A DNA stretch of 59,796 nt, counting the filler, from Sphacelaria rigidula (Eukaryota): NCBI GenBank assembly GCA_964200075.2. It is 4 parts of 4 records of this genome, joined end to end, with 100 filler letters (N's around TTAATTAATTAA, not from the genome) between each part and the next. Parts side by side here need not be neighbours in the genome. Positions count along the whole stretch, not along the records: positions 1 to 14,878 come from CAXNAA020002008.1; 3 more parts are not named here. One strand, 5' to 3'. The notes beneath the pieces were generated by a model. The model ran no database searches and was not told where the DNA came from. It saw only the letters and a program-made list of their open reading frames with translations. Position 1 is the first letter of the stretch, and every line of letters begins with the position of its first letter. Of the stretch, positions 1-59,796 are shown one piece after another. The position numbers and the translations under genes are program-made.

Positions 1-897
1 GCAGAGGCCCTCAAGAAGACCGGATGCCAAGGTGCCGAAGCCACCGCCCGGCAACAACGACTGCTGTTCGCGGGAGCCCTGGCTAGACAACCGCACGGAC
101 GGTTACCGAAGCGAATAGCATTCGGAACAATAGTCGGGGGGGAAGATCCAGGACCAAGGTGCCCGGAACAAAACTTGCTGAAGTGCCTGAGGGACGATCT
201 CCGCGCTTTCGGAGCCACAGATTGCTCTACGGACGACAACCGCCTGACATTCGGAATTGACCGCGTCCTATGGACCTCAGCAGCGAAGGAGGGGGGGTTG
301 CCGTGGCATGCGGGAGTGCTGCAGGGAGCGCAGAGGTTCATGACCTCATGGCAGAGAAATAAAGAGAAGGCCAGCCGACTGCGTGCGATTGGACGGGAGA
401 CCAACGAAGCCCAAATTGCACAGCAATGACGACGGTCCAGAGAAGAGGGGGGTGGGGATGACCCTCCCCGATGAGGGGTGTATGTCATATGCAGTGCTTG
501 TCCTGATACACCTGATCTGCTTGTACGTCACCTGGTATGCATGTACGTATGGCTGTCCCTTGAGAGGTTGAAATATGGAACCTTGCGATTTTTAGTTCTT
601 TGGTTGATGGTATTTGGGGCCTCGAGTCTCGCCCGTAGTCGGACCCTGTGTTCATTTCTACTTGGCCTCGCGCGTCGAGTTGGAAAGCCGGGTACCACCC
701 CCTGAAGTCCGAATGGCCACCTACGGCACCAGATCATTTGAGTTCAGCCATATGTATTCTCTTCCTTTCTTGGTTTCACCTGTTTTGCTTGTATCACGTT
801 CGGTGAGTCTTAATCTAGGTCCAATTTGTTTCTTTGGCTTTGGTAGCTAGCCTGTGACCACGGAAGGCGTCCGCATCAGATGCCCAGTAAGTATGTA
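1..897 (+). mobile_element. 3' end of an RTE-like non-LTR retrotransposon (ORF C-terminus 1-429 plus 3' UTR), cut by the contig start
   Basis: Frame 1 is open from 1 to TGA at 429: AEALKKTGCQGAEATARQQRLLFAGALARQPHGRLPKRIAFGTIVGG...LLKCLRDDLRAFG. This matches the post-RT RRLxxxG...RLPKxxxxG...WxxxxxxDL signature of RTE-clade LINEs. A T-rich UTR follows, ending near gtgaccacgg...cagtaagtatgta. The 3' boundary is approximate. Confidence 0.75.
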
Positions 898-1668
898 CCG
901 CGCAGATATTGGAACGGTTTTTTTCGAATGTGAAGACAAAATAAAATCATGTTGCTGGTTTCTCGAGTCAGTTCACAACACCTCAGACGCTTGTCTGCAC
1001 GGACGGTGGGTGTATGTATGCCGCGAGCGTACTCTACACTTTTTCAATGGACCCAGAGACGGCAGGCTGGGATGTGTAAATTGTGCAGCGTTCCGTACAC
1101 GTCTTGTACTGTACAGTAAAACAGTAATATTTTGAGGCGTCATGTACTGTGGGAAGGTGATGGATGATCGAACAATTCAAGTCTATGTTGTATTGGAGTT
1201 AAATTTGTTCATGGACTTCACACTTTCGGAACAATTCACACAGTTTGTGGCCCCGAAGCAGGGAATATCGTCAACACGCGTCTTGGACACTACCCATCAC
1301 CTCACGGAGAGGAGTCTCGTGCGCTTTCCCGATTCAGTCTACTCCAGGGTTTTGAGAGCGACCCATGAACAAATATGAACTGAAATGAAAAAGTGTCTCG
1401 ATGCACAACTTTTGCAAAATCATCTCAAGCACAATTCTCACGTATGAGATTCTTGCTAAAAGACCATCCTCAAAACCTTCTAGCCGAGCCAACAGAAAAA
1501 AAAGTGATGCGTTAGCTTGTGCCCTAAACGCATGGTGACGATTGTTTCTAGTTTCGGGGTAAAGATCTGTATGACATGTCAGAAAGTTGAGAAGCACAAT
1601 GCCCGGGAAAGATGGCTCAAAGTGGGGGGACATGTAGCTATAATGCTATAATGCGATATAGATATCAA

Positions 1669-1766
1669 CCCTTGAACGGCGAGAGTAGGTCATCTGTTGA
1701 ATCGGCATCATTTTTACTCGAGAAAAGTATGTATGATCCAGATCGACTACCCACGCGGTCCAAGGG
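1669..1766. mobile_element. 98-bp piggyBac-like MITE, copy 1
   Basis: Ends are CCCTTGAAC...GTCCAAGGG, flanked by TCAA/TTGA (degenerate TTAA). The internal sequence is homologous to the copy at 3433-3530. Confidence 0.65.
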
Positions 1767-1978
1767 TTGATACTCCTTGTGGCTTGAAGCTCTTGTGCCC
1801 CTTTATTTCCCACCTCTGTTGCAGTTGGTGAAAATATACGCAAAAATGTAACAGATGAAGTCGGGATCATGATCGAGCGTTGACGGCTTTATCCGCACTG
1901 ACAAGAAAACGTCGTGATTTTCTGTTTTGGCTATACAGGCTGTTTCGGGGCAACGGCGGGATTTTACTCCTCAGCGAC

Positions 1979-2290
1979 TGCTCACGCCATTTTTTGGAAT
2001 TTGACCCTAAATTTTTGCAAACGGGTGCTCTGAGACATTTGGGGGGGAGGGGGCGTACTCATTTGTTGCTTGCCTTGGTCGTGTGACCATTGCCCACGCA
2101 TCCCTTTCGAGACGGAGCAGCAAAGGGGGAGGGGGGGGTCATTGGTGCTTGCCTCAGTCGTCAGATCATTGACCACGCATCCCCGAGACATTTGGGAGGG
2201 ATCGAAAGACCTCATTCATATAGGCCTTCCCAATATCTGAGCATCCGTTTGCAAAATTTCAGGGTCTAATTCCAAAAAACGGCGTGAGCA
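1979..2290. mobile_element. MITE with ~60-bp terminal inverted repeats, carrying a nested LINE 3'-end insertion (2041-2184)
   Basis: The left arm TGCTCACGCCATTTTTTGGAATTTGACCCTAAATTTTTGCAAACGGGTGCTC pairs with the right arm GAGCATCCGTTTGCAAAATTTCAGGGTCTAATTCCAAAAAACGGCGTGAGCA. Confidence 0.75.
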
Positions 2291-3432
2291 ATTGGCCATT
2301 TGTCCGTTCAAGTGTACAGATGTACGCGGAACCCCCCGAATAACTTGATTGTAGGATGCTACCGACGTTTCCTTGTGTGGTGGAGCTTGAATCGACCGTT
2401 TGGTATCAGATTTTCGAGTTGCGGGACGAAAACTTGTACAAACCTTCCTTGGACTAAATCGAGACGAGTCAAATTCGATTTTTGTTTTTTGAAGCGATCT
2501 CTACCGGCTTCTGGGGGCCTTCCCGCTGGGGCTCCCGGGAGCTGGTTAAGAGCGGGGACACTCTGATGTGTTCCAACATCTTTTCCCATTCGCAGCACCC
2601 ATATCTACCAGACTGCCAAGTTTGAGGATCATCGGACCGTCAAGAGGCTTTCCGGGTCTCCGATGCATATTGGTACAGTAAGTCCGACGACGCCAAAATC
2701 CCACATCACCAAAATACCACGTTTTGGGTTACTACATCCCATTCGAACAGTTTTCAGATATGTTTTTTACGGTAGATTTTCTGGTTGATGGCGTTTATTA
2801 AGGTTTGATTCGTGATGGGATTTTGGATACAAATTGAGTCGAGAATTCACATGTTAATTTCAGAATCATTTGAAGGCCCCTGATTGACCGAGAAATATTT
2901 GCACTACCGGCGCCATGACAAAGGACGCAAGAAAAAATCTGGCCATGTTAAACTATTCGCTTGCTCGTGGGGATCACTTCTGACACCAAATATGTTTCTA
3001 TCGGGTCAGTTTTTCATTCTGCATCTAGTGGGGAATAATTTTGGGTGTCCACCCTGAGCCCGCCTGTAATACATTCGATTGTGTCAAGGCTGGGAGCTAA
3101 TTGAAAAAAGTTTGCCATAAACAGAGAGGTACGATGGCAAAGTATGACACATTTTTCAAATCGCGCTTTGAACGCCCATTTCGTACGAGTTTGACGGGGG
3201 GACGTTGAAAAAGAGACCGTGGAACAGAAGTGTGTTGTCGGTGAGATTACGAGCCACCTCCAACTTGGCTACCTGCATAGCGCTTATCACGAATCCGACC
3301 ACCACCACGCCGTTCTGGCCAAGGCTACATTTGCCGGCACGGCCTCATCCGCAACTACCGTGGGTCGGGTAGCGAAACTCGGCTGCGGCCATGTCGCAAG
3401 TTGTACATGACAGCGATACGCGTCTCACTTAA

Positions 3433-3530
3433 CCCTTAGACGGCGAGGTTAGTCTTCTGTTGAATCGGCATCAATTTCAAGTGAAAAAAAGTATGCATGA
3501 TCCAGAAAGACTAATCTCGCGGTCTGAGGG
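3433..3530. mobile_element. 98-bp piggyBac-like MITE, copy 2
   Basis: TTAA|CCCTTAGAC...GTCTGAGGG|TTAA gives a perfect TTAA target duplication (3429-3432 and 3531-3534) and CCC/GGG termini, both typical of piggyBac. Confidence 0.75.
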
Positions 3531-4043
3531 TTAACGTTGAAAACCGTCTGTACCTTGAAACTCTAGTAGAGTTGACCGGCGCTGGGCCACCATATGTCCA
3601 TGGTTGATATAACCACAATCACTGTCATGGAGTGTACGGCACAGCAGCAGCAGCACAGCCAGCGCAATAGTATAGGGGGTATACGAAAAACGGACATCCT
3701 CCATCGCGTCTGAAGTACAGAATCTCCAAGCGAAGCGGCGTGCGTCCGGATAAGGAATCGGAATGTTCAGAGTACACATGATCACTGAGAGCAGTCACCG
3801 CCGACTGCTACGGGTAGCTCAGCTGTCATGTATACTATCAACTAGAGTAGGCAATAATCCCAGTCGAATCAGAGCAACCCCAGATTGTACATTAGCCAAA
3901 ATATTGTGGTACAGAATCACTGAGCCAGCAGCCAACCCTGACTGCAAGCTCAGTGATCATGTTCACTTTCAGACGGGTAACATTTGAAGTAACCTTCGGC
4001 ATCAGTGCAGTTTCAGCGTGAGCGCAGTGTTTGGGCAGTTGGC

Positions 4044-4044
<1 letters not shown>

Positions 4045-4105
<61 letters not shown>

Positions 4106-4120
4106 CACGCACGCACACAC
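4045..4120. repeat. (CA)n microsatellite, probably intronic
   Basis: A directly visible CA tract with minor interruptions. Confidence 0.95.
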
Positions 4121-4312
4121 AAGTGCCACCCAAGCAATGTACTGTACACGGAAGCTGAGACCTGACTTGTCCACGTCAACACTACGACTTTGTCAATACA
4201 GAGGAACGGCACCACAAACCTCACATGAGAGAGGGGACCGTCCACGCGAGCGAAACTGACACCATACATGATGAAGCAATTGTTGCAGGCTTCACGATAA
4301 ATTCAGGGATAC

Positions 4313-4782
4313 CTGTTGAAGACATGGCGAGTGTGGAGCACGTCCTTAACCGAAGCGGCGTGGTGGGAGCAACAGCAATAATTGAAGCCCCGTCTCCGCT
4401 CCGCGCTTCCTTGGCCAGAGAGGTGGAGACTCCTTCGACAACATGTCAGGAGAATGAGTTGAGAACGAGTACAACGTTACGCTACTGTACTATACTGTGG
4501 ATCCATCACAAGAGTGCAGCCGAGAACAAGAAAAATAACATGAAAATATACCGTATGAGGCTATGACCCACGTTTCTTACAAAACTTGGAGGGGTAGAGA
4601 GGGAAAAGGGGGGAGGAAGCTAGGGGGGGAAGCGCAGGTGCCATCGCATGTGGCGAAGTAACCTCGACCTTCTCACCTCTGGACGTTGCAGCTGCAGGCG
4701 ACGTAACGACGAAAGCATTTGTTGCTCCAACTGACCACGCCATCACGGCACTCCATCCAAAGAGTACCGTCCTTCTCGTCAT
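4313..4782 (-). CDS. 5' exons (4782-4677, 4432-4313) of a nucleus-encoded, probably plastid-targeted protein; downstream exons not resolved
   Basis: MTRRTVLFGWSAVMAWSVGATNA|FVVTSPAAATSR is a signal peptide with a heterokont ASAFAP-type AF cleavage motif. The donor is AG|GTGAGA (phase 1) and the acceptor is ...gtcgaag. Exon 2 reads GVSTSLAKEARSGDGASIIAVAPTTPLRLRTCSTLAMSST, a transit-peptide-like stretch ending in AM-SS, followed by donor G|GTATCC. Further exons are possible near 3710 and 1815 but are not secure. Confidence 0.65.
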
Positions 4783-5066
4783 GCCTCTACGGCGCTAATC
4801 TAGTCTCTAGAGTCTCTGAGGCACCGTGGACGTTCGCACTCTCGGACAACACGACGCTTGTCCTAACTCTTATCACGGCGCGTGCGCTGGTATGTGCCTT
4901 GGAATGCGGGGAAAATTCTAGATCCATGGGTAGGGTAATTTTGCCCCTTAGCAAAACTTTCAGACGTGTACAAGTTATCTCTCAAAATTCAAATTTTGAG
5001 CTTCGCTCTCAGCTCCAACAGCCCCTCCTCCGACAGTATTACAATTTGCAGCTATCTTCAGCTGAC
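4783..5066. promoter_or_regulatory. Short divergent (bidirectional) promoter region between the plastid-targeted gene and CDC6
   Basis: Only 284 bp separate two oppositely oriented predicted ATGs. No specific element was identified. Confidence 0.5.
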
Positions 5067-8000
5067 ATGAGCATTGAGATGCAAAAGCACCAGGAGGTCA
5101 CTGCATCATTCGAGGAGGTGATGTGGGTGCGTCATGATAATGATCAGGGCATGTGGTGGCCAGCGCTGTTCGTGGCAAATGTGGAAAGCAGGAGCTTGCT
5201 CGTGACGGTGAGTGTTCGGCTACATAATACTGTCAGGATGAAATTCAAATAATGGAGGCTGCAGTCCCAAGCACAATCCTGCACAACAACAGCAGCAGCA
5301 GCAGCAGCAGGTTTGCTTGAGATTTCATGCTAGGCCCAATGCGAACAGCTGAACAGCTACGTAATCTGCGCTACGCCTGTATAATCCAGGGCATTTGCTG
5401 ACATATGCTCGTCCCTGACCTTGCACTGCCCCAAACAGGCCGTCCGTCATCATGACACGGAGTCGCAACAGAGGGCAACGGGTGCGTCAAGGGCTGCTGT
5501 ATTACACGTGACTTCGGCCTCGCCAACCGTGCCGCTGTTTTGGCGACCTTACGGTGGCAAGCCAGTGGTGGCTACTGAATGGTGCGCCTACGACGAGAGT
5601 TCACAACGGGCTGGTGAGTGCGCTTCGGGAAAGTCCAGCGTGGCTTTACGTTCGTATATAGACGACAAATACTCCATTCAAAAAGACAGGCTGTAGATAC
5701 TCATCGTGGTGTGGACCCCGCCTCGTCGTTTCCGTTTTGAATTTGATCGATTTTTGAATCTGATTCGCAGGGATGGCGCCGCCAAATGCCAGGACGGTGG
5801 AGAGATTCGAAGAAAAGGCTGTGCATCAGATGAACAGCATCAGGTCAGTGTTGTTATGGCAGCTGCTGATGATGAGTCTTGGCCGACATATAGAGTTGTC
5901 CTTGCTGTTTGAATGAACGCACACCTGCCCTGTTGTACTACTGTACGTCTTCAGTATAGTAACGAAACGGTCTTGACGGTTGGGATTTGAAATTTGAAAT
6001 ATGTAACGTACAGACAGTATACAACACATCACGTGGAGCACGGTTCCCAGTTGCCCTTCGAGAATCAGTTGCCAGGTCGTGATCGAGAGAGATGGGTTGT
6101 CAGGCACGGGAGCTGTTGTCTTTTGTCCATATGTACCGTGTTTCGACCCATGTGAGTAACATTTGTGGGGTTGTCTCTGCATCTCTTCCTTGCAGGTCGG
6201 GTCACGGTGCAGCTGACTCGTCTCATGGTGCAGCGCCGGTTACTCCATCTCCGATGACGCTGTGCGGCAATGTCTGTCCCACCATAACCCCAGCCTCTTC
6301 TTCGAGCGATGCTGCTTCGCCTGGGGACACGTCGCAATCCAGCCGTGCGTCCTCGCCTGCGTCATCCACCTGTGGTACAGAGCTCGATTTAACACCCACT
6401 CAGCTCTCTCCTGGCACAGATGAGCGTCCAGCCCTTTCCCCTCTGGCGAACTCTAACGCGGCTCATTCGGATACTCCGACAGCGCGGACTCTGGAAAGTA
6501 CACCTGCTACCCAAGTGATGGGATGGCATAAGCTAGCCCGGCAGAGAAATGCCGGAGAGGGGGGGAGGCAATCCATATCAACCGCGGGAGGCACCCCACC
6601 TCGTACCCGCGGGGCAAAGCGTGCGCGGGCAGTGAATGAGGTTAGATTCCTTGGTGAAAACAGGAAGCGAATCATAGGCGAGGTGTCTCCAGCGGCCAGT
6701 CGTCCTAGCCGCAACACGCGTAGCAGAAAGGAATGCGTGGATAACAACCAGTATCCTCGGCTCGGGAGCCCTCCCGCCAGTGCTGCCGGACATGTACTCT
6801 ACCGTAGCCAGTGCGCTAGCAACAACAGCCCGGATGTGAAGCTACGGCCAGTTGAGGATGGGGGTGACTTCAGTGCCGCGGTGGAGAGGGAGGGAGGTCG
6901 TGTGGATTCACCTTGCGCAATGCAGATCGAGGAGCAACATTCACGTTATTGCCAACAAAGGCAGGCATTGAGCGAAACGGAGAGCGAACTGTCCGGTGAC
7001 GAAGAACCGATTCTCTGCGACAAGCGCATGACTAGACAGCAGCATCGCACGGAACACAACACCATCCCGGTCACGGGATTGTTGTCTTTAACCCAACAAG
7101 AGACGCCGAGAGAGACTGTGCCGGTCCCATCCCGTGGCGGCCACGAGAAAAGTCAAGTTGGCGGAGCAGATATTTGCGGGGCGTCAAGTGTCGACGCCGT
7201 GGCTCAAGAAGCGGCGGCTTTCCGCGACGTAGGAATCACCGGGCGGGAACAGGAATTCAAGGACATTCGCCCCAAACTCATGAAACTGAAGTGGAGATGG
7301 GGACCGGCAATCGACAAATCGGCGACCACTTCCGAGCTCTGGTTCATGAAGCCGAAGACGAACATCAAGACGGCAACGCATGGGGTTGATAAGTTCGAGC
7401 CAAACGAGCATGTAGTGGAGTATGTCCGAAGCGTGTTGGCGCGAAGCGAGGAGGTCAATTCCGACGGGGAAGATGAAGGCACCGAAAAAGAAGACGAGGG
7501 GAATGGGTACGGCGAAGGAGAGGCGGAGACGGGTGAAGATTGTGAGCACGAACACGTTGATAGTGGAAGCGTGGACGTGGACGAGAGGTTGACAGGGGTG
7601 GGTGCGCAGCCTGAGTCGCAAGAGATCCGGGAACTAGAGGATGCGTTGGAAGCACTGTCTCCTGCCAACGCGCCCGCGGCCCCGAATCAACGCGAGGGGG
7701 AATTCAACGAAGTTTTACAGTTTTTGACAGACGGGATAAAAAAATCGGCTGGAGGAAGCATGTACCTCTGCGGGTGTCCTGGAACGGGGAAAACCATGAC
7801 CATGTCTCTCGTGCAACAGGAGTTGCAGAATGGGCGGAAGGTGAGGGGTGAACACGCACAGAGGGTTGCTTTCATCGAAGCTGAATACATCGGGTACAGG
7901 GCCGAGTGTTTTTTTGTCGTAACTTTTTTGTAAATCGAGGCATTTTTCATGAGTGCTGACTCCACGTGATGACTGATCCCTGATGGACCGAAGAGGCTCT

Positions 8001-9767
8001 GCCTGATGCACTCACCGACTCATCTTGCCACCCTTTCCTCCCCCCATCCCTCGCGTTTATTCGTGGTCATTCCTCCACAGACTGGCCTGCCGGTTCCAGA
8101 GTTTCACACCTTCACTGGAACCGCGTTCACAAACCCGAGCACGATGCATGGTGATCTCTGGCGGGCGATTTCAGGCCAAACCGACAGGCCGGTGGACGTA
8201 GAAAAGGCTATAAGCATGAAACTTCAACGCAAGGGGGCGGCGTGTACGGCGCGCTCGCCAATGATCGTGGTGGTGGTGGACGAGATCGATCAGCTCCACT
8301 CGCACAACCGGCAAGTGCTACGGAAGCTGTTCGAGTGGGCTGCTGCACCCAAGTCCCGCTTGGTAAGTTTCCCGTCTTTCTACGATGTTACCAAAAACCG
8401 CCCGCTCTCGTAAGGTCGGTGTAGGCCGCGTGAACCGCTCATGGGTGTATCTGCTCGATTGTCGCTCGACTACATTATACGCGAAGGAATCGTCGTAGAC
8501 TACTGTAGACTATACAGTATATGCGCACATTTGTTGTGTTCGTGCCGAGTGAAATGGTTTTGGCTGCGGTGGATTTTGGAACGGTTTCTCATCCAGTTAT
8601 TTGAAGGCACATGGGACTTCGCACACTCCAAAACTATCCATGAGGCCTGAAAACGCCGAAATCAACATTTTTCCGGCATCCTTGCGCCAAAAAACAGAAA
8701 ATTAAAGTCTTGTTTGGGATATCGCTTGCCCTACTCCGCGTAACAGCAGGGGCCGAAGCGGCGTAAGCATCGTTTAGTCTTTTGGAGAGTAGACTGGTAC
8801 AATGATGGCAAGCAAAGCAGTAAAGCAACTTAATGGTTGCCCACGCAGCGCTCAACTCTGAGCGCGTGCCATGTGTACAAGAGGCATCCTTGTAATTGAA
8901 TTATCATGATCTCCTTTGGGGGTGACTCAAGAGTGGAACCTGACGAATCAGTTTTTTCTCTCGCCCGTTTGCTTTATTTTTTCCTTCAAACAGCTCTTGG
9001 TCGGCATCGCCAACTCTATCGAGTTTGATGTGGCGTTCGACCTGAGAAAGCCTCCTACCAAGATTTGCTTCAGAGCGTACTCACCATCAGACCTTGCGGG
9101 AATCCTCGAGCAAAGAGTGGGCTCGGTCATGGACAAGGGGGCACTGACCTTGTGCTCGAAGAAAGTTGCTGCCACACACGGGGACGCCAGAAGAGCGATC
9201 ACTATATGCCGGGAAGCAGTCAGCATCGCCAAGCGAGCAGTTCAAGCCAAGATAGATCAAGCCGCTGCCGAGGCAGAGCAATCTGCAGAGGACACGCAAA
9301 GCACCGAGACGGCGCAGGCGGACGCGACTCGAGAGAAGGAAAAGGCCCCGGTCACAATTGTGCACATGCAGCAGGCCCTGAAGGGTGCGCGCGCTTGTAG
9401 GCACGGAGACGCCATGGTGGCGCTATCTACCCAGGCGCAGATTGTCCTTTGCGTGGCAGCAGCATCTGCTCGTGAGTCTGAAGGAAGGCGAGACCGCCCT
9501 GATGGCGCCAAGATGAAACGAAGCAAACTTACCCAGGGAACCTTGCATGAAAAGTGTATGCATAGGTGCGCGAAAGCAAACATAAATGGATGGCTCAGCC
9601 AAATCGAGTTTTCCGGCACGATAGACATGCTCGCGGCGCAGGGTCTCGTGGATGTGCGAGGGAAGCAAAGCACCGGTCGCGCGCGCGAGCTGGCTCTGCA
9701 CGTTGAATGGTCAGACGTTGAAATAGCGCTGGGAAATTTGCCGTTTTTCAAGGACGTCACAGCCTAA
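5067..9767 (+). CDS. CDC6: Cell division control protein 6 (CDC6/ORC1-family AAA+ ATPase), ~1029 aa; exons 5067-5207, 5439-5613, 5771-5843, 6196-7840, 8081-8362, 8994-9767
   Basis: All five introns are GT-AG, and phases (0,1,2,0,0) give one continuous frame. Motifs: Walker A SMYLCGCPGTGKT, Walker B IVVVVDEIDQL, LRKLFEWAAAPKSRLLLVGIANS (sensor 1), ALTLCSKKVAATHGDARRAITICREAV (sensor 2) and a C-terminal winged helix (LSQIEFSGTIDMLAAQGLV). DEIDQL and LFEW fit CDC6 better than ORC1. Confidence 0.88.
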
Positions 9768-10544
9768 AATATGATTGTTTTTTTAGTTGACGGTCGACCA
9801 TCTGTTGACGAGACTCTCCTTGCCTGTCTTGCTGATTATCGGGGAGGCTATGTAGATGAACATATCTCATGTCTGTGGTTCACGGTGGAGTAGTTCCCCT
9901 TGTCGGATGTATCTTGAATGGGTGAGTAGATACGATTTCTCATGTTGCACATAGTCAATTTACTTGGTAAGAGACATCAATATATTGTAGAACTGTTCAT
10001 GCGATGAGAGTGCATGCCGCAGGATGGTAAACATGGTATGTTGGCACACAGCTGCACGTTCTGTCGAGGTTATGCAGCCAGTATTAGGGTACCAACCCCT
10101 TGTTGAAAGTTTCACATTTTGAGGTATTATAGCTGCGCAAGTAGAGTACTTTCGGCCATTGAAGCACAAACGCCCACGGTCTTGCATGGGACAGGTACTT
10201 TTAGTGCGCGCTAGCGCTCCTCTTAGTCAGCCCATGGTTGTTTCGACGAAACGTTACCCGAGGGAGTCGTGTCTCGGGCAGTGTAGCAACAGATCGTCGG
10301 TAGCCTGGTGAGCTTTACCCCGCGGAAATAGCCGTAAGGGTGTATATCGTTGTACAGATCGCACCGGTAGTCAAATAGCCAAGAGTGCATTTTGGGCTCG
10401 TTCGAAACGATGAAAAATGAGACGAGAAAGAGACATCGTTGTTTTTTGCATTTAACACTGGAACATATGGCGAGATGTTGAAGGCGAGGTGAAGCCGTTC
10501 CTCTCAACCTCTCTCCTCCTAATCCTCGGGACGAGATAATCTTG

Positions 10545-10760
10545 CTAGGACGCCTGGTATCTTGTTCGACCATTGACCACGAATCCCTTTCGAGACGGAG
10601 CACCTTTCCGGAGGGGGGGGGGGGCTACACATGATCATGCATGCCATAGTCATAACACCGTTGACCTCGCATCCCTTCAAACCCGGGACGGAGCACGCCG
10701 GATTTTCGCCGGACCAGGCTCGCACTCAAACCACCAAGCAAAAGTGGATCAGCATTCCCA
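10545..10760 (-). mobile_element. Stacked 3'-end fragments of two non-LTR retroelement families joined by a C-run
   Basis: On the minus strand, ...GCATGCATGATCATGTGTAG-(C)n is followed by GCTCCGTCTCGAAAGGGATTCGTGGTCAATGG. Both parts are homologous to 32300-32640. Confidence 0.7.
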
Positions 10761-11479
10761 CAACCCGCAGACTTGGTGAATGCTCCTTCTACCCGCGGTC
10801 TCCCTCTGTCGAACGACGAAATCAAGAATGACTCGTTGGATCGGAGGGATTTTGAGGCACGGATGAGACCACGCGATAGCTTTAATTGGCCTTATTGGGC
10901 CTTTTTCGGATAATAGAAATTTTTGAACAAATGATCGAACACAGCCAGCGCTTGACTGATCGATCCGAAGGCCCGAGATATATCCCCCCTCCCCTGTCGC
11001 TTAACTACCCGTGCTCTGAACCCGAGTGATGCACATCGGGTGGATTGGTTGCAAAAGGGACCGGTTGCTACAGGTTGGCTCACGTGAGAGACCCGAAAAT
11101 TTATCATCAGCAACTACCTTCCGTACTACCCACCCAATAGTCGCATACATGGCATCATCCTGACCGCAATAAACCAAGGAAGAGGGTGATAGCCGGATAT
11201 TTGGTCAAGGCTACATCGGTGGCGCGACGGACGAGATTGTGTCTCGACGAATCAGCGCCTTCCAAATTGCTCTGAAAATGAAAACACTCATTCCAAGCCC
11301 AACTTCCACCGAATCTCCACATGCCTCGAATCGGGGTAAACGCCATCAGCTCGGGAATTGAACGGGAGAAACAGATTTTGGAGCGGTTCCAACGGCGTCG
11401 AATTATGCCCGAAACCGTAAGGTTTCGGCGATGTGGAACTTCGGCGTCATCTAGTTTCCACTCACTACACTCACGGAAG

Positions 11480-11885
11480 ATCCAGGGAGTCTCGTGACCC
11501 TGTCGTGGAAAAGCTCAGAGATCACCCTCAAACTTGGCAGTTTCGTAGACATTCACGCTCTAAATGAAGAAATTGTGTTTTGGCAAGATTTCAAAGTTTC
11601 TCCGTTCTCCACCGACTTCCGGGCAGTCTTTGTACTGTGACCCCCGGAAGGTGGTACAGAATGCCTCGAAAGAAGAGAAGACTATGTGTCCCGGGATAGT
11701 CCAAGAAACACATGTACAAAGTTTGGTCGAGAAACTCGAAAATTCCATACATTTTTTTTGCCTTGATGTAAAATTCACCCGAAAAAGACGTCTCCATACT
11801 AAAACCAAGTCGTGAGGAGTTTGCACATTTTAAGCATGTCCTCCCTCGCACAAACGCGCAAACCTTCACGCAGGTGTTAGGAGTT
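11480..11885. repeat. Dispersed non-autonomous DNA-transposon-like repeat, homologous to 58720-59160
   Basis: Shared blocks include CCAGGGAG(T/C)CTCGTGAC, GAAAAGCTCAGA, CCCTCAAACT(T/C)GGCAGT, GTACAAAGTTTGGT and AAATTCACCC. Confidence 0.7.
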
Positions 11886-11886
11886 G

Positions 11887-13075
11887 GCCCTGAAATTTTG
11901 CACAAATGTGCTATGGGTCACTACGCAAGTTTCGATCGACGAGGTTTTTCTACTTCTTGAAAGTTTGACCATTTTCGGGGGTCCGAAGGGATCCAAATCG
12001 TTTTTTGAAGTCGTCTCGCACGCGACCATTCGGCTACCCCCATGAAATCCTCTATCGCGATGTTCACCCCCATGAAATCCTCTATCGCGATGTTCATCCT
12101 CTAGAGGGTATTTCATCCCTATGTGCGGTCATGAACGAATCCTCTGGAGGGCATTTGATGCTGCAGTAACTTCTGAGGTCTGAATCCCTCTAGAGTATAA
12201 AAAAAGATGGTGCTCTGGAGGGCCGCGCATCCTCCGAATTCCTCCGGAGATATGCGCGACCCTCCAGAGGCAAAACAAGCCTCTGTAGGCGTTTGATTCC
12301 ACCCCTCTGGAGGGGCGCGCACCCTCTGGAAGCGTTTAATTCCTCTGGAGGCTAGAAAAGGTGACTGGAACAGCGTATTTGTGGGGGTAGTCGAATTGCC
12401 GCGTGTGCTCCATTCTGGGATCCCGGAAAGCCGGCGCTACGATGTATATATATATATATATATATATGTATTTCGCAAACGCCCTGTCGCCGCAAAACCC
12501 AAGGAAGAGCCCCACAAAGTTTCGTGACCACACTCGATTCACTGACGCTTGAATTTTCATGTTTATCGCACAAACGCGAAAAACTTAAGGCTCACACGCA
12601 GCCATTTGGCTACCTCCAAATTCCTCCAGGTGGGTAAAATTTTCGAGCCTCCAGAGGAATTAAACGCCTCCAGAGGTTTATTTTTGCCTCTGAAGGGCCG
12701 CGCATACCCCCGAATTCCTCCGGAGGGGTGCGCGGCCCTCTGGGTCGGTAAAGCTTGGCTTCCTCCAGAGGGATTAAAGGCCTCCGGAGGCTTGTTTTGC
12801 CTCTGGAGGGCCGCGCATCCCTCCGGAGGCGTTTTGGGGGTCAGCCAAATGGCCGCGTGTGCCATTTGAGGGAGTGAGACCCTGAAATTTTACGCAACTT
12901 TGAATGAACGAGTTTTTTTTTCTTACCGTTTTACGGGGCTTCGCTTGGATCGAAGTTCGCCCGAAAAACTAGGACCCCCGAAGAACGGTGAAAAAGCAAA
13001 GAGGTGAAAAAAAAAACTCGACCCTCGAAAGCTACGTGATGGCCCATGGCACATTTGTGCAAAATTTCAGGGTCT
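11887..13075. mobile_element. ~1.2-kb foldback element with long inverted arms and arrays of palindromic CCTCYRGAGG motifs
   Basis: GCCCTGAAATTTTGCACAAATGTGCTATGGGTCA (11887) is inverted to TGGCCCATGGCACATTTGTGCAAAATTTCAGGGTC (13039-13073). The inner arms 12210-12360 and 12640-12745 are also inverted copies. Confidence 0.65.
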
Positions 13076-13777
13076 GTCTCCTTAAATCAACGAGAAGTTT
13101 TGCCGATATGTGTTGTTTGGGTCTTTTCCGTGTACCGAAAAAATCCTGTGTGATCATAGATTTTACACTTCAATCCACACGGGTGGCCACTGGGCACCTT
13201 GCGCGTAGGTCGTGCATATCTTATTACGTATCCGTGAGGTGCACAGTCGCCACCTGTACATCAACGGGCTGCACTGTCTACCTGAGGCCTCCAGGATCTA
13301 CGAGAAGGTTCAGTTTCACAGTGCAGCCTGTCAGTTGATATACGGGTGGCCGATCACCGGGCACGTTATCAGAGTACGCTATGAACAATGAAATATGTTC
13401 AACCTACCCGTAGGGTAGGTGCCTAGCGGCCGCCCGTGCATCTTATATGGATATGTTAAATCACTGCTATAAAGCGTGCGGCCATGTCACCTTTAGTCAG
13501 CACAGTTGCAGGTGATGACCGTTTGCTGCATGCAAAATATACACATCAATGAGTTACCGCCATAGCTCCCCCACACACCAGCCGCAGAACTGTCTCGAAG
13601 AAAATGGCCATGTAGCACATAATAACTGGTTTCAGACTTCATGAAGCCCCTCATAATATGGGCGACGTTGGCGGAAACGATCCCAATGATGGGGGTTCCC
13701 AGCTGCTCGGTGTGCTCGGCTTCATCTTTTCGTTCACCTGTACATGTATATTTTGCGTCCTCCAACCAGCCACTTTT

Positions 13778-14765
13778 CGGGGGGGGGGGGGGGGGGCGTC
13801 CTCATTTGTTGCCTGCCTTAGTGGTTTGACCATTGACCACGTATCCCTTTCGAGACAGAGCACCGTTCCTGCTGCTAATAGAGTCACCTCCAACATCCCG
13901 GCGCTCATCATGACGTTTCTTCCATACATTACACAAAACCTTTTACATATCTTATACCCGTCCTGTTTCCCCGTCTGTGGCCATCTATCTCCTAGTATAG
14001 CCATCGTTTTCTCCCTACTGTCCAATACATGAAACGATTTCATGCGACCTTCATTCACGTCCCGCATTTCCCACTCTAGCACGTCCCGTTCCTCCTTGTA
14101 TAATACACATTCTGCCACTATATGACTTTTGCTCTCTATTCCTTTGCCACAGGGGCAATTCTGTCCATCTGCTTCCTCCTGCTTTCGACGACTACAGTAG
14201 TCTACTGGTGAATCTCTTCTTTTTTCTGGCAGGTTCAGGTACTCCACCCGAAATCGCAGTTTCATATTTTTCGCAGCTTCCATTGGGTCATACAAACATG
14301 ATTTCATCCCTATCCCCTCTCTCAACCCCCCGTATATCTCCAGGTGTTCTTCTTCGTCTACCTTGCGTCTCAGCGCTCCTTTTTCCCTTATTCCTATCAT
14401 GTCTCTTACTTTTGTCTGGTACCCCGCGCCTTCATCTACGGACAGTATTTCGGCTTGGTCTTCTCCTATCTCCTTCCATATTTTGTCGAGTTCTTTATCC
14501 CACCTTTTTTCAGCATTCCCTAACGTAGTTTTCTTCCATACAGCCATATCAACTATAGCTGCCAATCCCTTTCTCTGCATGTTCTTTAAGCTATATTACC
14601 ATCGCAATTTCCACGTGTCTCTGTTTGTTATGAGTGAGTACATTCCCAACTCTGCTCTCAAAACTGTATTTCTCGTCGTTTTCGAGCATCCAAGTTTTTT
14701 CTTCGCTGCTGACATCTGACTTGTTCCAACTTCTCCACCATCCTCACGTTCCCCTCCCATACTTG
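13778..14765 (-). mobile_element. 5'-truncated decayed LINE (same family as 30006-32045), C-terminal coding part and 3' end
   Basis: ORF 14580-13651 (MQRKGLAAIVDMAVW...CPCGKGIESKSHIVAECVLYKEER...) aligns with the 31260-32040 translation. It ends in ACAAATGAGGACG followed by a C-run (G-run at 13779-13796 on +). Confidence 0.85.
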
Positions 14766-14878
14766 ACTGCTGCCGAGATAGTCCCCCCCCGAACCGGCCA
14801 AAAAAACAGCGTTTTCGTGAGATTGAGAGTAGATGATACGATTGAGAGTAAAAAAACGGTCAATCAGTGAATGAATCG

Positions 14879-14978
14879 NNNNNNNNNNNNNNNNNNNNNN
14901 NNNNNNNNNNNNNNNNNNNNNNTTAATTAATTAANNNNNNNNNNNNNNNNNNNNNNNNNNNNNNNNNNNNNNNNNNNN
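14879..14978. other. Artificial contig-joining spacer N44-TTAATTAATTAA-N44
   Basis: Exactly 100 nt; the core has stop codons in all six frames and is identical at three positions. Confidence 0.97.
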
Positions 14979-15518
14979 GAACCAGGTGAGGCAACACGAC
15001 GGGGCGGAGGGGGAGGGGTGCAGGGGATGCAGGGGGGGGGGGAAGGGGGGGAGGGGGGACAACACGCGGGGGAAACGGGGGGAGCCGCGGGGGCGGGGCG
15101 GGGGGAAGGGGGAACAACACGCAGAAGCACACACGCGCAGGAGGGATAGGGGGACCGGGGGGAAGGGGGACGACAAGGGGGGGGTGGGGGGACGTCGCAG
15201 GGGGGCGTCTGGGGAGGGGACGCGACGGGGGATTCCGTCAACACACATGGAGATTTCCAAGCAATCTGCGGGTCGGACATAACTAGGGACGAAATGTGAT
15301 AGACGGGTGTACACGGGGGAAGAGAGGGTTGGACAAGTGGCATACGTGTACTCCTTGCATACACCCAACTCAAGATTTACTTGACCACCCTGGCAAGCGG
15401 GGTGGAGGAATACCCCTTGGAAGGAATAAAATATACACGGGCACCGACAGTGGGCTCTTGTCTTTTTCTTATATGCAAGGCCAGCCGTTTATACATAAAA
15501 CACGCTGTGACGAACCAC

Positions 15519-18500
15519 TCACCTCATTGGAGGGCGATTTCCTTGCCCGTAACCGTTGTCGTGAGCGGGCGAAGCAAGTTGTCTGTGATTCACAGGGGCC
15601 TGTAACAACCCGCCGCCGCCACCCCCGCCTCCATATCCCCCTGCCCCCCTCCCCCCCTGGCCTGCACCGCCGCCGCCACCCGAGCCGCCAACGCCCAGGC
15701 CGCCTCCGCCGCCCCCCTGTCCTGGTCTCCCGGAAAAATTCGGTCGTCCGCCATATCCACCACCCATAGACCCACCGTAGTTCCCAGTAGGGCCTCGGTC
15801 CGAGGAGTACGGTATGTTGCCATAAGGTCCCCCCTGCTGAGGGGACATGACATTTGGGGACGGCGCGTAGTATCCACCGCCACCACCGCCGCCTCCGCCC
15901 GGTTGTTGCGGAGACTGAGGAGGCATGGCAGCACGAGAGTTGTAACTTCCTACGCCTCCTACACCGCCCAAGTTTGATCCAGCGGCGCTTGCACCTCCGG
16001 ACGGCATCCCTCTGCCGGGTGCTCCTCCCCCGCTGCCCCCGCTGCCGCTTCCGTCTTCTCCGCCCCCGGTAGAGTGAGGCGGTGTCATATGAGGGTACCC
16101 CTGTTGCCCGTATGGTTGATGCTGCTGCGGCGAAGGGTGATTGAAAGACTGCTGAGGGTACGGGGCAGGCGGTCCGTGGCCAAAAGGTGGGGGATAGCCA
16201 CCCTGCTGGCCGTAGGTCGTCGATGGGGGTGCAAAACTGCCGCCACCCGAACCCACCGCCGGCGTGGTGGCAACACCGCCAGCGGTAGCGCCAGCATTGA
16301 GGGCGGGTGGTCCGTAACTCCCCGCAGTTCCGTTGTTGTACGGCGGCTGTTGCTGCTGCGGCGGCGGGGGGTATCCCGACTGTGGGTTCGCCCCGTATGG
16401 TTGCTGCGGCGGGGCGGTGTACGCGCCGCCATAGGCTGACTGTTGCTGCTTGTGTTGTTGCACAGCAGAGTAAGGGGAATACTGCTGCTGTTGCTGCTGC
16501 TGTTGCTGCTGCTGCTGGGGAGAAAACCCCTGGTGTTGGGGATTCGCGGGCGCGTGATGCGGCGTCGAGTTTGGGCCCTTTGCGTGACTGGGAACTGCAA
16601 GAGACGATGCTGGGGTTGCTCCCAAGGTTCCGCCGCCGCGGTGGGGAGGGACGGGCGTACTGCCTGGAGGTAAAGCCCCCTCCAACGGAGGGCCAATGTT
16701 GAAATCCCACGATCGCTCATTGTTAGCCTTGACGGTTACGTTTTGGAGGTTACTGTAGCCCACTCTAATCAGGTTGCATCCCGAGTACATTTCCTGCAGG
16801 TCGCGTGAGCAAAAGAGCACAAGCGGGGGCGGCAAGAGTGAAACGGGAATGTGGGGATCACAGAAGCATAACCCGTTTGGTTTATGACGGTTAGGGGCAT
16901 CACACATGTTTCCCTGGTCAAAAGGATGCTACCGGCATCCAACCATTATCGCACTACCGTAATATCGTGCCTGCCGCCAACACTTTTGGATATATTGCAC
17001 CTCGAGCGCCGAGTCTGGACATTTTCATTTCTGGACCAGTGTAAGTGTTGGGCACGTAACAGCCGTTCATCTTCCAACATTAGCATGACCACGGTATATG
17101 CCGCCCGTCAAGGTTTCTGGAGATCGGGGAGGCAAGCCGACGGCAACGCCAGCAGGTATATTTTTTCAGGTAGGAGGTGCATAGCTTCCGTACCCAGTCG
17201 ATGCACACGTAACCGTTACTGCACAAGGTATCTTTCATCAATGTTGGGGGGTTTCACATGTGTTGCTGAAAATTCAACCTTGTGCGGTGTATGTCCCCCT
17301 CCATCCCTGCTCACCGTCTGTCGCTTTGGTGCAGGGAAAAATGGTTCCGAGTTCCCCACGGTGATACCACTGCTACGCGTTCAAGGGTTCACCCAGTCAC
17401 ACACATGACGGCATCCAAGTACCCTCTGTACAGACACCACGACACTTTGGAAAGTACAACACAGGGGTTGTCTTCACGTGCGCGCTTGCATCTACGCTGA
17501 CAAGCTGCTCACGGAGGGAAAATGGCCCGGTGCGAGGTGCTCCAGATGTTCTGCGGCCAACGCCATTTGTGTGTGTACATTTCGGTTGACTCAAGCTCAC
17601 CATCGAAGAAGGGTTCACTCATCTAGTCCGCACGGGGATTCCACCAATAAATGGCCGGAGCCCCACCGATACTTTCTACTTCGATCGACGAAAGTCATTG
17701 CGTAAATACGCAACAGCGAAGCATAACATACACATAACGGCCACCAGCGTGCTACAAGTAACCCCGACGGCCAAAGGTGCATCGCCAGCCACAAAAAACA
17801 AGACGCACTGAACAGAATTTAACAAGCAAAAAACATGCAACTGGACAGGACCTCGGTCTGTCAGGGCACAGACGGTGCAGCACGGTTGTTATCTTCCTGT
17901 TTTTTCACCCGTGCTGCCCGAGGTACGCTGTGAAGAAAATATAACGTTGCTGTGCATAGGGGGCGACGGTACTCGATAATACGGAGAGGCCGCGATTCGC
18001 AGCCCTCACAAATGCGTAGATGGTGTATCTACGCAAGTGCCGTGCGCTTCACATGCGGAGAAAACTTTGTACATGAAGGTTTTTGAAGTATGAAGGAGAG
18101 TGCCGGGGGCAAGCCAGCGGCGGAATTTTTTCCTGCGCTGATTATTTCGGAGGCCTCCTCGTTTTTGTGCTTCACCACTGGCAGATGGATACTGGTGTGA
18201 CCGTGTTCCGAGTATTGAGGGCAATGGCCCGTCATGACAGACAAAAGTAGTTAGTGCAAAGCGTTGCAGCAGACGGAATGAGTCGTGCTGTCTAGCAATG
18301 TCGCACCCACCACTTTTCTTGTTGACATTATTTTGTCAGATTCGGGTCACCAAATTACGCAACACATGCGCAACCGACTCACGAATTAGTTGTCGATACT
18401 ACGGCCGTACAGACAGTCCTACAGAGCAGTTTGCAGTTTTTGTTGGAGTAGAATAGCAGCTGCGTGGTTAATGGTCCTGCGCGAAGTAGATGTCCGCGTG

Positions 18501-19784
18501 CAAAAATATGCCAAAATGATGAAATGTTAGAAATATTCTTCCTTGTATTTTTCGGAGAGGCTTTGTGTCATGTTTGTCAGATGGGGGACGAGCGTAATAC
18601 ACCTGCATATCCGCGGCTTCGTGTGCGTTCATGGCCGTGTAAACGTCGTTCATCTGGACCAGCGCCTGGAAGCCCGAGCCCTTGTCGAACATGACGATCT
18701 TGTTGACTTTACCGAACCTTGAGAAGATTTGCTGCAACGCTAGGATGGTCACCTGCGTGTCAACATAAGCATGCGTTAAATTTGTTTCATCAAGGGGATA
18801 CGAGACAGCCGAAATACCCGATCCCAGCATCGTCAGTTGTCGCTGTGGGGAGTCGCATGTTTCGACAAAAATACTACTGTAAATCGTCACAGCACAACAG
18901 AGCTCTTGAGGAAAGTCACCAACACATCCGCCAAAAGCTCACGAGAGTGCATTCGCAGGGGTATGGGATGAAGTTAGCGAGTTATGGGCGATATCGCCGT
19001 CGGATCTACGTACTGGCTAGTATCTACCCGGTGAATAGGGGGGGTACTGCACGAGGCCGAAAGCCTTTTTTCATGCCCGCGGCTTGTCGGTTCATCCTCA
19101 TCAAAAGAGAGAGTCCAGAGCAGAAGGAATCGACACACCACACATCATCGCGGTCCAACATTGGTTGGCCTCGTTCCGCTGATCTCCAATCTGAAGACAT
19201 GACCAACACAGAAGAGGAAAGCTGGGCATCCATCACATGGGGTACACACACACTGAAAGCGACTTCATTTGTCCCAAATACCCGCGTCTACCTCTTCCCA
19301 ATATCGGATCACCTTTCACAGAGGCTGACGCTGTGAGATTTTTGACGCCGGATGACAGGGGCTTTCGCAAACGAATAATCCATTCATAATAAAAAAGGCA
19401 CAGGGAATAATCAAACGCACACAAGCACAGCCCAGGCTCCTTTACAGGAGACATGACAGGAGAGACATCACCCCCCCCACCAGATTTCGAGATGATGCAG
19501 CATCGTCTCCCACAACATTTTGACAGGACACGAGTGTAAGGGATCGCGTACCCCAAGCCTTCCCCCAAAAATGATGGGAAGTGCAATCAACGCAAATGTG
19601 TCCTAGTGCCCGCACTTCCTTTGCTCACCGGATGCACGATGTCCGTGACTCGAACCAACAAAACATTGCCGGGCTGCTCCTGCCCGGGGCGAAGGATCTT
19701 GGCGTCCCGATGCCCTAGACCATCCCCTCCCTCGAATGCCCCCCCGGATGAGGATGCGGGAGGTGGTCGCTTGTTCGGATTCAT
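15519..19784 (-). CDS. RNA-binding protein with one PTB/hnRNP-L RRM2-type domain and a long Gly/Pro/Gln/Tyr-rich low-complexity tail, ~526 aa; exons 19784-19629, 18752-18603, 16793-15519
   Basis: Phase-0 GT-AG introns join PGNVLLVRVTDIVHP | VTILALQQIFSRFGKVNKIVMFDKGSGFQALVQM...AADMQ | EMYSGCNLIRVGYSNLQNVTVKANNERSWDF. This is the PTB RRM2 signature (VLKIITFTKNNQFQALLQ...[30 protein letters not shown]). The stop codon overlaps a consensus donor (AG|GTGAGT at 15523), so a further 3' exon is possible. Confidence 0.85.
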
Positions 19785-20456
19785 CTTTTTGATATCCCTT
19801 ATTTGCCACTTCTATCACAGCAAGGCACTCTCTCCAGTGTAGCAGACGTTCGTAGACGGGTGTGTTTGCTGAGTTTCGCAGCCCTCGAGAGAACCAGGAA
19901 TTTACGTTGATCTACGGGTATTGATGCTAAAGATGAAGTTAGAGAAAGTGAGGTACACTGCGATCCATTTTACTCAATTGTCCGACTAGTGCTCATGCAA
20001 AATAACACCGTTACTTCCAAACCCTTTAGCCTTCAAAATGAAAGGAATGGGCTATATGTGCTGGCTATTCGGCGGGAGATAAGGGAGTAATAGTGATTAA
20101 AAAATCACGAACGGGTACCGAAATACCAACACTGGCAAAATCCATTTTTGCCAGACGCCAAACGTGTGGGCAATGACTCTACATCTTATATTCGGCAAGT
20201 ACACGGCTTGTTTTAAAGGTTGACCTCCGTCGGCTGTTGGGTGGTTCTCTGATTCAGCTGTTACACTTCACAAACAAGGCTGCTGGACAAGGGGTCGAGA
20301 GCAGCCAGCAACTGAGCAGGATATATACATATATGCACTCGAATATATAGTCACATATACTGCGAGGCTGCAGTATAACCGTCTTGTGCCCGTGCCAGCA
20401 AAACTTTCTTTCGGTGGTATTCATTTTTTTCAAAAAGGGGGACACAGAGAAAAACA
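19785..20456. promoter_or_regulatory. Divergent promoter region shared by the PTB-like gene and DNAJC2
   Basis: 672 bp lie between two head-to-head predicted start codons. Confidence 0.5.
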
Positions 20457-23400
20457 ATGGCGGTGCTCGCAACTCCAAGCACCCAAAAGGTTGCGTGCTT
20501 GACATGGCACACTGATGATAAAGAAAGCACCGTCCAGGTGGAGAGCTGCGGCAGGAGCTACTGGAGTTTCCTGCAGCGTGCACGTGCCATCGACAGCAAG
20601 CAGCTCGGCAACGTCAGTGCTTTGCGAGTGGACTCTGGGCCTGAGGAAGAGGTGAGGCCTACTTTACGTAGTGATGGACATCCCTGTGCGGTGCGATACG
20701 TCCGCACTGATGACTCCTGACTTCTGCCTGCCTTTTGTGCGGTTGCGTCGACCCTGTACTCGTGAAGGTGTGGCAATAAGAGGGTTAGATGAGACTTTTG
20801 CAGGTTGAGAGGTAAGAATAGATGTTTCTACCACGTATAATGCCATGTAGAAGAAATCTCGTTGGTGGCAGCCTGTCGGTGCTGTCGCCGTTTTCCGTCT
20901 GCGCACACACATGTCAGCTTTTCTGTGCTTTTTGCGGCCAGACGGGCAGGAACAGTTGTAGTAGACGATTGGGTGATGCGGGTTTTTTCAAAACGCGTTT
21001 TAGGCTGGGTGGGTGGGGGGGGGGGGGGGTTGAGTGCAGTCACCGTCGCATGGCAGTTGTTTGTGTGGTCCGACGTGCCAATGCAGCAGCTGAGTGTCAT
21101 CCCATTTCATTTCGCCCAGGGTATTGGGGTGAGACCCCCGCTGCGCGATTCTTCCGCAAATGGGCTGTCGAGAAAGGCTCGTTTAAACAGTAGTGGTTAC
21201 AGGTGTAATCGCAGTTACGAGTGCACAGCATGGGGTATCTCGATGAAAAACACTGACACTACAAGGCGGATCGGACAAACAACAGAGGCGTGTGACGTTA
21301 CTCGACGTAGTCCCTATTGCAATTTCTGCGGTACTTGATGTTTTTTTGTGAACCAAATACTTGGCCCGACATCGCAACGGTTAGTGTTCATGGGACCTGC
21401 TCACATGTCGTATTTGTCCCGGTGTACTGGTTTGTGAGGCACAGTTCCAGCGACAGCTCAGTACAGCTCGAACATTCAGGCCTACCCGATGGTTTCTGCG
21501 GAATAAGGAACAGCATGTGAGCGTACTCGACCGAGTATTTAGTCTCACCCCATGCGATGTCGCGATGCGGGGAGAGCTAAAAGTTAGCATCTGCGTTACA
21601 CACTCTTTGTGGGCATGTGGTGTGGGTGTCCCGGAGCAACTCCCGCAAAAGCTCATTGAGGTAGGAGTTTACGCCGTAGAAGACAACAGTAGCTACCGCA
21701 TCTCCCTACCCTGCTCAATCGCGTCCGTTCACGCTCACGTGATTTGCAGTGAATGTCGACTCATATCTCCCTCGTATTTGACGTCTCACACTCATTAATG
21801 AATTCGTACGAGCTGCATGACATGACTTGCCGCGTCGTGCGCAGCCCAGTTACAGACGGAGCCCTTTGAGCCTCGGAAACTGTCCACAAGCCGGGTCGAC
21901 TTGAAAATGGATTTAAGCTGTCGCAGCAATATCTCATCGACGCAGACAAATCGACCGTGATCCGCACGATGTTGATCGTCTCAACAAGGGGCACGTGCCC
22001 ATCTACTCAACAGCTTGGCCGGATGCTTTCTCGTTAGTTGAACGCCATGGCGAGTAAATCCCGTTACGGATGAGGTTAACTGGAAGCAGAAGGCCACAAA
22101 CGAAACCCCGTCACATAATCAGCGGATGAAGCTGATTGTGGTTTGAACCAACAATCCTTGGGCCACGGGGAACCAATCGATACCCTCACTTTCATCTCAT
22201 TTATATGTCGAGAGATGGAGCTTGGTAGAAATTCCGTACTGAATTCAATGTTACGAGGAAAGGCACTAAATGCATGCACTACTGTATCACTTTTGTATTG
22301 CATTCTTACCCCCAAAAAACAAGACGAAAACGAAAAAATCGGAACAGAATCTGACATATTTTCGCCCCAGTAGGCACGCACACACTGCGTGACCCCAGAT
22401 TCAGCAAGATGAGGTTGTTGTCTGTTGTCTACATGACATGTGGTCCAAGTTTCAGCGCGTCAAAGCACTGACAGTGCTTGCATGGCGATGCCTTCTGAAG
22501 CGAGCACCTCTACAGGTGATACCAAGTTAGGTACCGCGTAGAATGACATCGTCCAGAATGTGCCCAAAACGGATCGATGCTTGTTTGCTGAGTCAAGAGC
22601 CACCCAGTAGGTCATGATGTGGAAGTGAGCGCATCTGCATGTCAACGTATGCATCCACCGACGTCTCACGCAGTCTGGGCCGAGGGGACTCCGTCTTGAG
22701 GACGTATCGATGACATTGCCCAAAATCCGTATTCGCTTAGTGCGTCTGGTGCACCACGTAAAACGTGCCGCCCATCCGGGAATATGCTGTTTGTGTTGTC
22801 TACCTCTGTGTCGAGTTTTAGGCTGGTTCGCTCAGACCCGGCGGAGAAATCCACAAGCAAGGTAACGCTTGACTTGTACTAAGAATACAGTACTAAACCA
22901 TCCAAAGATACATGAGATTCGTATGATTCTTGTATGCGGGCATCTTGGCATTTGAGTTGCATTTTTTTTTGCGTAAGACCGACTCTAATGGAAGCCGTTC
23001 GAAATTCTTGTTTAAAACTGCCTTTTTGGCCCACGAGATCGTCCATCCCCGCCGACCACAATAGTGACCCTAAACCCAAATCCCTCCCTCGATATCTCCA
23101 TTTCTTTCTCTCGCTTTTCGCACTTTACTCTTCTTGATGGTGTGAACAACTGCAGGAGGTTGGGGAGGAGGTAGAGTTTAACCTCCGTGATGATCTTACC
23201 CCAGAGCTCGTCCCTGAGCTGACGCACTACGAGATCCTCGGGTTCGAGAAGTATGGAAGCGGCGTCGGCGACGATGGCCTGAAGCAGGCCTACCGCAAGG
23301 CTGTGCTCAAGTACCACCCGGACAAGACGGGTAGCCAAAAGGGGGAAGAAGATGAGGTTCGTGGGGAAAAAAGGACGCACACCCTGGAGAATGGCCCCTG

Positions 23401-26400
23401 CAAATTTGTACTTGGGAAGCTAAATATGCAAGCACATTCGAGTACAATGATATATGCGCATTTTCTTTCATGCTACACCGGTTTATTGGGACAGAGAATA
23501 ATACACACCCTGAACAATATATGATCAACAGTTGCCCACAATAGTTGCAATATGCCTATACGTTACGCAGTAGATTTTTTGCGTATTGCAACTTTTTTAA
23601 CCTTGTACGGAATATTTGTTTCCCGGGAAGTGAAAAATCCCATTCGGTTACCGGTAAGACAGAAGAGACGGGGTTGCCGAGTGGCGTACGAGTACCGTCC
23701 GTTTGATTCTTCCACGAATTTTACTCGCGTACAGTCGTACAAGTTGATGGTGCTAACCTTTTTGTTGTCCAGGGCTCTTGTGCTGCACGTGAAGATATGG
23801 ATGTATCGTGATATCCTGTGTATGCACGGGGAAGGCGTCGATCCGGGAACGTTCTTGTGGAACGGGTGTTCCATCATCGCGGGTCGTGGGCCATTTCGCC
23901 GCCGGAGTATCGTCATAATACATCCAAGCACCTCTCCTCAGTTACACCCACCCGTGTCCTCAACCACCATACACGGGAACGAACGTGTGGATATGTCATT
24001 GTCCACTGTTGGAATTGCGATCGGGTGCACTCCCTCGCGTTGTGCCTGAAGGTGCGATCATTGGTATCATCGCCATGTTCCGTCGACTCCACTGTTGAAT
24101 AATCGTCAATGTGTATTAACAATAAGGGTTGGGTCGACCCCCCCCCCCCCCCCCCCGCTTTTCTTCAAGTCCCGTTTTTAGAAAAGGAAAGAAAAATAAA
24201 TGCGCCGCCGCCTACACTCGCCATCATTAGCTTCATGAACTCTCGCGTTTTTTTTTTTTCATCTCATTTGAAGTGAATATCTCCCCTCCCCCGTCTCGAG
24301 AGGGATGCGTGGTCGATGGTCAAACGACTACGGCAAATTACAAATGAGGATCCCCTCCGGCGATTCGACAAGGCAAAAATTGGATCATGCATATACTGTA
24401 GATACCAGCTTTTCAGGACAAGCCCCTTACGGGTGACAACGGTCTGTTTCGTCATTTTCCTCTCATGTCTTCCTGTTCTGGTTCCAGGTGTTCATGGCGG
24501 TTCAGAAAGCGTACGATACGCTCACGGACGTGCAGAAACGCCGCGCTTACGACTCGTCTCTTTCCTTCGATGATTCCATTCCAGGTATGTAGACGCATAT
24601 TTACATACATCGTGTATTTTTTCCCCGGTGTTTTCAAGAAAATTCGAAAATTAGCAAGGGTCTACACCTTACACTCGTCACGTGTCACGTCCGAAGTCGT
24701 CAGAAGTTGTCAAAAGTCACAGCCAGGCTAATACAACCGTGGGGGACGGGGACCACGTGGGGACTTGGTTTTTGAACAGGGTTCCCCACGCGGTCCCCGT
24801 CCCCCACCGCAGTACTAGCCTGACTTGACTTTTGACGTGAAACGGGACACGACGTAACACGTAACAAGGGTCACGTGTAGACCCTTGCAAATTAGCTTTG
24901 CTTCGATTCATTCGCTGTATGATGCAGGCGAAGGAAGCACTTTGAAAATCAATTGGCTGTTGCACTTCAGAAGGACGCTAAAGCTCTTGTAGCACGAGTG
25001 CGCTGCTGCTGCTGCTTCTGCTGCTCCCAAAATGGTTTGGACGATGATCTATAGGCTGCGTATGGCAGTATAGCCAATTCGATGGTTACGTGAACAAGAA
25101 AGGAACCGCGGAAAAGAGAAAAAATCAGATCTCTCCTTAGATTGACTGTGGAATCTCCCGGAAGGGGGCAAAAAGGTGCTTCCGCGATTGGCCTCGTGAA
25201 CCGTAGCCCCGAAATTGATGGCAAACGTCATGTTGGCCCGCAAAGCTACGCGGTACATGCGTGCTGACAAAGGGAGGTTCGGGTTGGGGCGGTGCGCTGT
25301 GCGATTGGCCTGTGACTCTGGCTGTGACTGGCTTTGTCGACAGTTTGGGGGAATTTTTTCCGAATATGTGGGTCTATGCTAAGTTTTGTTCTTCGTGTGA
25401 ACGGTCTGGCTCAGGGAGGTGGGTCATCGTGAAGAGCTTGATGGACTCCACTCGCTTGACTTGACCCGCGCATCAGTGGCTAGTCTCGGAGGAGAGGTGT
25501 GGGTTTTCTTGTGTGGTGGACAAGTACGTCCATGTCGATCGCTACTTCTGTCGATCCATGTTATCCCCGAAGTAAGCTTTGTTTTCACTCAACGTGTCGG
25601 TCGTGGGCGCATGATAACCTTTACTGGCTTCACTTGTAGTTCGTGACTGGCGGGTAGCGAAAAATGTTTCCTGTTGGATCTTGAAAACGTGTAAGCTCCG
25701 CTGCTGGCTAATTGATGAGATGCACGCGCGTGTGGGTGTCGATGGTGCAGTCATATGATTTCTTTCCCCTTCCTCGTCTTATACTGCTTGATGTTTTGCT
25801 GTTGCTGTGTTTCTACGAGTGGTCCATCCTTCATTTGCCAAATTATTCAACTTGTGGATGTATTTTTTCACTCGTTCTTTGTTCTTCATTTCATTCTTCC
25901 CACTTTCATATTTCCTCAAGTAACGGAAAAATATCTTCATTAATGTACTTGTTCCATCATCTGTTGTTCTTCATTTCAAAAATCATTTTATATCTCCCGT
26001 GAACAATGAAAATCCAGATGATTTGGAGGGTAAGGACGCGACCGGGCCGAACAGCTTCTATAAGGTGTACCAGCCCGTGTTTGAGCGGAACAAGCGATTC
26101 GCGGTGATTCTGCCCGCGCCGAGTCTTGGAGAAGACGATACTCCTATTGATGAGGTGAGAGACACAAAATCTGTTGAGCGATTAGACACAGCAGAAGATC
26201 ATCCATAGACGAAGGATAACACCCCCCCCCCCCTTCTCCCCACGAAGGGTACCGATGATTGCCGTTTTGGTCCTCTCAGAGATGACGGTATCGTAATGAT
26301 GGCGAAAAAAATATTTTTCGTTGAAAGCATTCCGCTGAGATTTTGTGTTCATGTTTGCAACGATTCGATTGTTGGGTGTTTGCCCCTCAACCACGAACAA

Positions 26401-29400
26401 TCTGGAGTATTTTTGTTGTTATTGGGCTTTTGCTTCTTATGCGTTTTTTCTCTATTTTTACGCGCGTTTTTCCATTTTTTTTTATGTTCAAAAGCAAGCA
26501 TTACGCACCGATTGATGCATTTTGTGGTGAAATATGCTCGACTTATGCGTCTTTTTCGCGCCCTTCTTGAGGCGGTTCCTGGGGTGTTCCATTGTTTGAT
26601 GTGAAAATATGACACATTTATTTTTTCATCAGTTTCACATGAATATCAAGTAGCTTAGATACAGCACCAAAGCCGATATCAGACCCGCAACAAAGAGCAA
26701 GAAAGAAATACAAACAAAAACGCCACTACGCAACGAACCACGCCACATGGAGCACCCGTGGGCAGCTACTAGCTACTGGACATGGGGTACATGACCCCGT
26801 TGGAGTAATACATGCGCCAAGTTATGCGTAAAACTTGGGTATTTTGCCTTTGTTATGCTGAAATATCCAAAAGCATGTGTTCGCAGATGCTTATGCGCAA
26901 AGCCCCGTTTTATGCGAAATTATATGCGCGCATAAGAAGCAAAAGCCTAGCTTTTGTTGTTATAGTTGATGTCCTGTTGGAAGCAAACCGTATGCAAGAA
27001 TTGGCACCAGAAGGAGGTGCTTTTTTTGTGCATATGCATCAAATCAGGCGGACTGGTTCACGGTCACGAGACCCAGGTTTTTCGCATATTTTAACCGCAA
27101 GTGTGTTTATATGTGCAGCATAGTAGTTGATCACAACAGCGTCGCAAGCAGTCGCATTATTGGCTTATGACGGTAGGGAGGACTCACTGGAGAGACCACA
27201 TGACCCATGCTGTCGACGTCAAAGGTTCGATTGTCTTGTTCATTCTGCCGTGTGGGAAGAAGCTTTAGAGGGTAAAATTCATCAATGTGGAGAATGTGAA
27301 CAATGCAGGGAGGAACGGGACGTATTAAGGGGGGAAATGTGTGGAGTAGATGAAGGCGGAATGGAATCTTTTGGTGCAGTGGACAGTAGGGAGTAAACGA
27401 CGGCTACACAAGGAGATCTTTGGTGGCCACGAGCGTGAAACAGAAAGGAGATGAGGCATGTAAAATCTTGTTGTGTGATATATGAAGAGAGGGCATTGAG
27501 CGCCCAAATATTGGAGGCGTCTCGGTAACGAGTCGGAAAGGTGCTCGGTCTCAAAGGGGATGTGTAATCAATGGTCAATATGATTACAAAAGGCCAAGCA
27601 AGGAACGAGTACGCCCACCCTTGTGGACAGAACTCGAGGTATTGCGGAACGTTCTGTCGCGTGAGACATCGGCCACCTGTGCCTCTTTCTCTCTGTCCGT
27701 TTTTATACCCTGCTCGTTCATCGCGAGCGTGTTTTCATTTTTGGTGTTGTTCGGTTTCACTACATGGGCGCGTGTTTTTATATACATCCTGGACGAGAGA
27801 CGCGACGTATCGAGCCTACCGGCAAGCCCACAGGCTCGATATTTTTCTTCCAAGGGCAGGTCGAGTAGGGTACAAGCAATTGCGGGGTATTTTGAAAGAC
27901 GTACTTGAGGCATTCAAATTAGGGTACATTGTTAAGAGTCGTGCCCGAAAATATCTGGGAAGCGATCCCTGAAACCCTACCCCCAATTTGTGTACTTCAA
28001 GTACGACTTTCAGAAATACCCAGCAATTAAGTATACCCTACTCGACCTGCTCTTGGATACTTACACCTTGGATAGTATATGGTTAATAGTTGAAATAGAC
28101 GAGAAGTGTACTGCATAAAGTATGGGTCTATTGCGACTATTGTCGGCCGGCCATATTTTGGTCAGTATTCAAGGCGTATTCACGAACAAGCAGGGCGACT
28201 GTTTTTCTCCCTGCTCTGCAGTACGTGTGAAAATTGACTCCCGCGGAGATGCTCTTGCTCGCGTTTGTCGTATTCTTTCTTGAATCTAGATTTGTTGTAG
28301 GGAGCAATGTTCGTTTTTTTTTTTCGGATCTTAGATTTTATGGGGGGGTTATGAAGCACACACGGGGTTTGATTACTTTGACGAGATCACCTTCTCTCAG
28401 AAGCCATGCGGGTCAGCCTCGTATGTCATACTCCATTCTGCCTTTGTGTTTCCTCACTAATGTCTTCTCTTCCCCTCTTGATGTTTTTTGTTGCTTTCTT
28501 CTCTTTTCAGTCTACCTTCCGTATGTTTGTTGCACCTTCCTGTTTCCTCCACTGTCCTTTTTATCGGGTGAACCAGTTTTGTTTTTCACCTCGGGTAGGT
28601 CCATCATGTGGATAATGACTACAGATGGGATAATGTCACGACAATCAATCAAAACCAATAAATCAACCAACAAATGAAAAACGATGGCATTTTTTTCAAA
28701 ACTTTCACACGAGGGCTCTGCATGTACATGTGGATGTCATGCTCAATTATGTATACTGTATGTTGTCATGCTCCTCTGAGTGTTCGTTTTGTCTTCATTC
28801 GTACACATTCGGTACAAACGTGCAAAAATACCCCCCCCCCAAACAATGCTCCGCCTCGAAAGGATCCGTCGTCAATAGTCAAATAACTGAAGCACGCAAC
28901 AAATGAGTACAACCCCCCTCTTTCCCCCTACCGTGTTCGAGCCAGATCATTTCGTGTTGGGTGCGAAAAACTGAATTCCGCTCAAGGATGATTAACACTA
29001 CGTAATGTTGAGTGGTGAGACACCCACGAAGCGAGTGGAAGCCATGGCTGTCCATGACAGTGGCGATGTCAGAAAATGAAGCAACTGATTAAAGGCTGAC
29101 ATCCAAATGCAAGATCATCAAGTTTGCCTCGGGCCGGACAATCGTGGCAGGATGCAGCTCAGCCTTCATGCGACTCGCCAAACACGTTACGGCACTTGGC
29201 GCTTGGTGATTGAGTGCGAGCCTGTTCCAGCGAAAAGTTGTCGTGCTCCGTCCCGACTTTGTAGGAATGTAGGGATGCGAGGTCAACGGTCATCCGACTA
29301 CGGCATGCTAGATCATGAGTACCCCCCCACCCCATCCCACCCTCCCTACCCCCTGACGATTAGGTGAACAACTTTTATGAATATTGGGTAAATTTCGAGA

Positions 29401-29501
29401 GCTGGAGAGACTTCAGCCTGGCGGGAGAACACGACCTTGAAGACGCCCAGGACCGGTTCGAGAAGCGATGGATGATGAAGGAGAACGAACGCAAAGCAAA
29501 G
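20457..29501 (+). CDS. DNAJC2: DnaJ homolog subfamily C member 2 / zuotin (ZUO1, MPP11/ZRF1), 3'-partial (256 codons); exons 20457-20651, 23156-23356, 24488-24584, 26018-26154, 29364-29501
   Basis: GT-AG introns have consistent phases (0,0,1,0). The J-domain is THYEILG...LKQAYRKAVLKYHPDK...VFMAVQKAYDTLTDVQKRRAYDS. The zuotin-homology domain is FDDSIP...FYKVYQPVFERNKRFA...PSLGEDDTPIDEVNNFYEYWVNFESWRDFS...EKRWMMKENERKAK. The remaining exons lie beyond the contig end at 29855. Confidence 0.93.
24655..24887. mobile_element. hAT-like foldback MITE in DNAJC2 intron 3
   Basis: The TIR is CAAGGGTCTACAC...GTGTAGACCCTTG, with 8-bp flanks AAAATTAG/CAAATTAG (7/8 identical). The interior is also largely self-complementary, with a GC-rich stem at 24739-24807. 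Confidence 0.75.
26423..26949. mobile_element. MITE with TIRs (T(G/A)GGCTTTTGCTTCTTATGCG) and subterminal TTATGC repeats
   Basis: The left end TGGGCTTTTGCTTCTTATGCG is inverted to the right end CGCATAAGAAGCAAAAGCCTA. Confidence 0.65.
27270..27620 (+). mobile_element. Decayed 3' fragment of the C-tailed LINE family
   Basis: Homologous to 31700-32040 (GECEQCREERDVLRGEMCGVDEGGMESF); it ends in GAGTACGCCCACCC. Confidence 0.75.
27851..28055. mobile_element. Foldback MITE in DNAJC2 intron 4
   Basis: CAAGGGCAGGTCGAGTAGGGTA...TACCCTACTCGACCTGCTCTTG, with imperfect arms extending about 75 bp. Confidence 0.75.
29030..29350 (+). mobile_element. 3' fragment of a second non-LTR retroelement family (family B) ending in ATCATGAGTAC-(C-rich tail), directly upstream of DNAJC2 exon 5
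   Basis: Homologous to 32270-32554 and, reversed, to 10625-10760. Confidence 0.7.
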
Positions 29502-29855
29502 GTATCGGATGAGATATTGATTAATTTATTGATTGTCGCACTTTAACTGACCCCCCCCAGGCGTACAGCCATGGTCACATAATAGACGTACCTAAGAAAA
29601 GAAGAATTGAAACACTCACTCGCTGAAGAAAAGAAGAGACAGAAAAAAAAGTCGAACTTAACGACATCGTAGCCAAGACGTGAAACTGCTGCCGAGATAG
29701 CCCCCCCCCCCGACGGGCAAAAAAAAAGTGCACGGAGACGATGATCATGAATGGCGGTAGACCTGGTTTTGTACTGCACAACGCGACTCATCTGGGCGTT
29801 ATAGCTGATTTTGGACTGCTACACGCCTCTCATGTGGGCGAAATTGCTGCAAACG

Positions 29856-29955
29856 NNNNNNNNNNNNNNNNNNNNNNNNNNNNNNNNNNNNNNNNNNNNT
29901 TAATTAATTAANNNNNNNNNNNNNNNNNNNNNNNNNNNNNNNNNNNNNNNNNNNN
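29856..29955. other. Artificial contig-joining spacer N44-TTAATTAATTAA-N44
   Basis: Identical 100-nt spacer. Confidence 0.97.
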
Positions 29956-30005
29956 ATGGCATGCATGATCATGAGTACACCCCCCCCCCGCCCCCTTCTC
30001 CACCC

Positions 30006-32045
30006 TCGCTGGGCAGACGAAATAGTGAATGGATTTCTGAAGTACGGGGGAGAAGGAGTGCTTACCATGATGGTTATGCTGTATATAACTGGGTCTGAAA
30101 AATCGACTACACACCCAAGCGATGGAGAGAAGGAGTAGTAGCCAACCTCTTTAAGAAAGGAGGCAAGGCTGACCCAGGAAAAATATCGAGGAATAACGCT
30201 ACTGAGCACGGTAGGGAAAACATTCTGAAAGATTCTGAATGATATAGTAGGAACGATGCTAGAAAAAAAAATCAGCGAGAGGCAAGCAGGTATTAGACCA
30301 AACCGTAGTTGCGTGGACTATGTGTACACACTAGGTAAGATTATTCAAGGTAGAAAAGGCGCCGGGCTGACAACTTACTGTTTATTTCTGGACGTGCAAA
30401 AGGCTTATGACACAGTATGGAGAAATGGGCTGTGGAAATAGTTGTAGGAAACGGGGATTGGTGGGAAAATGTGGAGAATGGTGAAGAAGATGACAGAATG
30501 TGCCAAAAGTGCCATGATGCTAGACGGGGGAATATCGCAATATTTCGATATCTTACAAGAGGTTGCACAAGGATGTACTTTATCACCCACTTTGTTCAAG
30601 GTATTTGTCAATTACTTGATACTAGCAATAGAAGCAGCAGAGTAAGGGGTTTAGGTGGGTGGAGATATGGTATCAGGATTGATGTTCGCGGATGATTTTG
30701 TGAGGATTTCAGGAACAGTAGGAGGACTGCAGAAACAAATAGAAAAGGCTCTAGAATGCACTAGGAAATGGAGAATGACAGCGAACGTCAACAAATGCGC
30801 GGTACTCGTATGTGACGAAGATGAGAAAAATTCAGTAGAGTTCAAATGGAAGTGGGGAGAAGAGGAACTGCCGATCGTAGACCAGTATACACACCTTGTC
30901 GTGGAGATCTCAAGACCTTGTTCTTGGGATGCACACATGAACAAAGTACTAATAGGAAAAGGATAAGGCACAGGTAGGCAAGATGGACGCGATCTTCCGA
31001 GACTCGCACCTAGACACTAGGATGACCAGATGTATCCTCATGAACGTGATCGTATCAAAGCTGGAATATGCAGGAGAAGTATGGGAGGGGAACGTGAAGT
31101 TGGCGAAGAAGTTGGAAACAGAACAGATGTTAGCAGCTGAGATAATACTTGGATGCTCGAAAACGACGAGTAATACAGTTTTGAGAGCAGAGTTGGGAAT
31201 GTACTCATTTGAAACAAACAGAGACATGAGGAAATCGCGATGGCAGTATAGCTTGAAGAACATGCAGAGGAAAAAATTACCAGCTATTGTTGATAGAGCT
31301 GTATGGAAGAAATTACGAAAGGGCAAACGGGAAAAAGGTGAGATAGAAAAGTCGAGGAAGTATGAAAGGAGATAGGAGGAAACCAAGACGAAATACTATC
31401 CGTAGGTGAAGGCGCGGAGTACAAGACGAATTCAAGATACATTATAGAAATAAGGGGAAAAGGGGGCACTCAGACGCAAAGTAGACGAGGAAGAATACCC
31501 GAAGATATACGGGGTGGTTGAGAGACGGGATAGAGATGAAATCATATCTGCATGGCCCAATAGACGCGGCGAAAATATTTATACGGCGATTTCGGGTGGG
31601 GAGCCTGGACATTCCAAAAGGAGAAAGAGATTCACCCGTAGTCGAGTGGAGGAGGAAGTAGATGCACATCATTACACCTGTGGCAAAGCAATGGAGAGCA
31701 GAAGTCATCTAGTGGCAGAATGTGAACTACACAAGGAGAAACGGGATGTGCTAGAGGGGAAAATGTGGGGCGTGGACGACGGTGGCATATAATCGTTTTA
31801 TGCATTAGACAGTATCGAAAGAACAATGGCTTCGCTAGGGGATAGATGGTGGCCACACAAGGCGAAACAGGACGGGGATAAGATATGTAAAATGTTTTTG
31901 TGTAATGTATGGAAGAAACGGAATGAACACCCAAATATTGAAGGGGTCCCTATTAGGAGTAGGAACGGTGCTGCGTCTCGAAAGGGATGCGTGGTCGATG
32001 GTGAAACGACTAAGGTAAGCAATATACGAGTACGCCCCCCCCCCT
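30006..32045 (+). mobile_element. 5'-truncated, inactivated LINE (family A): reverse transcriptase plus C-terminal Cys/His region
   Basis: RT motifs are spread over broken frames: QAGIRPNRSCVDYVYTL, YCLFLDVQKAYDTVWRNGLW, VAQGCTLSPTLFKVFVN, LMFADDF and YTHLVVEI. The C-terminus contains TCGKAMESRSHLVAEC. There are several stops and frameshifts, and it ends in GAGTACG-(C)n. Confidence 0.92.
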
Positions 32046-32269
32046 TCCCCCCTCCCATCTCCCAATGACGCCGTAAAATACGTCACTCACTGCGTAAGCT
32101 AGGCAACCAGGTTACCGTTTTATTTTGCGTGCTTGCGTTTTTTTGCGGTAGCCATGATGATGGTCGAGCGAGATCACATTGTGCGGGGTGGGAGAACCCC
32201 ATTTCCGCACAAAGGGGATGATCATACTTCGTAGCGTTCAGATAGTGAGACGCCCAAGAGACAGTGTGT

Positions 32270-32645
32270 AAGCCGTGGCTGACTTTGGAAGTGGCGATAC
32301 CAAAAAATGCAGCAACTCATTGGAGGCTGTCATTCGAGTGCATGGTAATTAGTACGCTTGGGGCCGAACGATCTTATCAGGATGCAACTCACCCTTAATG
32401 CGACTCGCCGAACACACCACGGTGCTTCACGCTTGGTGATTGACGGCGAGCGTGGTCCGGCGAAAACCCGACGCGCTCCGTCCCAGCTTTTGTGGGAATG
32501 CGAGGTCAATGGTGTTATGACTGTGGCATGCGTGATCATGGGTACCCCCCCCCCGCTCCGTCTCGAAAGGGATGCGTGGTCAATGATCAAACGACGAAGG
32601 CAAGCAACAAATGAGTACGCCCCCCCCCCCCTCCCCCGCCTCCCT
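32270..32645 (+). mobile_element. Family B retroelement 3' fragment + C-run + family A LINE 3' fragment + C-run
   Basis: ...GATCATGGGTA(C)10-GCTCCGTCTCGAAAGGGATGCGTGGTCAATG...ACAAATGAGTACG(C)12. Confidence 0.75.
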
Positions 32646-32786
32646 CTCTCCCCCCGTTCCCAAGTATCGACGTTTAGTTGAATCGCGGTAAAGGTATTTG
32701 TCAAAGTTAGTCTGACTCTTCACTCACTGCCTTCCCAATCACCCCCTGTCGCTCTCTTGTACAAATAAATCCCGTAATGAGAAAAG

Positions 32787-35700
32787 GTCAAGTGTGTCAT
32801 AACCAGCAGCGCGGGGTGTACAAGCTGCCTGAGAAAGTGCGTGAGCTGTCTGTTCTCTATGAAGCTTACGCCCGGACCTGGAAGCGGAAGGCGGAAGAGA
32901 CTGGACGGAGGTCGGTTTGCACCCACTGTATTTCTTCGAAGGATGGATCGCGAAGAAATGTAGAGACTCTCGATAAATATCCAATTCCAACGTAACTCCA
33001 ATACTTTGGGGGTATAGGGTTTATCGAAGCTTAAAGGTGGGCACTTGATCGCGGGCATGGCGAACGACCGCCGTTGGCTGTTTGTCTGTGGTTTGGCCGG
33101 AGTGGTGGTTTATTGATGATGGCAAAGCATGTATAGCTCCTTCTCTATTTGATTTATAGGTGTTTCGTTTTTGTGAGGTAGCATCATTCGTTCAACGTCT
33201 GATACCTCACGAACAGACTTTCCAATTAGTGTGCAAGTGCTGTTGACAGTGTCCGGTTGCAGAGCGCGTCCAGTACAGCTGTCCATTTTCGTTGGTGCTC
33301 ACCTGCGCCCAAGCACTTACCGTCCTCGTTGAATTATTCAGATACTGTAATAAAGAAGCCGTTTGTTTAACACAAGGATGGAACTTTAAGCATAAGATCT
33401 AGACCGAAAACGTTCGCAGCAGCTTCTGTGTGCACCATTCGTGTCTACTGATGATTGGCTGCTCGACAACATCGATCAACACCTAAGCTGTGAGAGTGGA
33501 AATTGAATTCATGTGGCGCGAACTATTTTTTGATAAGACTGACTTGCGGATCGGGTTGGAATACATGGGCTAACTTCATCAGACGAGAATTGGTGAACGG
33601 AATGACAATTGTCTACCACCATGTCTGTTGTGCTGCAGCATCATGTACGTGAGCCTGACGCTAGCACCCCCGAATATTGTTCTCACATCAAGGTTACTAT
33701 GGTGTCCAATTCACAGACGCCGAACTTTGACGTACTGCGCGTTTGCTACGACTTGTGCCATGCTCGTGCTCTATTCAAAAACAGCTCAAACTCAGAACGT
33801 GTTTGTCGATGCTTGGGGTGCACCACGATACTCATCATGGGGCAACCTTCTGTGCGTTGCGTTTCATGATTCTAGTTATATGAGGCATGTATACCCGTAT
33901 GTATTGCCTGCAGTGTTACAATATCGTGCAACCCCGAGAAGGGGTAACAACATCTCAGATGAACGTCCACCTGGCATATCACATCCCACATGGATATTCG
34001 TCTGAATTATCAAGTCTAATGATGACATTTATGTTGGATATCAGATCCATTGCGAATATCCATCTGCCATACGAGTATCCCTCTGGGATATCCATCTGGA
34101 ATATAGACATCCGTCTGGACTAAGAACATCCTGGATGGATCTCCATCATGAGCACCCCAGATGGACATCCCAGATGGATACCCCAGACAGGTATCCACAT
34201 CTTAGATGGACGTTCACCGAATCATGGATGAAAACCCCAGATGTATTCGACATCCCAGACGGACATCCCGGATTTGATTGATTGATTGATTGTTGGCCAT
34301 AAACAGATCCCCAATGTACACAGCCATGGTCATTATCCATGAGGTAGACGCACCCGAGGTAAACACAATGGAGACGATCGCTAAAGAGGAAGAAAAATGG
34401 GGAAAATAGTAGAATACGCAACCGCAGCAAAAGCTGGCAAAACAAAATCAGAACAAAATCCAAAGGGAAGTAGAAACAAGCACAAAAGGGATTGGAAAGG
34501 AACGGACACGAGCAAGGAGAAAGCAATATATATATATACATATAGAAAATGAAATAAAACTAGGAATGGACGGCCTCTGGAATACTGGTTCAGGTGAAAA
34601 CGTTCCTGCGCAAAAATGCACATGCAGTCATACGCAGAAGGGAACAAGAAGGCCGCCGGAACAGATTGCGGTCTAGCCAATTCGCCCGTTTTATTCGGGT
34701 ATGAGCTCTCAAACATGAACCGTGCGGAGGCAAGGTACAAAATGGCTACTTGTACTTGCACTGGGAAGAACGAAACAGCGATATATCTATATGTATGTAT
34801 TCAGAGAGGAAGAAACAGTGCCGGGCAGAGTGAAACTCCTGAAGCCATGAAACCAAGGAGATGATAAAGCATGTACAAAAACACAACGAGGAAACACCGC
34901 AAGACCACGCGCCAAGACAAAAGGCAACACGCAATACGAGAACACAAGAGTACATCGGTGCCCGTGCTAGCCAAGCTTCCCCGCCCATCCCTGGTCGGGT
35001 GCAGATCAGGACACTCTCTCGACCATTTACATCCTGGGTTCCTCGCGAGCTGTTGCTATGGTTGTGTCAGCGATGTCGACTCTCCGATTCGCGGCTATCG
35101 ACGCAGCAGCCTCTCACCTGTGGTAGGGGTTTGATTGGCGTCTGTCTTCGCATCGCCACGCCTCCTCGACCTCTTTCACCCCTTTCTCGACCCCAAGATG
35201 CCATTTGCCCGTGTTCTTCGCCGTAACCATCCAACCGTGTGTGCCTTTGACCTCCACACCGTACACGAGGTATTTTTTCCGTGGCCCTTAGGGAGGGAGA
35301 GCCGTCAGTGCCCGTAGATTCTGCTGGACGTAAACTAGTCCCTCCTGTGTTGGGGAGGGAGCGACCAGTCTCCCTGGGTCCACGTGCGGCTAACTATTCA
35401 AACACGATGCGCTTTGAAGGACGTGTTTCGTCCTGCGGGACACGGTCCGCCGCAAACCGGAGTTGACGATCGCGGATGATCGTCTCGGACGTTACTATCC
35501 CAGATAATGTTTTAGATATATATATATATAAATATATGATACCCTAGATGGAGATCCTAGATGAGTATGATATTACCGATGAAAGTCGCACGGTGATGTA
35601 ACGCTCCCGTCGTGCCGACCTGGGTGATCCAACTGGTCCAATCGATACCTGCCAGAGCAGAAGAATGAGGGCCCGAATCCGGACAGATGTGGACTCTTCA

Positions 35701-38592
35701 CGACCTGATTAGTACCTCCGTTCTACATTTGAAAACTTCAAGGCCTGAGCATCAAAGCTAATTGTTTTCGACGGCAATCGACGCGGTGCAAAGATGCTGA
35801 TCCTACCACCACGTCCCGGTGGTCGAATTGTGCAATTGAACCTCATGAGGCCGGAAATATACGGCTGTGGTTCCGGGGAGATGCCCTTGCATATTATTTT
35901 GCTGACAATCTTTTGATTTCTGTCGTTGGACACGTGATAATGTACATGGCAAAAGAGATTATCTCACAAGTGTCGACCGGTGCGGAAGTGCTGATCCGAC
36001 CCGCGATGCCCAATTGCAAGGCGTGCGCAGGGGGGTGGGGGGTGGGTTGATATCTCGAGATCACGGACTCGTCTTGAGGAAGGAAAGGAGTTGGAATTTT
36101 GCCAAAACTAAACTCCGCGAGACCAAAATGTAAGGAGTGTAGCAAGGGAGAGATGGGTTGATCTCTAGATGCTGCGAATTTATCCAGAGGATGCGGTGGG
36201 GTTGGGGTCCAGAGTATGCTGGGAAAACAAAACAAAAAGTACGCTAGCTTGACCGCCGGATATCGATCACCCCCCATCCACACTACACTCACTTTATACT
36301 CACCGGATCTATATCAGTTTGAAAGCCGGCAGGCCCTCAGTCCCCCTTCCCCTCGAACGACTTTCCGTCTCTCGTTTCTCACCTCACTTTTACTGCTGCG
36401 TGTTGCCATGCTCTCAACGAACAGAAGGTGCGATACCACCCACGGGCCAATTCACGGCTCAGCAGGTGAAGCACGCCCGTGACCTTAGACAGGCTGCTAA
36501 GCAAAAAGTCCTTGAACTCTCGCGGGAAGAAGATGAGATTGATACCAATGAGACGGGGGAAAAGGCCACCGCAGACGATGACGAGGGCAGCCCTCTACCC
36601 AACAACAAGGGCAAGGGAAAGAAGAGAGGTAGAAAACAACCGAGAGGGGAGGACAAGAACAAGATGGCTAGGACTCACGAGCTGCTTGGGGTGAGAATTA
36701 CAAAATACGTATGTGATGGCGAACAAGAGTATAGGTCTTCGCACCGTAACACCCTCTCGGGCGGCATGGGGGGGTGCGGCTGTATCTCACGCCCGATTAT
36801 CCCGACACTCCATTATATTTATTTACGAGACAATATTTGTCGTTAAAACGGTGTTACCCGCATCCGGTGATTGACGACACCTGTCGGGGTGATCTCATGA
36901 GGAGTGGGTTCGCATCCGTGAACAGACTCCAATGTTTGAGGATCGAAGAATAGGAAGAACCACCCCATCAACTTTAGTGCTGCGAATGTCGTTGTAGCGG
37001 CCCAGTGATACTATGAGAATGAATTCGGTATATTGCGTGCTTTGGTGATATTGAGGCCGTATTGCACAGTTGTGAGGGGGATTGTTCATTTGTGTGGATT
37101 TGGAACCTGATCACGCGGAGAAATGGTCATCAACTCATTTCGGTTGCATGACACCCAATCTTGGTTGCTTCGTGAATTTGTAGCAAGCAGTGTCTGTGGC
37201 CACCATAGGTTGTGCGTTCCCTTGAACAACGTCTTAGATTATTCGCTACCCTCTAAGCGATTAGGTTAGGGATCCTATTTTGCCCGGATGATTCAACAGT
37301 GCCCTCAGGAAAAGATCCCCTCGTGTTCAGATGTTGGTTTCTCGGACTCGTGATCTTTGATCATGACCAAGTAGGAGACAGATAGTCACGAACAAGCTTG
37401 AAAAATTCTGTACTACTATCCACCCACTACCCAGGCGTGGTATACTGCTGTGAATTACCTTCCGTTACATCGCTTGTCCCCGATACATGTTTGCTGCCTG
37501 CCCCATACAATGCTTGTTGTGTAAAAAAAAACACGAAACAGACACCTCGGGCGTCGGAATCACGGTCTATCGAAACACTGAGAGCAGCCATGGGAGATGC
37601 GGCTAGCGGCGGCGGAGCCATGTCGTCTGAGATCGGATGTCGGTCATCCCCGGTCACTGTGGCCGACAGCAAGAGACCGCACTCGGCCGTTCCACAGCGC
37701 GCTGCACCTGTAGGGATTACGTCACTTTTTCTCTCTACTTGGGGAAACGACGTCAAGCTACGCGAGGGTTCAATGGAAGACAAGCACCGGACGGTACTCG
37801 CAGCCGGAGGAAAGGGGATAATGGGAACGACAGACAGCATAGGGAGATCATCCTTTAAGAGCGGAGCTCGCCCCTTGACATCCAGCTACATAATGCCCCC
37901 CAGCCAGGCCATGAGCTTCCTCAAGCCTTGCACCGCACCCCCAATGTCGAGCTCTACCTGTATCAATTATAATCAAACCGGGAGAATTTTGAGTGCAGCC
38001 GGTGCCACGCGCGAGAAACTACTCCAACGTGCTTACGTTATACCCGAGGGAGAGAACAAACTTATGCGCGGTGGAAGCGGGGCAGCTGCGGCTCTCGGGA
38101 GCGTGGGTCGGGTCGAGCCACCCAAGTGGATCCAGTCTTTGAACCAAGATTCAACTTGTGTTTCTTCTCACGGCCAAGCCGGAATGCCTCATTCTGCTGG
38201 TGAGCACCTTAACGGGAACACGGCCAAGTCAATCGTTGCAAGTGCCGTGAGAGGTCGGTGCGAAGCCGGCATTGAGGTTGGCGGAAAGGGATGCATGAGT
38301 GGCGAGGGCAGCGGCGTCAGTGGGCCAGGAGGGAAATTTCAGGAATCTCGTCAGCAGCCAAAGTCTTGCAAAGGGTTGGGTCTGAAGGACTTTATTTTCC
38401 TTGACGAGGCGAGTTCGTGCTGATTTGCATTGCTTCAGTTGGTCTGTATGGCTATGAACGATTGCGTGACTCATACCTCACGGGATCAAGTCTCGGCACC
38501 CACTGCAAATTAGATATTCTCCACATCATGTACATTAAAACATGTCTGGAGAGTAGCGATTGGTGGAGGTATTATACCTGGTAGTCCACGTG

Positions 38593-38629
<37 letters not shown>

Positions 38630-40963
38630 TCCGCACATTAGTCCGATCTCGCGAACCCGTGGTCACAGACGTAGGTATGGGATCGAAATTTTCATGGCGA
38701 AATGAAGGCCAAACAATTAGCGTTTCCGCCACGATACCGGGCTTTGGCGTTCTCCGTATGACACGAGTTGGCGGTTCTGATTCTAACGTGAAGAACATAC
38801 AGTAACTCTGGTCAAGTTCGGATCCTACGATCGGCTTCAGAAAGGATACCTTTCCCTCCTTATTAGTTTGTCTCAAACCAGAAGATGTTCCATTCAGGCA
38901 AACTACCTGACAACATATGCAAACGTTTACAGTTGGAAACGACATTCCGTGCCTGCTTTTTCGATTCGATATCATCCGGCGAAGTTACCGAAACCCTTCC
39001 GTCGATTTTTGACGACCGACACTACTTGAATACACCAACCGTGAGTTTTGGAGACTGATCAAGTGTGCTGATGACGCTGTAAATTGTCGAAGAATACACT
39101 ATCGACAAAGGCATGATGCTCCCACGAGTATGAGCTTAGATACTTGTTTGGATTGCGCTGACTAAACAGTCAGCCCTGGTGGTCAAAAGTGCGGAATACT
39201 AGGAGCTTTTGCCCGATCTGAAGCTAAGTCATGGGAGATAGCGTCGAAGAACGTAGTGTGAGGAAATATGATTCGCGTTGGCCGTCATTGACAGATTCAT
39301 AGCAAGACTAGCGGTCGGAGTCTCCCATTTACCGTCAATGATGCGTCAACATAATGTTCCGACTCTGGCCTAATGTGTTTTCCCGTGATTAATACCCGCA
39401 GGATGGTGATGAATCTGATATCGTAAGTGGAGGAATGCCGAGGACAGACTCAGCGGGAGAGGGGGCCGACCTCAAAGCTCCAAGTAAGTGTCATATCCGC
39501 CTTGTTTCGCACAATGGTCTGAGGTCATCGTACGGAGTGTCCCTACCAGCAACGTGAGAGAGCAATACGTACTGCCATGCACCTAAGGCACGATGTAGTC
39601 AGAACTGCTGGTCATCTCTCAAGCACATGTCACACGTTTGCACAAGGTGTATTGTTCACTTTGTGTGCATCCGTATCGATTTTACATCGTCTCTTAATAG
39701 CCGAGCACTCCTGTTGATCTGAACTATTTCTTGTTGACCGAGGATCAATACACAGTGCGTCGTCACCTGCTCTAATTCAAGGGGTTGCCGGAACTCGAGT
39801 ACCTCGACACACCTCACCCTCCTCGAAATTTGCAAAACTCCTTCACCGCTCCTAACAGTTCTTGATGCCGCATGCTCGTCAAGTACTCGCTCTTCCCGCC
39901 CGAAAGTCCACGACCATTTGACTCCAGCCCACTCTCAAGAACCGTTTGACACCAGACTCAACTCGGCTGGGTAGTTGCCATGACCATGTCACGCCCCCCT
40001 CTCCCCAACCTTTAATCTCTTCTTCTATCCGCACTTGTTCCCGTATTGTCTGATCCGGTTGACATTTCATGACCCGTCCAGCAGCAAGTTTACTCGCGAG
40101 CAAGTGGACGATACTGGAAGGTTGTGCTTTGCAGCTCTTGAAGTGCATGGTATCAGACGTTTTCCAAATCAAGTTGTTCGTATTTCTGTGAATCACGGTC
40201 GAAATTGCGACCTGTTTTCTCCTGATCTTCTCTGTCCATTACGTCAGTGCTTAACCCGGGCATCGGTGCCCCACCGACGAGAATCGAACACTGGCACCAG
40301 AACCTTGGCAACGCAGGGGCTCATGACCAGCCCTACGCGCTCAGGCACCGCATGTCCGGATATATCTCCAAAGGGATGTCGAGGAATGACAATGGTGCGA
40401 GTGGCGACGGCAGCAACCATTCATATGAGACAGGTCAAACCTACGAGCGGGGGATGTCGAGCCATAAACTCAAAAATGGTGTAGGCGGTGGGATTTCCGG
40501 TGGGGGTAGTGGGCATAGGGGTAAGGGTGTTGGTGAGGCTAGACAAGGTTTGCGGAGGACGGGTGCCACGTGCACTCCCATGAAAGCAGTCATCGTGGAG
40601 GGAGCCGAAGACTGGATGCCTTCGACGGGGTTCGGCGAGGTCACAAACAGCTGTAAGGCGAACCCCACACACTCCACCGGACACGTGAATGATGATGCTT
40701 GGGTCAGGGGTGTCGGTGTTGCCGGCATTGCTAACAGGAACAACTGCGACATAACCGCATCATCACGGGAGTCCTTCGGAGTTGCTTTCGGGAGCACACC
40801 ATGCCCGCCTATCACGCAGAGTCCAAATGACTGCCTCGACTCACTATCTACCGATAACGATATTTCTAGCTTTCTCAACGAGAACGCTGATTGGAGCGAC
40901 TGCTACTCTGAGAAATCGGACCCTTTTTACGACGTTGCTTTCGACGACTTTGACGACGTTTGA
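32787..40963 (+). CDS. Fungal-type Zn(II)2Cys6 binuclear-cluster transcription factor, 5'-partial (~684 aa visible); exons 32787-32910, 36425-36690, 37542-38408, 39402-39483, 40248-40963
   Basis: The first visible exon, VKCVITSSAGCTSCLRKCVSCLFSMKLTPGP, supplies Cys3 and C-x2-C-x6-C of the Gal4-type cluster; Cys1-2 are presumably upstream of the contig start. Intron phases 1,0,0,1 give one open frame. A basic NLS-like stretch KGKGKKRGRK and an acidic/aromatic C-terminus DWSDCYSEKSDPFYDVAFDDFDDV are present. The third visible intron uses a GC donor (GAG|GCGAGT). Confidence 0.72.
33950..34272. repeat. Degenerate array of ~14-bp CATCCCAGATGGA motifs in both orientations
   Basis: Repeated ACATCCCAGATGG / CCATCTGG units resume at 35495-35565, after the RTE insertion. 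Confidence 0.6.
34273..35495 (-). mobile_element. 5'-truncated RTE-like LINE with (CAAT)n tail, intronic
   Basis: The minus strand gives a decayed C-terminal ORF (…PSKRIVF…GVEVKGTHGWMVTAKNTGKWHLGVEKGVKEVEEAWR), a T-rich UTR, GGATAATGACCATGG and a (CAAT)4 tail, seen as (GATT)n at 34276-34291. A similar 3' end lies on + at 28590-28675. Confidence 0.7.
38594..38675 (-). mobile_element. Very short retroposon 3' end with (TAA)n tail; second copy on + at 42161-42230
   Basis: CCTACGTCTGTGACCACGGGTTCGCGAGATCGGACTAATGTGC(G/A)GAAA(TAA)n is present twice in opposite orientations. Confidence 0.75.
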
Positions 40964-43900
40964 TGTGGCTTACACACGCTGTCATTTTCACATCGCGCGG
41001 GTCATTCTTGCGTGAAAGAGGTATTACAACTCTATGGTTCCTCGGTCGTGTAGCCGCTTGCTTGAACTCCATGAAAGTCAAGTATGCTGTGAGCTCATAA
41101 ATAAGAAAGAGAGCAGCAATTAATTACGTAGTACATAGCCTGTTTGTCGCCCGGACGCGGTATTTCCGCTGGAGGGCGTGTTGTGGATTCCGTAAAAGGC
41201 AAGGACTTACTGAGCACTGTTTGTTGTCGGGTGTCGCTGAGGAATGCTGGGTTTTCGGGAGCCAGAGTCGCAAGCTAAGTGGATGTATACCGTTACAAGC
41301 GGCTATTGTGAATTAGAAAGAGCGCAAAGTGTGTCTGCGTGTCGCATCGGTTGGTTTGTACACCGGCGATCAAGAGTGGCTGTCTGCGTTTCTGTTGCCT
41401 GTCAGAGAGCATGAAGGCATATATGGTGGAAACGGTTGTCGTCGGCATCACTTTCGCAGTGGAGCTACTGGCGAATAAGAAAATGAAAAAGAGAGTAGAG
41501 GGCACGATGGTCGGATATAATGATATTGTGCACGGGTGTGCCGTTCCCGACACACGATGTACACGAGCAGCGGTACAGCGAGACAAGAGATTCCGGTACA
41601 ATTTAACGACGGGTATTAAAACAAGAGGGTGCACAGTTGGGTAGTGCAGCCCGCTAATTAGCGTGTGACAAGTCGAGGTTGTATAGTAGTCCTTGTATGG
41701 CTTCTCGCAGCCCCTGTAGCATCTTTGGTCAGGGTTCCTGAGCACGGTCTAGACCAATACGGCATACGCCGAGTATGCTTCCGCGGCAAAGGCTGTTTGG
41801 TTGTCGTTTCTAGCCAACATGTAGGGTCATATCAGGAGCTTGCGTGCGCAGGAAGTCGGACTACATGAAGGGGATGGGTGTTGTGCCTTACAATAAACAT
41901 ACGGGGTGTACTTGAATGATTGAGTTGATGTTTGGGGATTGCCGTTATCCTTCCTGTTCCCTCCTCACTTCCATTCCTGACAGTAGAGTGTGTCTCCTTG
42001 GGTATCGCAAAATTTTTCTCACTGTGGCAAGTCTTTGTCTACGCGGAGCCGTGACCGAAAAGCAGTATATCCTGCCTATGTGGCGTCGCTCTTCTTATTT
42101 TTTATTTATTTTGGTAATGTGTCTGGTGAGGAATAGCAGGGACGGTATTGGAAAGGCAAGCCTACGTCTGTGACCACGGGTTCGCGAGATCGGACTAATG
42201 TGCAGAAATAATAATAATAACAATAATAATGTGTGTGAGAGCAGGGTGTGAAGCAGCTGTGGTTGTCGTGTTTTCAACGCGACCCGTGTACCGTCAGAAT
42301 GCCGCGGCCGATTCATTTGGTGATTATATGCCTATGCTCTTACCGGTAGCGTGTATCTTGGATCTGGAACTGAGGAGCCATCGCCGCCATTAGGACAGAT
42401 GGCTGGCTTTGCCAGCGCGAGAGATTGCTAGCACTAGTGCGAGAGGTTTCACTCTCCTTCTCCAGTCGACTAAGACTGCTTGAAAGGTGTAGATTCGTCG
42501 GCTTAGGATACTTATGTGTGCCATTACCTTTTCATGTACAGCATATGCCGTATGTTTTCTTCCGCTGACTTCGTGTTTCTGCCTTGTATGCATAGGTTCT
42601 CTGAGACGTGTGTACCATAGTGGAATTGGTGCCCCTTGTCAGTTTGATGGATGACCCCCGTTGTCACTGAGATCCTGCAGCCCTTGGAGCTATGCCTTTA
42701 GCAACAATGCTGTGGCGTACGATATATAGTATCCGTGAGTCAGACTGATAAAATATTTCGGTTGTAAGTAGCTGTCCCATTGTATCAGTAATGTGAGCTT
42801 CAGCCTTATTGGGGACTGCGCCGTTTACCTTGAACATATGTGAGATGAGTATGGTTATTCTAAGCGCCGACCGGGTATAATCCATTCGCTGAGTCCGTGC
42901 AGCAGTCGATCCGCACGTACTCTACTGTCACCTTCTAGACAGGGTAGAGGAGATAGAGCTGAATTTTTGCGATGGCGCGCTGCATCAGCGTGATGCATAC
43001 TTGCCCCTTGAAGTCAACCGCCCTTGACTATGAGTAGTTCTATTCATAGCATTCATCTTCAGCAAATAGTTGCACGTTAACCAACGTATGGCAGCAATCG
43101 TGCATTTTGTTTTCGCCGCATTCTCGGGATATTCCTAGGACAATACACTATTCCGAGTATTCAGATTCACTCGGTTTTTCATGTAAAATTGTTTTCGTTC
43201 CCATTTGTGATAGTCTTGTGGGGGGGGGGGGGGGGGGGGGGGCTGGGCGGGAAACAAAGCCGAAGCTGTCTGTGCCGACAGGAAGGGGGGGAATTCTCCN
43301 NNNNNNNNNTGTGTTGTGTTCTTTTTTTGGGGTGGGGGTGGCGGTGGGGGGGTGGTGGGGGGGGGGGGGGGGGGGGGGGGGGGGGTGTGGGGGGGTACGC
43401 TGAGCGGCAATCAACGCAGTCACCTATTGGTCCACGAGGAAGGCGAAGAATTCTCCTTCTCCGACTTGTCGCACATCCCCAAATGGCCAATGTTTCTGCG
43501 CTATACTACGCTCCCTTGCTCTGCGTGCTAGGAATTCCCTCCGCCCTCCGTAGAAAAAACGTTGACGCAACGAAAGTGTACATGTGTCAGTATATCGTGG
43601 CGCAACAGTCGACGTACTCACGATTAAACAACAGCACCGTCTAGATAACGCCCCCGATACACCAAGCAGATTGTCAGTCCATTCACAAATGTGTTGTGTG
43701 TGGGAGATGTGGACGGTTTGTTCCCACCACAGTAGCTTGACCGCATCCTCGTGTGATGCACACCTGAGAATCAGAGGCGTCGCTGAATGTTGCGCGGGTG
43801 CACAAAATGCGTCCACCTTGTTTTTCGAAGGACGAGCATTGCTACAAATCACGAATCATAACGCGGTGCATTGAGATTGGGTCCCTTTCAGCTCCAACCC

Positions 43901-44826
43901 GTAGATACGAGTCTTGATTAATCAACAGCAGGTGCTGCTGATATTTCGCCTGTGTGCTTCACCCCTGATTTGGCACTCTTAGACCCTAGACGTCTCCTTC
44001 ACAAGACGTCCGTTGATGGACAACGCTGGTGCTCCACGATAGCGCAGAGCTGCCCGGCAATGGCAATTCCTGAAATGTATGTTCATTGCCTCGTCGGGGA
44101 GGATTGGTGTCGACATGCGTTTTTTAAGTAGTCCGCGACCCGCTTACGCGTTCGAGATTGGTTGGTTGCCGGTTGGAAATGAAAAAATGAGGCGTCAATC
44201 ACGGATGACACGTATGTCCGTGAAGATAGGATCATCTCTTCGTTTTTCGATTGGAGCTCATTCCCCGGTTTAAAACCTTGTTGATTCCAACAACGAGCTA
44301 TTTGTCCAGCGCAACCGAACACGCGATCGAGGGGTTATTCGACGGCGAGCCAATGCCGCACAAACGATGCAATCTCATGGGATATTGGCGGATTGGTGAG
44401 GGTAAGGATGGTCGCCTGAGACTGCGGATTGGTCCCGGGCAAAGGTGCGAAAAAGAACCGCCTCAGACAGAAGGAGTTGATGGTTACAAAGAGCCGCTTC
44501 AGTTCAAAAGGGAAACCGAAGTTCAGATTTGGGCGACGCATGTTGTGAAAAGTTCCGAGAAGCAGGAAAAAGGTTGCGCTAATTGGGAGCGATTTTGGGG
44601 AAGTCCGAACTGGGGGTAACCACCCCAGGCAACAGAGGACGATCCTGTCGCTGGGCTGAACGAAGGCTGGGACCAGAGTTCCTCAGTCCTGATAAAGACA
44701 ATTTTCAGCTATAATGATGTAGCTTCTGAGGCCGAAGGAACGGAAGACACTTACTATAATAGCCCAGGTGTCTCTGGAACTGGCGATACCAGAACATAAG
44801 GTAACTCATCGGAGGCTGTCATCCAG

Positions 44827-44926
44827 NNNNNNNNNNNNNNNNNNNNNNNNNNNNNNNNNNNNNNNNNNNNTTAATTAATTAANNNNNNNNNNNNNNNNNN
44901 NNNNNNNNNNNNNNNNNNNNNNNNNN
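44827..44926. other. Artificial contig-joining spacer N44-TTAATTAATTAA-N44
   Basis: Identical 100-nt spacer. Confidence 0.97.
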
Positions 44927-45179
44927 GGGTGACAAGGATTTTCTCCTCACTGGCCAATTACCTAGCGCACTAAACATATAAGTCCCCCCCCCCCCCCCGT
45001 AGCTAAGATGGTGTGTGGTGATGACGGTACAATGTACCGGCCTGTAGTTAAACTTGCTGGTTTGCCTGCTTTACGGTACAGCTGGTTTACGCACCATCGC
45101 TCCAGAATCCATTCTTCTTCCTGGCTCGGTAGCAACATGATAAACCATCATGACGTGTCACGTGACAGCCATATCTAGG

Positions 45180-46405
45180 CTAAGTGACATTAATTGGCGT
45201 ATGTTCAATACATGGAATTTTGAACTTCTTCGCAACAGTATGTGACGTTCTGGGCGCGGATTCCTGAACCTCCCAACCGGGGAAATGTAGATCAAGATGC
45301 TCTTGAACGCAGTCCCGCGTGATGCTGTTTCCCTCGTTCAGTATTGTCATCATCATGAGCTTTGTTGAAGTTGCAGTAGGCTGGCAGTTTGTCATTTAGC
45401 CAAGGGCGCAGTTCTACTGACACCGAAATGAAACACTGCTGTGCATTGCCCTCGGGCGCAGCTACTTGCCTTGTTTGAAACGTAAATATATTGGCACCAC
45501 TTTTAGAATGGACGCGGAGCTTTGGAACATCTAATAAACCAAGAGCCCAAAATGCTGGCATTTCATGGAAGCTCCTGTCAAAATGGGATAAGCCCGTTGT
45601 GATGGGGCACCTTGTGCTATTGCTAATTGTCTGTTGTCTCGTCAGTACGTACTGAGTCCAACTTGCGACATTCAGAAATGGTAGTCCAGCCCTCGTGCTC
45701 TGCAACTTCAACACACGAACTGTTGATCTGACTCTTTCCCCTCAGTACCGGAGCTCTAGCACACGAGACAAGCGCAGTTTAACTACATCGCAGCGTCACC
45801 AGTATCCACCGGACCAAATTGTCATAGACGGTGTCAAGGGCTCAGCATAGCATGCGAACGTCCGTTGTAGCTAGCCGTCGCATTCGATGTCGCCAAAGAG
45901 AAATCTGATTGACCCTACATCAGCTCGTCAAAACTTCTCACTCTCGACTGGAAAGTTTGTAGCATTCCAGGCGTTCGATTGATGAACTGTCCCTTTCACT
46001 TGTTTCTGACCATGATACCAATCCCGCTACCAAATTTGTAGCCACACCTTTGTTCATCTCGCCATTTTCACTCTCGTGTAGATCCAGTGAGCACCCTGTG
46101 ACCAGGTGTTGATTGCTTTTATGCAGTTTACCGCCTTCGTTCCTGAAAGAGCAAGGCATGGCAAACAGGGTTCGCCTTGTTTGCGATTTGTGTCCCGATA
46201 CCTAGCAAGATGAGTCGGGGTTGTCGCACGGTGTCCCATCTTCCTCCAAGTCATCATCGCTGGTGCTCACGAATCCACTGCATTCTGACGCCCCGTCAAT
46301 GTCATCGAAGTGTGTCACGAACGACTCATCTTGGTTATAGGGGGGAGAGAGCGAAGATGGGTTCTCAGCCACCCGAATGCGGCTCACAAGCCGGTCCGCA
46401 GTCCT
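45180..46405 (-). pseudogene. Decayed coding-like region of unknown family (possibly a transposase remnant)
   Basis: A chain of same-strand ORF fragments (46387-46202, 46159-45938, 45714-45292, 45395-45180) is broken by stops, with one apparent GT-AG intron near 46201-46143. No motif was recognised. Confidence 0.3.
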
Positions 46406-48024
46406 GATGGCACGGCCACGGTTATGTGATTGAAATGGCAGGTTTACGAGGATGAGAACAAGGGAGAGACTAGATTAGTTCATGCATGTGGCATGCAACA
46501 TCTTGGCTATGCTGGGTATGATATGTCGGCTCAATGAAGCCGATAGGTGAGGATCAACACAAGAGCACACCATTACGGCTAGGAAACGGGGCTACCCTTG
46601 CCGGGAATATTCCTTGGCCGAGCACGGCAAAACGCGGTTATCCGACGAATGTCTACCGCGGATGAACAGTACGAATGGCACCAAACGTTGAAATTCGTAC
46701 TCTCTCAATCATATGCAGGAATATATAGCTATATGGGATTTTCGAGCTCCACTGGATGCACATCCATGTACGAATTTCGAATCGGGTACGTGCAATATTA
46801 AAGTGGCGTGGAATGAAGGAGTGCTAGAGAGGGTCTGGGTGACGCGGCATGAACATGTTCTTGAGAAAACAAGGGGCAGATGCCATAGTGGTGGAATCAA
46901 ACGGAATAAAAATACCTCTCCCCGTTCCACCACCTGCACTACATCGACGTACAATTGACAGGAGAAATAGGCTAAAAATGGGTAACCAACGCCGAGAACG
47001 AGCAGGAAAATATGCAGAATGGCTTGGCTAGCGTCGTTCAAACCTATGGACATGTACTGCACAAGCATTTTCCAGCAAGGTGGGATCACAGAAATTAACG
47101 TGATCTTCGTGAAATCTAGTGAGGGGCAAACGTTTGTCAGGACGCAGGGACCGTCATGAAGTACTTCGAGGGTCAAACGGTGGATCAAACATCCAAGAAT
47201 TGAATAATATATATATATATATATTCGAAAACGCGAAAGAAACGGTCCAAGCATCGAAACATCTTCGAAAAATAGTGCAATTGCAATCTCCGGCCGTGAA
47301 GTTTGGTCTCACTTATCCCCACCAGGCTCCATTGACTATCTGAAGAATCTCGTTTTTACACCAAAAATATCGATCTACGTCCATTCGGTGTGGAACAAAA
47401 CTGCTCTGGTCTCAGAATTTCTGGTCGACAGTGGACTCTTTTTTGCGGATAGGTTCTATTTTGAGGATAAGCGAGGTAGCACATTACGACCGGAGACCAC
47501 GTTTGCATGTTTTTCAAGATAAGTCGATGCGCCTTTAGGTTCCCAAGACTCATCCTCAAAAATCAAAGTTCATCTGCAACTTGCATAATCCTGTGCTACA
47601 TACCGATGATTCCAGAGAGACTGTTTTGTTGTATTCGGGGTTGGTGAAGAAAATCATCTGACCGGCCGATACTCATGGGGAATGTGTGCCAGCGGGGGCA
47701 GGGAAGGGAAGGGATTGGGCAATGCAAGCCGGTTTGGATGGACAAGAAGCAGAGTGTCCGTGGTGGAAGAGATAGAATCGTTGCTGTCAACGAACTCAAT
47801 TGGCGGAATCGCCTTTCTTACAAAGCTTGTATTACAATTACGTTACCGTCGAAAATGACATAACCGACATCAAGAACGGCCATGCGGTATTCCGATATAT
47901 TTCCCGCGATCATACCCTCTTCCGATCCACCTTCTTCCTTTCCCGTTGACCGTGAATTTGCTCAAATATTCTTTGTGGGCTGTGACGGTTCAAGAGATGA
48001 CCAACTAGACTACTGACCAGTCAG

Positions 48025-48425
48025 CGCTGACTGGTCAGTAGTCTAGTTGGTCGTCTCTTGAACCGTCGCAAAAGTTAGCCGCTGGTTCGATTCTCGTCGA
48101 ACGCACTTTCTTTGAAGAAAAGAAGAGGAACGAAAATCTCGGTAAAAATTGACCCAAAAAGAAAAAGGGTGGGGTATAGCCTGGTAGCTATGTTTGGAGT
48201 GTACTGCTAAGGACCCCAGTGCACACACTCTGGAAATGAGTGGGGGCGACGAGGAACTCTTGTATACGGTGAGAGGGAAAACATTAGAGGTCCTGATTGC
48301 AGTCGGTAGAGCGCTGGCAGGGGGCGTCGCTCTCCTCGGAGTGAAAGTGACGGGGATCGAACCCCCACGAAACACTGTTGATACGGTTTAAGAAACAACC
48401 AACTAGACTACTGACCAGTCAGCGC
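48025..48425. mobile_element. ~400-bp MITE with ~42-bp TIRs, abutting a second TIR copy to form a 90-bp palindrome (47981-48070)
   Basis: CGCTGACTGGTCAGTAGTCTAGTTGGTCGTCTCTTGAACCGT ... ACGGTTTAAGAAACAACCAACTAGACTACTGACCAGTCAGCG. Confidence 0.75.
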
Positions 48426-49334
48426 CCTTTGTGCAAATTTACGGTGTTGAAGCGTGTGTGTCATAATGGAGGGATAGCTAATGCACTGGCTGGGGTCCCT
48501 CAGTATGAGTGCCAGGAGATATCATGGTTCCAACCCACCAAGCTCCCACGTGGGCAACATCACACAGACCTAGCTATTCATCATGAACAATCACACAGTA
48601 GGCTCGTCCATGTGCAGACTGTTGATTAGGAACTGACGTATTTCATAGCGTCATGTTATATCTACAAGCCTCTCTTACTCAATATAGCCGGGGCGCAGCC
48701 ATAGGGGCAGAGCGTAGTGACGGCCCAGGGTAGAGACCAAGGCAAGCCAGTAACTGAATGAGATAGGTCAACGCCATGTATGTGGCGAAGCCGGAACAAT
48801 CCCAACTAATGACAATAGCAAACGCGATAACAACGCGTCACGCGACTTATGGTCTACGAGCAGACCCGCACAGCGTCTATCTTGCAACGCCTCCGAGCTG
48901 CATCACATATGAACAGGGTGGCTACGGAGCTTTACAAACACCAAGCAAGTCTACATTACATGCGGTGGAGGTCCGCGCGCAATCGAAGAAGTTGGCAGCG
49001 GATGATCGGAAGCGTATCGTTGTTCACGTCCAGATTCGGCAAATTTTGGACGCGCGGACGCATAAGCTCCTTACTCGCTCGCATAGCGGTCTCCTCCCGG
49101 CGAAGGGGTGGCGGCAAAGGGCGGGCAATGGGGCACGTAGACTGGACACTGCGCTCCTACCCTCGTTGTAGCCGTCAGGTTGTTTCACTGCCAGCATCTC
49201 ACTGTCGCCAAAGGCGCGTGCTGTGTGTCAGGGTGAAGATACTCTCGAGAGTAACGAGGGGTATTGACGTTGCGAGTAGCAACGTGACATGTGCTTACCC
49301 CGGTCGTGTTCCCTCTAGACAACCGATTACTGAA

Positions 49335-49735
49335 ATTGAGGATGGGGCTTTTCATCGAGGATGAGAACCCGGAGGATTCCAATCTCCGCATCCACACCGA
49401 ATCTTCTAGATATGTGGCTTTATTTCTTCACCTGCTGGTAGCTATCTGCTACACGTTATACAAATTTCGACTTCGATAACTGAAATGTTGGGGTCCTAGG
49501 GTGCGTCAACAGTCGGGATTTTCGGCGATCCGATCAGATCACCTAAACCCCAAAACTGTTCCCCCATATAGTATTCCAACATTTCGGTTGTCGAAATCGA
49601 AATTTGTAGGGTGTGTAGCACTTGTCAATAGCTACCAATAGGTGAAGGAATAGACCCATATTCCGAAGATTTGGTGTGGATACGAAGATTATAATCCTCC
49701 GGATTCCCATCCTCGATAAAAAGCTCCATCCTCAA
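49335..49735. mobile_element. Mutator-like foldback MITE with ~155-bp imperfect inverted arms
   Basis: ATTGAGGATGGGGCTTTTCATCGAGGATG...GAAATGTTGG pairs with CCAACATTTC...CATCCTCGATAAAAGCTCCATCCTCAAT. Confidence 0.75.
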
Positions 49736-50644
49736 TAAATTGATGACGTTTATAGGTGTAGAGGTTGAAACATTTGGGCATGCTGGAACTAAATCGTTGG
49801 GATGTCCGCAACCCTTGTATGTGAAATTCGGGTTCTTGAGTCATGCTCCGATGGGGGTGGGGGTGTTCGATTTCACGAAAATATGGGCTCATGGGTGCGT
49901 CAGACGACCAAACATACTCGCGGTGCGCTTGTATTTGGATATGAGCGATGTCGAACAATATGAATGAGGGTTAAAATCGGAAGCAAGCGCGTTCGGATAA
50001 CCGTTGCTGCTATTAATGACGATTGCAAGGATTTCGTGGAAGAGGCAGGCCAAAAATACCCCCTCCTATCGTACCACGACTCTTCTCGAAAAGCGGCACA
50101 TTTCGCTGAGACGCCTGTGGACTGGGTTCTTCACGATATTTTGTCTTGGTTGCGGTTGACTCATGCTTATATGCTTATATGCGTGATATGTCAAGAGTGG
50201 TATCAGCGTATGGACATTCTACTGCCTTCATGGGTTATTTCCCGAAGGCTGATGTTTCCAGTCAAAATTTCACCCAGCGGCAGATCATTGTCACAGAAAG
50301 AGAACACAAACGTGAACCACTGGCCGATTTTGTAGTTTCGGGACAACACGCACAGTAAACACCGGATTCAGTTGGAGAACTCCAAAACGTTGTTGGTTCA
50401 AAATTCACAACTTCCAAAGGCGGGTAAAATGTTCGAAGCTAGGATTACTAGTTGGATATGCGATGCTTCACCAATATGGTTAAGGTTGCTCTAATCCATC
50501 TTTGACAAGAATACGTGTACCCGCGGAACGATATACTCGTGGGATCTCTGACTATGGGCTATAGACTTCCGTCAAGAGCAGAGAGCTATGTGGACCCCTG
50601 CCATCATGGCCCATAGGCTTGAGCAGCTCTCGCTATTCGTTTAT

Positions 50645-50815
50645 TGACCCTTAGCTGTTCATTATATCGGAGAGCAGGATCCCAGCCTCTTCCTCGCGAA
50701 GTGGAAACCAACCTCATATGCCATGAAAATGAAACACGCCCAGAGTCGACCGATCAAACCCGTAGACCCGAGATTCATCAACGAGCTGTAAACACGCCTA
50801 CCACGCGTTGGTTCA
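50645..50815 (+). repeat. Dispersed repeat, homologous to 59418-59585
   Basis: Shared sequence: ATATCGGAGAGCAGGATCC...GCTGTAAACAC(G/A)CCTAC(C/T)ACGCGTTG. Confidence 0.7.
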
Positions 50816-51521
50816 ACAACCAGTTGCGAAAACGCCTACTACGCACTGTTCCGCCTACTGACGAAGGTAGTAAGTGTAGCAGGGGCCTGCAGCACCTCCG
50901 AAGCTTACCCACACCCGGCCAGTGGTCGAAATAGAGCTTCACAAAGTCAAACATCGTTGTTGCCTAGCAATGTCATCGTTTTCCACATAGAGAAGCAATC
51001 CCTGTCGCTGTTTTCGATAACAGCTGCATTCAATACCGCCCGATTTCCGAACAACTTGCAAGAAATTGAAAATATGGTTCGTCAAGAACACGCAATCACA
51101 CCGCTTGTACCACGCTGAGTCACAAGGAGGCACAGTAGCTAGAGCCAAATGCACAATACCTTGCCCAATACACGTTTCTCGACTCCATATCGGCACACAA
51201 CCTCAAAGGCTAACGAACGTCAAGATCCGAAGCACCCGTGACTAAACGTCTTTCTCATCAGAGGCGAGCTACCTTTCAACATACAATATGCATTTTTCGT
51301 AGGTTCAACACCTGAGTCATCTTACAATGGTGGGGTGGGGGGTAGTTGGGGCCATTCCTTTCACGAAAGGAGCAATCGTTGTTCCAACGCGGTTGTTAAT
51401 GATGAAAAAATGAATCATTTCTTCGTAGTGTCATCACGTTTGAGCGCGAGTCATAGAGTACACTCGAAGAAACTCAGATATACGAGCTGGGCTAGCCTAG
51501 AAGCGGATTCGTAGTTTGCAG

Positions 51522-51785
51522 ACGAATTCGCAATTTTCTACTTGGAGTCGAACTGTGAAATTTGGTATGAACAATCAACAGGGCATGAAAAAAAACTGTG
51601 TGCGGGGTCCAAAAGTCTTTTTCTTTCGTGATTTACCGGTATTTTGCCAAAACCTTGGAACTGATTATTGCCCTTGAGTCATAGGGGGAAAAAATGGGGC
51701 CCCGCACACCGGTATTTTTCATGCCCTGTGGATTGTCAATCCCAAATTTCACTGTCCACCTTTGAGTGAAAAATTGCGAAATCGC
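51522..51785. mobile_element. Diverged foldback element
   Basis: The left arm TTCGCAATTTT...GTGAAATTTGG...ACAATCAACAGGGCATGAAAAA...GTGTGCGGGG is inverted to CCCCGCACAC...TTTTTCATGCCCTGTGGATTGT...CCAAATTTCAC...AAAATTGCGAA. Confidence 0.65.
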
Positions 51786-53790
51786 CTTTTGAAAATCGGG
51801 GCGGCGTTAAGTCGTGGGCAGTATTTTGCAGACCGTTTACCGGCCCACGTTTGGTGTTTGTGTATTGAAACTTCATGGCGGACCTCGCTAGGTCATGATG
51901 AACCAAGAAAAATGGGTGAGGTTGATTTTTATTCATTTTGTTCACTGGTTGAGGGCAGTCCAGTATGATAACGACCATTTTTTTAACCAGAACGCCCGAA
52001 CCTCTCTTGAAGAAAAAAATGAACGCCCAACTTTGTTTTTCCAGCATACCTCTGTCGTTCTCAATGCCAAGTTTCATATCACCATACCAAATTTCATGGA
52101 ACAACTCTCAAAACCCGAGACATGATATCCAGATTTAGGGCATCTAGTGTCTCTGCTCGTAATATGTTGGTTTCAGTATGGCAACTTATGTGCGCCATCC
52201 TCTCGAGATAGACAACGGATTAAGTAAAGGTGAGGATATCTATTGTCCTCCTGTGCTCCAGGGAGTCCACACCAACATAGTCATTATCCGCTGAATGCAT
52301 CATTCGGGGTTTCATATAGATTTTAGTGTGGACGCTGTCTCCGTACGGTATAGGAATCAACGAGGAAATATTGGTTCAGAATTTGGGTCAGATGGGCACC
52401 TTCCCCTTGATCAGAAGATTAATACGATATGCGGATTACGGCCCAACCCGCCTGTGTCGTTGAGTTATTGCTTTGAGAGCTTGAATCCATTTTTAGGCTG
52501 GCCCAGCTCGTATCTCAATAGGATTCTAGACCGTCAAATACCCTTCGTGTACCGATTGCAATGTAGACATACGACACGACTGAACGTATCAACACTCCCG
52601 CAGCCCACCTGCACCGCTCGTTTCGAACAAATGGACACACCATTCGCATACTCCTTGCAGACAGAAGTGGAAGCTCACCCACTCACTCGTCCGGACACGT
52701 GACACTTTATTGAAAAAACGTGCCTCGGTCAAAGAAAATCGATGCTTATGCGCACCACAATTTTATCTCCAATAACTAGAAACACTCGTGTTAAACCTAC
52801 TCACGTACGATCCTACCCATTCGTAATATCCGCCTATTTTCAATGCAACAGCAGCAATTGACATTTCCTACAGTCAATACGCGCGAACCGCACCAAGGTG
52901 ATGCCATCGCGTCATTATGTTGACAGGAATATACGACCTTTACTTTGAAAACTGCCTCACCATGATCAGACACCATGCACATTAATAACGTCCGAGCGAC
53001 AAATCCCCACATGTATGCAACTATTTCATTCAGCAATACAATGCCTCCTTCTCCGCAGTAACCCTCATATACCATGCGCGCTAACAAGGGCAGCACAACA
53101 CAGAGATACCGAACATCCGCATGTACACCAGCATTTTTTCAGCATACGCACTACGATCATACTCGCTTAACCGCCATGCTTCATGCGCAAACAGCAACAC
53201 AAACATGACCAGAAACCACACCAACACAAACCTACAATCGTCCCCCAAGCAATTCAGGAATATCAGTCACAATGTAGTTCCTCATTCTCAACAAGCACTC
53301 GATCACACCAGTCCTTGCTCCTCAACATTACCTAACCCGGCGCTCACCACATCAAGCACTTTATAATAACACCTTCCTCGTAGCCGTCCGATTTGTTCCT
53401 GATACACAGCAGCACTCGAAGTACAACCTTGTGCACACCATGGAGCAGTGTTTTCACTCGAACACTCGCTCCGAGCACCATCAGTTCAGCTACAGCTTGG
53501 ACCGCCATGGTGTCGTTTAGATTTAAACCAAACGGTATATCCACATCGTCAAACCGATTCGACAGATAACCTACCCCAGCAGATACTTGCAAATTACGGA
53601 ACACGTTCATCAGTCGTTTTTTCAGAGGAAAACAAGAGGCGGGACGTCAACAGCCACACAATCCCGCGCAAAAACACCTCCCGATGGCGTTTCACCATCC
53701 TCCTCGCACACCTGACGGTAAAGCGACAGAGACATCTCACTCAACTCTACCGAACACCTCAAAGCTGTCCATGTGAACAGCAATGCATGC

Positions 53791-54013
53791 TGTAATGCGC
53801 GAGAGGACCGCGTGCTTAGAGGACCGCATCGGAATTCGAACATCTCTATGGTTAGGGTTAGGGTTAGGGTTAGGGTTAGGGTTAGTGTTGGGGTTATGGT
53901 CAGGGGGGTGGTACCTCCAGGGACTGACCCGATTGGTTTTGAAAAACGTCGATCCTGACGTGTTTTGAACTACGGCGCGGTACTCTAAGCACGCGGCCCT
54001 CTCATGCATTACA
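53791..54013 (+). mobile_element. TGT...ACA-ended MITE carrying (TTAGGG)5, copy 1
   Basis: The 31-bp TIR is TGTAATGCGCGAGAGGACCGCGTGCTTAGAG / CTCTAAGCACGCGGCCCTCTCATGCATTACA. Five perfect TTAGGG units lie at 53852-53881. Confidence 0.85.
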
Positions 54014-54151
54014 CACGCGACCACCCCAACACCACGCACCGCTCGACGTCGCCGTGGGAATCGTCATTGCTAATACCTTAACAAGCCTGAAGCTCGCTCT
54101 TCATCCCTGCTTCACGGGGTATGACCCTGTTGCTTCGAGTATGCACGGTAT

Positions 54152-54570
54152 GTCTTCAGCTACACGCCGCTCCCGCGGCAACTCCGCCAACCTGGTATCC
54201 ACCTTCCTTTCTATTCAGACACCCCTACGAATAATCTGAACGATCTCTCGCCGTATCACTGGCGCAGTTAGACTCGCTGTGAGAATGGGGAGCCCCATGC
54301 TTGCTTGCTCGCTCGTCTTACGCAAGACGTGTTCTCAGCTACACGAGGTTCCGGCGGCAACTCCACCAACCTGGCATCCACCTCTTATCTCAGCAGACGA
54401 CCCTACAAATCATCTAGACAATCTTCCGTTCTATCACTGGTGCAGATAGATTCGCTATGAGCATGGCGAGTCCGAAGTTTGCTCTCATCGCTCGCATTGC
54501 GCAGATGACACATCCCTGCAATCTTGAGCATGCAGTTGTATCTTTAGCTACGTGCTCTTCCGGCGGCAAC
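54152..54570. repeat. ~180-bp diverged tandem repeat (2 full units plus a partial one), possibly a decayed minus-strand protein repeat
   Basis: TCAGCTACACG...GGCAACTCC(G/A)CCAACCTGG(T/C)ATCCACCT...TATCACTGG(C/T)GCAG occurs at 54156 and 54335, with a partial copy at 54544. Confidence 0.65.
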
Positions 54571-54974
54571 GAGTAACTGAAAGCTTCGCTTCTCAGCGCT
54601 TGCTCATCGGTCCATGTACACTCCGCCCTTTCAACACCAACGGCAGTAACAGCAGTAGTATCACCCATACTCACTTCACCCACCACCTCCTGCCCCGCTC
54701 GCTCCTTGACGGCAACAGCTGCAGCTGTGCTACCTCCTGCGCTCTCGTGCGACTTGTTCGCCCTCTTCAACAGCAATACCAGCAGCGGCCCCGCGTCGTT
54801 TTTTCAGAGGCGGGCGCGGCCTGCGCTTCCGGGGACAACCAACACCCCGACCCTTACCATCCGCGGTTCGAGCACCGTGCACCACGCCCGAAGACGCATA
54901 CGACGCATGCTTGCGCAACACCAAGAGCATTTTCTCGACCACAACATCATCAACATGATTCAAGAACGTAGCAC

Positions 54975-55171
54975 TGTAATGCATGAGAGGACTGCGTGCT
55001 TAGAGGATCGCGCTGTATTTCAAAATACCTCAGGATCGACGTTTTCCAAACCCAATCGGGTCAGTCCCTGCAGGAACCACGCCGGACCCTGACCCCAACA
55101 CTAACCCTCACCATTGGGATGTTCAAAGTCCGATGCGGTCCTCTAAGCACGCGGTCCTCTCACGCATGACA
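54975..55171 (-). mobile_element. Same TGT...ACA MITE family, copy 2 (inverted)
   Basis: It has the same TIRs, and its interior is the reverse complement of copy 1 with a short CCCCAACACTAACCCT telomere-like patch. Confidence 0.85.
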
Positions 55172-55405
55172 AAATATGTCGCAGTGGATGGTCATGTCTG
55201 TGCGCCGCAACCATAAAACGTCATCAAGGGCCGTCTTATCCGTTTACGGTTTCTCCAATGAGAAATCTACCGAACTGTTTCGGCGGTAGGAGGACTATAT
55301 TCGTGAGATGCACGAAGCGAACGCGCGTGAGGCAGGAAGGAACGATATTGAGGAGTCAGCGGTCGCTGATCTCATGCCCCAACATAATGAGATATCTTTG
55401 TGTGC

Positions 55406-55603
55406 TGTAATGCATGAGAGAACCGCGTGCTTAGAGGACCGCACCGGAATTCGAACATCCCTATCGTTGGGGTTAGTGTTGGGGTTAGGGTCAGGGGCGT
55501 GGTACCTGCAGGGACTGACCCGATTGTTTTTGTAAAACGTCGATCCTGAGGTATTTGAACTACGGCGCGGTACTCTGAGCACGTGGTCCTCTCACGTATT
55601 GCA
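55406..55603 (+). mobile_element. Same TGT...ACA MITE family, copy 3
   Basis: It has the same TIRs, with internal GTTGGGGTTAGTGTTGGGGTTAGGGTCAGGGG. Confidence 0.85.
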
Positions 55604-56169
55604 ATATTGCTACACCTTGTCAATCTGGACTGTCGAGTTAGTAGTGGTACCTCCCCTCTTCTCATCAAGCGCCGAGCCACCATGACATGCGTACATCATA
55701 AACAGTGAGTAATGCAGCAATCCACACTAAGTTAATTTTCGAAACCGAGGTTGCCTCGCAGTCGTTGGAAGAGCAACGCTTCCCACACACCAAGACGCGC
55801 TGATACTCCATACAACGACGACCACAAGACCCCTTCCTCACGGAGTGGTCACTACATCTTGAACTCCTTGGACTCCTCTTCTTGGCCGCAGCTGGCCAAC
55901 CTTGAGTCAGTCCCGCAGGGAATAATTGCACCGCGTTTTTTGCATTCTTATGGGCTCGTCAGCTGTCAATCCCCCCTGCGCCTTGCGCACGAGCGATACC
56001 CCGGCCCACCCTAGCGCGGCCTTAGAACCTTCCCAGCTCTGCTCTTCCAGCCCCTCTCGACCTATATGCACGCATTGAGCTGATCTTGTCTGCTGCATAC
56101 TAATCAAGCCTACAGAATTCCCCGTCTTGATGTGCCAGCTGCTGCTTCAGCGGGCCTATTAAACATGTA

Positions 56170-58250
56170 GGGTAATGCTATTTCCAAGTCGTGACTTGGA
56201 ATTGGTTATGTCCACCTCCAGCTGCGATTTGACTACCCGCCCGCGTTCGTTTCATGTGCCTTGCATCGGCACCACAACACCCGGAATACACTCACGCAGC
56301 CCGTAGCTTTCATTCAAGCCATCGCACGGTGCCAACGTCCTCGTAGCGAGAGAGAAACGCGCCTGCTGCACAGTGCCAAATAATACCGCCAACCGACTGG
56401 AGGTGGATATGAGCTATGTCCAAGTCGCGACTTGACCAAAGCTTATGCCCACCTCCAGCGGTTGGAATACCTGTCCGCGCTCGTACCATGAGCCTTGCAT
56501 CGATACCACAGTACCTAATATACTCTCACACAGTCCGTAGCCAACATTCAAGCCATCGCACCGCAAACGGCCTTGTAGTGGACGAGAAACGCGCCTGCTG
56601 CACAGTGCCAAGAAATACCGCCATCCGACTGGAGGTGCGACCGTATGACCTAGTCGCGAATTGGACGGGGGTTTTTCTCTCACACTTTGAAGCCCTCCCC
56701 TTCCTCGGGATGAGCCCGTGGTCTCAAGGGATCAACCCATCTCTCCCCCGGTGCGTGCCTTTTATTTTGGTCTCGCAGATTGGATCAGCACTCCCCCACC
56801 GCGTCAGCTCACATCACACAAACCCAGTCGACTACTTTGTTTACTCACGTTCTCACGCTTCGTCACGGTGGAAATCATATATTACGAGGAAAAAACCCAA
56901 CGCATCGGGAATCGAACCCTTGTTCTCTCCACCCTATTGGCGACAGTCGGACCATTACACCACCGAGGCGCCGCGACATATAAAGCTTATGTCCACCACC
57001 AGCGAGTGGAGTGCCTATCCGCGCTCGTCCAATTTGACCTGTATCGACACCACAGCAGCTGCAGCAGACTCACACAGTTCATACCCATCGTTCAAGCTAT
57101 CGTGCGTTGCAAACAGAGTCGTAACGGACGAGAAACACGCCTGCTACACACAGTGTCAAACAATAACACCGCCATCCGACAGGAGTTGGACATCATAAGC
57201 TACTGTATGTCCAACTGCAGCGAGTGGAATACCTCTACGCGCTCGTCCCATGTACCTTGTGTCGACACCATAGCAGCTACAATATACTCAGACATCGCGT
57301 AGCCACCGTTCAAGTCATCGTGGGGTGCAAACGTAAAGCACGCGGGAGCAGTATCACGATGCTGTAGCCTAGGGGGCTAGATATGCAACATTGGTCTTCT
57401 TCCTCGCAGCTCCCACAGCCGTGGAAAATCGACCCACTGGTTGTGTGTCGAGAACATCGCCGGTCAGACGAAGAAAGGGTAGATTTATGGAGCCATGTTC
57501 GCGGTGGTACGCGTTGTCCGCCCTTCGTACCCAACAGCCCCAGGTTATACGGACGGCGTACGTGGATAACGTGCGACGCAAGACAGCTGAGCAACGTTTA
57601 CATTTCTAGGTTGTTGAGAACTTTCTGTAGATACATGCTCATTGCATTGGTTAAAACCTCAGTGCATCGCAGAACAGTGCGGCTGAAACGTACTAGCGGC
57701 AGTCACCGGTTGGCGTTTTGTCTGCAACACGACCGTTATCAATCGCAAGCACATGACCACAGTACGTGCTGCCATGCCTCCAGTCAACATAGCTCATGAC
57801 CAAGTCACCTACGTCACATTCGTCCAAGTGAACGGCGGTCGGAGTTTCCGTATCCAAACGGGTTAGCCCCGTCTGCTGCCAACTATGGAGCCGTTTGAAC
57901 TATCACTTGCACAGTGCCATGATTTAAACGATGGCTACGGACTGTGTGAGTGTATTGCAGGTGCTGTAGTGTCGATGCAAGGCACATGGGACGAGCGCGG
58001 ATAGGTATTTCAATCGCTGGTGGTGGACAAAGCTTGTGTCCACCTCCAGTCGGGCGGCGGTATTTGTTGGCACTGTGCAGCGGGCGCGTTTCTCGCTCAC
58101 TACGAGGCCGTTTGCACCGTACGGTGGCTTGAACGATGGCGACGGACTGTGTGAGTGAATTGCACGTGTTGTGGTGTCGATGCAAGGCCCATGAGACGAA
58201 CGCGGGCGGGTAGTCAAATCGCAGCTGGTGATGGACAAATAGCATTACCT
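56170..58250. mobile_element. 2.08-kb non-autonomous Mutator/Foldback-like element with inverted arms made of ~200-235-bp tandem units
   Basis: Termini are GGGTAATGCTATTT...AAATAGCATTACCT, with 9-bp flanks AAACATGTA / AAACATTTT (7/9 identical). About 3.6 direct units lie at 56205-57335 and about 1.6 inverted units at 57925-58240. Confidence 0.7.
56660..56972 (-). mobile_element. tRNA-derived SINE nested in the foldback element
   Basis: The minus-strand head GCCTCGGTGGTGTAATGGTC...GGGTTCGATTCCCG has Pol III A and B boxes but no cloverleaf. The body shares GCGAGACCAAAAT...GGGAGAGATGGGTTGATC with 36117-36165. Confidence 0.7.
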
Positions 58251-58719
58251 AAACATTTTTTTGAGTATTTCGTCACTCAAGACCAGACAGCTACGTGCAC
58301 CTCTCTCACCATGTGCACGTAGACTCGAACGGCTCTAGCTATTCATACAGGCTGGTTCACGGTGATCGCCCAAAATTGTGTCATCATATATGGTATCATA
58401 CTGACCGCGATGAAGAGACGAAGAGGATGACATAGTCGGATTTTTGTTCAAGGCTGTAGCGGTGGCGCTATGGACGAGAATGTGTCTCAGCCAATCAGCG
58501 CCCTTCAAACTGTTCCGAGATCGAAATTACGAATACCAAGCCCAATTGTCACTCAATCTCTACATGATTCAAATCTTAGTAACCGTCATCGACACGGGAT
58601 CTAACGAGAAAATCATATATTCAAAACGGTTACTACGGGGGTCGAATTATACCCGAAATCGTGATGTTTCGGTGATGTTGGGTGTCGGCGTGGTCTAATT
58701 TCTACTCATGACAGGGACG

Positions 58720-59290
58720 AAAGACCCAGGGAGCCTCGTGACGGCGTGACCCTATATCTGTTGTAGAAAAGCTCAGATCGCCCTCAAACTCAAAAGCTCA
58801 GATCGCCCTCAAACTCGGCAGTGCCGTAGGTATTGATACTAAAAATACAAAGGGATTCTTGACAATATATCATGGCTTCTCCGCTCTCTACCGGCTTCCG
58901 GGGGTCCCAGCATGAAGATCCCCGGAAGCCGGTACAAAATGCCCTAACAGAAAAATCATGAAATGGTGCGTCCCGGAAGAGTCCCAGGAACACACGTACA
59001 AAGTTTGGTGGAGAAATTCGAAAACCTCATACACTGTTTCTTGCCTTGACGTCAAATTCACCCCAAAAGACGTTTCCATACTAGAAGCAAGTAGTTAGGA
59101 GTTGCACGTTTCAAGCCTTCGTCCTCCACAAACGCGCAAAACTGCACCCTGTCATTAGGAGTTAGATTCTGAAACTTTGCATGAATATGCTATGTATCAT
59201 TACGCAACTTTCTACGGACGATGTTTTTTTGGACTTCTTGAGTTTTTCACCGTTTTTCGAAGTAGTTTCCATTCTGGGACCCCAGAAAAA
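58720..59290. repeat. Dispersed DNA-transposon-like repeat, homologous to 11480-11985
   Basis: It shares colinear blocks with contig 1, plus a local duplication of AAAAGCTCAGATCGCCCTCAAACTC. Confidence 0.7.
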
Positions 59291-59796
59291 CGGCACTACG
59301 CTATTTTTTCCATTTTTTCGCGAACTATCTGCCTCCGCATAACCCAAGGATGGGCTCCACAATTATTCGTCGCAAAACTCGTTTTTCGGGTAATAAACGT
59401 GAACCAGCCTGTAAATGAACCCTGAGTTGTTCATCATATCGGAGAGCAGGATCCTAGCTTCTCTCTCGCGGATTGAAACCAAACTTTTGCACTATGGAGA
59501 TTGAACACACACAGAATCGATCGACCAGACCCGCAGAGCCACAATTCATTAACAAGCTGTAAACACACCTACTACGCGTTGTTCCGATGTACCCGACCAA
59601 GGTAACGATGATGGCAGGAGTCTACAGGGCTTGCTCGTACAGTGTTTGAGTTGGATCGAACGAACAATTTTCTATGGGTCTTATGAATGGGTCTGCTTTG
59701 CCCCCCTCAAATCTCCGAATTAACGGGGGGGGGGGGGGGTACCCCTTTTTTGCTTTCCTTAGTTATTCGATCTTTCCCCACGCTTCCCTTTGGAGA

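What the first reader, a model, noticed from the sequence alone, without database searches (positions are those of the whole stretch)
5067..5843. CDC6 carries an N-terminal PWWP-like chromatin-reader module
Seen: three small phase-compatible exons upstream of the large CDC6 exon encode EEVMWVRHDNDQGMWWPALFV...TVPLFWRPYGGKPVVATEWCAYDES...ARTVERFEEKAVHQM. Known: VW-x(n)-WWPA followed by a beta-barrel and a C-terminal helix is the PWWP signature, usually an H3K36me2/3 and DNA reader. Yeast, plant and animal Cdc6 have no reader domain, whereas the paralogue Orc1 uses BAH (plus PHD in plants). Inference: this lineage may direct origin licensing through a PWWP domain on the Cdc6 side, a different link between chromatin and origins. 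The ORF track does not show this because the module is split over three exons.
Basis: partly seen in the sequence, partly recalled or inferred. Interest (0 to 1): 0.75.

Follow-up and report, generated by a model that had tools for sequence, protein, structure and literature searches.

The report
Algal CDC6 with PWWP-like front module
The replication-licensing gene CDC6 of this brown-alga-related organism really is spliced to three small upstream exons that add a conserved front module, which looks like a PWWP-type chromatin-binding domain, although that fold is not yet proven.

Summary
Spliced contigs from public runs join 5207/5439, 5613/5771 and 5843/6196, all GT..AG, and one contig runs from exon 1 through the AAA+ exons. 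The six-exon CDS is 3090 nt, or 1029 aa, with no internal stop.

The gene is best read as CDC6:
- It lies outside a well-supported ORC1 clade.
- Its Ectocarpus orthologue CBJ29103 is the non-ORC1 member of that genome's CDC6/ORC1 pair in a published survey.

The AAA+ tree alone cannot exclude a sister position to ORC1.

The front module is real and conserved. Two early-branching brown algae start with it, and four diatom CDC6s carry a similar WP/WWP motif.

PWWP identity is only partly supported:
- Protein-language-model neighbours are PWWP clusters, at 0.86-0.89.
- One low-confidence AlphaFold model draws mostly PWWP and Tudor hits.
- Pfam and PDB profiles give nothing, and the second model is ambiguous.

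The claim that Cdc6 elsewhere lacks reader domains is wrong. Marchantia, Chara and prasinophyte-type CDC6 carry MBD, a haptophyte PHD and a pelagophyte Agenet.

The parts
5067..5207 (+). Exon 1 (47 codons): start codon, strand 1 (VMWVR) and the MWWPA motif
   Evidence: Sequence. Joint 5207/5439 in spliced contigs. Sole significant hit of the orthologue N-terminus profile in the window, E 1.8e-6.
5208..5438 (+). Intron 1 (231 nt, GT..AG), holding a CAG repeat
   Evidence: Skipped in contigs of X1, X2 and X8 and kept in DNA run X5.
5439..5613 (+). Exon 2 (175 nt): variable insert, then the LFWRP and ATEW..YD strands
   Evidence: Joints. Aligns with IFWLP and SEW..FD of P0003.
5771..5843 (+). Exon 3 (73 nt): predicted C-terminal helix of the module
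   Evidence: Joints 5613/5771 and 5843/6196. Both orthologue models place a long helix at the matching position.
6196..7204 (+). First part of exon 4: long Ser/Thr/Pro-rich linker, likely disordered, holding the in-frame ATG at 6254
   Evidence: Translation. 20 [ST]P sites in the whole protein, one full [ST]Px[KR] at residue 263. No Pfam hit.
7205..7459 (+). Central 'GW' module (residues 467-551), conserved in ochrophyte CDC6 and repeated in diatoms
   Evidence: Profile hits at 1e-38 to 1e-41 in P0002, P0003 and P0154. hhalign against diatom and Chrysoparadoxa copies gives probability 94.5%, E 7.8e-8. No Pfam hit.
7616..7840 (+). Start of the AAA+ core, with Walker A (GCPGTGKT) at 7772-7795
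8081..8362 (+). Exon 5: rest of the AAA+ core, with Walker B (VVVDEID)
   Evidence: Joints 7840/8081 and 8362/8994. AAA hits. Alignment with orthologues.
8994..9767 (+). Exon 6: sensor region (GIANS), lid (GDARRA), winged helix and stop codon
   Evidence: Pfam Cdc6_C at 27.1 bits (cut-off 25.1), AAA_lid_10 and Cdc6_lid. Best PDB match is Drosophila Cdc6 7jgr_G, E 2.5e-11, over residues 1-246.
9768..10426 (+). 3' untranslated region, at least this long
   Evidence: Spliced contigs run on to 10404-10426.

Best explanation
This is the CDC6 gene (the co-loader of the MCM helicase) of an ochrophyte alga related to brown algae. Its mRNA joins six exons into a 1029-residue protein.

The canonical ATPase and winged-helix body makes up the last ~430 residues. 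In front of it lies a ~600-residue extension with four parts:
- a 110-130-residue N-terminal module encoded by exons 1-3;
- a long Ser/Thr/Pro-rich linker, likely disordered;
- a conserved ~80-residue 'GW' module;
- an acidic stretch.

The N-terminal module is most likely a divergent Royal-family barrel of the PWWP type: strands 1-2 joined at an MWWP motif, an inserted helix, further strands and a closing helix.

Shown: the splicing, the open frame, conservation of the module in orthologues, and placement outside the ORC1 clade.

Inferred: the fold (about 0.6), and the idea that it tethers CDC6 to chromatin (DNA and/or a methylated histone tail) so that helicase loading is biased to certain chromatin (about 0.35-0.4). 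That would parallel the role of BAH on ORC1 and of MBD, PHD and Agenet on CDC6 of other algae and early land plants.
For: Splicing and one continuous transcript. Open 1029-codon frame.

Orthologues:
- P0002 (Discosporangium) and P0003 (Choristocarpus) match exon 6 at 1e-50 and begin with the same module.
- Their N-terminus profile finds exon 1 alone among 1660 ORF pieces, at E 1.8e-6.
- A WP or WWP motif in the same N-terminal place occurs in 4 of 4 full-length diatom relatives examined: P0181/P0183 Ditylum, P0129 Thalassiosira exigua, P0205 Skeletonema potamos and P0037.

Fold:
- ESM Atlas nearest clusters are PWWP (PF00855 in 97-99% of members). P0002 1-113 scores 0.89/174, 0.87/172 and 0.87/165. 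P0003 1-110 scores 0.86/165 and 0.86/148.
- AlphaFold models of both orthologues give the same element order.
- In the Foldseek list for model 1, ranks 1-10 are all PWWP-domain entries, best E 0.13.
- The VIA wide list for model 1 is dominated by Tudor, PWWP, Agenet and SAWADEE. PWWP rows align 73-86 residues, including the last helix.

CDC6:
- Careful tree of 83 rows: window plus brown algae at 100/99. These join the diatom clade and P0029/P0038 at 93/84 and then the pelagophytes at 94/53, 17 ochrophyte rows in all.
- The ORC1 clade of 9 rows stands apart at 100/96.
- In the 42-row tree the 12 ochrophyte rows get 99/98. Forcing the four brown-lineage rows into ORC1 costs 22.5 lnL, p-AU 0.034.
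- Ocana-Pallares et al. 2020 (PMC7058166, Suppl. Table 1 and supplementary figure text, passages read) list Ectocarpus with cdc6=1, orc1=1 and uncertain=0. CBJ26626 is among the ORC1 architectures, which leaves CBJ29103 (= P0154, the orthologue) as CDC6.
- No BAH or ORC1_wHTH hit at E<=10.
Against: Fold:
- No Pfam PWWP hit at E<=10 for the three exon pieces, for full-length P0002 and P0003, for their N-termini alone, or for P0037 and P0183.
- The profile of the module against PDB sequences finds only chance antibody and L17 rows at E>1.
- Both models are of low confidence (pLDDT 55.3 and 51.4, pTM 0.47 and 0.29), and strand 5 is not predicted.
- Language-model scores are under 0.9, which the tool calls a lead only.

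Conservation:
- The module is poorly conserved: 21/108, 29/102 and 32/106 identities.
- Homology to the diatom N-termini is not significant (hhalign probability 0.4% and 14.5%).
- The Ectocarpus model P0154 and Chrysoparadoxa P0038 lack the motif.

CDC6:
- The AAA+ tree does not reject the whole ochrophyte clade as sister to ORC1 (delta lnL 1.3, p-AU 0.45).
- The first AAA+ piece scores slightly better against ORC1 chains than against Cdc6 chains (2e-7 against 2.7e-5).
- Cdc6_C does not discriminate: 4 of 9 ORC1-clade rows carry it too.
- No genome is held, so I could not check that this organism has a separate ORC1.
Confidence: 0.5

Rival explanations
1. The N-terminal module is a folded small barrel, but not a histone or DNA reader. 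It would serve instead as a docking or regulatory domain, for example for a partner protein, for self-inhibition of the ATPase, or for cell-cycle-controlled turnover. The N-terminal regions of yeast and animal Cdc6 act in this way.
For: - SH3/Tudor-like barrels with non-histone roles (CarD, UvrD Tudor, Cren7) are among the matches for model 2.
- The module is poorly conserved (19-30% identity) and is missing from the Ectocarpus and Chrysoparadoxa models.
- Recalled, not from a call: the position four residues before the Pro of the motif is aromatic in the PWWP readers I remember. Here it is Gly in the window, P0002 and P0003 (sequences).
Against: - Language-model neighbours are specifically PWWP, with 10 of the 10 best family-bearing hits in one family or clan.
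- Several aromatic positions are conserved across the three brown-lineage sequences.
- CDC6 of other lineages carries bona fide chromatin-binding domains at the same end.
Confidence: 0.22
2. Exons 1-3 encode no Royal-family domain at all. The region would be a lineage-specific segment, of a new fold or largely disordered, held together by a short conserved WWP-containing motif, and the PWWP resemblance would be motif-level coincidence.
For: - All sequence-profile tests against known families are blank.
- Both models are of low confidence, and 35 of 113 and 42 of 112 residues have pLDDT under 50.
- Statistical homology among orthologues rests mainly on about 28 residues of exon 1.
Against: - Both models independently predict the same strand-strand-helix-strand-strand-helix order.
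- Model 1's hit lists are enriched for one superfamily rather than scattered.
- The later FW.P and EW..[FY]D positions are also shared between the window and P0003.
Confidence: 0.18
3. The gene is not CDC6. It would be a divergent ORC1-type or undivided CDC6/ORC1-type initiator of ochrophytes, and the front module would take the place of BAH.
For: - The long N-terminal extension is ORC1-like in length.
- The first AAA+ piece scores best against ORC1 chains.
- A sister position of the ochrophyte clade to ORC1 is not rejected (p-AU 0.45).
- The survey paper notes uncertain CDC6/ORC1 sequences and taxa with a single copy.
Against: - The ORC1 clade excludes it at 100/96.
- Joining the brown-lineage rows to ORC1 is rejected at p 0.034.
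- Ectocarpus has a separate ORC1, CBJ26626, and its orthologue of this gene is counted as cdc6.
- The lid and winged helix align end to end with Drosophila Cdc6 but only over the lid with ORC1 chains.
- Sources name clade members cell division control protein 6.
Confidence: 0.12

Closest known systems
CDC6 of brown algae (Ectocarpus siliculosus CBJ29103 / D7FJK0; unnamed products of Discosporangium mesarthrocarpum and Choristocarpus tenellus)
   Same: Orthologues: 44-51% identity over the ATPase and winged-helix body, the same long linker and the same central GW module. The two Discosporangiales proteins also have the same N-terminal module.
   Different: The databases label them 'conserved unknown' or 'unnamed', with no domain noted in front. 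The Ectocarpus model keeps only a strand-1-like piece and has no WWP motif, through loss or a faulty gene model.
ORC1 with BAH (animals, fungi) or PHD-BAH (green plants)
   Same: A paralogous initiator ATPase that carries a chromatin reader at its N-terminus, followed by a long linker. The logic of coupling licensing to chromatin marks is the same (established knowledge; PMC7058166 passages).
   Different: It is a different paralogue, and the window protein lies outside the ORC1 clade.
CDC6 with an N-terminal methyl-CpG-binding domain (Marchantia polymorpha/paleacea, Chara braunii, prasinophyte-type 2055-residue proteins)
   Same: The same paralogue carries a chromatin or DNA-mark binding domain in front of a long linker (Pfam MBD at 1e-11 to 1e-13; names).
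   Different: The domain family differs. The window's modules show no similarity to MBD (hhalign probability 5%).
PWWP domains of chromatin readers (Pfam PF00855; PDB 2daq, 1khc, 2l89, 1h3z, 3zeh)
   Same: A WWP motif at the start of strand 2, a predicted barrel plus C-terminal helix, nearest language-model clusters, and the top of model 1's fold lists.
   Different: No profile-level match. The loop between strand 1 and the motif is longer. There is a 45-residue insert in the window, whereas the two brown-algal orthologues have an insert about 11 residues shorter. The methyl-lysine cage cannot be assigned.
Pelagophyte CDC6-like protein with tandem Agenet (Pelagophyceae sp. CCMP2097 KAJ1446185.1)
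   Same: A member of the same ochrophyte clade, carrying a Royal-family reader at the N-terminus (Agenet E 6e-16, two stretches; tree).
   Different: No detectable sequence relation to the window's module (hhalign probability 0.05%). The protein is much shorter and has no GW module.

Membership tests
PWWP domain (Pfam PF00855, Royal superfamily) | Significant match to the family's sequence profile | tested here: not met
   No PF00855 row at E<=10 for the exon pieces, for full-length P0002 and P0003, for their N-termini alone, or for P0037 and P0183. HMMER's filters may drop matches above about 0.1.
PWWP domain (Pfam PF00855, Royal superfamily) | [P/S]-x-W-P type motif at the start of strand 2, after a hydrophobic strand 1 (motif recalled) | tested here: met
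   The window has VMWVR followed by MWWPA. P0002 has LWWPG and P0003 LQWPG. Diatom relatives have IWWPA, LWPA and KWPA.
PWWP domain (Pfam PF00855, Royal superfamily) | Five-strand barrel followed by a helical segment | tested here: inconclusive
   Both orthologue models give four strands, an inserted helix and a long last helix. Their pLDDT is 55.3 and 51.4, and the strand-5 region is under 50. The window's own spliced module could not be handed to the folding tool.
PWWP domain (Pfam PF00855, Royal superfamily) | Structural similarity to solved PWWP domains | tested here: inconclusive
PWWP domain (Pfam PF00855, Royal superfamily) | Aromatic cage, and binding of a methylated lysine and/or DNA | not testable with these tools
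   Several aromatic positions are conserved, but without a reliable model they cannot be assigned to a cage.
CDC6 (eukaryotic helicase co-loader) | Initiator-clade AAA+ with Walker A and B, sensor and lid, followed by a winged helix | tested here: met
   GCPGTGKT, VVVDEID, GIANS and GDARRA in the sequence. Pfam AAA_22, AAA_16, AAA_lid_10, Cdc6_lid, and Cdc6_C at 27.1 bits against a cut-off of 25.1. PDB 7jgr_G at E 2.5e-11. Cdc6_C alone does not separate CDC6 from ORC1.
CDC6 (eukaryotic helicase co-loader) | Groups with CDC6 and not with ORC1 in a family tree | tested here: inconclusive
   It lies outside the ORC1 clade (100/96). Union of the brown-lineage rows with ORC1 is rejected at p-AU 0.034. 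The backbone is weak, and the whole ochrophyte clade as sister to ORC1 is not rejected at p-AU 0.45.
CDC6 (eukaryotic helicase co-loader) | A separate ORC1 exists in the same genome | not testable with these tools
   No genome is held for this window. In Ectocarpus the survey lists cdc6=1 and orc1=1, with CBJ26626 as ORC1 and CBJ29103 as the orthologue of this gene.
ORC1 | BAH domain and/or an ORC1-type C-terminal winged helix (PF21312) | tested here: not met
   Neither family appears at E<=10 for any exon piece or for P0002 and P0003. Both are found in ORC1-clade rows P0106 and P0123.

The most novel reading that the evidence does not exclude
CDC6, and not only ORC1, may be a recurrent carrier of chromatin-mark readers across photosynthetic eukaryotes. 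Lineages appear to have added different modules independently:
- MBD in streptophytes and prasinophyte-type algae;
- PHD in haptophytes;
- tandem Agenet in pelagophytes;
- a PWWP-like module plus one to several 'GW' modules in diatoms and the brown-algal lineage.

In these organisms the choice of where MCM is loaded would then be set partly on the CDC6 side. The ochrophyte front module would be an ancient, fast-evolving PWWP that predates the split of diatoms and brown algae.
Probability: 0.3. Interest if true: 0.75.

Novelty: new variant of a known kind. Interest (0 to 1): 0.55.

Why it matters
Textbook models place chromatin reading in origin licensing on ORC (ORC1 BAH, plant PHD-BAH, ORCA/LRWD1). 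They treat CDC6 as a short-lived ATPase whose N-terminus holds only regulatory motifs.

Here a transcribed CDC6 carries a conserved, probably Royal-type front module and a second conserved module of unknown fold. CDC6 of liverworts, charophytes, haptophytes and pelagophytes carries recognised reader domains.

If these modules bind chromatin, they offer a directly testable second route from chromatin state to helicase loading, in lineages where origins are essentially unmapped.

Four full-text searches found no paper describing a reader domain on CDC6 in these groups: PWWP with CDC6, PWWP with ORC1 and stramenopiles, PWWP with CDC6 and diatoms or brown algae, and CDC6 with MBD. The library lacks most subscription journals.

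Tried and rejected
- Whole-genome search of the window's assembly: none is held.
- No RNA holder is on record. The runs are labelled 'RNA? (a guess)', and their RNA nature is inferred from the intron-less contigs.
- The first homologue search, with the 616-residue ORF, found only the organism's own unspliced ORF.
- The profile search with the N-terminal alignment found only P0002 and P0003 again.
- The metagenome scan with the exon-6 alignment matched 182 pattern stretches, none confirmed.
- hhalign of the module against the diatom N-termini gave probability 0.4%. Redone in a script with the spliced window peptide and Ditylum, it gave probability 14.5%, P 0.0019, over 16 columns at the motif only.
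- hhalign of the module against the pelagophyte Agenet gave nothing.
- The GW module against MBD gave probability 5%, so the MBD idea was dropped.
- The AU test on the 83-row tree did not finish in two calls. I replaced it with a 42-row subset that I chose by hand (41 rows dropped: redundant members of each clade, the long branches P0126, P0032, P0103, P0071, P0069, P0134, and fragments).
- From the 111 rows that passed 80% profile coverage, 28 cluster duplicates were dropped before the 83-row tree.
- Earlier-notes look-ups by place and by sequence were empty.
All fold tests were therefore run on orthologues.
Full report
**The observation**

The sequence at 5067-5843 holds an ATG at 5067 and three short open segments: 5067-5207, 5439-5613 and 5771-5843. 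They are bounded by GT..AG, and their phases (0, 1, 2) carry the frame into the long ORF from 6196.

Public runs that hold this locus were found and laid.
- Contigs of X1, X2 and X8 lack exactly 5208-5438, 5614-5770, 5844-6195, 7841-8080 and 8363-8993. All five gaps are GT..AG.
- The DNA run X5 covers the stretch with one unspliced contig.
- X2 record 5 is a single 3674-nt spliced contig from 5120 to 10404, so the small exons and the ATPase exons lie on one molecule.
- X1 record 2 begins at 5051, before the ATG, with no loose end.
- X8 mirrors X1 in contig sizes and depths and may be the same data. The runs are only guessed to be RNA, and the intron-less form is the evidence.

Joined by coordinates in a script, the six exons give 3090 nt, or 1029 residues, with no internal stop. 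By my own arithmetic, 130 random codons would stay open about 2 times in 1000.

**Which gene it is**

- Exon 6 matches Pfam Cdc6_C (27.1 bits, cut-off 25.1), AAA_lid_10 and Cdc6_lid. Exons 4-5 match AAA families. No BAH or ORC1_wHTH appears at E<=10.
- Against PDB sequences, exon 6 aligns end to end with Drosophila Cdc6 (7jgr_G, E 2.5e-11), but only over the lid with ORC1 chains. The first ATPase piece scores a little better on ORC1 than on Cdc6 (2e-7 against 2.7e-5).
- An exhaustive phmmer search with exon 6 gave 354 hits at E<=0.001, but only four at E<=1e-30: P0004, P0002, P0003 and P0005. The next hit is at 1.9e-17.
- P0002 and P0003 are from the brown algae Discosporangium and Choristocarpus. 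P0005's cluster holds Ectocarpus siliculosus CBJ29103 (P0154, 958 residues, 'conserved unknown protein').

Tree results:
- A careful tree of 83 rows by 421 columns puts the window with the brown algae at 100/99. These join a diatom clade plus P0029 and Chrysoparadoxa P0038 at 93/84, and then pelagophytes at 94/53.
- The nine ORC1 rows (three with BAH, plus Chytriomyces ORC1 and Capsaspora) form a separate clade at 100/96.
- In a 42-row subset the 12 ochrophyte rows get 99/98.
- Forcing the four brown-lineage rows into ORC1 is rejected (delta lnL 22.5, p-AU 0.034).
- Placing the whole ochrophyte clade as sister to ORC1 is not rejected (delta lnL 1.3, p-AU 0.45). The tree alone therefore does not settle the paralogue.

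Independent help comes from Ocana-Pallares et al. 2020 (PMC7058166; I read text passages, Suppl. Table 1 rows and supplementary figure text). Ectocarpus has cdc6=1, orc1=1 and uncertain=0. CBJ26626 stands in the list of bona fide ORC1 architectures, which leaves CBJ29103 as the CDC6. I put CDC6 at about 0.8.

**The front module**

P0002 and P0003 both start with the same pattern as the window:
- a hydrophobic strand ending in W-[VF]-R;
- an acidic loop;
- G-[LM]-[WQ]-W-P-[AG];
- a variable insert;
- [IL]-F-[WL]-x-[PL];
- E-W or P-F followed by [FY]-[DN];
- an amphipathic helix.

Identity is low: 21/108, 29/102 and 32/106. The match is nevertheless specific. A profile of the two algal N-termini alone finds the exon-1 ORF piece at E 1.8e-6 among 1660 pieces of the window, and the next piece is at 1.4.

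A comparable N-terminal WP or WWP motif occurs in 4 of 4 full-length diatom relatives examined: Ditylum P0181/P0183, Thalassiosira exigua P0129, Skeletonema potamos P0205 and P0037. After it come an inserted helix, an L-[LI]-x-G strand, an F-[DF] site and a helix. Profile comparison between the two groups is not significant. The motif is absent from the Ectocarpus and Chrysoparadoxa models.

**Is it a PWWP?**

Against:
- No Pfam PF00855 hit at E<=10 in any test.
- No PWWP in a profile search of PDB sequences, nor with Ditylum alone.

For:
- The ESM Atlas places P0002 1-113 nearest to three PWWP clusters (0.89/174, 0.87/172, 0.87/165). It places P0003 1-110 nearest to two (0.86/165, 0.86/148). 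The tool's own calibration calls scores under 0.9 a lead.
- AlphaFold on P0002 1-113 (alignment A4, 5 rows) gave pLDDT 55.3 and pTM 0.47. The elements are strands 11-16 and 22-31, helix 32-46, strands 59-63 and 68-72, and helix 93-111.
- Foldseek found nothing at E<=0.001, but ranks 1-10 are all PWWP-domain entries (2daq E 0.13, 1khc 0.37).

Ambiguous:
- The second model (P0003 1-112, alignment A7, 7 rows) has pLDDT 51.4 and pTM 0.29. It shows the same order of elements.

I read this as a probable (about 0.6) divergent Royal-type barrel of PWWP flavour. It is not a demonstrated PWWP. Whether it has a working methyl-lysine cage cannot be told.

**The premise about other Cdc6 proteins**

Of 81 relatives of 380 residues or more scanned at E<=1e-5, none has PWWP. 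Four Cdc6_C-bearing proteins have an MBD: P0007, P0008, P0056 and P0144. One has a PHD (P0102), one a tandem Agenet (P0130), and three have BAH (the ORC1s). A second PHD-bearing relative, P0215, turned up.

Names from the sources:
- P0056/P0197 are Marchantia paleacea and M. polymorpha, 'cell division control protein 6' and 'MBD domain-containing protein'.
- P0008 is Chara braunii, P0130 is Pelagophyceae sp. CCMP2097 and P0102 is Pavlovales sp..
- P0007's 15 cluster members, of 2047-2057 residues, come from several independent collections, so that fusion is not a single gene-model accident.

A reader-type domain on the CDC6 side is thus not unique to this lineage. What is particular here is the kind of module. 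I did not test it.

**Other anatomy**

- A central ~85-residue module (residues 467-551, nt 7205-7459) is strongly conserved in the brown-lineage proteins (1e-38 to 1e-41).
- It is homologous to modules repeated in the diatom and Chrysoparadoxa proteins (hhalign probability 94.5%, E 7.8e-8).
- It has no Pfam match and no detectable relation to MBD.
- The linker carries many of the protein's 20 [ST]P sites. Inference: it is a substrate for CDK control, as in other Cdc6 proteins.

**Verdict**

It is a new variant of a known kind. I found no description in six full-text searches. Supplements of bioRxiv preprints, and papers outside the library, could not be checked.

Noticed in passing
window 7205-7459 (+), residues 467-551 of the spliced protein: A conserved 'GW' module (W..L...GW.W ... 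PG ... G.D.F ... V..Y) lies in the middle of the protein. It is shared with brown-algal orthologues and is homologous to modules repeated several times in diatom and Chrysoparadoxa CDC6 (hhalign probability 94.5%). It has no Pfam hit, is not detectably an MBD, and its fold is unknown.
   Followed up: partly
related proteins P0056/P0197, P0008, P0007, P0144, P0102, P0215, P0130: CDC6-type proteins of other lineages carry recognised chromatin or DNA-mark domains at the N-terminus. These are MBD in Marchantia, Chara and a 2055-residue prasinophyte-type protein, PHD in a Pavlovales haptophyte clade, and tandem Agenet in a pelagophyte. No paper on this turned up.
   Followed up: partly
window 4313-4878 (-): A divergently transcribed neighbour has a CT..AC (minus-strand GT..AG) intron at 4432-4675. 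Its contig word depth is about 1350-1880, against 8-45 for CDC6. Its 5' end at 4878 leaves at most about 170 nt to the first covered base of the CDC6 transcript (5051), which suggests a shared bidirectional promoter. The first exon encodes a hydrophobic, signal-like N-terminus. I did not identify the gene.
   Followed up: no
window 4045-4122 and 5276-5317: A (CA)n microsatellite of about 78 nt lies upstream of the neighbour gene, and a (CAG)n run lies inside intron 1 of CDC6. Read laying skipped both as repeats.
   Followed up: no
P0154 (Ectocarpus siliculosus CBJ29103), residues 1-70: The Ectocarpus orthologue's model keeps only a strand-1-like 'LYWVK' piece and lacks the WWP motif and the later strands. 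Either exons are missing from the gene model or the module has decayed in Ectocarpales.
   Followed up: partly
window 4926: A further in-frame ATG lies 141 nt upstream of the ATG at 5067, with no stop between them (the ORF piece starts at 4707). No laid contig covers 4879-5050, so a longer N-terminus cannot be excluded.
   Followed up: no
related proteins P0028 and P0122: Two relatives look like chimeric gene models. One has NBR1 UBA and Ig domains in front of a plant-type CDC6. The other has a DHHC palmitoyltransferase in front of an ORC1-clade ATPase.
   Followed up: no
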